From assembly GCA_030295235.1 (NCBI GenBank), contig AP026164.1, positions 1,674,001 to 1,738,000 on the forward strand: a stretch of 64,000 nucleotides of DNA, given 5' to 3'. Shown in pieces: positions 1-64,000 of this stretch. Position numbers and translations under genes: made by a program. The number at the start of each line of letters is the position of its first letter. Position 1 is the first letter of the stretch. The notes below the pieces were generated by a model. That model did not search any database. It had not been told where the DNA came from and was given only the letters and a program-made list of their open reading frames with translations. Source of the stretch: Fistulifera solaris (Eukaryota).

Positions 1-264
1 GCTTGGCATTTGACCGCGTTGCACGCCATGACGATTGAAACCAAAAGCATGCTGTTGGCAATTTTTCTGTTACTGAGTAAGAGCGGAAGTATTAAAGACG
101 TTGCCGCGGCTATGGAAGCCGCACGCGTGGAAGAAGAATTCAACATTTCAAACTGGGGTCTCGTGGAAGGCCAGCATGATTATGATAGGCTTAACGCTTC
201 CATTCAGCTTCATGCGGCAATGCTACTGAAAGATTGTTTGGCGGCGGATAATTTTTCGTCATAA
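1..264 (+). CDS. ATP12: ATP12-like mitochondrial F1-ATPase assembly chaperone, C-terminal part (truncated by window edge)
   Basis: KSMLLA...AARVEEEFNISNWGLVEGQHDYD matches the ATP12/ATPAF2 C-terminal motif (xxRLEEExQxxxWGxVEWxHD). Confidence 0.85.
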   Translation, partial: AWHLTALHAMTIETKSMLLAIFLLLSKSGSIKDVAAAMEAARVEEEFNISNWGLVEGQHDYDRLNASIQLHAAMLLKDCLAADNFSS

Positions 265-328
265 AGTACGACAGACTAGTAGTGTAGTCACTTTAATTCT
301 AGGTTAGTATAATCATAATGTGTGACCA

Positions 329-2154
329 TTAAGCCTGATCACTACGACGAGCATCTTCTACTAACATTTCGTGCCATATGTCAAAGGACCACAACCTTCG
401 CTCAAAATGCGTAGCCATGATTTGCAAGGGTTGTCCATCCAAAAGTTCTTGAAGTCGGATAGCGCCTAAAACGGAACCGAGTTCCACCGAAAACTCATCA
501 AAGTTGATGAGATGCTGAAGAAACTCAAATGTGTAAATTTTTGAACAATCCGTAACCGGTGTAGGACTGTTTTGCGAAAATAGTTTATCGAAAGCTTTCT
601 TCCGAAAGCGGGCTCGTTGCATGGAAGACGTAGCATTCGACGTTTTGCCAAGAAGCGTTTTCGACTCTTCCTCTGGTTCCGATTGTGGGGCGTCAATTTT
701 GGTCAGCGTCAATGAATCACTTTCCTCTACCACAAGGCACTGAGGAGTGCTGCCAAGGGGAGACATTGTAGAGGGATTTTTCGTGTCGATTTTGGCTTGC
801 AGCTGTGGGGCAAAAAAACTTAGAACCTTTAACGCCCCGTTCAACATCCACTTCGGAGGCAATTTTCCACACGGTCGACTGAGCTCAAATCCCGTGAGAC
901 ACTCAGTCCATCGAATATCCTTTCGAAAATGCCCACGAACGACAACTTGGTATCTACGGTTCATATTGGCAAAGTAGCCAATGGAGTCATCGTACTTTTG
1001 GGGCGTTGTTCCCTCGCTCTTTCTTAACCGAAGAAGCAAAGTTCCTTCAAAAGATCTGTGCAAAAGTCGGTCACTAAGCTTTCATCCGGTGTCTCATTCC
1101 CATTGTTAATAGGCAAAATCATACATTGGTCGCACATCATGACGTCGGGAGCATAACACGATCCTTCTGGCGATGATTCGGGAATTCCCCAATGTAACTT
1201 CAAATAAGTCGGCCATGTCAAAATTGATTTCTCGGCAGTCCATATGTATTCTGAGGATCCCGAAAATCGGATTCCTTTTATTTTCGTCCCACTTCCGGGT
1301 GTTGGGCGGAGCAGCAGCGGTCTCTGAGGCCAATGCTTCGGATCGAGCGCTGGTCTCGACTGCCTGCAGCAGACACACCGTTCTGATACGGATGGAAACC
1401 TTTCTAAATCTTCCGCAATCTCAATTTGTCCAGATGAATCCATTGTTTGTAAATGGATTAAAGTGCTATGTACATGTTGCTTTTTGGGTTTCGACGCGGG
1501 TGGTGGTGTTCCCTCGAGAATGTTATGACATCGGCTCTTGAACAGAGATTGCTGTAACGTCGATGGCGCCACCAAACGATCCCCCAAATCCGTGATATCG
1601 TCATCATCTTCGTCATCTCCCATCAACAAACTGGGTAATCCTTCTGCGAGTTGTGAAGCAAAGATACATTCAATAGACTCTTGTATTGTGGGATCATCCG
1701 GGAGAGTATTTTTTCTTTGATAAAGAGTATTCTCACCAACTGCATTAGATGATCCACATAGAAGTTCCAAGTAAGAATGCTGTAAAATAGCCGTCGCCCC
1801 GTTGAACGATGGTGCGTTTCGTATTTCGTCCTGACCCTTTGTATTGTCGTCGTTTCGATCTCCGGAAACTTTCGCTGTAGGAACGATCGTCGTCCGCATC
1901 ATGGCATCCGTCAAGTCTTTTTCAGTGTCTTCGGTCGAGCTCGTTTCTGCATCGATGCGTATACTGTGACGACTACTACTTCCACTTTTTCGTCTTCTCC
2001 ACGAACGCTTCATAGTTGGCGGTGAGGGGGTTTCCTTGGGTCGGAAAAATACGAAAGAACGCCGGATCTGTCCGCGTTTCTTCGTAGAAGGTATGGTATT
2101 GTTCTCGATGGTTGTACGAGAGCTATGATTGCTCTCTTCGGAGTCCACCACCAT
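329..2154 (-). CDS. Uncharacterised protein with C-terminal DUF1769-like domain; one apparent frameshift near 1050
   Basis: ORFs 1024..2220 and 329..1063 overlap and read as one protein (DFCTD/FEGTLLLRLR...YFANMNRRYQVVVRGHF...SPLGSTPQ...YTFEFLQHLINF); ATG at 2154 (MVVDSEES). Confidence 0.6.
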
Positions 2155-2668
2155 TGTTTTGTTGATCAAAAGAAATTGAATGCTGTGCTTGCTTTTTTTG
2201 CCTTCGACGCTTTCTTGCATTTTTTTTTAGTTTGCGGAAACGAGCTTCGTAGTAGTACTTCGTAGTCGAGCTGTCGTCTTGTTGTCCGTTGTGATTTCTT
2301 AGACTGTAAGTGATTGTCCCTTTCCGTCTTGATTTTCCGTTGTGTATCCATTGTACAGCCCAACGTCGATTTACAAAAGCAAGCCAGCGCACCTCGTTCC
2401 GCTGAGAAACACGAGGAGTCAGTCATTCACGAATTCACAGCTCCGTACGTCACAAACCCGTGGAGCCGCACATTCGTGCGACGCCCGGGTACCAGTACCA
2501 GTAGGTGCTGATGCGTGATGCTTGTAAATTGGTTCACGAATGGGAGTCCCGCTTCCTTCACACTGATGAAAGTGGTGAAGTGGAAGTGAGAACAAGGCGT
2601 TGCAGCGAAATGCAACAACAACGACCGCGTGTTGCAAAATTATGCGTTCCATAAAACTATCAACTACA

Positions 2669-3557
2669 ATGAAGTTATTTGCTACCTTGTTACTCCCGAT
2701 TGCAACTTCGGCATTTTCGGCCTATTCTCCGCAGTCGTCCATTGTGAACAGCATGATTAGTTCCAAATGGACCATGATGCCCGACGAACCCCAGCCGGAG
2801 GTATGTTTTGGTTTTTCAATCAATATTTTGTGAGTTATCAATTCCCTTCTGCAAATGTTCCACTCACTTCTTGATTGTGTTACTTTTCTATTAATACTGG
2901 GTGGTAGGTGGATCCTCGTCGCAAGGACCCTGACGACAAGCCTCCCACAAATCCTGTGCGAATGCCCATGATTGATACCGAAAAAGGACAAATGGATGTT
3001 ATTTCTCGTCTTTTAAAAGATCGAATTCTGCTTCTAGGACAGGGTGTTGATGATGAAGTTGCTAATGTTTTGGTGGCGCAGCTTCTTTACTTAGCCAACG
3101 AAGATCCCAAGAAAGATATTACCCTGTACATTAATTCGCCGGGTGGAAGTGTTTCGGCGGGTATGGCGATTTACGATACTATGCAATACGTTCCGTGTGA
3201 TGTATCGACGGTGTGCTTCGGTATGGCGGCGAGTATGGGAGCCTTCTTGTTGGGTGCCGGCGCGAAAGGTAAACGGCGAGCGCTGCCCAACTCGCGAATC
3301 ATGATTCATCAACCTTTGGGTGGGGCGCAAGGTCAGGCAGCGGATATTGAAATCCAAGCCAAGGAGATTCTCTTCATTCGTGAGGTGTTGAATACTTACA
3401 TTGCGGACTACTGTGGTCAGCCGAAAGACAAGATTGAGGCGGACTGTGATCGTGATTTTTCATGACTCCCGAAGAGGCTGTTGACTACGGAATCATTGAT
3501 GAAGTCGTTAAAACCAAGACGTCTCACATAACCAAACCTCCGATGCCTGTCCTATAA
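2669..3557 (+). CDS. clpP: Plastid-targeted ATP-dependent Clp protease proteolytic subunit
   Basis: Signal peptide + SAF ([17 protein letters not shown]); intron 2801-2907 (GTATGT..TAG); [15 protein letters not shown] (Ser), MIHQP (His), DRDF (Asp); frameshift in T-run at ~3460 before [15 protein letters not shown]. Confidence 0.95.
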
Positions 3558-3777
3558 GAGAACGAATAGCGAGTAGTTGAAACTAAAAAAATTAACGAGA
3601 TCTCCATTAGTTGACTCCGATTGGGTTTGAAAGTAGGTACTTGAGAGATTGTAGTGATGAATCCGTCTTCGCATTCTCTATGAAAGGAGAATAGGTGACG
3701 AACAGCTATGCGTGACGACAAAAGCTAGAATTAAGAACATTTTATCGCTAAAATACCAAATACTCGTACGAGAGGAT

Positions 3778-5013
3778 TTAGTATACCTCAACGTGCCACT
3801 GCTTCTTGGCCTTGAGCTCCTTGACCCACTCCTCGTAGTCAATGTTCTTGCTCTCGGCAACCCCCTTGAGCATATCCTGGATTCCAGGCATCATACCCTT
3901 AAGACCGCAGAAGTAGATGTGGGCACCGTTGTCGAGCTTGGTGAAAATCTCGTCAGCATACTCCTCAACCTTGTCTTGGACGTACATCTTACCACCCTTC
4001 TTGTTCTCCTGTTCTCGGCTCAAGGCGTAGTCGAGACGGAAGTTGTTGGGGAACTTCTTCTTCACCTCTTGAAGCTCATCGTCGTAAAGAAGGGCATCCG
4101 AATTGGCAACACCCATGAAAAGCCAAGCAGTGCCTTTGTAGGCGTTGGCGGCGGGGGTGTCTTCGAAGAAAAGACGGCGGATGAAACCACGGTAGGGGGC
4201 AATTCCTGTACCGGTGGCCACCATGATCAAGTCGGTGTTGGGGTTCTCCTCAGGGATAAGCATAACTTTTCCGGCGGGTCCAGTCATTTGAATTTCATCA
4301 CCCGGCTTGGTGTCGCACAAGAAGTTGGAGCAAATACCCTTCTTGGCGGGGTCCTCGGCCTTGAGCTCCGGGCACCAGTAAGTGGCACGACGAACGCAAA
4401 GACTTCCAGTCTTTCCGGTCATGTCATCACCGTATCGGGAAGAGGCGATCGAGTAAAGACGGACACTGTGGGGCTTTCCGTCCTTTTCACGCACACCCGG
4501 GGGGATGACACCCCATGATTGTCCCTCCCAGTAAGGAAAGTCACCATTGTGGTCGATAATGATGTGGCAGGTCTCACCGGTAGCCTTGGGTCCAACGATG
4601 CGCTTGGTGGAGACAACCTTTCCAGTGAAAGGAGCCTTGTTCTTGTACACATTGACAGGAACAGTCGATTGATCCCAATAAGGCTCAGCCTCAAGGAAAT
4701 CTTGCTTTCCGGCCAACGAAGTGCTGTAAAGCGAGCGACCGAAAAAATGAAAAAAGGGGGGAAACACGCGTGAGAAAAAGGCCTATTATCATAGCCAACG
4801 AGACTTTTACTACGCAAATAAATAAATTTTCGATTGATTGAGAGCTACGGACACGTTTCTTCAAAGACCCTCCGCGAAGCGATCTTTCGGTCGCGTGCTT
4901 CGTCGGTAAGTGACACACCGGTCGGAGAAAGATACTCACCCGAACGCAGGCTTGGTGCTAGGGGCAAACGCAGCAGCTGATGCAACACAGGCAGCGAAAA
5001 TAGCAGTCTTCAT
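3778..5013 (-). CDS. petH: Plastid ferredoxin-NADP+ reductase (FNR)
   Basis: [18 protein letters not shown] presequence, intron ~4725-4940, [28 protein letters not shown]-terminal WHVEVY. Confidence 0.97.
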
Positions 5014-5361
5014 CTTGTTGAAAGATACTATTGCAAACCAAAGGATTAAAAATGTGTTGCAGTATAACAGACGAGTTTGTTGTCGTTTACTACTTGGCGT
5101 TTGAGGTGACCAACGTCACTGAGGACGACCTGTCGACCACGTACTTGTTGAAAGAGCTCTTTTTCCACAGAAAAATGCCATAGTCGACCGGCCTTCGTCA
5201 GTCGTCCGTCCATCTGGATCTAGGCGCTTGTGAACGGATCCGCGCTCGAGAATTGTCATCGTCACACATTCTCTCGTACCGGTATTGATGCTAACGCCAT
5301 TCAGTCCAAATGAGGCGTGGAAGTTTTCGAATTAGAAATTACTTTTGTTACGGAGTATTTT

Positions 5362-8100
<2,739 letters not shown>

Positions 8101-8911
8101 TTTGTCTTGAAATGTCTTCCTTTTCCTTGGCGGTTTCTTGTATTGAATCAAACTTCTGATTTCCAGCTACAAGAACTGAAAAGACTTTTATTCTTCCGCG
8201 TCTTCACTCTAGCTTGATGGTGAGTTCTCTTTTCGTCTTTTCAATGGAAATCAAGGAAAATTGACGTTGTTGAACGCCGAGTAAGAGTGAGCGAAAGACT
8301 TCAACTTCATCCGTTTGACGTCGTCCGTCGTTTGTTGTTCGTTGTTTTCTCCAACACATGACCAAGCAGTCCCGAATGGAGGAGCAAGTTACACGTTACA
8401 AGTGGGCAGTAATCGTTTAAGTGTCCCTTACGAAGTCTTTAAGCCAAACTTCTAATCGCTTCCAGTCTACGTAGACGTATTAAACGAATGAACTCGTAAG
8501 GAAGAAACTCAATGCGAACTTAATGAGTTGCTACTGCTGAAACATCATTATTCGGTTGCTCGTTGGAGGTCGGGGCGGATATCTTAAAGCATTCAGCAAA
8601 ACCTAAAAATTAGAAGCAGTGCACAAGGCACAAGTGCTTAGCAAATCGTTTCACGCGCCATAAGCATTGCACGAGAACAAGAAAATCTCAAACTAATTCA
8701 TCATTTTATTTTACATCTGTTGGTCTCAAATACATTACTCCAAAAAACCAGCATGTTCATAGCATCATAGTATCAGCACATTTTCATCGTCGAAAGTGAA
8801 AGCGTGTGATTCTCTGTATTCAAAAAGGTAGCGTGTCAAAACTGTTCGCCTGAACGTCGGAGAGCACTCAACACACCAAGGAGTTGCTCTCGTCGCGCGA
8901 AGTGCTATCGT

Positions 8912-9216
8912 TTAGACAAACAAGGGAAAGCGCGACCCCAAAAGAGATTGAAAAGGTTCTCCCTGTCTCATCCTACGAAGCTGATTCTCGGACTCTTCCT
9001 GATCACGGCGGTACTTCTCCTGAACTTGAAAACGCCGCAGGTCATGCTGATCGTAAAAAGGGCGCGCTTCAGTGCAGGCTCCAACGGAGGCACCTCGAAG
9101 CTCGTTACGTCCTCCGAAAACGACACATTCTGTCGCTTTTGATTCGTTTCGACGTGTGATGATGTTTGAGAAAAAGAGGTTTGAGAGTTGTCTTCCGTGT
9201 AACGATGGTTTGCCAT
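8912..9216 (-). CDS. Small hypothetical protein (~100 aa) of a diatom-type VSF...LFY family; one apparent frameshift near 9057
   Basis: MANHRYTEDNSQ...KRQNVSFSEDVTSFEVPPLEPALKRAL joins FYDQHDLRRFQVQEKYRRDQ across an A-run. Confidence 0.45.
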
Positions 9217-10275
9217 GTCGGGTGGTCTTGAATTTTTTATGCGTGCACCTCGATGAGAAGTTGAAGAGAGGCACAAACGCAATCGCCCGGGAAAACGAAA
9301 CGTAAAACGTTCTCCCTTCATATTCTTCCACACAGGATGCCACGATCGGATGGTTCGCCGAAAAGTAGTTTCCACTTACGTCCACAAAATTCGCATTCGT
9401 ACTTTGTCTTCCTGTCAAAAGTTCACGAGTCATATTCTACACTGACTTTTTGTGTAGACTCAACGGAAACCGTCACAAAACTCCGTTGGAAGTTTGACAA
9501 CTTCTTCTTTGACCCTTTGAAAACTTTATGTCGCACAGGTTTTGCGCGAAAAAGGTTGATGCAGATAATGATTTATTTTCGCAAACATTGAGATGGGATT
9601 TTTGGCAAGGTTTGAGTGATTTGAATCCGCCACGCATCCAATAAATAAGACTACAATCTCATAGTCATGGTAATCAGCGTTGTCCATGACTGAAAAATAC
9701 AGTCGTGGCGAAAGGTCGTCTGCACTTTGAGCCTATAGAAACATTGGAGATATCGGTTTCCGCAGCATTCAGCTTTCGATGTAAAAAAATTGATGCGCAT
9801 TGTCAATGATAATAATGGGATTGTACTGTGACACAGGCAAGTTTAAGTAACCAAGGCAACGAGGTTAATTAGCAAAGCAGTCTGGCTCGGAAGAACATTG
9901 ATTCATGACTGAAATGCAGTCGTGGCAGGGATTCGATTCTTTAAATTCCAGCCATTTTTTAATGCAGTCGTGGCATACAGTAACTGTTGATGAAAGCGAA
10001 CCACGTTTCGTTTGCGCTAACGCCCAGGCCGACAGTACAAAGTCAAACGAGTATAATTATAACTTTTTCGTAACAATTGGTAGTGAGACTGGGATAGTAG
10101 ATCATCACAGCTGCTTTGCAGAGATGAAACTAACCAAGGAAACCATACAGCCGTGAGCTTTGCCGAGTAAAAGATCAGCTTTCAAGCGGGCGTGGTTGTT
10201 ATTCATCTAAATTTGTGGATTTAAAAAACCGCTAAACTATATTCCTCGTTATCAGTGCTAAATCAGTTGTCGCAG

Positions 10276-11082
10276 TTACCCACTCGATTGGCCATTCCAT
10301 TTGTTGATATAAGCCGTAATACCCGGAAACGCGCTTTTCAAGAATTGTTTGCCTTGCAACCACACAGCGCGAGGGTGATCCAGTGCTGGTCTGGCATCGA
10401 CGTAAGGAATGGGGGGCATATTCGGGTCGGGATTGGGAAGGTAGTAGTAATCAATCACGTAGCGGTGTTGTTCTTGGCTACCTGGATGCTGAACATACCA
10501 ATCATGACGATCGAACGGCGGATCATACATTCGCAGGACCTTCGACAAGAAGAACGCTTTGGGTGATATATCCTTTGGCCGGCCCATGAAACGCGCCAAA
10601 AGCAATTCATCTGAACTTTCCCATTCTTGAATGTTTCGCCAAGTGCGTTCATTGATGTGGTTGTGAATTTGCAGCACGGTGGGAATCGAGTCCTCCGGGA
10701 TGTTGCTCCAACCTTTTCTTCGCATAGCATTATAAAATTGTTGTTCCGACGGATACACCCATTTGTTGTCCTTATTGCTGCTCGAGTCTTCGGTCTGATG
10801 ACGAGGGATATCATCATTCGTTCCCCGCATGATGCTAGACACTTGTCGCGACGTTGAAAGAAGAATTTTTTGATCCGGGTGGGGACTTTGAGCATGTCGA
10901 GCAGCTTCTTCTAAAGACGCAAAGGTCGGCGACTTGCAACCCTCGGGAAGCGCCTCCGACGGAGGCGAGTCGTTGCCGTTCGTTCCACCCAACCAGCCCC
11001 AAAACGAAAAAGTCCCTGAATCACTACCGCCGTCGTGCTTCACGGGACATCTACTGCTGTTGTCTGATTGTTCGGCACTCAT
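10276..11082 (-). CDS. HCCS: Holocytochrome c/c1 synthase (cytochrome c heme lyase)
   Basis: CPV heme-regulatory motif, WVYPSEQQFYNAMRRKGW, IHNHINERTW, PFDRHDWYV, RYVIDYY, DARPALD. Confidence 0.95.
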   Translation of the reverse strand: MSAEQSDNSSRCPVKHDGGSDSGTFSFWGWLGGTNGNDSPPSEALPEGCKSPTFASLEEAARHAQSPHPDQKILLSTSRQVSSIMRGTNDDIPRHQTEDSSSNKDNKWVYPSEQQFYNAMRRKGWSNIPEDSIPTVLQIHNHINERTWRNIQEWESSDELLLARFMGRPKDISPKAFFLSKVLRMYDPPFDRHDWYVQHPGSQEQHRYVIDYYYLPNPDPNMPPIPYVDARPALDHPRAVWLQGKQFLKSAFPGITAYINKWNGQSSG

Positions 11083-11486
11083 TTCTGTCCGCAAAAAATA
11101 TAAATTCGACCATTAGGTGAAACCATGGGTTTTTGGTTGTGGAAAAAATTACGCAAAAACGGCGAAAACGCGGACGAAACGTTGCCTCGTGACTGGAAGT
11201 CCAGTCGTGATAACCGATGTTGATAGCGAAGTTGCTGCGTCACAACCGACGGTACTCCCAACTTTGCAGTCAAATGTTAGGTGTCTCCTGACTCTATAGT
11301 AATAGCTACCGCTACGACTGATGACCCCTGGATTTCTCCTTCGCCAGCAAAAAAGCCGGACTGCACGCGCAAAGATCTTCGCGTTTCGGCTTTTCCGTTC
11401 GGAACACAAAAAACAAAAAAAAGCCATCACTACCAAGTATCGCCTTCTTGCTGACGCCAAGTCATTAATTAAGTCAACCATCCAGT

Positions 11487-12666
11487 ATGTTTGTGTCTCG
11501 TGCCGCTGTTTCTAGAGTCATGTCTGCATCCGCGCGTTCCATGTCAACCAAGGTGGCGGTGTTGGGCGCGGCGGGAGGCATTGGACAGCCTCTTTCAATG
11601 TTACTCAAGTTGAGTTCGGCCGTCGATGAACTTTCTTGTTACGACGTTCGAGGCAGTCCAGGAGTTGCTGCCGATCTCAGTCATGTACGTTAAAATTCTT
11701 TAACTGTTCTGGAAATCGCTCAATTTCTGACGCTTCCTCGTTTGCTACGCAGATCCCGACGAAAGCGTCCGTCAAGGGATATTTGGGGGCCAGTGAAGGG
11801 CAAGAAGAGGAGTTGGGCAAGGCTTTGACGGGTGCTAGTGTTGTTGTTATCCCGGCGGGAGTTCCAAGAAAGCCTGGAATGACACGTGACGACCTTTTCA
11901 ACGTAAGTTTGTGGATTCGTTAGTCCGTCGAACGAACGCTTTCACGGCATGTGCGTATTCTACATGGTAACTCTCACATTATCATCAACAAACAACATAC
12001 AAATAGATCAATGCAGGAATCGTAAAAACTCTTGTTGAGGGATGTGCTGAGCACTGCCCTGATGCGCTAATTGCCATCATTAGCAACCCTGTCAACTCGA
12101 CCGTCCCCATCGCTGCCGAGATTTTGAAAGCAAAGGGCGTTTACAACCCAAAGAAACTGTGTGGTGTCACTACTCTGGATGTGATTCGGGCCAATACGTT
12201 TGTAGGTTCCCATTTGCAGAAGGATCCTGCCACCATCGATGTCCCGGTCATTGGAGGACACGCCGGCATCACCATTCTTCCCTTGTTTTCACAAGTGCCC
12301 GGTTTCACTGCGACAGATGAAGAGTTGGAAGCATTGACCGTACGCACTCAGTTTGGTGGAGATGAAGTTGTCAAGGCCAAGGCTGGGGCGGGAAGTGCCA
12401 CGCTTTCGATGGCCTATGCCGGCTTTATCTTTGCGGAGAACGTAGTCAAAGCCATGAAAGGAGAAGAGTGCGTTCAATGTGCGTTTGTAGAATCAAGCCT
12501 CACGGATGCTCGTTTCTTTGCGAGTCCCTGCAAATTTGGTCTCAACGGTGTGGAGGAGGTACTTCCGTTCGGGCAGTTGAGTGCCTACGAGAAGGGCTGG
12601 TTCGACAAAATGATGCCCGACCTGAAAGCTCAGATTCAAAAGGGTATTGAGTTTGCCGCAAAGTAA
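11487..12666 (+). CDS. MDH2: Mitochondrial NAD-malate dehydrogenase
   Basis: Mitochondrial presequence, [46 protein letters not shown]; introns ~11685-11752 and ~11903-12007. Confidence 0.96.
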
Positions 12667-12928
12667 TTCTTCCATCAAAGTGACAATGAAACTAGCTCGT
12701 CTACTTTCGCATCCTTATCTTATTCGTACCGTTATTCTTTATTTGCACCCTATTGGTCTTTATCAGTATAAGAGGGGGGAATGAGAATGAAACGAATCAT
12801 GAAGCATTCCTCGCTACGTACGACCACAGACACGACGCGGCTGCCGCCAATCGTTCTGTCGTTCTCCACAAAAGAAGAAACTGAAAGGTTGGGGTGTATC
12901 ATTATTATTTTTTGAAAATGCGCCCATT

Positions 12929-13010
12929 TGACGTCAGAAAGCTGATCCTTTTGCCATACAAAGAACTTGTTCCACGTCAAACATCGTCAGTGAAACGACA
13001 ATTGACGTCA
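12929..13010. promoter_or_regulatory. Cluster of three TGACGT (bZIP/aureochrome-type) motifs upstream of the CPS gene
   Basis: TGACGTCA at 12929-12936 and 13003-13010, ACGTCA at 12974-12979; 435-515 bp upstream of the CPS ATG. Confidence 0.4.
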
Positions 13011-13444
13011 TCCTTTCTCATTGCCGGCTTAGAGACACGTTCGAAGTTCCAAGGATGATATCCGGGTCTTTTGTGTTCATCAGTTCTTGTAGTTATACTC
13101 GGAATCTTTGTTGGATGTCTGACAGTAATTGATCTACAATGGAATAGATAGAAAAAGGCTACACCTTGTTCAACGATATGTTGCAACGAATCGTAGCGGT
13201 TTACAAACACTTCTTTTTTCGTTCCTTCGCTTTTTTTTGAAAAAGGATCCGCACCATGTTTTGGGAGAATTTGGAGAAAGTCGGATCTACTCCTTTTTTT
13301 ACAAAAGACGTGGTGGAAAGCATCTTGCAATTGCACTTTTTTTGCTTTCAGGAAGTAAAGAAAGTGTTGACACTTTTATTCTAGAAACAAAAATAACATC
13401 TTGAAACAAATTTTAGCTTGAATATCAGGAAGTTGAACAAGAAA

Positions 13445-16400
13445 ATGAATTCGGCTATCCTCCGCAGTGCTCGGAATGCTATCTTTTTCCGAAAACCGAA
13501 CCTTCGGACCGGAAGGGCCGCTTTCATGAGCACCCACAGTGGTGATGATGCCAAGAGACCGGAAGCTGTTGCCATGCTTCATCTAGAAGATGGTACGACC
13601 TTGGTCGGAAAGTCGTTTGGGTGCCACACCTCGGTGGAGGGTGAAGTAAGTACAGACGAGTCGAAAAGATACTACTACGTGGTCGTCGATTGTGATATCT
13701 CATGAGAATATCTTTTTTTTCACAGGTCGTCTTCACGACGGGTATGGTTGGATACCCCGAAAGTTTGACGGATCCGTCCTATGAAGGCCAGATTCTTACC
13801 TTGACGCAACCTATGGTTGGTAACTATGGGGTCCCCGACCGCAAGAAGCTAGACGAATACGGTCTACCCGCTGACTTTGAATCAAATCGCATTCATGCCA
13901 CTGGTTTGATTGTGCAGAACTACAGTCATCACTACTCTCACTGGAAGGCTGCGAGCAGTCTCGGTGACTGGCTCAAGGAAGAAGGCGTTCCCGGTCTTTG
14001 TGACATTGATACGCGTATGTTGACCAAGAAAATCCGAGAAAAAGGTGCCATGTTGGGTCGCATTGAAGTCGATCTCAACGCACCGGTTCCGGACTTTTCC
14101 AAAATGGTAGATCCCAACAAGCGCCATTTGGTGGGTGAAGTCAGTGTCAAGGAACCAACAGTTTACGGAAAGGGAAACCCCACCAAGGTCATTGCCGTTG
14201 ACTGTGGTATGAAATACAGCATCATTCGTCAGTTGGTCAAGCGTGGTGTCGAGTTGACTGTCGTTCCGTGGAACTACCCCTTCGCCGCTGACATGCATAA
14301 GTATGATGGTCTTTTCCTTAGCAACGGGCCCGGTGACCCGAACATGTGTATGGAGACTGTCAAAGAACTGGAAAAAGTCATCACTTGTCCGGAAGACCAA
14401 ATCAAGCCCATCTACGGTATTTGCATGGGAAACCAGTTGATTGGTCTCGCTGCTGGGGGCAAAGCCGTCAAGCTTCCGTTTGGAAACCGTGGACAAAATC
14501 AGCCAGTGTTGAATCACCAGACCGGAGAATGCTACATCACTCCGCAGAATCACGGTTACCACATCGATACGTCGACTCTCAAGCCGGGATGGAAGACATT
14601 GTTCACAAATGCCAACGATGGATCAAACGAGGGTATTGGTCATGAAACTCGTCCTTACTTTACCGCCCAATTCCACCCCGAGGCATCATCTGGTCCAACG
14701 GATACCGAGTTCATGTTCGACACATTCTTGGATGCATGCCGATCCAAGTTAAAAGATGGAAAGATCAAATTCCCGGACCGCAAACCTGCGCCTACTCCTC
14801 CCAAGGTGAAGAAGGTCTTGCTTTTGGGTTCGGGTGGCACAAGTATCGGACAAGCCGGAGAATTCGATTACTCGGGTGGCCAAGCCATCAAGGCTCTCAA
14901 GGAAGAAGGATGCGAGGTTGTTCTCATGAATCCTAACATCGCATCCGTGCAAACGAACACTGACGACAAATCTGCAAGCAAGGCTGATCATGTTTTCTTC
15001 CTTCCCGTGACTCCCGACTTTGTCGAAGAAGTCATCAAGAAAGAAAAAACCCGATGGTGTTGTTGTTTCCATGGGTGGGCAGACAGCGCTCAACTGCGCT
15101 GTTGAAATGTATCAAGCCGGCATTTTCCAGAAGTACGGTGTTCATGTCCTCGGTACACCCATTGAGAGTGTTATTAACACAGAGGATCGTCAGCTTTTCT
15201 CGGATCGTCTGAACGAGATCAACGAGAAAATTGCCGAGTCCTACACGGCAGATACCATTAATCAGGCAGTGGAACACGCCAGAAAGGTCGGATATCCTTG
15301 TATGATCCGTTCCGCCTTTGCTTTGGGTGGCTTGGGAAGTGGTATCTGTCAAGATGAGACCCACTTGAAGGATATGGCGCGTAAAGCTCTCTCGGTTTCC
15401 CCTCAAATTCTGGTCGAAAAGAGTATGAAAGGATGGAAGGAAGTTGAATACGAGGTAGTCCGCGATGTCTATGACAATTGCGTCACTGTGTGCAACATGG
15501 AAAACTTTGATCCGCTCGGTATTCATACAGGTGACAGCATCGTGATGGCGCCATCTCAAACGCTCAGTGATGAAGAGTATCATATGCTCCGAGAGACTGC
15601 CATCAAGGTCGTTCGTCACCTTGGTATTGTCGGAGAGTGCAACATCCAGTATGCCCTACATCCCGAATCGCTCGAGTATGCTATCATTGAGGTGAACGCT
15701 CGTCTCTCCCGTTCGTCGGCTCTTGCCTCGAAGGCGACTGGGTATCCTCTTGCCTTTGTCGCTGCCAAACTCTGCTTGGGTATCCCACTTACTGAGGTCA
15801 TTAACTCGGTTACGAAGAAAACACAAGCGGCTTTCGAACCTTCTTTGGACTACATTGTTACTAAGATTCCTCGCTGGGATATGTCCAAGTTCGAAGGAGT
15901 CAACCAAGAGATCGGTTCTGCTATGAAGAGTGTTGGTGAGGTCATGGGTATTGGTCGAACCATGGAAGAGTCTATTCAGAAAGCGCTCCGCATGGTTGAC
16001 CCTTCAAACCCAGGTTTTTCGATGAAGAATCGTTACGAAACGCTTTCTGAATTGAAGAGGGAACTTGCAGTTCCGACGGACAAACGAATTTGGGCTATTG
16101 CACAAGCACTGCATGAAAAGTCTTTGACTGTTTCCGAGATCCACGACATTACTAAGATTGACTTTTGGTTTCTTCGACGACTTGAAGATATTGTGAAGGC
16201 ATGGGATGAAATGGAGACTGTCACTGTTGATGAATTAAGTGACGACCTCATGTTACACGCAAAGAAGATGGGTTATTCAGATCAGCAGATTGCCAACTGT
16301 CTGAAGGGCGCAACTACTGAAATGCAAGTGCGCCAGAAGCGTGAAGCGGCAGGAATTGTTCCTTTCACCAAGCAAATCGATACTCTTGCTGCAGAATACC

Positions 16401-18079
16401 CAGCTGAAACAAACTATCTGTACATGACGTACCACGGCTCGGAAAACGATGTGGAATCTCAAAATGGGGGTATTGCTGTTCTAGGGAAGCGGATGCTATC
16501 GCATTGGATCGTCCATTGAATTTGATTGGTGCGGAGTCAGCGCCATCCGAACTCTTCGTAAAATGGGATACAAGTCAACGATGATCAATTACAACCCCGA
16601 AACGGTCTCAACCGATTATGACGAATGCGATCGTCTCTACTTTGAAGAACTCAGCGTCGAGCGTGTGATGGATATTTACAACCGTGACAAAACTGAAGGT
16701 GTCGTTGTCAGTGTTGGTGGTCAGATTCCTAACGGTATCGCGCTAAACTTGGACAAGAACGGAGTAAAGATCTTGGGCACACCAGCCGCCATGATTGATA
16801 ATGCAGAAGATCGCTTTAAATTCTCAGACATGATCGACGAGATTGGTGTGCAGCAGCCTGCGTGGCGAGAGCTCACTAGCACGCAAAGTGCTATTGATTT
16901 CGCAAGCAAAGTTGGATACCCAGTTTTGGTGAGACCATCATACGTTTTAAGTGGAGCGGCGATGAATGTTGCTTACTCCGACGAGCAGCTCCGCTCTTGC
17001 CTCAATGAAGCCGCCGAAGTCTCTCAAGAGCACCCTGTTGTTATCTCTGATTTCATCCAAGGAGCGACTGAGATTGAGATGGATGGTGTTGGAAAAGATG
17101 GCGAGTTGATTGCTGCTGCTATTCACGAGCACATCGAAAATGCTGGTGTTCACTCTGGTGATGCTACCCTGGTTCTTCCTCCACACACACTCTCTGCGTA
17201 CACTAAGGAACGTGTCCGCGACGCAGCTCGTAAGATTGTAAAGCGTCTGAACATTACTGGTCCTGTCAATATCCAATTCGTGGCCAAAGGAACCGATGTC
17301 ATGTGCATTGAATGCAACGTGCGTGCTTCTCGATCATTCCCCTTCGTTTCGAAGACTATGGGTGTTGATTTTATTGAAGCTGCTACCAAAGCGATCGTCG
17401 GTGTTGACACTTCTGATATGAATCTTCCGACTTTGGATACTCGTGATAGACCTAATGGTTATGTTGGTGTCAAGGCCCCGATGTTTTCTTTTGCACGTCT
17501 CCGTGGATCTGATCCGGTTCTTGGTGTAGAAATGGCTTCGACTGGTGAAGTAGCCTGCTTCGGCGCAAATAAGGAGGAAGCGTTTTTGAAGGCCCTCCTC
17601 TCGACTGGCTTCAAACTGCCCAAAAGAACATTCTGGTTTCTGTCCAGGAAGATCTACAAGATGAGTTCACACATTGCGCCTGGCAGCTCCACGAGCTCGG
17701 CTACAATTTGTACGCTACGCGGGGCACTGCTGCTGTTTTGGAAAAAAATCGTGTCCCCTGCACCGCTGTGCCCTACCCTACCGAAGAAAGTGACGAGGCC
17801 AATGCAGCCGAACTTATCAAGAATGGAACGATCAATCTTGTCATCAACGTGCCTTCGCAGAACTCAAAGCGCCTTGAAGATAACTTCCTCATGCGCCGAA
17901 CAGCTATGGACTTCGGAGCACCTCTTTTAACAAACATGAATTTGGTGAAGATGTTTACAGATTCGATGTACAAGTACAGGAAGGAGGGCATGGCCGGGTT
18001 GGAGCCAAAGACATTATTCGAGCACTACCAAGCCGAATCAGATGCAGACGCATGGACTAGTCCATCAGAGTTCCATTAA
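13445..18079 (+). CDS. CPS1: Mitochondrial carbamoyl-phosphate synthetase (fused GATase + synthetase + MGS; urea-cycle unCPS / CPSIII type)
   Basis: Arg-rich presequence [17 protein letters not shown]; intron 13646-13725; [31 protein letters not shown]; two ATP-grasp domains; MGS domain; no DHOase/ATCase so not CAD; frameshifts near 15049, 16487, 17625. Confidence 0.95.
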
Positions 18080-18255
18080 GGAAGTCCTTTCGTATTTCTT
18101 AGCAAAAAAATGACTTTTAATTTATTGATTGATATCCAAGCTTTATTTTTTTAGACGCTAATTGCAAAACTACTGCAGGTTACAGAAGCACGCCAGACGT
18201 ACCCGCAAAGAATAATAAAACAAACTCTCCATTCAATACATCACAACAACATCAA

Positions 18256-19908
18256 TTAATCAAAGCCCAGTGCCTCCAGAGTCGCTACAAGAGCGATGCT
18301 CAGTGGAAAGACCGCCCCAATAAGCAGACCCCTACCCGTAGAAAGAATTTTGTTTCGAACGAGAAATCCCACCAGGAATTCGACGAGGATAATTGCAATT
18401 GTTTCTGCGGTATATTGCCATGCCAGACCGCGGAAGAAAATGAGGCCCATGAAGATCGACAAACAGAAAGTGTTATTCGTGCTGGCTGCGCCGACTAACG
18501 CAGACAATGAAACTTGGATAGTCTTCGATGTTTTCTTTGATGCGTAGTATTGGCTCGATATGACTTCACTAGCATTGCTTGCCAAAGGAGCCAAAATGAA
18601 TGACACATAGAACGGGCTCAAATTGGCTCTGACCGCAATTTCTTGCATGACGTCGACCATAGGATCTGAAAACAAGACAACAAGAGTTGTTCCGAGGGCA
18701 AGCATGGTGAAGGCCCTTTGCTTAATAGCGACCTGTTGCTGCTCAGGAGGTAATGCTGATAGATCCTCGGGAATTTCTTCTTCTTCGATTTCAGCAAATG
18801 CTGCGTCAGCTATGACGGCACGCGTATTGTTGTGACTCGGGGCATCCGCCATCTTTTCTTTGGCTACTTGAATCTTGATGAGCGCATAAGCTAAACCAAT
18901 GAATTCGTCCAAGTCGATGGTACCTGACTTGTCGGAGTCGAATTTGCTAAAGAGATCTTTCATTTCTTCTTCCGATATAGCTTCATGAAAATCACGGAAA
19001 AACATGAACGATTCACCTTCATCCAGATGACCATTTGCATCTTCATCATATGTCATGAAAGCATCCGCCAATATTTCCTTCAAATACGAGAAAACCGCGG
19101 GAGGAGGTCGTCGCGGATCCACTTCGAGAATCGATTGGTACTCGGACGACGACACGCCAGTTCCCATTTGCTCTTCGACGTGTTGAACGTGCGAAGCTAC
19201 AGCTCCAGAAAGACTAACCTTTCCTTTTTGCAACAGCTTTCGCACCACAGCCATACGCTTTCCACGATCTTGCCCTTCCTGAGACATTTGAAGCTGAAGT
19301 CTCATGTAAAAGAAGAGACCAATCAAACAAATACAAAATGCAGCAGCAGCCCACCAGTGCTCTCCGGCAGCAACTTCCTCGGAAGGGCCATGTAGGTACA
19401 ACGCAGGGACCTGAATGAGAAAGTATGGAATTGTAGTAGCCATCATGATGGCTCCACTCTGATGAATAGGGTCTGATACAGCAACGCCAGTCTTCGTGAG
19501 CGTGGCCCACATGGAGGACTTGTCGGTGAGCTTGGGTCTTCCGAGATAATTTGCTTTATCCCCATCTAATAAATCTACTTTTCCGCGCCAAGCCGACAAG
19601 GCCAATGGAACAGTCAAAAGCATAATGGTAGAACCCGCCAACGCACCGACACCCACGGAAAGCGATTCTTGTGCATCCTCCAGACTACCCAAGCCCGAAA
19701 ACAGGATGATGGCACCGTCCGGCACAGCTCCTAAGAGCGGGAGGACGACTCCACCAACCAAACCTGCTAAACTAGGGACAAGTAAAAGCAGCTCGCTACC
19801 CTCTCCAATTAGATTGGATGCATAGTAGAGCACGTATCCATAGGATAGAAACAACCAGAGAAGACCCGTGAGGCCAACTTCCGATGGTTCAATCGTTGGT
19901 CCTATCAT
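18256..19908 (-). CDS. EF-hand-containing cation/Ca2+ exchanger (NCL/EFCAX-like)
   Basis: GGVVLPLLGAVPD and LAPLASNASE alpha-repeats flank two EF hands (DEDANGHLDEGE, DSDKSGTIDLDE); many TM segments. Confidence 0.88.
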   Translation of the reverse strand: MIGPTIEPSEVGLTGLLWLFLSYGYVLYYASNLIGEGSELLLLVPSLAGLVGGVVLPLLGAVPDGAIILFSGLGSLEDAQESLSVGVGALAGSTIMLLTVPLALSAWRGKVDLLDGDKANYLGRPKLTDKSSMWATLTKTGVAVSDPIHQSGAIMMATTIPYFLIQVPALYLHGPSEEVAAGEHWWAAAAFCICLIGLFFYMRLQLQMSQEGQDRGKRMAVVRKLLQKGKVSLSGAVASHVQHVEEQMGTGVSSSEYQSILEVDPRRPPPAVFSYLKEILADAFMTYDEDANGHLDEGESFMFFRDFHEAISEEEMKDLFSKFDSDKSGTIDLDEFIGLAYALIKIQVAKEKMADAPSHNNTRAVIADAAFAEIEEEEIPEDLSALPPEQQQVAIKQRAFTMLALGTTLVVLFSDPMVDVMQEIAVRANLSPFYVSFILAPLASNASEVISSQYYASKKTSKTIQVSLSALVGAASTNNTFCLSIFMGLIFFRGLAWQYTAETIAIILVEFLVGFLVRNKILSTGRGLLIGAVFPLSIALVATLEALGFD

Positions 19909-20891
19909 GTTGAAAGAAGAATGCAGGTGCTAACAGCCGTATTCAGTAAGACTTTCGAAGTAATTGCTTTATTTGAACTAGCGATGCAAAGAAAGGCGAG
20001 GATTGCTGCAAGCATTTGCATAACAATAGGCATGTGAGAAGTGAGAAGTCATTATATTTCGGTCGTAAGTCTTGACAGATGCCGAAGCCAAGGCGAGATC
20101 TTTGAGACATCACACGACGTTGTCTCACCGTTGTCTGATCCTTAATTGTTTGCACCAAGTGTGACGATTGACGATTGACGATAGAGGTCGGCTCGCTTTT
20201 TATCACGACTGGTTCCGAGTCCTGAGTCAAGACTTTTGACGTTTGATGACTACATCGTATGTTGATTTGTTACCATGTGACCGGGACCGATGCGCGGAGA
20301 AACGGGCATGGGCAAAATTCGCAAGTTCGCTGCCACGATCCAAGGACCCAGATCCGAGGTATTGTGACCACGAGACACGTGACCCAAATTTAGATCCGCG
20401 TCATCAGTCATCGGACTTTCTTGTCCCGGTTTTGGATCACCTCAAAAGACTGATTGAGAAAGTATTGAAGTTCGTAATTATAAGCTTAAATGTACTTCGG
20501 AATGACACACCATGTCCACGTTCTGTTATTGGCGCAATTGTGCCAAGTGCCGCGATGCGAAGACAGAAAAAGGCCGCGCCGTCGAGCTCTCGCGCAATGT
20601 CGATCCACGATCTCGGGACTCGGAACCACCACTCAAAGTACTTCTACCAACAGACTAAGTTTACAGCAGACGTGGATTAGATCCTGTCACGTTTGCTCTC
20701 CGGCGAAATTTCGTTCCCTAACCTACATTCCAGATGATAATAGAAAGAAAAAGTGGAAACAAAGAACGCGGCTTCTCCGCTCTCCGCTGCTACTGCCAGC
20801 AGCGTGTTTCGTGGCGAAAACTGCAACTTTCAGCCATTAAAAACCTCAAGCAGTCTTTGATCATTCCATTGTTTGTTAAAAGAAGCCTTCG

Positions 20892-20900
20892 TATATAAAG
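20892..20900 (+). promoter_or_regulatory. Possible TATA box of the cyclin gene
   Basis: TATATAAAG just upstream of the ATG at 20915; very close to the start codon, so uncertain. Confidence 0.25.
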
Positions 20901-20914
20901 CTCAGACTCTCAAC

Positions 20915-21820
20915 ATGGATCAATCACTTGAAACTATCGCTACTATGCGCTTTCAAGAAAGCTCTGCTTACGTTAAGACGGACTGGATGTCTATGATACC
21001 TCTCCACCCGCAGTCCGCTACCGTCGTCGACATGGACTGCCGCAGTAAGATGTGTGCCTGGTTCGTTCAAGTGGTAGACTTTTGCAAGTTTAGACGCGAG
21101 ACCGTCGAAATCGCGCTCTCTTATCTGGATCGTTTCTTGCTCTCACCGCAAGGCGCCGATGCCCGAATTGATCGATCTTTGTATCAGCTTGCTAGCATGA
21201 CAGCCCTGTACACGGCCGTGAAGATCCACGAAGCCGAAGCCATGGATCCGAACCTTGTTTCGAAGCTGAGTCGGGGTGCCTACGCACCCTGTGAAATTGA
21301 AGAAATGGAGCGAACTTTGTTGACAGGTCTGCAATGGAGGGTCAACCCTCCCACCACCATGTCGTTTGTTCGCGAGCTCATGAACCTCATTCCTCAAGAA
21401 GAAATGGATCTGGAGACAAGGAATGCCCTCCTGGATGTCACAAAGTTCCAAATTGAGCTCACGGTGGGTCGCGGGGAACTGTTTTTGGCGCCGGCTTCCC
21501 TCGTGGCTTTGGCTGCTCTCCAGAACTCGCTTTCGAGTCTTCCGATCGACGACCAGCTTTCGGACTACATCTCCTATGTATTCTACAATGCTTTGCAGTG
21601 GAATATAAGCAATGCTGTTGTCATGAATGTACAGAACCTTATGTTTGAAGCCGTCACTCAATCTTCCAACGATCCAGCCATTTTACGCCCTTGTGAAAGG
21701 AATCACCAAACGAACAAGGGCGAATGCCGGTCACCCCTGATCAATCACCGCGTTCTATCTCTGCTATGTAGATGCGATGCTGTTAACAACACGCCTGTAA
21801 ATTTGCGACAAAAGAGATGA
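20915..21820 (+). CDS. Diatom-specific cyclin (dsCYC-like)
   Basis: Cyclin box CRSKMCAWFVQVVDFCKFRRETVEIALSYLDRFL, YQLASMTALYTAVKIHE, MERTLLTGLQWRVNPPT; the true C-terminus may be ...DQSPRSISAM* at 21771 after a frameshift. Confidence 0.88.
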   Translation: MDQSLETIATMRFQESSAYVKTDWMSMIPLHPQSATVVDMDCRSKMCAWFVQVVDFCKFRRETVEIALSYLDRFLLSPQGADARIDRSLYQLASMTALYTAVKIHEAEAMDPNLVSKLSRGAYAPCEIEEMERTLLTGLQWRVNPPTTMSFVRELMNLIPQEEMDLETRNALLDVTKFQIELTVGRGELFLAPASLVALAALQNSLSSLPIDDQLSDYISYVFYNALQWNISNAVVMNVQNLMFEAVTQSSNDPAILRPCERNHQTNKGECRSPLINHRVLSLLCRCDAVNNTPVNLRQKR

Positions 21821-22290
21821 TCTTTATCTGCACAGTAGCTTTCATAATAAATCTAATTGTATAATTTGCATTTATCTTTATCATGTCTATAGTTTTCATA
21901 GCTTGATTTATCCTGGTGTTCTAACTAGCCAACAAGGAACTGGGAGTCCTAGTAAGCTAGGACTTTAAAAGCTTCTTCGCGAGGATACGTTCCTGACACT
22001 ATCATTATCGTTGTCTTGTTTATTCTTTCATCGTCATGGATTCTTGTTCCATCTCGTGATCTACGAATTGCGAACCCACCAAGCAAACACGAATTATGGA
22101 AGATACGCAAGACGATCTTTGCCTTCGCCACGGTTTGCCCTATCCTGTAAAAAAGTAGAGAGCAATCACGAACGCCAGTTTCATTATAAGGAAGGCCAAG
22201 CATTGGGCCTGTTGCCTGTTTTCTTCCGCGAACTTGCTTGCTAGCTTCGTGTCTCTATTCCGTACGTCTTCGCCCGTTGCGACAGGGAAT

Positions 22291-22360
22291 GGCGTTAAAA
22301 TTCTGCCTCGTCGTAGACGATACGTAGAATCTTGTACTGGGAGGCAGAATTTTAACGTCC
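22291..22360 (+). repeat. 70-bp palindromic dispersed element, copy 1
   Basis: Perfect 17-bp inverted arms CGTTAAAATTCTGCCTC (22293-22309) / GAGGCAGAATTTTAACG (22341-22357) around a 31-nt spacer. Confidence 0.95.
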
Positions 22361-22527
22361 CTCCCAGATCTTTCGCGCGCGGATGCGACGACCGCGACAA
22401 CAAAATCCGCCGTCATTGATGATGATGTTTCATCACAATGAAAGCGTTTGATTGCACTACTTTCACAAAACTTGTTTACAAAAAGCCATATTTCAGTCTA
22501 CTTCTAGCGATTGTTGTGAGAGAGAAG

Positions 22528-23402
22528 ATGACTGCCCCCTCCCTCAGCACTTGCTTCTTCGTCTACAACACCGGAAAATCCGTCGCATGCCAACGCGGAC
22601 AGCCTTCCGCGGCAGCATGAGGCTGTTTCTCCTCAACACGACGTGGCTGATTTATCGACTCCGATTAAAACAATATTGAATGATTCACAAAGTGATGATC
22701 GAAATTTCTCCAATGTTCTAAAGGAGCGTATGAAACAGCGCAAAGAGAAAGAAGATGCGGCTCTGGCGCATTTGCGTGTGCAAGTGAAGCACTTGGAAGC
22801 AGCGTTAACAGCTGAAACAAAGCGTCGCGTGCAAGTTGTAAAAGAGGTACAAGAACAAGCAAAAGAAGCTGTAAGTCAAGTGACGGCCTTATGGAAGGAA
22901 TCTGTCGAAAAGAAGGAACGGAAATGAATCGACGACTGGCGTCTCTGGAAGAACGGATAGCCGAGTTGGAAGAGCATTGGAAGAGAGATGTCACTTCGAT
23001 TGAAAAGAATATTGATAGCAAAGCAAAACAATGGGAAAGTGCGTTAGGAGAGCTGCAGGCTCAAGCTGAAACAGAACGTAAATCGCGCTCGCGAAGGGAA
23101 GAACAATTTTTCAACAAATCAATGACGTATCCGAGAAGTACGAAAAATGTTGGAAGGAAGAGCGTCACCATCGGGTATCTGAAATTAGTAAACTTACAGA
23201 GCGCGTGAAAACGCAAGAAGACGTACGCGATGCTCAAGTCAAAGGATTGGAAGGACGGATTCAGAAGGCTCTCGATGATCTAAACAACGCCCTCGAAGTT
23301 GAGGTTAATGAACGTCAAACTCGAGATACAGAAATTGTGACAGCATTGAATAAGTACACCGAGCAAGTCCAGACGTCCTTGTCTTTCGTCTCTGGAATTT
23401 GA
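22528..23402 (+). CDS. SF-assemblin / beta-giardin-like coiled-coil protein; several apparent frameshifts
   Basis: Pro/Ser-rich head then long coiled coil; LEAALTAETKRR and C-terminal LEVEVNERQTRDTEIVTALNKYTEQVQTSLSFV resemble SF-assemblin hallmark segments; split over ORFs 22643, 22891, 23205. Confidence 0.7.
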
Positions 23403-23617
23403 AAGCGGCAGCCAAGGATCAGTGTCACATCCTTAAAATACAAGGACTTAATGATTTTTTGGCTGTTTACTTTCGAACTCGAAAACATTTTGTAATTTGA
23501 TGAAACATTTAGACCTATCCGCAACGAAAATTTTAACCATAACAATCTTGATGAGAAAAAGACAGCGGATGAACCTTTTGTGTCACGATTGTTACTTGAA
23601 AAAATTGCAACAATCCA

Positions 23618-24059
23618 TCAAAAGTCGGTGGCGCGGCCCTTCCGTTCCCAATCGCCGTATCGGGTTGGCTCTGGCAATCGACCCCCTCGACGCGGCCCGC
23701 CCCATTCCATGGTACGGAACTCAAAACTTTCATGCGGCTCTACAAACATTTTTTCCTTTTCCATTTCATCGTCATCGTCTTCCTTAATATCGCCACAGGC
23801 TTCGATTTTTAGAGTCTCGGGTTGCGCATCTAATAATCCATTGCCATAAGATCAGAAGTCAAACAAAGGCAGTATCTGAAGCGTTTTCTGTCACCTTACC
23901 TTTTGATGACGACCCCGCCACTTTGTTGAACACGATCGTCTTGTTATCAACGGAAGACAAGCTGCGAACCGACGAATGAATCGAATACACACGCGAGTAT
24001 GACGGGCTCCGTAAGATTGCAGCCTTTGAGAGGCGAGGCATCATGGTTGCACTACTCAT
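23618..24059 (-). CDS. SDHAF4: Succinate dehydrogenase assembly factor 4 (DUF1674), mitochondrial; frameshifted near 23850
   Basis: Manual translation of the minus strand 23618-23710 gives EWGGPRRGGRLPEPTRYGDWERKGRATDF*, the SDHAF4/Sdh8 signature; presequence MSSATMMPRLSKAAILR; the C-terminal part is absent from the ORF track. Confidence 0.88.
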
Positions 24060-24597
24060 TTCTTCAATCAAATGGTGAATTGTTATAAAATCAATATGAG
24101 TCTAACAAATACAAGACCTTTGTATAGATATAATGAAACACAATGATCGTGTATTGTGCTTGTCGTGCTTTGGTCGTTTTCGTCGCGGCGATTGCAATTC
24201 GGGACTGACATTCAAACAAGGAGTCGGAGCAAAACGTCGCCTACACTCTGTACTATAGTCAAATAGTATAGCGCAAGGCGTTCGTGGGTCGAGCGACCCA
24301 GTGTAACATATAACATATACTCCTTTGAGCGACCTGTGCTCTTGATGTTCAGCTAGTATGGAGAATCCCAGACACTAGGAATCCATGGAAAGTTTTCGCA
24401 GGCTACTGTCGAAGCAAAAGACGACGGGTCGCTTTGGTCGAGACTCACGGTAATAGCCGACAATTTGCCCTAAACTCCTTGAGATTCGATCAATCACCTG
24501 ACGACCTAGAAGAGGAACAACCTGACTGGATTGAACGTCTTGTTTATTTTCGATCACGGAAAGGTTCGCATTATCCAAAAGTGCATGTAGTTGAGTC

Positions 24598-25284
24598 TCA
24601 AAGAACCAAATCGGGGAAATCCTCCTGAAGCCAATGATGAACACGACGTCCCACTGGATTACCCAGCTCCCTACAACTCCGAAATTGCGCATAATGAGCA
24701 TGAAGACACTTGATAGAAGGAATCGAATCCATGTTGGCACTTCCTGATAACATGGTCCCCGCGACGCCCGAACACTGCAACATGGTTCGTAGCCTTTGTA
24801 GAGAGGGATCTTCAATTAATTTCTGACGATGGTCCGACGACAAACTCTCCCAGCGCATGCTAGCATACTTTTCGTGACAAGCCAGCAACTCCTCTTTCTC
24901 CGATTTATTTAAACTTTCCTGAATGCGTTGGATGTACCCCTGTCGTTCCAGTTCGGCAATGGCTGTTCCGATCAGCGGATTGGTGAACCAAAATAAAGTG
25001 GGAAATGGCGTTCCAATGTCACTCATCTTTGCTTTGGCTTGACGACGCATGGAACCTCCCTGTAGTGGGTAAGTTTGTATCGCAATAGGGTCGCCGGCTT
25101 GAGTACGAGCAGAAACGCAAACCCAGTTGGTGGGCACATATCCGAGCTGTTGTCGTACCAATTCTCGATCATGATCGTCATTCCGTGGTACAATATATTC
25201 AGCATTCCTGGTGGCTTGGAGACATAAAAATCCACAAGCCGTTGTTATTTGGAAGAGAATGAAATAATATTGTAAGAGCTTCAT
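24598..25284 (-). CDS. DUF501-family protein with N-terminal signal-like sequence
   Basis: RQQLG...GTPFPTLFWFTNP...IAELE..G...GVAG...IKCLHAHYA...NPVG. Confidence 0.8.
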   Translation of the reverse strand: MKLLQYYFILFQITTACGFLCLQATRNAEYIVPRNDDHDRELVRQQLGYVPTNWVCVSARTQAGDPIAIQTYPLQGGSMRRQAKAKMSDIGTPFPTLFWFTNPLIGTAIAELERQGYIQRIQESLNKSEKEELLACHEKYASMRWESLSSDHRQKLIEDPSLQRLRTMLQCSGVAGTMLSGSANMDSIPSIKCLHAHYAQFRSCRELGNPVGRRVHHWLQEDFPDLVL

Positions 25285-25721
25285 TGTCAGTTTGTTACAA
25301 ATGAATGAATGAATGAGCAATTCTCCGTGACATGTTTGTTGGACGACAAAATGGTACTCCGTAGTATTTTTAACAACGAGCTCGGTGCGACAGATTAAGC
25401 ATAAAACGCTTAATCATACAGTGTATTGGTACTCATGCTGAGACACATGCTTTATTGTACGAAGTCGGAAGGAAATGCAGCCACCGATACGTACGACGAC
25501 AGGCAGGTGGAGGGAGGGCCAAGCAAGCGAAAATCTATCGGGGCGCCGCTGTCAATTATTTAGGCTCGCAAGGACAAGGTTCTCGTATCATTGAAGACGA
25601 TAACATTTCATCCACAGAATCAGCTGCTTTTGAATATTGAAACTTCTAGTTCGATATCGAAAGCTCGAAAATAGGGGAAAGGTCTTTGACGAACTGTGTC
25701 AAATAAAGAAAAGAAAGCACG

Positions 25722-27309
25722 ATGGCTGACGCAACATCTTTATTCACTCTGTATGAATCGGCGGCGGGTTATGCCCTCTTTGAGGTTGTGGCCATGGAAG
25801 AAATTACAGGAAATCAAGATACATTAACTGATATCAATCGATTCGGTCGCGCTGTTAAGTTGAAAGCCTTCCACCCCTTTGCTTCTGCTTCTGAAGCTTT
25901 GGAGAATGCCAACGCTGTATCCGAACATGCCATGAGTGACACTCTCAAAGAATTCCTGCAAATCAATATGCCGAAGCCCAAAAAGTCCAGTAAAACGGCA
26001 TCTGTCGCTCTGGGCGTCATCGATCCCGGCTTGGCCACCGCCATTTCTTCTGGAACGAACTTCACATGCCGATCCGATGAAACGATCCGAGAGATTTGCC
26101 GCGGCTCGAGACTGCATCTAGAACAAATGGTCAAAGGTTTGCAAGGCTCTTCCACAAAGGCCCAGTTGGGACTTGGTCACGCGTATTCGCGTTCCAAGGT
26201 TAAGTTTAACCCGGCCCGATCCGATAACATGATTATTCAGTCGATTGCTCTGTTGGATCAATTGGACAAGGATGTCAACTCGGCGGCCATGCGAGTGCGA
26301 GAGTGGTATTCATGGCACTTTCCGGAGCTAAAAGATGTTGTGTCGGACAATATTCAGTTCGCACGCGTAGCTGCTTGTGTTCAAGATAAACAGACATTGT
26401 TGACGGGCGACAGCAAGTTGGCCGAGTTGCAGAACATCGTACAAGATGAGGAGACCGTGCAGGCCATAGTTCAGGCTGCGAAGACGAGTATGGGGATGGC
26501 GTGCAGCGATACTGATATGTTGAATATTGTGAACTTCACGCAACGTATGATCCATCTGGCAGAGTATCGAAAGCAACTGTCTGAATATCTGCAAACTAAG
26601 ATGAACATTGTGGCACCCAATCTTTCCGCTCTGATTGGTGATACTGTGGCCGCCCGTCTAATTAGCAAGGTAAGGCTCAAAACAAGCAATCAGTTTACTG
26701 CTTCTGCTTTCTTCGTCTCACACAGACTTTTCGTAGGCCGGATCTTTGACCAATCTTGCTAAATCTCCAGCTAGTACAGTTCAGATTTTGGGCGCAGAAA
26801 AGGCCTTGTTCCGGGCTCTCAAAACAAAGGGCAACACCCCCAAGTACGGACTGATTTATCACAGTACTTTTATTGGAAGAGCCGACGCCAAGAATAAGGG
26901 ACGCATCAGTCGATATTTGGCCAACAAATGTTCCATTGCTACACGAATCGACTCCTTCTCCGATGTTCCGAATCGCCTTTACGGCGAAAAATTGCGAGAG
27001 CAAGTGGAGGAACGTCTTAAATTTTACGAGACGGGACAGGCACCCAGGAAGAACTTGGATGTCATGCAAGAAGTAGCCCGTGAGTTACACGGTACTTCAG
27101 CAACCGAGGAAAGCGCCAAGAAGAAAAAGAAAGACAAGAAGCGAAAATCAGTAGACGCTGATGACACTCAAGATGCCGAAACGCCAAGCTCTAAGAAGAG
27201 AAAGTCTTCGGATGACGACGACGAAGAAGACCAAGGAAAGTCCGCCAAGAAGGCTAAGAAGGAAGAGAAGAAAAAGAAGAAAGACAAAAAGCGCAAGTCA
27301 ACGGAATGA
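25722..27309 (+). CDS. NOP56: Box C/D snoRNP protein NOP56
   Basis: [69 protein letters not shown]-rich tail; intron 26670-26736. Confidence 0.96.
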
Positions 27310-27612
27310 AACTACCAGTAGTTGATCCTACTTTTTAATAAATTAATGTTATCCAGATTCGATTTTACTTTTGTTACATAGCTACTGCTATTGTTTGAAA
27401 ATCATTCTTTCATGATGGGATGATTTATCGACGTTTCACGACGTCTGCCTCTCCTTCAACAGTATAAAACGACAAATCTAAAAGCAGTGGTTCCTAAGAA
27501 TTATGATGTTTTATCGATAAGCTGCTTATTATCTGAAGGTAGGAGATTGATGTAAATCTCTAGCATAGCAATTCGCAAGCAGTGCGACTTAGCAAAGGTT
27601 TTAACTAAACTT

Positions 27613-28435
27613 TCAAATCAAAGGAAGTCCCAGGTCTACAGTGTCGCTTTGGGCCCAGCTGTCTTCTGCTTCAGAATCCAATTCGTAGACCACATCTTCC
27701 TTGGCAATCTTCAGCAAGAATGCCGAAATGGGCTGTAGCGAAATGTCGGAAACAATTGAGTCATCGTCGTCGTCCTCCTGAGGTATGCCATAAAACTGAA
27801 CATCAGGGTCTGGGAATTCCTCCTGCGCCTCGGGAAAGTCAAACCGATATTCTTCGTCTGAACTGTTTTCTCTGGAGGAAGTGTCTGTCTCCACACCACA
27901 AGGAGCATCCCATCCAGCGAACGTTTGCCAAGTATCTTCAACTTCTTCAACAGATGACAAAGATCCATCTCCTGCAGGCTCAGAAGTGAGACCCATGTAA
28001 GAATTCAACTCGATCTCATCAATTTCCATCGCCACTTGTTCAATCTGCTCGCGAATATACTGCCAGAACTGTCGGCATTTGAGGCGCCGTGATTTATAAG
28101 TGGTCAAATAGTATTCTGGATGCTGGGGAAGTGCAAATTCGAGAAAACAAACAAGGCGATGACCCATGACAAAACAGGCTTCAATCTTTTCTTGGTCCAA
28201 CAAAAGCCTTCGGAATTGATGTGTGACCTGTAAAATAGAGAATGAGCCAATCGACTGCAAATGCAAATACTTGCAGACTAACAGAAAACTTTACCCTTTC
28301 GGCCAAAGCAAAGTATTTGTCAATACGACATTTTCGATTAATGTGAAATGATGTTCCTCCAGCCTGCTTATCTTGTTCAATGAGAACCTTCCTTCGAGCT
28401 TCACCATACCGCCGCCATTGTTCCAGAGACGACAT
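27613..28435 (-). CDS. Protein with N-terminal USP8-dimerisation/MIT-like domain and acidic tail
   Basis: IDKYFALAER, intron 28228-28294, then ACFVMGHRLVCFLEFALPQHPEY; no catalytic DUB domain seen. Confidence 0.55.
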
Positions 28436-28947
28436 GATTACTGAATAATCGACTATATCGCTTTACGATTATTTCAGTAAAGGGCTAACGCGACAGCAAT
28501 AAGTTCTGTCGAACGAGAACGAAGGACGATGGGTATCCAAGCCCGGCCGGTTTATTCGAAACAGTGTCTGGAACTAGAATGGTTGTTGTCAAAAGGTCAA
28601 AGAATGGCGAAAAAATGCCCCGAAGCATCTATCGGCACTTTTAGTAATTCTCACAGGTGCTGTATAGGAGACCCGGATCGGCGCGCAGAATTTTCGTCTT
28701 TAATTACGTAAGTTAGTGTGACACAATAAGAAGTCGGATTGGAGCGTGGGTGCTATCTATCACAACATCCACCATTCAACGGAAATTTTGAAATTAAAAC
28801 ATGGCGCCTGCTGCGATGATTTCATGCTGCTAAGGTGTTCCTCGACGGATCTAAATAAAACTAGTTACCAAATAAGAATCAAAGAATAAAGTACATCATG
28901 TTCCTTTCTGGTTCTAACCCTTCCGAGTGAGCCCAAACCGACTACTT

Positions 28948-30471
28948 CTACAACTTGCCAGACTCGTCCGTATTCAGGGGCACCCTCGTGTCTACTTCCA
29001 CTGCGGGAGACGTCTCACTACCATTTGCACTACTACCATGCATGCTACTCAGTTCTTCCTTCGCTTGCTTCATCATGTTGAGCTGATCCTCTTCAGTGAC
29101 TTCCTGGCCCTGTGCCTTGGCCATCGTCGTCATGGTTGCAACAGCAACTCGTGCTTTGATATCGTCAGATGAGTGATGCTCCGCTTTTTGATGCTTGCGA
29201 CCCACAGCTTGAAACTCACGACCCAGTATACGCACCGCTTTCGCTCGTTCGATTCGACTTTCGAGTGGTACACCAGCATCGTTAAAAAGCTTGTAGCAGG
29301 ATTTGGCAATGGTACTTTTAATGTCTCGTTTGTTGATAACCCACGCAAAATTCAAAAAAGCGGGTAACGAACCATCAATAGTTTCTGCCATCATTAATTG
29401 CGCATTAGCATCGTCTTCTTGACCTTTTTGTATTTGTTCTGCCTGATGGAGTGCCTTTGATCCAGCCGTCGCCGCTTTCAAGCCTGCACCAATCAACTGG
29501 AAGTTACTACCAATGCCACTAAAATTCTTTCGAGCACTCGCGACTTGTCCGGAAAACCAAGCATTCTTATCGTATTGGCCAAGAAATTCTTCCGCGGCTA
29601 TTTGCCATGCAAAACCAATGGTAATCAAGTACATCGAGCCGTAAGCACCCTGCGCGATTTTCTGCGCCTCCTCCCTGGCTTCGTCCGCGAAAATGCGCCG
29701 ATCTGTTTTGGCATTGAATGACGAAATACGTTGACGAAGTGCCTGGGCGCATTTGACTTGCCGCAATTTTTGCTGTAGTTCATTGTTCTCTCGAATTTCT
29801 TTGGCTTTTTGTCTCATGATCTCTTCTTTCTGTTCCTCCGTAAGGTCCGTATTTTTCTCCAATTCCTCGAAATCGATACCCGCATCCGGATTCATCATTG
29901 CATCCGAGGTCATGGATGCAATCCACAGCTCTCCTATATAAGGTTCTACTAAGGTACTTCCGAACATGACGTTGAAAAAATCCTGCGGATTGGGCATGTT
30001 CTCGGCGGCCGTAGAAGTTTCCGTGGACTTCCCGTCTCGATCGTAGGCCGCACGTAGCTGTGGATTGCTCAATACCTGATACGCCTCTCCGAGGGCTTGA
30101 AATTTGGCATGAGCTTCGGGGTCGTCTGGATTTTTGTCCGGATGGCATTTCCGTGCCGTTTTGAAGTACGCTTTTCGAATCGTGACTTCGTCGGCATTCG
30201 TGCTCACGTCGAGCAAGTCGTAATATTCACGGTCTTTGACTTGCTTTTCGTCCGAACTGGTCACACTGCTGCCGCTGTTCTTTTGCTTCTTACTCCATTC
30301 GTCTTGTAAGGTATCAAACTCGGCATCTAAGAAATAAAAAACCCAGGCTTTCTCGGACGAGTCATAAATTTTCCCAACTTTCTTCGCTTCATCAGCGATT
30401 CGAATCTGTTCTTGTTTGCTTTCCACGGTAGTTTGTACCTTTTTCACTATAGAAGAGAATATATTTGACAT
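28948..30471 (-). CDS. DnaJ (Hsp40) protein with DnaJ-X domain
   Basis: YYDLLDV..IRKAYF..HPDKNP J-domain, LGEAYQVLS, FFNVMFG..YIGEL, X-domain ERAKAVRILGREF; ATG at 30471. Confidence 0.9.
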   Translation of the reverse strand: MSNIFSSIVKKVQTTVESKQEQIRIADEAKKVGKIYDSSEKAWVFYFLDAEFDTLQDEWSKKQKNSGSSVTSSDEKQVKDREYYDLLDVSTNADEVTIRKAYFKTARKCHPDKNPDDPEAHAKFQALGEAYQVLSNPQLRAAYDRDGKSTETSTAAENMPNPQDFFNVMFGSTLVEPYIGELWIASMTSDAMMNPDAGIDFEELEKNTDLTEEQKEEIMRQKAKEIRENNELQQKLRQVKCAQALRQRISSFNAKTDRRIFADEAREEAQKIAQGAYGSMYLITIGFAWQIAAEEFLGQYDKNAWFSGQVASARKNFSGIGSNFQLIGAGLKAATAGSKALHQAEQIQKGQEDDANAQLMMAETIDGSLPAFLNFAWVINKRDIKSTIAKSCYKLFNDAGVPLESRIERAKAVRILGREFQAVGRKHQKAEHHSSDDIKARVAVATMTTMAKAQGQEVTEEDQLNMMKQAKEELSSMHGSSANGSETSPAVEVDTRVPLNTDESGKL

Positions 30472-30624
30472 TGTAGGTGGATGATAAATGTGATTTGTTG
30501 TTATCAAGGCAGAGGCACGAATGCTTGAGTTGCATTTCAATGGCGTTGTGTTTTTCCTCCGCAGTTTTTTCATTATTATTTCGCTTTCATGTTTTGCGTT
30601 ATTGAAGCCTACAGTACCAGGGAA

Positions 30625-30694
30625 GGACGTTAAAATTCTGCCTCTCAGTACAAGATTCTACGTAGCGTCTACGACGAGGCAGAATTTTAACGCC
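30625..30694 (-). repeat. 70-bp palindromic dispersed element, copy 2 (opposite orientation)
   Basis: Same 17-bp arms at 30628-30644 and 30676-30692; spacer differs from copy 1 at 2 positions. Confidence 0.95.
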
Positions 30695-31199
30695 GTTGCC
30701 AGGTATAGCGAAAACAGTGGTCTTGACTTGTGACGTCAGCGCGACAAACGGGAATATTCGTCACGATTTCGTCGAAGATAAGGGAATTATTCTTGCCGCC
30801 TCAATTGTCAAAGCAACAAACCAACATCCGCTTTGAAAAGAAAAAAAGCTTCTTTATTCGAAACAAAGCAATATTGGTCGAGGGAGAGTGGAAATAACTC
30901 AGTATCAACGAAAACATGTTATACTTACGCTGGCGTTTGGCCGCAATTCTGAAGGGAGGGAGCCCAAGGTAACAAAGTGACGTGACTATGTAGCAAGCTA
31001 TGAAATAAACGACTGCATAAATCTTCTGTTTCTCTTATCTAATCAGTTTGAAGTTAAAACTGATCTGACCCTCGGATACTGTGCCATCCTCGCACTACGT
31101 ACAATCACGTGTCAAATAAAACGGAGTGATGCCTGTAGAACTAAGAAGGAAGGATAGTAAAAGCAACACCATTGCATTATCCGTAAATAAAGATAAAAT

Positions 31200-31913
31200 T
31201 TAACGATAACGCTTGAGACGCATGTTGTTGCGGTTCTTCCAGGCCGCCTTGAACGAACCACCCTTGATTCCATTCGCACGGTGTCCGCTCTTGCGCAAAC
31301 CACGTCCCTTGCGTCCCGCCGAGGTAAGACCGCGCATTTCGCGGTGCTTGTGCACGGGGTTGCAAATCCATTGGATGCGCGGGTCATTGCGAATCTTGGG
31401 GTGCTGAGGATCGACCAAAATAACTTCGTAATACTTTTGCGTGGCATCTTCATTGACCCAGTAACTGTTAAGGACACGAAGGTTGCCGTATTTGCGGCCG
31501 ACCTTTTCTTCGGCAACACTCTGCAAGTTTCGTTCAAATTTCAATTGGTTAACTCCCTGGTGTCTGTTTGATGAAGAAGAGAGAGAGAGAGGAAAGGAAG
31601 AAGCGATGAGTCACCAGTGAAACACACACAATCCAGAGTACATCCCATCGGAAACTTACTTGGGTTTACCAAACACCATACCACGGTGCACCTGACGTTT
31701 GCGGCCTCCACGACGAACACCCGCACGCACTACCACATAACCCTGCTTGGCCTTGTAGCCCAAACGGTGGGCCTTGTCGGTACGTGAAGGACGGTTGATG
31801 GTCAAAATGTTGGGACGTTGACGATATTCCCAAGCGCGGACACGGAGCAAAAATCGCAACGCATCGGACTGCTTGTGACGCCAAAGCTCTTCCATGTACT
31901 TGTAGCAACCCAT
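31200..31913 (-). CDS. RPL15: 60S ribosomal protein L15 (eL15)
   Basis: [26 protein letters not shown]; intron 31564-31659; [22 protein letters not shown]. Confidence 0.97.
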
Positions 31914-32206
31914 TTTGTTGTTGTTTTGTAAGTAATATTATTTGTCAAGCCGATCGTCCAGGCAAGCTGCGGGTGTATTTGATCGATTTACTAAAAAAAA
32001 GTGTTGGGATGGAGAAAATGGGACGGTCGAGCAGACAGTTGTGTAGAAATTACGTAGCCTTGGTACTGGAACCACTTACCTTGTTACTAAAAAATTTCAA
32101 CGCGACATTTTCTTGGACGATTCCGACAAGCTCGGCTTTCACTCGATCCCTTTCATCAACAACACGTTGACTATTTTGTGTCTAACGAGTCTTCTATTAT
32201 TCAAAA

Positions 32207-32656
32207 ATGGTAGCAATTCCAGACCAACTGACGTGGGAAATCGTCCGCCGCAATAACTGCTTCCTCAAGAAGCGCAACGGCCAAACCAAGCGCTCGGGTA
32301 GTGTGCAATTCTCGGTCGAGCCCGGTAACTGCAAGTCCTTGAACCAGCTCAAGTACTCGGCCATTGCAAACAGCAAGGCTTTGGATGTTGTCTTTTCGGG
32401 TGAAAATCGTGCACAGTTGATTAAGAAGACTGCCAGTAAGTCCGGCAGTAAGGTTGCCGTGGCCAAAATCAACGTCAACAAGGATTTCCGTCGTTCCGAG
32501 AAGGTGATTGTCGGACAAGGAATTGATAACTATTACCGACAGGATCTAAAGGGAGCTGTATTGGCGAAATACACTGCAGTATACCAAGCCAACCGTCGTG
32601 CCAAGGGTATCACCAAGCCCGTGCCGGTTAAGAAGGGACGCAAAAGTTCGGCATAA
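32207..32656 (+). CDS. RPL28: 60S ribosomal protein L28 (eL28)
   Basis: LTWEIVRRNNCFLKKR..FSVEPGN..YSAIAN..YYRQDL. Confidence 0.93.
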   Translation: MVAIPDQLTWEIVRRNNCFLKKRNGQTKRSGSVQFSVEPGNCKSLNQLKYSAIANSKALDVVFSGENRAQLIKKTASKSGSKVAVAKINVNKDFRRSEKVIVGQGIDNYYRQDLKGAVLAKYTAVYQANRRAKGITKPVPVKKGRKSSA

Positions 32657-33296
32657 AAATACACATTAAAGGAAACAAACTCTTTTCTTTTCTAGTTTTT
32701 GAAAATTGCTGGAATGCGGATGTTTTTTGAGTATGTAGTGCGCATGAATGATTCTTCCTTTGGGAGAGACGCCTGGAATTGTCAATAGCAGGTAGTACTA
32801 CACTACCGAGACTTATTAGGGCAACCTAACACATCGTAGTGTGCCGTCGACATCTCCAATGCAGTCAAACACATTGTTGCAATGCACACATCAACATCAG
32901 CGAGTACTGTTCTGAGGTTTGCTCTAAGGTAGAATTGCTTAACTGAAGATCTTCACATTTCTTCATTTTCCTTTCAAATGATGGTATCCTGAAATCATAT
33001 GAATAGCCCCTTTGTTCGAAATATGGTGGTGAGCGGTGTTTTAAACAGTGCAAAAGTTTTCAGCAGGGGTAGAGCTTTGCACTAAACAAGTATTTGCTCG
33101 TCAAGTGGCAAGCTACGTCTAGAGACGAAAAAGATGGATCGCGTTGATTCGGGAACGAAAGCAACTAGCCCGAACCCGTGTCGGTCATAATAATATACAA
33201 CATGACCGTTTGTTCGTGTCGTTCAATTTCCATGTAATATAGCAATAGAACAACTACATCTTTTTCTTATCGTATGTGCTTCAAGAACATAGAACA

Positions 33297-34781
33297 ATGT
33301 TATCAATATGGTCTCTACTGTGCTGGGTTTCGTTGATACTATCGAGTCAAGCCCAGGAGCAACCAGAAATTGGCAGTTGTCATCTATGGACGGGGGCTCC
33401 CGAATGTGGCTGGGAACCCAATTTAAAGCCCATGGAAGTCTTTGATAGCACCTTTTATGCGTACGTTCCACCGGATGTATCGACTTATTATAATGAGACG
33501 GACGGTACACGGAAGGTGCATACCATGAAACACAATGGTTTCTTTGGAAAGTTCATCAATCTCTCCCCTGACCCAGTGAGGGTCCATTGGGATGGAGGTG
33601 GAAGCACTGGGTTGATGTATATTTCATCAATACCTCCATTTTCGTCTTCGGGGACAGCCACGTATCCGACACATAAGTTTGTGGTGACTCCGGAGAATGA
33701 TTCGACTACCATCTTGCACAAATGGACTATTCAACCGGGGAATTCGCTCTATTACTACGATCCATTTTACTTTGACTACTCCAAGGCGCAGAAGGCTTTG
33801 ACTGAACAGCAACTTGTTCTCTATCACTTACAGTGGCAGAATAAACAATTCGCGGAAGCGTACAAGAAGTTCACCGGAACTGATTGGTTGGCACTGTACG
33901 GCCAAAAACTGGCTCCGCGTTTCCACCAATGGCGAGCGGATTTCATCGGTCAAACACATTCCATCACAACCAATCAGATCCATTTTGTCGAAAAACCCGA
34001 TCCAGAGATCTTGCAACGCGGAACCAGTGTGTATGGTCCACGACCGGACGAAGTGGCCAACGTCCGACCCCACCGTCATAAGTATCCCGAACTCAATTTA
34101 ACACTCACCGCATTGTCGTGTGCTCCTCGGGTCTTTGAAATTCCCAATTTTCTTTCCGACATCGAGGTAGCGCATATCTTGGACATTGCCGGTGCCGCCG
34201 ACATGCAGCGATCGGGTGTGCGGGCCAATGAAGGATCCGATGTCGCCACCAGTAACACGCGTACGTCCACCAATACGTGGGTCAGTCGCAAGACCGATAT
34301 CATCATTGATGCGATCTATCAACGCGCCGCAGCGGTCTTGCAAATTGATGAATCATTACTACGGTATAGGCACAAATTTGAGGTTCCTGAATTCACCGAA
34401 AGCCGTACGAGTATTGCGGAACCCTTGCAACTCGTGCATTACAATCCGGCCGAAAAGTACGATCCGCATCACGACTTCAGCATGCCGGGTCTCGTTCACT
34501 TACAACCCAGTCGATTTGCGACGCTGCTACTGTATCTCAACGATGATATGGAAGGAGGCGAAACAGCTTTTCCTATCTGGAGAAATGGCGAAACAGCCGA
34601 GCCGCTAATGGTCAAACCGGAACGGGGTAAGGCCGTGTTGTTTTATTCTGTCTTACCGGATGGCAATTTCGACAATCTGAGTCTTCATGAGGCACGACCC
34701 GTCCGAAAGGGCGAAAAGTTCTTGACAAATCTATGGGTATGGGAGCCCTTGCTAGACCACACTACGGCACGACACATTTAG
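33297..34781 (+). CDS. Secretory-pathway prolyl 4-hydroxylase alpha-like 2OG-Fe(II) dioxygenase
   Basis: Signal peptide; PRVFEIPNFLS, RTSTNTW, EPLQLVHY, YDPHHD, RFATLLLYLN, GGETAFP, SLHEARPVRKGEK. Confidence 0.9.
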   Translation: MLSIWSLLCWVSLILSSQAQEQPEIGSCHLWTGAPECGWEPNLKPMEVFDSTFYAYVPPDVSTYYNETDGTRKVHTMKHNGFFGKFINLSPDPVRVHWDGGGSTGLMYISSIPPFSSSGTATYPTHKFVVTPENDSTTILHKWTIQPGNSLYYYDPFYFDYSKAQKALTEQQLVLYHLQWQNKQFAEAYKKFTGTDWLALYGQKLAPRFHQWRADFIGQTHSITTNQIHFVEKPDPEILQRGTSVYGPRPDEVANVRPHRHKYPELNLTLTALSCAPRVFEIPNFLSDIEVAHILDIAGAADMQRSGVRANEGSDVATSNTRTSTNTWVSRKTDIIIDAIYQRAAAVLQIDESLLRYRHKFEVPEFTESRTSIAEPLQLVHYNPAEKYDPHHDFSMPGLVHLQPSRFATLLLYLNDDMEGGETAFPIWRNGETAEPLMVKPERGKAVLFYSVLPDGNFDNLSLHEARPVRKGEKFLTNLWVWEPLLDHTTARHI

Positions 34782-34857
34782 CTGTATTAGAAAGAATCTT
34801 AATAGTTTATATTAGTTTTAAAACTCGCATTGCAGTACTCACTCTTCTATGTTTAAT

Positions 34858-36380
34858 TTAAAGGTTCATGGCACGAGAGCGCTGTTCGAACAAATCACCG
34901 CTGTGTCGCACTAGCCAGTAGGTCACGTCCAAATCCTCTCCCCACGAGCTATTACGTCAAACCAATCCACCTTTTCATCATCTTCGTTTTTACGAAGCAA
35001 AAGAATTCTCCGTCCAGCTCGATTCAAACGCAAGTAGAACTGAATTTTCGACAAAATGGATCGCAATTCCAACGACTGGAAGAACGTATCAAATTTCAAA
35101 TCTTCCAGCTCGTAGTTATTTCGCAAACCCTCCGCGAGTATCTCTAGTTGCTGTCGGTTCCAAATTTTGGGCTGTTTCGGATCATCCATGTGAATACAAC
35201 GGAGAGGCGACAAGTTTTTCTCCAACATATGAGCCCACGATGTCGCGGTGCGTTCATTCGCCACCAAGCTGCCGTTGACAATGAGGCGCTCCAGGCAGGA
35301 CGAATGGTCCAACGAGCTCATCGCGCTTAGCATTTCATTAATGCGGTGATCGTTGATATCACAATAACTGATATTGATCGCTTTCAATTTACGACATACG
35401 GCCGGTTGAAACAATCGCAACAGCGCCGGCGTACCCATGCGGTAATTTCCGCAAACCAATAACTCACCCAGCGGAAAGGACCTAGCCGCAATCGCTGGAG
35501 CCAAAGCCGCGGCTGTTTTCGGGTCCATATCGCACAAGCTCAAGTCGAGCGTCTTGGTGATGGGTGCCTGACAGAGAATCGACACACCGTGCGGGCCCAA
35601 GGACCGGTTGCTCCGGACGACGAGTTCTTCCAGCCCCCCGCGAATGTGCAGAAAATCGGCCAGCATCACCGCATGAGAATCTTGCATGCCGACGTCGTGT
35701 AATTGTAAGCTTTTCAGACGCGGAAAGTACGATCCTCTCAGCTGGATTAACACGCGGCTGATAATGCAATGATCGCAGGTAGAAGAGAAACGATCCGGTA
35801 TCGTTTTGGTGGCGCCTCTTTGGGAGGAAGACCGAGTTGAACTAGTACTCGTAGATCGGACGGATTCTGAATAAGTGACAGGTACGGTGATCTCGCAACA
35901 TAGTTTCCCCAGCGGATTGCGTCGCAGAACTTGAACACAACGTAGATCAAGTGTCTCCAAAGTGGATGCTTGGTTGTGCACCAACAATCGTAGTAGACTT
36001 TCGGGCAACCAGTCATCTAGAATGAGTTGTAAGGACACAAGTCTCGTGTATTTCGCGACCGCCCGCACCAGAATGCACATGGCGTCGCGACTGGAATGAC
36101 GCCAACCGATCGCGACATGTCGTAACGAGGTGTTGTGACGCAAGGCCCGTTCCAGTTTCGCGGCATTGCGGGTGCTCGTGAGATAATCATCATTTTCCTC
36201 TCCGAATCCCACCTTCAGTTTCGTCAGCTCATTGTGTTTGAGTCTCCAGCACAAATCATCCAGAGTGGTGGGCTCTTCCGCGGTCGATATCCGTTTCTGC
36301 CGGAGGAACGAAGGCTTCCATCGCAAGTGTTCTACAACAAATTTGTTACTCGTCTGATACGTTAACATAGAGAGCGCCAT
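34858..36380 (-). CDS. RNI-like leucine-rich-repeat protein of a diatom-expanded type
   Basis: LRR segments (LKSLQLHD, LEELVVRSN, LDLSLC), C-terminal FYLRLNRAGRRIL; frameshift near 34940 gives DLDVTYWLVRH..AMNL*. Confidence 0.75.
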
Positions 36381-37088
36381 TCTTTAGGAATAAATAGCGA
36401 AGCCCGTCAACGACACCTTGACCAGACCTCGCCAGAGATGAGAGCAGTCTCAGTGCTACGGCTTCGTATTTCGTTTGTTTTGCATTTCAAAATGCATTCA
36501 TTTGCATTCTCGAGACTTCGCATAGATCCGAGCTCCGAGTGTTGTCAAGTTTGGGTGGAGAAATGACTACTAAACTTTTTGCACGATAGAGAAGAACAAT
36601 TGGTATTTGGTATTGTATAAATGCCAGTCTCAGTCACGCACCTTGCAGCTTGCAGTACCATAATAACGTCTCCGTAACCTCCAATAGTTTTGTATAGAAA
36701 TATTTCAATGTGTCATCAACGTCGCGTTTCGCGGTTCCCTTCTCCCTTCTTCCGATCCGGCTGACGCAGGAAACAGGACTTGTTCTTCAGGAAAGGTCTA
36801 TTTTATCTCAAGTTTACGGTTTTACGAGATTGAGTTTCATGATCATCATCATCATCATGACGTTGTTCGTCTTTCACAATGAAGGAGACAAAACCGGCCG
36901 CTCCGGTCAAATTATTGATGTTTGATGAAGTCAGCAATGTATACTATGGGAGACGCACGCCCCTCTGCTTGGTACATTTTCTACGGGGGCCTACGTGAAT
37001 GTACACTTTTTCCCGCACTTTCTTACTAGTGTGTCTAGTTGCAGAAGACGCGCTCAATAAGCTTGCAAGTTTCTTCTTTTTAACAGTA

Positions 37089-38656
37089 TTATAAAATGAA
37101 TTTGGACAAGTCTAACTTTTGCGTAACCGACGACATGCGCTCCTGCACCAAGGCAACATCTACTGTCAAAGTTTCTCCTTCCGACTCGGCAGCTTGAAAG
37201 CTAAGCTCTTCCATAATACGCTCCATGACCGTGTGCAATCGTCGCGCTCCGATGTTTTCTACGGTTTGATTCAGTTTCGCGGCCATGCGTGCCATTTCCC
37301 GAATCGCGGCATCTTCAAACACCAGCGTGACCCCCTCGGTGGCCAGCAATTCGACTTGCTGTCGCACCAAATTGGCGACTGGTTCTGTCAAAATGCGATA
37401 CAAATCTTCTTCTGTCAAGCCTTTTAATTCCACTTGAATAGGCAATCGCCCCTGTAACTCTGGTAGCATGTCACTTGGCTTCACGGTATGAAAGGCGCCC
37501 GACTATTACAGAAAAGAGAAAAGCATACCGGTAAGAATTTAACGAGCCGTTCCTTTCGTCTTTCTTTATCAAAATCTCCATCATGCTCTTACCGCAATAA
37601 ACAAGATATAATCCGTTTTAACATTTCCGTGTCGTGTATTGATAGTAGTGCCTTCGATTAAGGGTAGCAAGTCACGTTGCACACCCTCTGCAGAAGCATC
37701 CGTACTCTTGGAACGGTACGAATCACGGGACGAACATATCTTATCAATTTCATCAATAAAGACAATACCAGACTCTTCTACTGCCATAATGGCTTCTTTC
37801 TTCAAATCAACAGTCTCGAGCAACTGATCCAGTTCCACTTGTAGCAGAATTTCCCGAGCTTGCGATATCGGCACTTTTTTGCGCTCCGTGGCCTGTTTCT
37901 TCCCACCTCCCGCACTGGATACACGCTGCCACAAGTCGGACATGGCCACAATGTTTGGATTCAACGTATCTCCCCCTCCCATATCACTGCTGTTGTTTTG
38001 TAACGGCACATCAATTTCAATTTCTTGATCGTCCAATATTCCCTGCTGCAGCATGTCACGAAAGGAGTCGTGTGCCCGGGCCGAGTCGGATTTGTCTTTA
38101 CTGGAAGGACCCGTGAGAAGATGCAGCAATCGTTCTTCGACTTGCACTTTCGCTTGTTCGCGTAATTTTTCCGTCCATACTTTTTTCGTCAATTGCATCG
38201 AAACATCCATCAAATCACGGATTATTTGATCGACATCGCGTCCATGATAACCCACTTCGGTGAATTTCGTCGCTTCAACTTTCAAAAGGGAGCGTCGTGA
38301 ATTTGTGCCATCCGACGAGCGACTTCGGTCTTTCCGCAGCCGGTGGGACCGACCAGCAACACATTGCGTGGCGTCACTTCCGGACGTAAATCGTCCGGCA
38401 GTTGTTGTCGACGCCATCGATTTCGTAAGGCAATTGCCACCGCGCGTTTCGCATCCGCTTGACCCACAATGTGACGATTCAATTCAGCGACTACTTCGGA
38501 TGGTTTCATGTTGACTTTGAGGGGATTGGGAGGATCGGCGGCAGCTAATTTCGCAGAAGAGGAGTCATCATACCGAGGTACAGCCGATGCGAAGCCACGG
38601 AGCACCGAGCGATGCGGCGGAGCTCTCACTAAAATTACCAGTCGACTGACGTTCAT
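37089..38656 (-). CDS. hslU: HslU (ClpY) AAA+ ATPase, predicted mitochondrial
   Basis: [88 protein letters not shown]; intron 37503-37592; frameshift ~38285. Confidence 0.95.
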
Positions 38657-39174
38657 CTTTTTGTATGTAAAGAGAACGCAAACAAGCAATCTTTTGTCGT
38701 TCTATTGTGAAGAAAAGCTAGCTATCAAGGCTGACAGGAAGTGCGGCATCAAGAACCGTCCGTCTGTTCATCATACTTCTCCTTCCGCACGTCTCTTTCT
38801 TCTTCGTTCGTTTGCTATCTACTTTGTCTGACGCCTCAGCGAATGAGTATACCCTAAGGAGTACAAGTTATCAGCAGTATCGGGTTTCATACTTCATCAT
38901 TCTCGCTGCGATATATCTAGGGCTACGTATAAATAATAATATCCAAGCACATGCCAAATGCCAACAACATCTAGCTCGCGAACTAGAGATCAGACTCTGG
39001 GGTGGTAACTAGACTGAAAGCGCAATGAATTAGGGTAACTGATTGGACTGATTGGACGTTTTTCTGTCTAGGCATCCTGACTCGACATTGTCAAAGTGAT
39101 TGGCTAGAGTAACGCGACAGCCTGACAATCTAAAATCGTCCCATTGAATTATCACAGTCTTTAGTAAGCGACAG

Positions 39175-41364
39175 TTACAGCTGATTCTGTTCGGGGAATG
39201 CAGGGACCTCATCGAAATTTTCGAACAAAACATCTCTATGAGCATCACGGGCCAAGCCAAACTGCACTTTCATTTCCTGCAACACGCGGTTGCCCTTGCC
39301 CGCCGCAATAAGATGCACCAACATGTGCTCGAGCGCCAAGTGCTCGGCGCGGAATTTAGCACGAATCAATGGCACGTGCGTAATGTGTTCGTCACAGAAC
39401 GTCAATCCCTTTTCGAAATCAGGTCCCAGCCACTGCTTCTTGAATTCGCGCTCAAATCCCGATTGTAGTACCGAGTTACGAGCGACTTCCATCATGTCGG
39501 TCATGGACAAGTCAAAAGTTGCACGAGCTACCGAGTACTCTTCCAATAAAGCATCGTCCGACATATGAAACAAAAGTGGATCATCTGTCGACAAGGTTAC
39601 ATTCAATCCACGACGAAAGAATTTCGAAAAGGGATTGTCGGCCATTTTACGAAACAAAAAGTTGTTCGACAAGGGACTGATCGACAAACCAACTTGATCC
39701 AAGTAATACAAATACTGCAGACTGACTTGTGAATCCAACAAAATGCCGTGATTGATCGAATCACACAACATGTACGATGCCGCCAAATGCATCGAATCGC
39801 CCGTCTCTCCCGCGTGAGGACGAAAGGCAATGGTATTCAATCCACGTGCCTGGCGGAGTCGATTCAGGACGTGTAAGTTCGCCCAAATGTAATACAACTG
39901 CCACTGATAACAGGGAGTCTTAGAATCTGTCCAATGTTCCGGTTCTATGGGTCCACAATGCGTTTCCAATACACCTTCGTCATCGACCGAATCAAAACCG
40001 ACAATGTGTTGCAAGCACTGTGCAATTTCGGGATGCTTGTCCGGGTGCAACGTGGCTTCAAACATGGGAATGAATATATTGTCCAGCATGTCTTGAAAGG
40101 ACCGTGGTGGCTCTCCTTCCTGGACCGGTTTACGACTGTAGATACGCCAAAGACGCGGAATTTGAATCAACCAACGATTGTTGGGTGACACCATATTCCC
40201 ACCTTTTGTATCTTCCGTGGCCGGCCAGTCGTGCATCATCCAACACGCCAAATCGTACCATTCGTGACGCTCCATTCCATAAATGCTTAAGCGCAGCTCA
40301 CAGGCGGAATTATGTCCCTTCGACATTTCGTGCCGCTGCAACACTATTTTGAGGAGTTCGGCAAAGTAGCGTCCTTGCATGTGATTGTTGGTTTTGAGAA
40401 AAATCCGACGCATATCGGCCAATCGGAACGGTGAGATCTTGTCATTGAAATTATCAAAGCGCTGATACACCGAGTAGTCCGCCAATACATTAAAGGCATC
40501 GATGGTCAAATGATCCATATCCAATCCCGCATCTTGATAGACTTGTCGTAAGGTCGTACCATCGGCATTGACCGCCGTGTCCCCTTCGTTTTGTAATTTC
40601 GTGCGCACAAAGTGCACAAACTGTTTCGCACTCGGTGCGGCTGCCGCATGAATGTGATTGTCAATCTTCATGGTCCGATAAAAGTCGGTCCCCAACAAAT
40701 TGGATTGTTCTTCCATTTCGATAGTACTATTTAAGGTGGTGTGCATTTTGTACGACGTCGAAAGGATTTGGAGGCGTTGGAAACAAAAGGATCGCATGGC
40801 ACCTTCCGATACCCACGTCACCAAATTGGCATAATCCTTACAGAAATCGACAATGGAAGGCACTTGCACGAGAGATTCATTCTGCCAGAGCAATTGCACG
40901 ACACCTCCTTTCATTTGAAATTGCAAGGCATCGTCTTGCAATTGTGCGGCATCCTTCTTCACCAAAGTACCGGTACCACCGAAATACTGTTGTCGAAGAT
41001 ACCGTGCCGCTTGAATGTGTTGACAAGCGACTTCACTTTCGGAAGTAATGGAACCGGCGCCGTAAAAGACCAACGAACGCGTAAAGGATAAGGTCTCACG
41101 ATACGGCCAAGCGGCTCCATCGGTCGGACGTTCCCGGGCGGGTGGATCTTCTTCGAGTTGTAGTCGTGTTCGTTTGTTTCGTTGTTTGTCACTGTCCTTG
41201 TCGTCGTCATGATGAATGACGGGTCCTTCATCGTCCGTATCGTAGCGCATACTGTTCCGCAATAAGGCTGGTGCCGATCGCAGATAGTTGATGGGATCTG
41301 GTGGTCCGCCGGCCAAATTGACGAAACTGTCGGGGGAAGGCAGTGACGACGACGACGACGACAT
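39175..41364 (-). CDS. AMPD: AMP deaminase
   Basis: DNHIHAAA, RFDNFN, GFDSVDDE, FRPHAGETG, SPLSNN, SLSTDDPL-type motif (TLSTDDPL), ARNSVLQSGF. Confidence 0.96.
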   Translation of the reverse strand: MSSSSSSLPSPDSFVNLAGGPPDPINYLRSAPALLRNSMRYDTDDEGPVIHHDDDKDSDKQRNKRTRLQLEEDPPARERPTDGAAWPYRETLSFTRSLVFYGAGSITSESEVACQHIQAARYLRQQYFGGTGTLVKKDAAQLQDDALQFQMKGGVVQLLWQNESLVQVPSIVDFCKDYANLVTWVSEGAMRSFCFQRLQILSTSYKMHTTLNSTIEMEEQSNLLGTDFYRTMKIDNHIHAAAAPSAKQFVHFVRTKLQNEGDTAVNADGTTLRQVYQDAGLDMDHLTIDAFNVLADYSVYQRFDNFNDKISPFRLADMRRIFLKTNNHMQGRYFAELLKIVLQRHEMSKGHNSACELRLSIYGMERHEWYDLACWMMHDWPATEDTKGGNMVSPNNRWLIQIPRLWRIYSRKPVQEGEPPRSFQDMLDNIFIPMFEATLHPDKHPEIAQCLQHIVGFDSVDDEGVLETHCGPIEPEHWTDSKTPCYQWQLYYIWANLHVLNRLRQARGLNTIAFRPHAGETGDSMHLAASYMLCDSINHGILLDSQVSLQYLYYLDQVGLSISPLSNNFLFRKMADNPFSKFFRRGLNVTLSTDDPLLFHMSDDALLEEYSVARATFDLSMTDMMEVARNSVLQSGFEREFKKQWLGPDFEKGLTFCDEHITHVPLIRAKFRAEHLALEHMLVHLIAAGKGNRVLQEMKVQFGLARDAHRDVLFENFDEVPAFPEQNQL

Positions 41365-41845
41365 GATGATGAGATTATTTGTTGCTAACAAGGAAACTTA
41401 AAACAACAACAAAAAAGGAGACGAGCTTTTTGCCCGGAGTGAAGGTAAGGTTGATTGATTCCTTTATTATTTTTGTTTGATTAGGTGTTGTAATAATATT
41501 ATGATAGGTTAGTTATAATAATACCAGTAGAGACTCGTTTGTGAAACAATTTCCTGCGCTCTCGTCGTCCCCATTCCCCATTCCCAATTCTTCACACCAA
41601 CGAATGCTGGAGCGACAAGTGTTTGAGAGTCAAGACGAACGATCCGCAACGAGTTTCGATACCAGTAAGGAATCAATCACGTACTACGTAGTATTGTTAC
41701 TGTCGTTGTAACTCCTGTAAATAATAATATTGAACAAAATCTCTAATAACAATAATAATCTATACGGTCGGTTGGTTGAATTCTGTCATCCAAAAGAGAT
41801 AACGACACCTTAACATTCCCTCTGACATCATGAAGCACCTTTCGT

Positions 41846-42382
41846 TTACTTTGACTCAAGTACGGCCTTGGCTTTTTCTATACATGATCCATCATTGTGT
41901 GTTTCTCCTTGGTAACAATCCTCCTTGGATTCCGGAATATACACAAACTCTTCGTCGGCTTCTTCCACATTATTTCTTTCTTCCGTCTCCGCGTTCTCTA
42001 CCACAACAATCCCCGCTTGTTCCAAATTTCGTTTCCGTAATTTCGCTTCTTTTTGTTTTTCTCGCTTACGTTTCCGTTTTTCGGTCCGTGCCGCACATTC
42101 TGCCGCGTCGCGTTGCCGTTGTTGTTCGAAGGCACGCGCGGCCGCTTGTTCCTGTGCGGTACGTTGCAATTGCGCTTGACGTTGCATTTCCCGGGCCCGG
42201 GCTTGTCGATAAATGTGAAATTCTCCCGATCCGGCACCGGCAGTGGAACCATACGGATTGACGACTTTTTCCGGTTGGACGGATGTTGTTGTTGTCGTTA
42301 ATGGCTTCACCTGTTCGTACGGAACTGTGCGTTTGTCGGACGCCGTGTCGGTATAGGTTTGAACGGATGAAAAGCGGCCCAT
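41846..42382 (-). CDS. PRKRIP1: PRKR-interacting protein 1 homolog (DUF1168)
   Basis: VNPYGSTAGAGSGEFHIYRQARAREMQR followed by RTEKRKRKREKQK; ATG at 42382. Confidence 0.88.
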   Translation of the reverse strand: MGRFSSVQTYTDTASDKRTVPYEQVKPLTTTTTSVQPEKVVNPYGSTAGAGSGEFHIYRQARAREMQRQAQLQRTAQEQAAARAFEQQRQRDAAECAARTEKRKRKREKQKEAKLRKRNLEQAGIVVVENAETEERNNVEEADEEFVYIPESKEDCYQGETHNDGSCIEKAKAVLESK

Positions 42383-42926
42383 TTTGTTCCAAGAACCTTC
42401 TTTTGCAGAAAACTGTGTTGGACGAAAGAATGGAAAAGGAGTGGACTGGAAGAGATAAACAAGAGCAATCATAAATACGTAGTACAGTAATATGTTTTTG
42501 GTTTGTTCTTGTAGCGTGCCTTTTGCTGTTTTGCACAACGACAAGGATAACGGATGGATGGCAAGGCGGGTGTCGCACTATTCATTCATTACTCTGGAGT
42601 ATAATATTTTCATTCCGATAATGATTCTTCATTCGACTTTCCGAGTGGATGAAGAATGAGTCCCGGTCTGAAAGTACGATGACCGCATACTTGTACTGTA
42701 TTGGTACCGCCTCGCAGCTCATTATTCCTTTATTTGCACTGTGCACTGTGCACAGAAGCAACTATAACATATCAAATAATCAAATAATCAATCAAAGAGA
42801 ATGGCGATCATACGATAAAACTAATCCTAAAAGATGCATCGAAGTCGGTTTCTCAACAAGACTTCCAGCCCCGGCAAAGTGCCGATAATCAGAAGCATTA
42901 ACAACACGAAATACAAAGTATCGTCC

Positions 42927-43056
42927 GGGAGACTTCCGTTAGGTCTCCAACCAGGGTGAACCTCTTCCGATAGCTCTCCCGTTAGGAGAGACGTTAACTG
43001 ACTACATTCAACTTTACAGTAGAGTACGCGCCATTGGATGTGGTACTAATTACTTA
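42927..43056 (+). repeat. MULE left terminal inverted repeat (130 bp)
   Basis: Exact reverse complement of 48643-48772, checked base by base. Confidence 0.97.
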
Positions 43057-43149
43057 GAATCTACTTAGGTTGCTCGATAAAGTAACAAAGCCTTATGAAT
43101 GACAGTCCCGGATGATTCATGAATCACCCCTCTAAGATAACCAAATCCT

Positions 43150-43305
43150 CAATAAACAATAGTCAGCGAAGCGACCGCTCTTGATAAAGAAAAGTCAGCG
43201 AGCGCGACCGCTCTCAATTGTCAATAAAGAAAAACCAGCCTACGTGACCCTGATGCAGCGAGCGCGACCTTCCAATAAAGAAAAACCCAGCCTACGTGAC
43301 CTTCC
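43150..43305. repeat. Subterminal direct repeats inside the MULE
   Basis: (AGT)CAGCGA(G)CGCGACC-like unit x3 and CAATAAAGAAAAAC(C)CAGCCTACGTGACC x2. Confidence 0.8.
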
Positions 43306-43421
43306 ACCCGATCAAGGCTTTCGACGAAAACTACTTCGTGTAAATAATCAAAACCCAATCTACACAATTTCAGTTTCAAACTAGACTTGGTTGATTAATA
43401 TCACACATTACTCTATACGTG

Positions 43422-44000
43422 TCATTCAGCCAATTGAAACATAACATCAAATACAAAAGGTCGGAGATCATCTCCGACTCCAATCTCCGAAATAGAGTCA
43501 AGGAACCATGTCCTCTCATTGAGGGCACGTCGACCATGTTTCAGAATTGTCGCCGCATAAAAACATACATATGGTCCGCAACTATGGCCATCATGTTGCA
43601 ATAGTTTATTGGGAAGACGCATTTCTTGGTATTCCCACGGAGCTAAATCGGGTAATGTTGATTCCTGCTGCTCGCTTGTTGACGCTAAGCATTCTAATTG
43701 CTGCCTCACCGCGCGAATTTAAATAAACCTGAAAGCCAGACAGCATTAGAGTAGTGATCGTCCGGATCTTCGAGGGAGCGAATAAATAACTCGATTATCG
43801 GCATCAACCACCATCAACCACCAGTGCCTCTCCTTGCACATAGGGAATAAATGAATGCCCAAATTGTTCGATTTTGTCATAGAATTCAATGCCACAAACG
43901 CTGAACTAAGCTGCAGTCTACCCTCTCTCTTAATATTTTGGTTGGCGGAATCCCACAGATTACTCATGACATACGACGGGTGTGCAATAACTCCCTCATC
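43422..44000 (-). pseudogene. Ulp1/SENP-like cysteine protease (peptidase C48) region of the MULE, frameshifted
   Basis: LFPMCKERHWWLMVVD (catalytic His ~43825) and LQHDGHSCGPYVC (oxyanion Gln, catalytic Cys ~43579); catalytic Asp not clearly readable. Confidence 0.8.
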
Positions 44001-46159
44001 CGTTCACGGTCTTGCTTGTTATGCTTTCAAGGAAACTGTTCACAATCGCGTCATTGAAATAACATTGCGAGTTCATAATTTCAAGGCATTCACTGGTTAT
44101 GGATGCCGTGGCACCACTTAGCACCTTGATATGATGCTTCTTTCCCTCTTCAGGTCGTGGACGACTCAGCGACCTTTATCAACGCCCTTTGCACTGGATT
44201 GCAAAAAGGAGTGACCGAAGAGATCCCCTGGCATCTTCTTTGTTGTAAATCAGATCGTTTCCATTCTTTCTTGTCCCTACAGTGATAAATGATTCTATTC
44301 CACTTCTTTCCTTTTGCTGTCTCTGCAAGAGTATTCCGCGACGCGTGGATTGCAATATTGTTCTCACTCACAAGTCCTCGCTGGTTTGCTTCCCTTGCGT
44401 TTTCGGGTTGAAGCCCTTCTTTTCATCGTTAAATCATTTGTTTCCGTTTTCCGTAAATGATTCTGGAATATCAAACTCGTGTTCTTGAACCAAACAATTT
44501 AATTGCTCAATGGTTCCCACAAATGGATAAGCTGTGTCGTAAAAATAGGATACGATCTTTGATGGTTCATCAGTAATGACTGGGGGTTGCAAAGGGGCTA
44601 CTCCAATTTGCCTTACTTGTTGTCGACGTAATGAAAATTGATTTTCATTTCTGGGATCTACAATCTTACACGTCTCAGGTCGAAGGGTGTTCTCAAGAAT
44701 TGTGATGAGGTCCCACTAGTGGCAGTAGCGGGACTTGTTATAGCTCTCACGAAGTTCTTCTGGTTTTCGGAATACCCACTGAAAATGAACTTGAGAGCGC
44801 TTCATTTTGTGCCAAGTTCTTTCTTCGCAGATCTAGCGGCATTTTCAGGAAATGCGACGAATCGTCACTGAGATTACCGGATTTGGCGGGACTTGCATTC
44901 TTCTTTTGGATGTCTAATCGCCTTTTAAATACATGTGATGAATCGTCACTAGCAGACGGGCGGGACTTGCATTAGTGGGTTCTGTCTTCGGTATCTTTAT
45001 AATCATATCTTCAGGAATCGTGATACTGGGTTGTTGGACTGTTTCGAATGAGATCTTGGCAGTGCTCTCAGATTACCCCTCTTCATAGTTGGCATCTCAA
45101 CTATGGAAGAAACTGCTGTGGCGGGACTTCCTGCTTTTGCTTCTGCAATCGGTGGCGGTTTCAACTTCTTTTTACGGGCATGAGTCGGGCCTTTGGCTCT
45201 GGAATTTGCTGTCAGTTTCGATCTTTTCCTTTTTTGTGTTGTATTCTCATTCATTGAAGACTCGATAGTCAAGGCATGAGCTCTGATATCAGGTGGTGGC
45301 TTCAGATTTTGACTCTTCATGGTCGGCCTCTCAAAGATTGACGAATCAGTTGTGGCGGGACTTGTTCCTTCAGCTTTTTGATTTGGTGGCTGTTTCGGCC
45401 GCTTTCCTCTTCTCGTTGCCATTTTGACTAATGAAAAATCTGTTGTTGCTGGACTGGAAGCACAAGCTGTTGTGGTCGGGCGGTGGTTTCAAATTCGGTC
45501 TGGATGCGGTCGCTGTCTTCAATATCGATGACTTTGCGGTAGATGGACTTGCCTTCATGCTTTTAAATTGCTACTTGTTTGGATCTCCTCTTTGTTCTAG
45601 TTGTTGGCATTTCATTTACTGAATATTCTGTTGTTGCGGGACTTGAGGCAAAAGCATTATGTGCGGTGCTTGGTTCCACATCTTCATCCTCTAGAATTGT
45701 CGACAGATGACCCGAGTGTGCACTGTTCAGACGGGAATCGTCATGGATGCCTACCTCGACATCATCAACCATGGTCAATTCTTGTTCGTGACTTCTTCTT
45801 TCCGTGTAATCCTTGTCACGAATAATTACTACAATATCTCGGTTACTACCTGACGGAGCAAGGTCCATATCCAGAAGATAGTTATTTTCGTTGTCGTCTT
45901 CAGCGTGAATTTCTGCAGCGTCTTCTCCAGTAAGCTTTAAAATCCGTGACTGGACAATGGCATTGGCTGCATCAGAGTCTTCTACTAAGCCAATCTTGTC
46001 AATATTGTGAAGGCCATGTCCTCCCGGAGGTATCATCGTTGTCCAAATCTTCAGAAGTAATTCCTGCATCCATGTCAATGACGCATGTTGGGAAATGGTT
46101 GACCAGAATTGCGCCAGTTTCAAGTAATGCAGGATCCATGTACCTTCGATCATCTTTGA

Positions 46160-48472
46160 GGTAGTCCAGACACTGTCGAATTGTGTGATTCGGTGATCTG
46201 CAGTGAAAGCAGTGCCGAGGTAAGGGCTTGCCGTCTCTCACGTTTAAGGCCCAAGAGTTGATTCTAGCTGTTGCATGTGTTCCGCCTTTGGTTTGGTCCC
46301 AAAATCAAACAGACCATCGGGCGGCAATCGCTTCTGCTATTGCATCGTTATTTCGACTGAGCTTGTTCTTTGAACTTGGCTCATACTCCTTTGTCATTCG
46401 TGCTGATTCCAGCGCCGATTGCTTCTTTTTCTTTGACTTACGTGGTCCCGGTTCACCATTACTGATTATTCTGTTCCCCGAGTTAAGCTTGTCAGTGTAA
46501 GTTGGTGATGGATAAATGTTTTCTGATTGATAAGCAAGCTTGATATCCCCAAATCCCGGGACGTCAAGTCGCTGGATAGTTGTTAAGAAACTCTGTAAGG
46601 AAGCCGGCGATCACCACTTGTCGGAACTTTTCCAAACTCTTCGTGAGAATTCGCGAAAACACAGAGGGTGGGATTGAGGGCCAAGTTGAGGATCTTGTAC
46701 GTGAAACAAGGTTGATGTGGCCGCAGTAGATTTCCCGCATCGCTGTTCTACTGCAGGAGCAGTACAGGGACGGAGTGCTCGTGGGTTCATAAGTAACATA
46801 CTCCGTCTTCTTGTGCTTTTCAGCCGTACAATTTGAATTTCAAACTGCCATCGGGCATCCTTCAGCATCCTCTATTACAAAATCTAGATCTTCATTGCCT
46901 GTATCTTGCAAGCTTCGAAAGTATATGGTGAGGAACCTAGCAGATTTGGTTGTTATTTCATCTCGAAATTGTCGAAGAGATTCGGCAGCCGCCATCAAAA
47001 AAGTTAGAAATGGCTAGTGGAGGGGTATTAGTCCTCACTTCATGATGTAGAAGCCACTGCTGGGCCGATTCGACATGATTTGTTGAACAGAAACCATATA
47101 AAGGGAACTTGTTTCCAACTGGCACGTGATCGTTGAGCAACCACCTCCATTCGCCGACGTCTCCACTTATCTCTGTGAAGCCATTCACTTCAGCTAGATA
47201 GGTAAAATATAGGGGCTCCCACATAGATTCATGTTGACTCGGTGTATTTCCAAACACAGTCCAATGAGTAGGATGAATTGTCCCAAGAACATAGATAACA
47301 ATTCACACCGGTACTAAGAGTTTCGTTTTCTTCAATTTGTGGAAGCGCTTTGACAAGCTTCTTCGCAGCATCCAAGAAGGCGTTAACATCTGGAGCGCTT
47401 TGCATCTCATAAACCAAGCGACCGCTCTGCCCTCTCAGCGATCGTTGATTGATATTGAATAGATGGTAAATGTTTGAAGAATATGAATCAAGCAATACTT
47501 CACGGAAACAACCAGTCCATAATGTTCTGCCAACGCTCGGACAGCGGCGAGAATGTGTCCTCGGTCAGTGAATACTGGAAACTCTTCGAAATTGAACCCA
47601 GCTTGATACATCATGAGAAGGATATATATCATCCCTTGCTTGTTTTCCGAGGGAATCAACCCAAAACCAAGTGGAATGTTACTTCCATTTCCATCGACCC
47701 CTATGATCGGGACTCCAATTCCATCGTGTTCGGGTATACGGATGTGTGTTCCGTCTAAAAGATTGCAGGAATGCAGGCATTTCTAAAGAAGTGCGCGGCA
47801 TTCTCAATGAACACAGTTGACCGAAAAAGCATGAGTTCTGGTCAGTTTCTAAATTGACGGAGGCATTTGGATTTAGCTCGACATATTTCCGAAGATACTG
47901 GGCCAACAGCTCATTGTACATCAACAAATCCTTTCGGTAGACCTCACGGAAGTGTTTCTTGAGATTTGAATGCATTGTCGGGCCAACTTCGATGTCGAAA
48001 CCCTCTTTCCTGAGGACGGCGTTGAGATTCTTGCGAGTAGCATGACTGTCGAAGTTTGGTGCCTGGAAGCATGTTTTGAAGAAGTCTTGAACAGCAGGAA
48101 TGTTCTGCACTATCATTGATTTTCTGCGGCAGTCCTTTGGGAGGTCGTTTGTTGGAGTGCAAAACAAACTGTGCCTGAAGTTAGTACTAGGATGGTCGTA
48201 GCAATCGAAGTTCGCTTTTCCTTGAACTTAAGTGAGAACGTTTTGCAGCAAGTGCACACGTAGCAAGGGCTTTCTCCGTGCTTGCTGACATCTCGTAAGA
48301 GCTTTCGATCACACAAAAGCGATGCTGCGGAGAAGCTCCTCGTGATCATCCTCAGGGATCGGTTTGTCATAGAGAAACTTTTCAAAATCATACGGACCGG
48401 TTGGAGGAAGTGCCCCATATTTTTGCATAATCGTGACGAATGATCGCCGCCCTTCGTTTCAATGATCGACAT
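46160..48472 (-). pseudogene. MULE transposase (DDE domain + SWIM finger + CCHC knuckle), broken by multiple frameshifts
   Basis: LDGTH..GVDGNG..PLGFGLIPSEN, VFTDRG, YCLIHI, STNHVES; SWIM YCSC..IYCGHI at 46717-46761; CFHCRSPNHTIRQC; probable ATG at 48472. Confidence 0.9.
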
Positions 48473-48642
48473 GTTAATGTTGTAAAAGAGCAACAGTAGG
48501 AACGGAAGGGCAACTATGACAATAAGGAATGCAGCGTTCTGATCATCTTGTCGGCAGTCGGAACGGAACAAACGCACAACGCGAACGATTGTGCGGTTAT
48601 TGTGCGTGACCTAAGTAGAACTAATGATGGATGGAAGGCCTT

Positions 48643-48772
48643 TAAGTAATTAGTACCACATCCAATGGCGCGTACTCTACTGTAAAGTTGAATGTAGTCA
48701 GTTAACGTCTCTCCTAACGGGAGAGCTATCGGAAGAGGTTCACCCTGGTTGGAGACCTAACGGAAGTCTCCC
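48643..48772 (-). repeat. MULE right terminal inverted repeat (130 bp)
   Basis: Exact reverse complement of 42927-43056. Confidence 0.97.
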
Positions 48773-50106
48773 GTATCGTCCTCGTCCTCGCCCTCGTCAC
48801 GGTTCCTTATCTTCGTAGGTTTCGGAATTGTGGGCTTGTTCTTGCCGTATTACAGTTTCTTGTCCCTCTATTCGAACCATCAACAATCTACTGTTACACA
48901 AATACCCGAAAAGATAGAAGAAACAACACCCAATTGGACCCTTCCAGAATTACCGACTCAAATCTACCAAGTCAACGTTTCGAATTTACCACCACCACTA
49001 CCACCACCACCACCCATTCATTCCCAATTTCTCATTTACAAAGGTTTTATGAAAGGACAAGGGACAGGAAATCATATGAATGGACTCCTCGCGACGCATT
49101 TGTTGGCACTCGAATTCAATCGCACCGTGTGTGTCAGTCCCGATTATAAAGAATTTCATTTGGCCTTTCGGTCTCGACAACCTGCGCTACAAAAAGCATG
49201 TGCTCCCATCATACAAGAATACAATGACAATGTCAATCTCCGCATCATGCTCAATAACTTTGGGAAACCACCGAATGAATGTCGCCTCCAACAACAATTG
49301 GCCGATCGGAACCAACCGGTTTGGGTCATTTTGGCCAATACGTATCCTCGGTGGCCCGCGGTCCCGCCCCATTTCTTTTTTCAGTATTATGAACCGACCC
49401 CAGCGTTGTTGGCGTGGTTGCCGTACGAAACATCACCCCAAACTGTCGTGCATTTACGCACCCCCGACAAACACGGGGCCGATGATCGGGCCGGTCTCGA
49501 CAATGCGACATTTGCCAGGTTGTATCAAATTTTACCGTCCGATACCTTCTTAGTTACCAACAATGTGGCGTGGTACGATCATTTCCCTATGTGGCAGCAT
49601 CCAGCTTGGACCATTGTCCAACATACGGCGACTTCCAGATTCTGGGGTGACACACCGGAACATCACGAGAACAATCGGGCCGTACAAGTCTTACAAATGT
49701 GGGTGGATTGGTTCACCATCTTATCGGCGCAACGTGTCTTTCATACGGCATCGGATTTTTCACATTCCGCGATTCATTGGCAAAATTTGGATGCCCGGAT
49801 CATCCATGGCGTCCATGCCAATGGAACTCTGGATTTAATACACGAATCGTGGATCCGGGATGGCCTCACACCCCGATTGGTGGATCGTACCGTCAATGCG
49901 ACGACCGAGAAGGGGGAGTTGCGGTTGTGTCAATCGGACGATGAAATGGTGTGGTTGCGGAGACGAAAAAAGAAAAGTGTAGCGTACATTGTGCGGTAGC
50001 GAGATGTTGGAAAAGAAGCGTGAGCGAATGACGGGGAAAAAAATTCTTGTTCTATGTCTTCTATAATCGCTCTAAATTTGTCATTTCTGTAGTAATTCAA
50101 GTTGAA

Positions 50107-52872
50107 TTACGTAGTATTCGGTGGATTGGGGGAATCATCGATGAGATTCGATATTAAATCAGCAAGATACCCTGCCTCTGGAACAGGGTCTATTGCCTTA
50201 ACTGCGGCGTCGCCCTTACTAGGAGTTGATCTTGCAATAGTCTTTTCAAAATTGAGCATTTCGTACTCCTTTACCATTGGTTCTGTAACAAAATTAGGCA
50301 CAAAGGTGAGTCTATCATGGTCGGTTTCTGCGTCGTTGCGTTCGAGCCATGTTCAACATCCCACGTACCAGCTGCCGGTGAATCAAGTTGAACTGTTACT
50401 TCGAGTGGGACCAGAACAACTCCATCATTGCTGATTCGACAAGAAAGGGAAAACAATATTTGTTCCAAGTGACAATCTTTCTTTGGTACACCGTCCGAAG
50501 AAGATACCGTCCTTTCAACTAGCTCTTGATCCAACCGAATGCTTAACGGAGGCACTGAAAGTAATGACATACCCTGTAGCCGCTTGTCCGTTCCGTTTCC
50601 AGCCCTGGATAAGGAACGAAATGGGTGTCAGTCTTGCGTAGATGACGGGAAAAGAAAGGCAGAAACAACGTTCCAGCTTGAACTTACATGTCGGGGGAAG
50701 CGTCCAAACCGACGGCAATCCGGGTCGCCACTGGTGCCAATCCGTACAAAGCCGACATGGCACAGCATTTGGTCAAACAAGTTCGAACATCCGCACAGGC
50801 ACCTTGAATAGCACGCTGTCGTAGTTTCGGAGAGCCTTCAAGGTCTGTATCATCCCAAGAGCCACCAACACCGACACGCTGACCTAGTAAATTCATCGAG
50901 CGCATCAATGCATCAAAAGCCTCCCTTACACAGCGCCCCGTCGAAGACGCACCGGCCGCTCGTTGCTTAGTGAGTGGTAAGCTGGCCACGCGCATTGCCA
51001 TGAGTTCGCTCGCCTGGTGGTAGGGATCAGCACCAGCCAAGGTGCCGAGCAAATGGAATGGGCGTGGAAAGGTTGGGACAAAAGATCCTGTCCGTAAATC
51101 ACATTGCACGCGGAACAGAATCGTTAACGGCGAATGATCACCTTTTCCGTTATCCCTGCTTTCGTCATCTTTTCCATAATAAAATTGAATTTTGGCTGCC
51201 ACCACAATGCTACCGTGATCCAGTGACAAGTCTATCCAATGCGGTAAGATAGGAGGCTGCAATGCTTCCACCACGGCTTGGCATTTCTGATAGGCGCACA
51301 ATCGTGCTGCCGCCAATAAGGCATCACTGGCCGACAGGGCAAACGGATTCGTCGTAGCATCCAGTAAATCCTGTACAATCGATTTTGTCTTGACATCTCC
51401 TTGCGCTAATATTTCCTGTGCGCCACTCATGGATACTTGGATTCCAACACCGCATTCGGCGGTAATGGCGAGCACCAACTGACCATGTGCATCCTGAGAA
51501 TATCGAGCTTTCTTGGTCGGAATCTGTCCATCATCCGTGATTTGGTCCAAGGACAAATTTCCCACACGCGGTGGACCATAGGAATCATCGACTTTCCAAA
51601 ACAAGATTGACAAAACTCCCAACGAAGATGATGATGATTCCTCGAATTGCACTGGCTGGACTTGGATCGGTATTCCGACCGCACCCCAGGCCCCCCGTCG
51701 TAACCCCAACGCTTGTGCCGACAAGACTTCCAATTGCCACGACAATAAAAAGGTGTGTGCCACTTGAAAGAGTGCCTCCAAGGGACGTGCCGGTGGTACC
51801 GTGTTCGGTACAATGTCATCATTCATTTGCATGACGTTCGCATTGAACATTTCTTCTTCTTCGGCTTCTTGTTGCAATTTTCGGGTCTTCATTTCGGCCC
51901 GGTGCATCGCCAAGGCCGCCAATCGATGCAGGTCGTATTTTTGTCGATGACTGCATTCCAATTGGTAGTTAAATTCACCAGTCTTGGCTTGAACATGGAC
52001 ATTTAGATTCAGTAGCGTCCATTCGTCACTGTTGTCGGATGAATTAGACGGAACCACGGTCAATACGGCCGCAATGGGATATTGTTGTTTCGAACAAGAA
52101 CAAGAAGATGATGACGACGAACCCTCAATCGGACGAGGATTCCCACACGTCAATCGCACCAAGCCACCACGCAACGACAATTTCCATAATTGGTTTGACG
52201 AGTTCGGATCCCATCCCATTTCGCCCAATATTAATTTTCGTCGAACCGCCATTTGCCACGCTTCATCGACTTGACTCCATGACCACGAAGCTTCGACAGA
52301 TGTTTCGTACGGATCCGTTTGTAACAATAAATTCTGTGGCAAATCGTACCACTGGCCTAATAATTGCACATCGGCCGCTCCCACAATATCGTGCGGTGCG
52401 GCCCGGAGAGGAAAAACAATTGAGCGTGAAAGAAAAAGAGTGCATCTTGGGCTTCATCGGCTTGTGACCATGCCATCCGGGCATGTTGTAAGGCTTGACT
52501 GGACGTTGTTACGTACGTACTCCAGTCGGTGGTGGCCGCTGCTGCTGTCAAGACCGCGACTTGTTCGATGGTCCGTGCATGCTTAGCCAACCGCCACGCC
52601 AATTCGTGACGTCGTTGACTGAACGCTAAATCGGCCATGCGTTTTTTCGTCGTCGTCGTCGTCGTCGTCGTCAACAGTTCCAAACCTTCTTCGTCGGGTG
52701 CTGCAACGTCAATATCACCAGTCGTCATTTGATAGAGATCCTGAAACAAACCGTCCGTCGCCGTCAAAAGGACGTGCAACAAAGATGCGGTTTGCAATGA
52801 GCCATTGTGGGGATCTAACGTTAATTCGAGGCGGCGGGGTTCTAATTCGGTTAATGTTGTGGGATCGGACAT
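50107..52872 (-). CDS. MED14: Mediator subunit MED14-like protein; several apparent frameshifts
   Basis: QADEAQDALFFFHAQL + (frameshift) RAAPHDIVGAADVQLLGQWYDLP resembles the MED14 N-terminal domain; FLLSWQLEVLSAQA; 3' end uncertain. Confidence 0.65.
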
Positions 52873-53315
52873 TTGTGAATTGATTGATAGTAACGTGAAA
52901 GTAGATTGGATGTTGAATGGATATTTTTTATGACGATATTATTTGGAAGGTGTAGGATGATTTACAAGTATTTATACAAAGCGACAATCGACGAGGCCAA
53001 AAAGCGGGACACGAGAAAAAGCGGGACACGAGAAAAAAAAAGGATCCGATGCGGTGAACGGTGGACAGACGGGAAGGAATGATTTCGAGAACGACGTACA
53101 ACGTACAAGCGATCGCTCCTCACCCCGCATTATTATTTTTCTGTTAAGCGTTTTTTCTTTTATTGCGAGCAACATTCAAGAAGACGCGTTTACTTGACAA
53201 ACCAAGCAAGAAAAGCAACCAAGCTCTATCTATTGAGGCAGACGTAACAGAGTCGAACTGAAATACTTGAGAACGGACGGGCCGCATTCATTCACTAAAT
53301 TTAGCACTAAATAAT

Positions 53316-53844
53316 ATGGTGCGCTTGAAACGACGTTGGTTGATGGTACGGGTGGAAACAAATAATAATAATGATTCTTCTTCTTCTTCTTCTTCTTCTT
53401 CTTCTGTCACAAGGAAAGATTTGATACAAATGATTCGTGACAATCTAATACAACACTTCGGTCAAGCTAGGACGGCTACCGCATCCGAAACACAAGGTAA
53501 GATCGCGTGTCAGATGTGTCGTTGTCCAGGTACGTGTACATGTTTCATCTCACACACCTTCCCAAAAAAAAGTCCGGTTTTGGGACCCGGGGACACAAAT
53601 GGCATTGATTCGGACTTCTCGAAACGGATGTTCGTATGTGCGTGCCGTATTGACTTTGCGGTCCCGTCCTACCCTGCACATTCGGTCGGTACATGGATCG
53701 ACGCGGACAGTCCAAAGGGCGGCGATCCAATTTTTGAAACGACAGTACAAAGAACAAATTCTGCAAATAATGAAAGAACAGCAAAGAATGGAATTGTGTC
53801 TGCAATTGGAACAGCACCTACAATCAATTCGGCAACTGGAATGA
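53316..53844 (+). CDS. POP5: RNase P/MRP subunit POP5 (Rpp14/Pop5 family)
   Basis: MVRLKRRWLMV..IRDNLIQHFG; intron from 53497 to ~53572; VRFWD..ALIRTSR..VRAVLT..VHGSTR. Confidence 0.8.
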
Positions 53845-54411
53845 CGGAATGTGAATGGTTATTATTTGTTGAACAAACGATGCAGCTTGAGACCAGATCT
53901 TGAGTTCATTCTCATCAATGTCGATCTATTCATTCTGCTCACTATTGCAAACTAGAATGAACTGAGTAAGATTTTACTAGGTGCAAAACTAACTATGTGC
54001 AATGCGTGGCTCCATCTTTGACGTCAAAATAGATTGCGGATCCTTCTATCGCGAAGACAATGAGTCCGTTTCCTTTTCAATTGAAACTCTTTGTTTCTTG
54101 TGTGCTTTGCTATCAAACCAATAAGTCAACGAAACTGACTTGGTGTTTTTATAGGCAATGCGCTCGTGAAATGGATTGCGAATGATCGTGGCCAAACACA
54201 ATCACTATATACCCTTAGTGTAAGCGCACCTTTCCCATGACTCAACATTCAGTCACGAGTGAGTGTTGTGTCATCGGCATCGATCGCCATTTTGCACGCC
54301 TTGACATGGAAACACAAAGATTTTTAGATCGTCAGCTCTTTTTCGTCGTGCCATTCAGTATTACTCATCACTAACATACTGATACTATCAAAGAAACTGC
54401 GGCTCATCATC

Positions 54412-55431
54412 ATGTATCATTCCGACAAACGGTTCTTTTTTCTCCTTTTCCGTCGTGATACTCGTTTCGCTACAACGACTGCTCACTCATCAACGCTGTC
54501 ATGCCCTGGTAGTACTGGTATCACCCATGTCACGAAGGGAAGCAATTTTGCAACCCGTTTTGACCAGTACCTTACTCTCTACCGTAACAACAACAACAAC
54601 AAATACCATTTCGCCGACCGTGACATTAGCGGATCAAACGACATTCCCCGTCTGTTCATTTGGGCTGCAAATTTACAACGACCAAACCGCGTATCAGTTG
54701 ACTCGAACGGCCCTCAAGGTCGGTTATCGCAATTTCTTTGCATCTGTCTTGGCCGGAAATCAAAAAGGATTTGCGGAAGCGATCCGTGATTCGGGGATTC
54801 CTCGTGATGAACTGTATATTTGTGGGAGTGTCGTTTCGAATCGCGTGCCAGGATTCGATGCCGCCTATCAAGCCACCAGCAAAGGATGGCAACGCAATTT
54901 AATCGAATTTGCGTACGGGAATATTGATTATTTGGACCAAATCATGTTGGATTATCCCGGACCAGATGTGGCTTCCATACAAGGACAATGGAAAGCGTTT
55001 GAGGAAATGCATCAACAACAAAAGGTCAAATCGCTTAGTGTTTCCAATTTTTCGACGAAACAACTCGATGCTGTCTTGGCCAAGGCACAAGTGCAACCCG
55101 TCGTCAATCAATTACCATTTTCGGTGGCGTATCATCCGAACATGGAACAAGTTTTGGCAGAACATCGAGCGCGCGACATACTGGTTCAAGCGTGGGCTCC
55201 CTTGGGCAAGTCCCTCGGTGGACGCTTCAATGCCGCGATTCGTCAAAAGTGTGCCGTGATTGGCAAACAATACAACAAGACGTGGGCGCAAGTGGCCTTG
55301 CGGTGGATCTTACAAAAGGTGTGACGTTTACGACACAGAGTCAAAATCCCGAACATTTCGCGCAAGACTTGGATCTTTTTGATTTTGTCTTGTCGGATTC
55401 CGACATGGCTGTATTGGATTCGCTGGCATGA
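54412..55431 (+). CDS. Divergent aldo/keto reductase-like protein with N-terminal targeting-like extension; frameshifts near both ends
   Basis: ALKVGYR, SGIPRDELYI, YLDQ, WKAFEEM..KVKSLSVSNF, PVVNQL, VQAWAPLG, AQVALRWILQ, LDLFDFVLSDSDM. Confidence 0.85.
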
Positions 55432-55520
55432 ACCAGATCAGCTACGGGTTATGTAATTTTCATAAACCATGAAACAAAACTTTCTTACAGCTACCAATCG
55501 AGCAAGATACTACAGATAAA

Positions 55521-56722
55521 TCAATATCGCGCGGAAAAATCATCCAAATCCAATTCCACTTGACGATCGTGAATCCGTAGCAGGGCCCGTTGTTTCTTCT
55601 TGTCCACGTGCACGACTTTGGCTTTGGATCCACGATCCGGTCCACGCACAATATATACTTTAGCGTTGTCTTCTTTCGGAACGACCGTTTCCAAATGCCG
55701 TTGATCAAAGGATAGGCGAATGGATTCATCCTGTAATAATGTCACTTGTGCGGTGAATGGATCTGAGAGCTGATCAATGACGGCTTTCTGTTTGAAGTAT
55801 TCGGACTTCTTTTGGATGATGCGAACCAAAATCCCTTTGATCAACCATGGTTCTTCTTCATCATTCTCTGCGTTCGTAGTACTCGCTTTTACATGTTTGC
55901 TGTTCGAATCTTTTTCATCCGTAAGTCGTTGCTTTTTCGTCGACTCTTTCGTCTCTGGAATCGGAGGTGGACCGACAGGTCTGCTTTCCACTTGATCATT
56001 CGCACTGTCATCATCTTCGTCGTCATCGCCAAAAATAGACACTTTTCGTTTGTTGCTGCTGTTGTTGTTGTTGTTGGGTTGTAATCCTTTCGACGACAAT
56101 TGGACTTTAATTTGTTCTGTGCGTTCTTTTCCAATTCCGTCGGTTCCGAAACTTTCGATGTCCCCATTATTTGTGCCAATTGCTCCTGTCGCAATTGCAT
56201 CATTTTCTCTTGATAGGCTTCTTCGGCTTGTTCATCCGCCGCCGCCTGCTGTTGCCTTCGGACGGCTTCTTCTTGTTGTTGAATCGTTTGTACAGGACGG
56301 TATTGAATGTACCATCCCCGTTCCGTTTCTTCGACTTTGGCTTTGCCCATTTTCCCCAAATACTGTACGAAATCTGACAAGGTCGCCCAATGCGTCGCAT
56401 TCATGTGTACGTGTTGCTTGTCGCGAATGATTTCTTGATACACATTGTTGGCGTTCACCATGACGGTGGAATGTCGCAAACGGAGAGTATCGAGAAACAA
56501 CTTTTCAAATTCGTTACTCTTTTGACGCACAATCGAATTGGCATTTTCACTGAACAACTTCATTTGTCGCAAATGTGATTCGGACGTAAGGTGACATTTG
56601 AAGCCGTTAGCGTCACGACATTGTTTCGCACACATTTCGCACCAGAATCGCAATTTCTGGAGGCCTTTGGCTTTGATGCGTTTGCCAATGTCTTTGAGGG
56701 ATCCTTTTTCGGCTTTTGGCAT
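55521..56722 (-). CDS. KIN: DNA/RNA-binding protein KIN17
   Basis: KAKGLQKLRFWCEMCAKQCRDANGFKCHLTSESHLRQ, HMNATHWATL, C-terminal KOW region PWLIKGILVRI..LETVVP; frameshift ~56110. Confidence 0.95.
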
Positions 56723-56876
56723 CGTTGATTGATAAATGAATGTTAAAAACGAGGGAATGAAGGGAGGGACCGAAAGAGAGAGATGAAATGTTATACAGAT
56801 GAATTGTTATTAATGAATGATGGCAATGTCTTTGCTATGGGGTGCAACTTTTCTTGTTTTTGCCTTCCCTGGTACG

Positions 56877-56900
56877 ATCCATCCATCCATCCATCCATCC
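56877..56900. repeat. (ATCC)n microsatellite
   Basis: ATCC repeated six times. Confidence 0.8.
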
Positions 56901-57317
56901 TCCTTGCAGAATTCTACGATTTTTACTTAGTGAAACGACACAAACCGTAATGGATTTCACTTAACAGACCAAAACCATTTCAACACTCTAGCCTATTGTG
57001 TTGGTTGTAACCCATAAAGGGGAACTGATATCTTTCAACCTACTTTGTATTAAAGTTATCTGGCTTAAAAGCTGGATAACCTTAATGCAATCTATTGCAT
57101 AAAGTGGTTTTAGCTTGCTAACTACAATCCCTCGCTTTCAAATCCGTAGAATTTGCAAGGCGATGATGGTACTGGTAAGCAAAAATAAATGAAGAAAATT
57201 TTGAGGCGTTTCTCTCTCGTTGCTCTCGTCATTTTGCGTTTAGGCAGTGCTTGCTCTTGTTCCTTCCTTTCATTTATCGTTCCTCTCACTTCATATAGAC
57301 CACTCTTTCGCAAGAGA

Positions 57318-58727
57318 ATGAGTCGTGTACCCGAATCATCATCGAAAAAGATATAACGCTCTTTGGCGCGACGAGTTTCGTGGCTCACCATGTGTTGACA
57401 TATTTGATGCAAACGAGTCTATCGATTCGTCCTCTTCACATCACCCCTGGCGGGTCGAAATCAGTACAAATTAGATGCTTTGTGTGAAGAATTTACTACC
57501 AAAATGATGCACTTGAGCGTCATTCATGAAAGAACATCTTGTGGTCACTGCGTCTTTGATACCTTTGTAGCAGACGCGCAAGACAAAACGGCTTTGCAAC
57601 AAATGGCGGCCCGTACGAAAGTCGTTATTGCCTGTGCCGGACCGTTTGAACAATACGGCAGTCATGTTGTGGCAGCCTGTGCCGCACAAGGAACTGATTA
57701 TGTCGATATTACGGGAGAAGTCGCTTGGGCGGGTCGGATGCGATTGTTGCACGGCGCAGCGGCGCAGAAGTCGGGGGCGCGCATCCTTTCGTTGTGTGGA
57801 TTCGATTCCATCCCCAGTGATTTATCAGTATTCTTGGCGGTGGAAAAATTGCGTCTCGCGGCACCCTCCGCGCACATTCAAGAAGCATACACGTGGCATC
57901 ATGTATTGGGGTCGGCGAATGGTGGAACCTTGATGACGGCGGCTCAAATGCCGCTGGATTGGAAGTATTGCTGGTCGCAACCCGTTCCCTTTCTCTTGGA
58001 GGATCCTCTCGTGCTGACGCATCCGAAAGTTCGTTCCGATCCCTCCTATCAATCTACCAAAAATCGATTGGCCAAGGCGGAATGGAAAAATCAACTGCCT
58101 ATGTTTCATTCCATCTTTCGATTAGGGGCCTCTGCTCCATTTTTCATGGCTCCCATTAATAGCAAAGTCGTACATGCGTCCGCAGTTGCACTGAATTATG
58201 GTCCGGAATTTGTCTACAAGGAACGGTTCTTACCCACGGGGTACAAAATGACGACGGCCCTACGCATCCTCGCCATCATTCCTGTCGTTATGATACAAAT
58301 TGGGACACTCCTTGCCATGATGGTGTTGCGTATGCCCTATTTGGGAACTTATCTGGTTCAAACGTTGGCTCCACCCGGAACGGGCATGACCGAAGAGCAG
58401 TGCCGCTTGGGTTTTGCCAAAGTCTATGCGGAAGTATCGACGGCGGCCGATCCCGTTACCAACGTGCAAGACCGTGCCAATGTCATGTTGGAATTTCAGG
58501 GAGACCCCGGCAATTGGGTGACCGCCCAATGTGTGACCGAATCCGCTTTGGCGTTGTTGCTCGACAAGGACAAGCTGCCTCCGACGAGTGAAGATGGATT
58601 TGGCACACCTGCCCAACTGTTGGGTCATGTGTTATTGTATCGTCTACAACATTCTTCTGTCCGACCCGTGCAAATTAGTAATCACGTTCGTCGTATCAAT
58701 CATTCGGAATGGCGCATGTGGCCATGA
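57318..58727 (+). CDS. Saccharopine dehydrogenase-like oxidoreductase (SCCPDH / trans-acting enoyl reductase family)
   Basis: DITLFGATSFV (frameshifted 5' part), VVIACAGPF..YG..VVAACA..GTDYVDITGE, CGFDSIPSDL, GDPG..TAQCVTESALAL, GFGTPA. Confidence 0.88.
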
Positions 58728-59017
58728 AAGACGAAAGTAAGGATTATAGACAGAAGTCATCTTGGTCGTCCATATTTGGCATCCTGTCTGTGTTGCGCAC
58801 TCGATGTCTTTTTACCTAAATGGTCCAATTTAGCGAAGAAAACGTCAAGAAGGAAAGTGGAACTAATTTCATTAAGAATGATCAAAAGTAGTAATCAAGA
58901 TAGCCCTAATAAAAGGATAATTTAGTTTTGTTTTGAATATCAAACACCTGACACAAGTCTGCCATCAAAAACCGCTGCACAGCTAAAACTCAAAAATATA
59001 ACAAAACCAGCACATGT

Positions 59018-60564
59018 TTACGCCTCTTCTTTCTCAGGCTCGGGAACTGAAAGAGCCGCAGTCTTGGAGGGTGCAACGTCATCCGTACCCCAAAATAAGG
59101 CCGAGCTTCCCTTAATGTTGATCAAAGCGGACATCAAGGCTGATCCGATAATGCAAAAGCCCATAATCATAAAAGCCTTTTCGTAGGACAGCTCACGGAA
59201 TGCCATACCAAACGCAACGGCACCGCAGTTTCCGCCTCCTCCAACAATACCCGAAATCGATCCCGTCGCCGGAGGATCAATGTACGGCACAATTCCAAAG
59301 GATGTACCCTCGGCGGCCTGGACACACAGCGAAAAGAAAATCATGACCACAATCGCTCCGGCCAAGGACTTGGTATTGGCAAAGATAATAACAAAGATTC
59401 CTTCGAACAACAAAAAGAGAGTGTGAATGATGATGCGACCACGCATACCCATCTTGGCGTTGCCGTAATCGCTGAGGACACCTCCCATACCGCGGGCAAA
59501 CAAGTTCATCCATCCAAAAATTGAGGCAATGGCGGCAGCAGATTCGGTCGACTGACCGAATTCGTCCTTGAAGTAAAGAGCGGCGGCGTTGTTCATGGTC
59601 AATTCAACACCAAAGCAGGCCGCGTATTGAATGAACAAAATCCAAGTGTTGAAGTTGACAGCACCGGCACGGAACGAAACTGCAGCGGAGACTTCCGGCA
59701 TGGTTCCATGTTTTTCATTTCACCATAGTTTTCCTTTCGGGGCATCCTCCGTGAAGAAGAGCATGCCAAGACCGGTACAGAACGTGACAACAGCGGGAAC
59801 GACACAGACCGTACGCCACGATTTCTCCGAGTCACCGTCGTAAAAGATCTTGAAGAGAGGAAAAAGGAGAGACCCAATGACCAACTGAGTAACACCTCCG
59901 CCCAAGTTACCCCATCCAGCGACCGTGGCGTTGGCGGTTCCAACAACGTCCTTGACGAACATGCGCGTCGTCCAGTACTGACACATGACAAAGGTACATC
60001 CGGCCACACCAATGAGGCATCGAATGATGAGAAGCGACTTGTAATCCACCGCCAAACCGGTGAGACCAGTAGGAATCGCGGCGAACATAAGAACTCCCGC
60101 AAAGGGAATACGAGGTCCGAACTTGTCGCACAAAGGTCCCATCATGAAGCGAAACAAGATGGTTCCTCCGACCGCAATCACGGAAGTACTCCAGATTTCC
60201 TTCTTGGTGAGCTTCAGATCATCACGAATCTCAGACAAGAGAGGAGCAGCGGAAAACCAGACGAAGAAGGCCATGAAGAAGGCAAACCATGCAAAGTGAA
60301 AGGCGCGCATGTGCGGGCGGGCGAAGCTAAAGAGTTTGATCTCGGTTGCCTTGTCATCTTGATCGGGATCAACGTTGATTTTGTATTCGGAATACTTCTT
60401 CCTGTAAGTACAGGATAGAATGAGTTAGCCCAGTTTGATGACAACGACGATGTCGACACCCGTCGAAACCGTCTTTCGCTCGAAAGCCGAGACGACCACC
60501 AAGATGAATGAGAGACACTGGTGGATAGAACTTACCATTCGGTTGCTGCACCAGATTCTGCCAT
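59018..60564 (-). CDS. NRT2: High-affinity nitrate transporter (NRT2/NNP family, MFS)
   Basis: MAESGAATEW, intron 60402-60535, RPHMRAFH, GTANATVAGWGNLGGG, YAACFGVELT, GIVGGGGNCG; frameshift near 59715. Confidence 0.96.
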
Positions 60565-60680
60565 TGTTTCTTTGTTTGAGTTGCGAGGAAGGGTAATGAT
60601 GAAGGAGATCGCTTACAAGATTTCTTGATCGCAAATTTGTGACCTTGATGTAGTTTTCCTCTCTCTTTCCTTTTTGGAAC

Positions 60681-60750
60681 GGCGTTAAAATTCTGCCTCG
60701 TCGTAGACGCTACGTGGAATCGTGTACTTGGAGGCAGAATTTTAACGTCC
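60681..60750 (+). repeat. 70-bp palindromic dispersed element, copy 3
   Basis: Same 17-bp arms at 60683-60699 and 60731-60747; spacer differs from copy 1 at 4 positions. Confidence 0.95.
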
Positions 60751-61225
60751 TTCCAGATTTTGAACTTTGCTTCTGCCGTTGTCTTCGAATGTGGGTCGGC
60801 GGCAGTGTTTTAGCACGTTCCGGCACTTTGAAGGTGATGTGGTGGAAATGTCGCACAAGCTTTCTGTGGAATAAGAACGAAAATCCAAAATATCGTACCG
60901 CTACCAAACAGACGAAACGACGTCATCGTTTCCATCTCTTTTCCAAGAGAAACTTCCGCAGGACAGAAATCGAAACTACCGGAACTTCTCACATTCGACG
61001 TGCCACGGAAAGAGAAGTTGCTCTTTCGGAGTTCTTGTTTTGATAGCGAACGGATAGTGCCGCTGCGGTTTTTCTATGCATTCGTGAATGGTTGATAGTC
61101 GATTGGCACTCAGGAATGAAACATCGCAGCTGCCCAACAACTAGTGCGTTATTATTACGGAGTATTATTTGGCCACAAACAGCTGTTGTTGTTCCAGCTT
61201 TCTCTACTTTTACATAATAATTTGT

Positions 61226-61861
61226 ATGGCTATATTGATTCGATCATTGTTCAGCTCATTTGTTCTTGTCGTGGGAGCAAGAGGATTTCAACCGATCGGC
61301 ATTTGCTCGCGTAAACCTGTCTTGACCCGAAGAATGCATGTTTCCGAGAATGGCAGTGCTCCATTTGGAAACTTTCTCATTCCGGCGGATTCTATTTTTC
61401 ATCGATCGGAAGGTGGCTCTGTTGCATTCGTGAATTTGCGACCCATTGTTCCGGGTCACGTGTTGGTAATCCCTTCTCGCGTCGCTCCCTTGTTGTCCGA
61501 TCTGACCGAGGCGGAATACTTGGATTTGTGGTCGACAGTGCGGTATGTGCAGTCATTGTTGAAAGTTCATTATCAAGCGACAGCCTTCAATGTTGCTGTG
61601 CAGGATGGTAAGGATTCAGGGCAATCGGTCTTTCATTGCCATGTGCATATCCTTCCCCGTACGGGTACGGACCCCTACCATGGTTCGAAAAATGACGAAA
61701 TATATAGTGCGTTGGAAGAATGGACTCCCAAAGGGGATGTCAAAGAGAACATACCCTCTATAGATATGCCGGATGTGCGACGGGATCGCACGCCGCAAGG
61801 AATGGCTGCGGAAGCAGCGGCCTATCGCGCAATCGCGAAAACAATTGTCGCGAAAAGTTGA
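61226..61861 (+). CDS. FHIT: FHIT-like HIT hydrolase (dinucleoside polyphosphate hydrolase) with signal-like N-terminus
   Basis: AFVNLRPIVPGHVLVIP, VQDGKDSGQSVFHCHVHILPR, NDEIY, RRDRT..MAAEA. Confidence 0.9.
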   Translation: MAILIRSLFSSFVLVVGARGFQPIGICSRKPVLTRRMHVSENGSAPFGNFLIPADSIFHRSEGGSVAFVNLRPIVPGHVLVIPSRVAPLLSDLTEAEYLDLWSTVRYVQSLLKVHYQATAFNVAVQDGKDSGQSVFHCHVHILPRTGTDPYHGSKNDEIYSALEEWTPKGDVKENIPSIDMPDVRRDRTPQGMAAEAAAYRAIAKTIVAKS

Positions 61862-61886
61862 AAAATAACAAAGTATTTTTTATGGA

Positions 61887-63743
61887 TTACAACGACTTGG
61901 TTCGTTTTCCTTCAAAACCACCTTCCCATCTTGGTCCGTCTTCTTCAACCTCTTCCGTATAATACGATTCTTCATCGTAGGAAAGGCCGTCATCTTCCGG
62001 GTACGGTCCTTCCTCTCCCTCCTCTTCGTCGTCGTATTGTTCATCATAATCTTGCCCATCCTCTGCGTACTCTTCATCTTCATATGTCTCCTCATCATCA
62101 TATCCCTCCCCTTCGTCTTCATAGTCCCCATCGTCTCCTTCATCGTCATAGGCTTGTTCATCATCGTATACTTCACCATCGGGTTCGTAAGCCCCGCCAT
62201 CGTCATCTTCATAATGCCCTGGATCTTCGTCGTCGGCGTCATGGACATCCTCCTCATCTTCGTATTCTACGACAGCATCGTTCTCGCGTGCATCTTCATC
62301 TCCGTACGAAAATCCAAATCCTCCTTCATCGGCACCACGATTTTCCGTGCTTTCTTCGTGGGACTCTTCGTTGTCGTTCGTCTGATTGGATGGTGCTACA
62401 TTAAACGAATCCAAATCACCACTCGGAGGAATGTACTCCTGTCGAGATTGTTCAAACTTGGAAAGCGTCCCAATGTGGGTCGGATCGGTACCATCGTCGC
62501 TGCGTACCGCTCGTTTCGAAGGTCCTCGGGACGAACGTCCCGACAAAAGTCCCAAACAGACCAGAAACAAGAAGGCTCCACCAACGGCGACCAACAACCA
62601 TGACCACCATTCCATTTTGTCCAACCCTTCTTCGGATCCTCTCGGCACGACATCGGTCGAATTGGACGTACTGGGAGGTGCGACGGGTGCCCCGTTGGGC
62701 GATGGTGGTGACAAGACGGTGGGTGCCCCAGTCGGAGCTCGTGTCGAACTGGTGGGAAGTTCGGTGTCACTCCACGTGGGCCAGAACGTACTAGTAGGGC
62801 CTATCGTGGTGGGTGACAATGTCGGTTCTGCATTGGGCGCCGGTGTATCCGAAGGTTCCGTTGGCGATGGCTCTGAATTGGGCGCCGGGGTAGAAGAAGG
62901 TTCCGAGTTGGGTGCCGGGGTAGAGGAAGGCTCTGCGTTGGGAGCCCGCGTCGAGGTAGGATCCGCATTGGGTGTAGGACTCGAGTCGGATGTTGGCGTG
63001 GAAGGAGTCGGAGCACTGGGTACTCCATTGGGGGCCACTGTTGGCACCAGATCAAACAAGTTGGTGCCAATATAGCCAACACCAACCAAAAACTCACTCG
63101 ACGAAGTCAATTCGTCCGATTCCATAGATTCGCGAACAACTGGGAGAACTGTCTCTTCCACCTCTTCCATACTTTCGAAACCTTCCCCAAAAACACTGAA
63201 AAATCCCTTTACCACATAACAATCTGCATCATCTACGGGTTCTTCACATGATACTGCAGAGAAAAGGTGAGAGACTTATGTGCAGAACCGCCAAGCAGCA
63301 CACGAGCCGCTTGATTTCTTTTTTTACTTACGACCGGATTCTACCACGACATCTTGGGGACGCCAGCTGATCCCTTCAATGCTTTGACTCTGTAATCGCC
63401 GACGTGTCTCGCAATCAAAAAAGCTCGGCAATATACTTTCGGTAATTTGTTTGTCGAGTGGTGGCACCACGAGAACGCGAATCTGCGATATTCGGGTCCC
63501 TGGTTCCACGAAGATTTCGTAAATATATTCGACTTCGTACACTGACCCAATCGGTTCACCGTAGAATCCTTGTTCATTCAAAGTACATTTTCGACTTTGT
63601 ACTTTCCTCAAGTTTTGTTGTTGTGGCAGAGTGTTGTGAAATGACGTTTCTCGAGAACGACCGACCCGATTGGATGTTTCTACTGCGAGACACCTCTGTA
63701 GTAGCAACCAAAAGGACACCCAGACGGGCTGCCGTATTCTCAT
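61887..63743 (-). CDS. Type I membrane protein: signal peptide, Cys-containing domain with RRL motif, Pro/Thr/Ser repeats, TM helix, D/E/Y-rich cytoplasmic tail
   Basis: ATG 63743, intron 63254-63331 joins ORFs 63324..63779 and 61887..63215 in frame; TPAPNSEPSS repeats; TM WWSWLLVAVGGAFLFLVCLGLL. Confidence 0.75.
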
Positions 63744-64000
63744 TTTCAGTGAAGCGAGATTGTTGATGGGGTCAGTCAAGTAACGTGAGTTGTAATGAAG
63801 GTGTTGGGGATTGCAAGGTTTGATGCTATCTTGATGATTGGATGATGGTGAAAATGGTTTTCTTTTTATTTATTTTGGTTTTTTGTTCAATTCGATGACC
63901 CCAACGGAGAAAGGCGGAAAGACGATTGACGAAATCAGACTACTTCGCAAATCATACTGTGTTAGTGCTCTATACTAGGTAATAGAATGAATGGCAATCG

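Follow-up and report, generated by a model that had tools for sequence, protein, structure and literature searches.

The window analysed here, 64,000 nucleotides of DNA from a raphid pennate diatom, raises the question of whether the segment 42918-48781 is a single mobile element, and whether its transposase and protease regions belong to one protein. We consider it about 80% probable that the segment is one insertion of a Mutator-like element (MULE) bearing terminal inverted repeats (TIRs), and that its family encodes a single intron-less transposase-C48 protein of ~1685 aa. The host is placed near Fistulifera by one of its own genes, for an AMP deaminase, which shares 95% identity with a Fistulifera solaris protein and at most 70% with those of other diatoms.

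Element ends and the interrupted gene

An inverted-repeat search of the window returned one inverted pair, 42926-43056 and 48643-48773, of 131 nt and 100% complementary. The TIRs are 130 bp and not 131, because the outermost complementary base is part of the target-site duplication (TSD). The features at and around the ends were as follows.

42834-42926, plus strand: codons 1-31 of the host gene that the element interrupts, starting with the ATG at 42834; the ORF resumes at 48782-49999 (scripted excision)
42918-42926, no strand: left TSD copy, 9 bp, GTATCGTCC (identical 9-mer abutting both TIRs)
42927-43056, plus strand: left TIR, 130 bp, the element's 3′ end relative to its gene (100% complementary to 48643-48772; blastn 130/130)
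43152-43301, plus strand: subterminal direct repeats, a 20-26-nt motif present ~5 times, between left TIR and stop codon (repeat families D3 and D5)
48643-48772, minus strand: right TIR, 130 bp, the element's 5′ end relative to its gene (inverted-repeat search, blastn)
48773-48781, no strand: right TSD copy, 9 bp, the same 9-mer as the left copy

Mutator elements have TSDs of ~9 bp (8-11) and long TIRs (~100 bp or more). Here the TSD is a perfect 9 bp, for which the chance of a match at a given position is ~4e-6, and the TIRs are 130 bp at 100%. Both had been reported at 42918-48781 in a preliminary description of this DNA, and both were found. The ATG of the coding region is separated from the right TIR by 170 nt, and 365 nt lie between its TGA (43424-43422) and the left TIR, close to the ~370 bp first given. 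The subterminal repeats are present at the left (3′) end of the element only. Their core motif occurs twice there, and elsewhere in the window there is one match with three mismatches, at 5763-5778.

The element interrupts a host gene 84 nt after the start of its coding sequence, in the 5′ part. When the element and one TSD copy were excised in silico, a single open frame of 437 codons ran across the junction. A Pfam scan of the part at 48782-49999 found no family. An empty-site form is present in reads; it may represent the homoeologous locus of an allodiploid rather than an allele. The element itself is multi-copy. In the short-read run X1 the depth of the element interior was 397-460 against 19-24 for each of two flank forms, and in X2 it was 84 against 6-12 for the flank, these contig depth ratios being rough and the library type of X1 not being on record. 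TIR tips were also joined to other flanks at loose ends in X1, X2 and X3.

A coding region shared by transposase and protease

The reference for the window copy was P0001, a family member of 1685 aa from the protein database, which was 91% identical to the window MULE piece in a protein search. Over 48472-43425 the window copy is collinear with P0001, intron-free and without any gap longer than 5 nt. The following features, all on the minus strand, were located.

43422-48472, minus strand: transposase-C48 coding region, ATG 48472-48470, TGA 43424-43422 (frameshift-aware alignment to P0001)
48159-48265, minus strand: candidate zinc-finger DNA-binding Cys/His cluster, N-terminal, CxxCxC ... H...C (11-member consensus Y.C...C ... 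PH...C)
47060-47758, minus strand: DDE core with D244 (LDGTH), D307 (FTDRGH), C331xxH334 and E474 (NHVES) in P0001 numbering (alignment of relatives)
47758-47744, minus strand: motif LDGTH
47572-47555, minus strand: motif FTDRGH
47494-47477, minus strand: motif CLIHIL (CxxH)
47080-47060, minus strand: motif NHVES
46714-46761, minus strand: SWIM finger CxC-x9-CxH, P0001 577-591 (C577 and C589 invariant in 11/11)
46452-46472, minus strand: motif RIxSxGE, 3′ of SWIM (R672, S675, G677 and E678 invariant in 11/11 fusion proteins)
46170-46211, minus strand: CCHC zinc knuckle, Cx2Cx4Hx4C (zf-CCHC E 0.08, sub-threshold; consensus CxxCGxxxHxxRxC)
44440-46020, minus strand: low-complexity linker (DNA repeats D1 and D2 at 45068-45655)
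43425-44064, minus strand: Ulp1/SENP-like C48 cysteine protease domain (Pfam, profile, model)
43826-43803, minus strand: motif HWWLMVVD, which holds the His codon
43598-43575, minus strand: motif QHDGHSCG, Gln...Cys

The series thus runs in the order zinc finger, DDE core with CxxH, SWIM, CCHC, repeat linker and C48 protease. Every motif named in the preliminary description was located in the order it gave; in the window copy these collinear motifs sit in differing frames of the same strand. A single fusion ORF of ~5 kb had been proposed as a possibility, and the family has one, which in P0001 is 1685 aa long, collinear and without introns. Sequence of the P0001 form is carried by high-depth short-read contigs from two studies, and therefore the family does encode one transposase-C48 fusion. 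Among the coding-region indels listed for the high-depth X1 and X2 contigs, 9 of 10 match P0001 differences.

The Pfam families suggested for checking the transposase were reached by relatives rather than by the element. For MULE (PF10551, gathering score 27.6 bits), the window piece at 47435-47782 scored 21.6, P0001 16.2 and P0002 16.0, and the Pfam SWIM scan of P0001 gave no match. The sub-threshold MULE matches align over the correct region (E 3e-4 to 0.017). Three of the 39 scanned relatives exceed the MULE cut-off, and P0011, P0048, P0057 and P0120 exceed that of SWIM. A phmmer search from residues 1-820 of P0001 found 305 relatives at E ≤ 1e-3. Among its matches, P0032 (E 1.5e-25), P0044 (5.8e-21) and P0092 (1.2e-13) score 32.1, 30.1 and 37.5 bits against PF10551, all above the cut-off. 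The catalytic residues were retained in almost all of 70 aligned relatives (D 69/70, D 67/70, C 68/70, H 67/70, E 67/70), and the closest Atlas clusters to the transposase are MULE/SWIM. Judged by its homology to MULE-passing transposases, its D, D, E triad with CxxH, and a SWIM finger placed C-terminal to the catalytic core as in Mutator elements, the transposase is a divergent MULE. The earlier assignment to the Mutator type, from the 9-bp TSD, the long TIRs and a DDE core with CxxH followed by SWIM, stands.

For the protease, P0001 passes the gathering score of Peptidase_C48 (PF02902, 20.7 bits) with 28.0 bits, and P0002 falls just under it (20.6). The window fragment reached only 17.2 bits, the domain there being broken up by changes of frame. 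The proposed C48 search was therefore successful in the family protein, whereas the window pieces remained under the cut-off. That the element carries a C48 region is borne out by P0001, in which the residues have the Ulp1 spacing: Asp follows His by 17 residues, Cys follows Gln by 6, and they align with the same residues of SENP2. In the relatives, His was kept in 13/13 and Cys in the 12/12 with cover, and Asp was replaced by Asn in P0014 and P0020. An AF2 model of P0001 1291-1685 had a mean pLDDT of 67, with core blocks at 75-93. Its best 10 Foldseek matches were all SENP1/2, Ulp1 or Ulp2, and the top ones (SENP2, SENP1, Ulp2, Ulp1) had E ~1e-6 and target-normalised TM of 0.5-0.6. The C48 domain, as modelled, has the Ulp1 fold, and 28 of 30 Atlas matches were C48 clusters. 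A profile of 11 members matched SENP2 (E 1.5e-22), SENP1 (3.4e-22) and Ulp1 (3.9e-17), and SENP8 only at 6e-6. By sequence the domain appears nearer to SENP1/2 and Ulp1 than to the NEDD8 protease SENP8, and cleavage of SUMO is predicted.

The protease might instead act in cis, like the clan-CE proteases of adenoviruses and poxviruses, cutting the fusion into transposase and other parts and not acting on SUMO conjugates. The fold is that of clan CE, poxvirus I7 proteases were among the weak matches, the very long protein contains a disordered linker, and P0001 has an SGG-H site at ~residue 820. However, the GG site is absent from the aligned place in P0002, and the profile is far nearer SENP1/2 and Ulp1 (E 1e-22 to 1e-17) than viral proteases (E > 0.1). 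We regard cis processing as improbable.

A further possibility is that the C48 domain does nothing in the life of the element and rides along as a passenger, acquired in a single transduplication of a host SENP fragment. ULP domains of plant MULEs have been described in such terms, namely as host sequence gained by transduplication and expressed at low or undetectable levels. In our dataset, C48 is in frame with the transposase in both P0001 and P0002, which share their domain layout and whose identity is only 43% in the transposase half (residues 16-851) and 35% across the final 400 residues. The His, Asp, Gln and Cys were kept while the intervening linker, which in P0001 comprises eight units of a 'SPAT...SS-hydrophobic...basic' repeat (eight motif starts), cannot be aligned between the two proteins. 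Among 25 relatives of at least 800 aa, 10 carry C48 at or above the Pfam cut-off and 15 do so by iterative search; five long relatives have tails of at least 450 aa without C48. Each of the transposase tree's three main clades contains carriers. In 12 fusion proteins the C48 and transposase trees shared clades (Mantel r 0.79, 0/5000 permutations as high). The 10 carriers and the agreeing trees argue that the fusion is old and that its two domains have co-diverged. A one-off capture, named at the outset as something that would refute the reading, is contradicted by the P0002 layout, the C48 carriers and the congruent trees, and an idle passenger seems very hard to credit.

Frame breaks in the window copy

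The preliminary description called the window copy complete and very young. Its structure is complete, but its coding region is not. Compared with P0001, it has 39 small indels, ~36 of them frame-breaking, and 13 amino-acid changes, and 1652 of 1665 aligned codons are identical. Extra letters were found at 19 places and missing letters at 20. The ATG frame holds 61 stops, the longest open stretch within the 5-kb region is 224 aa, and the catalytic Asp codon is missing, the 5 nt that contain it being absent near 43775-43779 in the assembled copy. As recorded, this copy is unable to make the fusion protein. A very young age is plausible from the identical TIRs, the perfect TSD and the 0.3% substitutions relative to the family form in read contigs (17 substitutions, 56-58 gap letters), with the reservation that the empty site may belong to the homoeologous locus.

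We consider the ~36 frame breaks most likely to be consensus errors in an unpolished repeat interior, because indels far exceed substitutions, the element ends are clean, and the window's host ORFs are long and uninterrupted. Alternatively, the breaks could be real mutations, and the copy truly degenerate and non-autonomous. Its perfect ends would then be explained by intact family members that keep the lineage mobile in trans. It is consistent with this that the breaks stand in the sequence as given while the ends required for mobilisation are flawless. The tie of the indels to homopolymers is also weak (21 of 36 near a run of at least 3 against 15.3 expected, P = 0.04; 6 against 4.5 for a run of at least 4), and thus the error signature is not clear-cut. 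At 48450, the difference nearest the right end (322 nt in), run X1 has both forms at similar depth, which implies that at least one difference is real variation among copies. Loose ends of X1 at 48412, 43103 and 43213 hint at derivatives with only the ends in common.

In natural decay, however, substitutions usually exceed indels, and here indel letters outnumber substitutions by ~3:1 and insertions are about as numerous as deletions. Moreover, every difference lies more than 240 nt inside the element (against the contigs, the outermost 242 nt on the left and 321 nt on the right are free of differences), as polishing anchored in unique flanks would leave. We therefore think true degeneration possible but doubtful, and prefer consensus errors.

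Known Ulp1-carrying elements and a proposed role

The pairing of a transposase with a SUMO-protease-like domain has precedents in plants and in some animals. The preliminary description mentioned Ulp1-carrying MULEs of land plants, and TIR-bearing ones are described in melon, rice and grapevine (PMC2836005, PMC2528002); the range is wider, with Ulp1 domains on Mutator transposases of hydra and lancelet (PMC2836005). The diatom element therefore belongs to a known kind. It shares the combination of Mutator and C48/Ulp1 with those elements, among which some have TIRs and some have the domain oriented like the transposase or in frame with it. Compared by description, it differs in its diatom host, and in its clade C48 is C-terminal and in frame within one intron-less ORF that also has SWIM and CCHC.

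The suggested likeness to Kaonashi-type elements is loose. The KAONASHI (KI) MULEs, or KIU genes of Arabidopsis Vandal elements (Hoen 2006), are described as non-TIR, with the ULP domain encoded apart, by a VANC-type gene that runs opposite to mudrA, and with a C48 further from ULPs than the deneddylase DEN1 (PMC6117577, PMC13317346, PMC2528002). The KI-MULEs and the diatom family are both MULE lineages that keep an intact-looking C48 through many copies. In contrast to the KI-MULEs as described, the diatom element has 130-bp TIRs, its C48 is on the transposase strand in one ORF (P0001), and by profile its family is far closer to SENP1/2 (1e-22) than to SENP8 (6e-6).

Among catalogued diatom elements, the 'MULE-Diatoms' group 37 of Dupeyron (2019) resembles ours in its table features, namely TIRs of 123-124 bp, one ORF and SWIM, a comparison by description only; no protease is given for the group, and Ulp1, protease and C48 are absent from the main text (PMC6446971). 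Others are MuDR1_TP and MuDR2_TP of Thalassiosira (cited in PMC2725143). An active Phaeodactylum MULE is described with TIRs of ~200 bp, a 9-bp TSD and MULE plus SWIM, and differs in having a separate ORF for a UBR-type E3 ubiquitin ligase and no Ulp1 (bioRxiv 10.1101/2023.01.02.522487). Ginger1 (hydra), Crypton (oomycetes) and CACTA (grapevine, rice) elements likewise have an Ulp1-type protease joined to or beside a mobile-element enzyme (PMC2836005, PMC3212892, PMC2528002). That enzyme is reported as a Gypsy-like integrase, a tyrosine recombinase or Tnp2, whereas the diatom element uses a MULE DDE core.

From its N-terminus on, the protein consists of a candidate Cys/His DNA-binding cluster, probably of the WRKY-GCM1 type as presented in PMC1702500, an RNase-H-like DDE core with CxxH, SWIM, CCHC, a disordered repeat linker and C48 of clan CE. 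By analogy with other MULEs, the transposase would bind the TIRs, cut and paste the element and leave 9-bp duplications. The protease would act on SUMO or on a related ubiquitin-like modifier, stripping it either from the transposase or from factors of chromatin, repair or silencing that are present at the element. That transposition is thereby aided is a step to which we give slightly less than even chances.

More speculatively, C48 could be an ancestral, integral module of a deep, many-lineage branch of Mutator rather than the product of recurrent host capture, with deSUMOylation, or removal of a related modifier, at the element forming part of transposition or of escape from silencing. The linker, rich in Ser and with short hydrophobic stretches, could then be a binding site for SUMO chains. 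This broader reading is tentative and, in our view, rather unlikely. If the reading is true, a near-identical family of ~18 copies in a transformable diatom would provide a direct test system for the long-standing question of how Ulp1 domains serve transposons.

The element, its coding region and an intact relative

Within 42500-49200 there is one long inverted pair (42926-43056 and 48643-48773; 131 nt, 100% complementary, 5586 nt apart). The complementary pair at its outer edge is formed by the final base of the left GTATCGTCC copy and the first base of the right copy. As these bases belong to GTATCGTCC, the terminal inverted repeats (TIRs) are 130 bp long. The preliminary description, made from the sequence alone, had given 130-bp TIRs and a perfect 9-bp duplication, and both the inverted-repeat search and the end sequences agreed with it exactly. 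Its series of transposase, zinc-finger and protease motifs was also recovered, with all named motifs on the minus strand and in the order described. No further copy or fragment of the element was found elsewhere in the 64-kb window.

Features of the element and its host gene in the window

42918-42926 and 48773-48781: perfect 9-bp target-site duplication (TSD), GTATCGTCC
42927-43056 and 48643-48772: left and right TIRs
48472, minus strand: ATG of the coding region
47758-47744, minus strand: LDGTH, first of the motifs
43598-43575, minus strand: QHDGHSCG, last of the motifs
43424-43422, minus strand: stop codon TGA, 365 nt from the left TIR
42834-42926 and 48782-49999, plus strand: host ORF interrupted by the element

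In the window copy, the motifs are spread over different frames. No open stretch of the coding region exceeds 224 aa, and 61 stops interrupt the frame that begins at the ATG. Pfam searches with 16 stop-to-stop pieces gave sub-threshold hits to MULE (21.6 bits; cut-off 27.6), Peptidase_C48 (17.2 bits; cut-off 20.7) and zf-CCHC (E 0.08). The remaining five hits (E 0.01-0.09) were to unrelated families and look like noise.

A search with a 115-aa MULE piece among longer proteins yielded a single one of 90 candidates, P0001, which was 91% identical to the piece. This database protein has 1685 aa (source 'jgi') and is named 'hypothetical protein'. We aligned it to the minus strand in a frameshift-aware manner, from the ATG to the codon preceding the TGA. 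Identical codons numbered 1652 out of 1665 aligned ones, with 13 substitutions. There were 39 indel events of 1-5 nt each, about 36 of them frame-breaking. Introns were considered as the source of the frame changes and rejected, because the alignment contains no gap above 5 nt; P0001 is thus collinear with the element DNA and intron-free. The transposase-protease fusion ORF of about 5 kb, which the preliminary description held possible, therefore exists intact in the family. The first two frame changes examined are in T-runs directly before LDGTH, and a 5-nt gap near 43775-43779 deletes the codon of the protease's catalytic Asp.

Read evidence, frame breaks and the host locus

The element was partly present in three of the five listed public read runs, which were compared as contigs and none of which is recorded as RNA. 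The shares of sampled words were 0.74 in X1 (organism A), 0.73 in X2 (a wetland metagenome) and 0.06 in X3 (a sediment metagenome). The high-depth interior contigs (five X1 records and one 5421-nt X2 record) showed 17 substitutions and 56-58 gap letters relative to the window. Nine of their ten printed coding-region indels matched differences of P0001, so the P0001 form is dominant in two studies. Scans of metagenome contigs with the MULE piece produced 282 pattern matches, of which none was confirmed; a 30-nt TIR tip had no match.

We consider it about 70% probable that the frame breaks of the window copy are uncorrected consensus errors in the interior of a repeat. Three lines of observation favor this reading. 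Indel letters outnumber substitutions by about 3:1, and insertions are about as frequent as deletions. The element is free of differences within 242 nt of its left end and 321 nt of its right end, where about 5-6 events would be expected at the interior rate of about one per 100 nt. The host ORFs of the window are both long and complete; that of an AMP deaminase, for one, has 740 aa and scores 557 bits. The other reading, that this is a truly dead copy moved in trans, seems rather unlikely to us. It gains from the weak homopolymer bias of the indels (21 of 36 against 15.3 expected, P = 0.04) and from position 48450, where both forms are present in X1. If the breaks are consensus errors, repeat interiors of this assembly may hold other uncorrected indels.

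Depth in X1 was 397-460 over the element interior and 19-24 for each of two flank forms; the corresponding depths in X2 were 84 and 6-12. We read the X1 values as roughly 18 element copies per single-copy locus, with contig depths that are coarse and a library type that is guessed. The X1 contig total (51.6 Mb) and the even cover over the intergenic flank fit a DNA library. In X1, X2 and X3, loose contig ends lead from the TIR tips into other flanks. Further loose ends occur at 48412, 43103 and 43213, and X1 and X2 show a 63-nt replacement at the joint 43126-43190. These loose ends and the replacement suggest derivatives that have only the element's ends in common and differ inside, possibly non-autonomous ones. 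Read depth over 48225-48935 exceeds the interior depth.

When the element and one TSD copy were removed by script, a 437-codon open frame spanned the junction. The insertion lies 84 nt past its ATG (42834), in codons 29-31. The product has a hydrophobic stretch near its N-terminus and matches no Pfam family. From a start at 42382, a DUF1168 gene runs in the opposite direction. A contig in X1 and X2 joins 42916 to 48792 through 17 other letters, which makes an in-frame empty site. It is one codon shorter than the site reconstructed from the window and lies in a Ser-rich stretch. The empty form and the filled flank have the same depth. As F. solaris is described as allodiploid, the empty form may be the homoeologous locus rather than an allele. 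Contigs of all three runs depart from the window sequence immediately before the ATG of the host gene and continue with an identical set of 30 loose letters, and thus the promoter region differs in the other form of the locus. A host AMP deaminase shares 95% identity with a protein of Fistulifera solaris, 70% with one of Mayamaea and 67% with one of Cylindrotheca. Elsewhere in the window, carbamoyl-phosphate synthase (13696-17930, plus strand) is split into three overlapping ORFs in different frames. Its Pfam profile coordinates are contiguous over the first overlap, and short introns are the likely cause of the split.

The transposase, the protease and the age of their fusion

A phmmer search with P0001 residues 1-820 against 1.84 billion representatives found 305 proteins at E<=1e-3, 126 at <=1e-10 and 22 at <=1e-30. 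Among the 150 listed relatives, 39 were scanned with Pfam, namely all 25 of at least 800 aa and 14 of 600-800 aa. The MULE cut-off was reached by three of the 39 (P0032, P0044 and P0092) and E<=1e-3 by ten; four passed the SWIM cut-off. P0001 itself scores only 16.2 bits for MULE. The core residues are conserved in the alignment of 70 relatives covering the core (D244 69/70, D307 67/70, C331 68/70, H334 67/70, E474 67/70; P0001 numbering), and a search of the Atlas with residues 1-800 gave MULE/SWIM clusters as neighbors. For the transposase half, no relative of solved structure turned up when PDB sequences were searched with a profile built from 11 full-length members. Our conclusion is that the transposase belongs to a divergent branch of the Mutator superfamily, an assignment supported by the 9-bp TSD and the long TIRs.

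After the SWIM finger there is a motif, PPPxY...RIxSxGE (P0001 about 640-680; window 46452-46472, minus strand), four positions of which are invariant in 11 of 11 fusion proteins. To our knowledge, no function has been assigned to it. The linker (P0001 947-1290; window 44712-45655, minus strand) contains eight 'SPAT...SS-hydrophobic...basic' repeat units, whose DNA repeats are 72-74% identical. The linkers of the relatives P0002 and P0003 are unrelated in sequence, yet likewise Ser- and acid-rich. By eye, short V/I/L runs beside acidic or Ser residues in all three linkers resemble SUMO-interacting motifs.

The Ulp1/SENP-like protease domain (C48) of P0001 scores 28.0 bits against the Peptidase_C48 cut-off of 20.7. 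Its His is followed by Asp 17 residues on and its Gln by Cys six residues on, and these align with the catalytic residues of SENP2. P0001 alone matched only SENP2 among PDB sequences (E 0.96), and the SENP matches required the 11-member profile. With this profile, SENP2 (1.5e-22), SENP1 (3.4e-22) and Ulp1 (3.9e-17) came first, SENP5, SENP7, SENP3 and Ulp2 ranged from 1e-15 to 1e-10, and the NEDD8 protease SENP8 reached only 6e-6. The AF2 model of residues 1291-1685 has a mean pLDDT of 67 (75-93 in the core blocks), and its ten best Foldseek matches are SENP1/2, Ulp1 and Ulp2. C48 clusters make up 28 of the 30 Atlas neighbors of the protease part. We infer the function of the protease, which may remove SUMO or a related ubiquitin-like modifier.

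Two further features were considered. A ubiquitin-like domain before the C48 core (P0001 about 1291-1470) was rejected, as no such fold stood out in a low-confidence part of the model; a conserved Gly-Gly self-cleavage site was also rejected, as it was seen in P0001 only. In the sister proteins P0014 and P0020, the catalytic Asp is replaced by Asn, and His, Gln and Cys are retained.

The preliminary description had allowed for a one-off capture, in which other copies would lack the protease. This was not what we found. P0002 (1434 aa, source 'ncbi') also carries C48. In the part with transposase, SWIM and CCHC, its identity to P0001 is 43%; in the last 400 residues it is 35%, and the intervening linker is unalignable. 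C48 was at or above the cut-off in 10 of the 25 long relatives and just below it in one more. With an iterative search, 15 of the 25 showed a C48-like stretch, and in some of them contig ends truncate it. In a 57-row transposase tree, C48 carriers occur in all three main clades, together with five long-tailed proteins without C48. For the 12 proteins complete for both domains (P0043, with a cut C48 domain, was excluded), the two trees agree in their clades and in the deep split, with a Mantel r of 0.79 that none of 5000 permutations reached. By these comparisons, the transposase-protease fusion is apparently old. As the two congruent trees comprise element proteins only, repeated capture of C48 from related hosts, as against one old fusion, is formally possible. 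What the old fusion adds is that, throughout one entire branch of the superfamily, the protease seems to have accompanied the transposase. That the two have diverged together in a dozen lineages speaks for a benefit of the protease to the element, which is a sharper claim than that of a captured gene.

In P0023 and P0024 (about 2000 aa), a PTM/DIR17-like Tudor domain (34 and 37 bits) is found between transposase and C48, hinting at a chromatin reader in this branch.

Relation to known elements and significance

Ulp1 domains have been reported in Mutator transposons of hydra, lancelet, Arabidopsis, maize, rice and melon and in Ginger1, with a suggested role in transposition or repair (PMC2836005). 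Oomycete Cryptons carry C48 (PMC3212892). In the KAONASHI (KI) MULEs, which are of the non-TIR type, the ULP domain is oriented opposite to mudrA, and same-frame ULP cases and CACTA-ULP elements also exist (PMC2528002). KI domains are described as farther from ULPs than DEN1 is (PMC6117577). The function of ULPs in transposons is stated to be unknown (PMC13317346; PMC2836005). 'MULE-Diatoms' elements have 123-124-bp TIRs, one ORF and SWIM (PMC6446971); the words Ulp1, protease and C48 are absent from its main text. A Phaeodactylum preprint describes an active MULE that carries a UBR-type E3 ligase but no Ulp1. Literature searches of article texts turned up no diatom MULE described as carrying C48.

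We conclude that the element is a divergent, multi-copy TIR-MULE of a Fistulifera-like diatom, with a SENP1/2-like protease at the C-terminus of its transposase. It is probably active. Mutator elements with C48 are already known, and this is a further example of that kind. Ulp1/C48 domains recur in unrelated transposon groups (MULE, CACTA, Ginger1 and Crypton), of which this family offers a compact case: a single intron-less ORF, intact catalytic residues of both enzymes, many near-identical copies and a unicellular host. Genome editing has been reported for the host's closest named relative. An active MULE that inserts in 5′ coding regions would bear on strain stability, and it could be an insertional mutagen in an oil-producing diatom.
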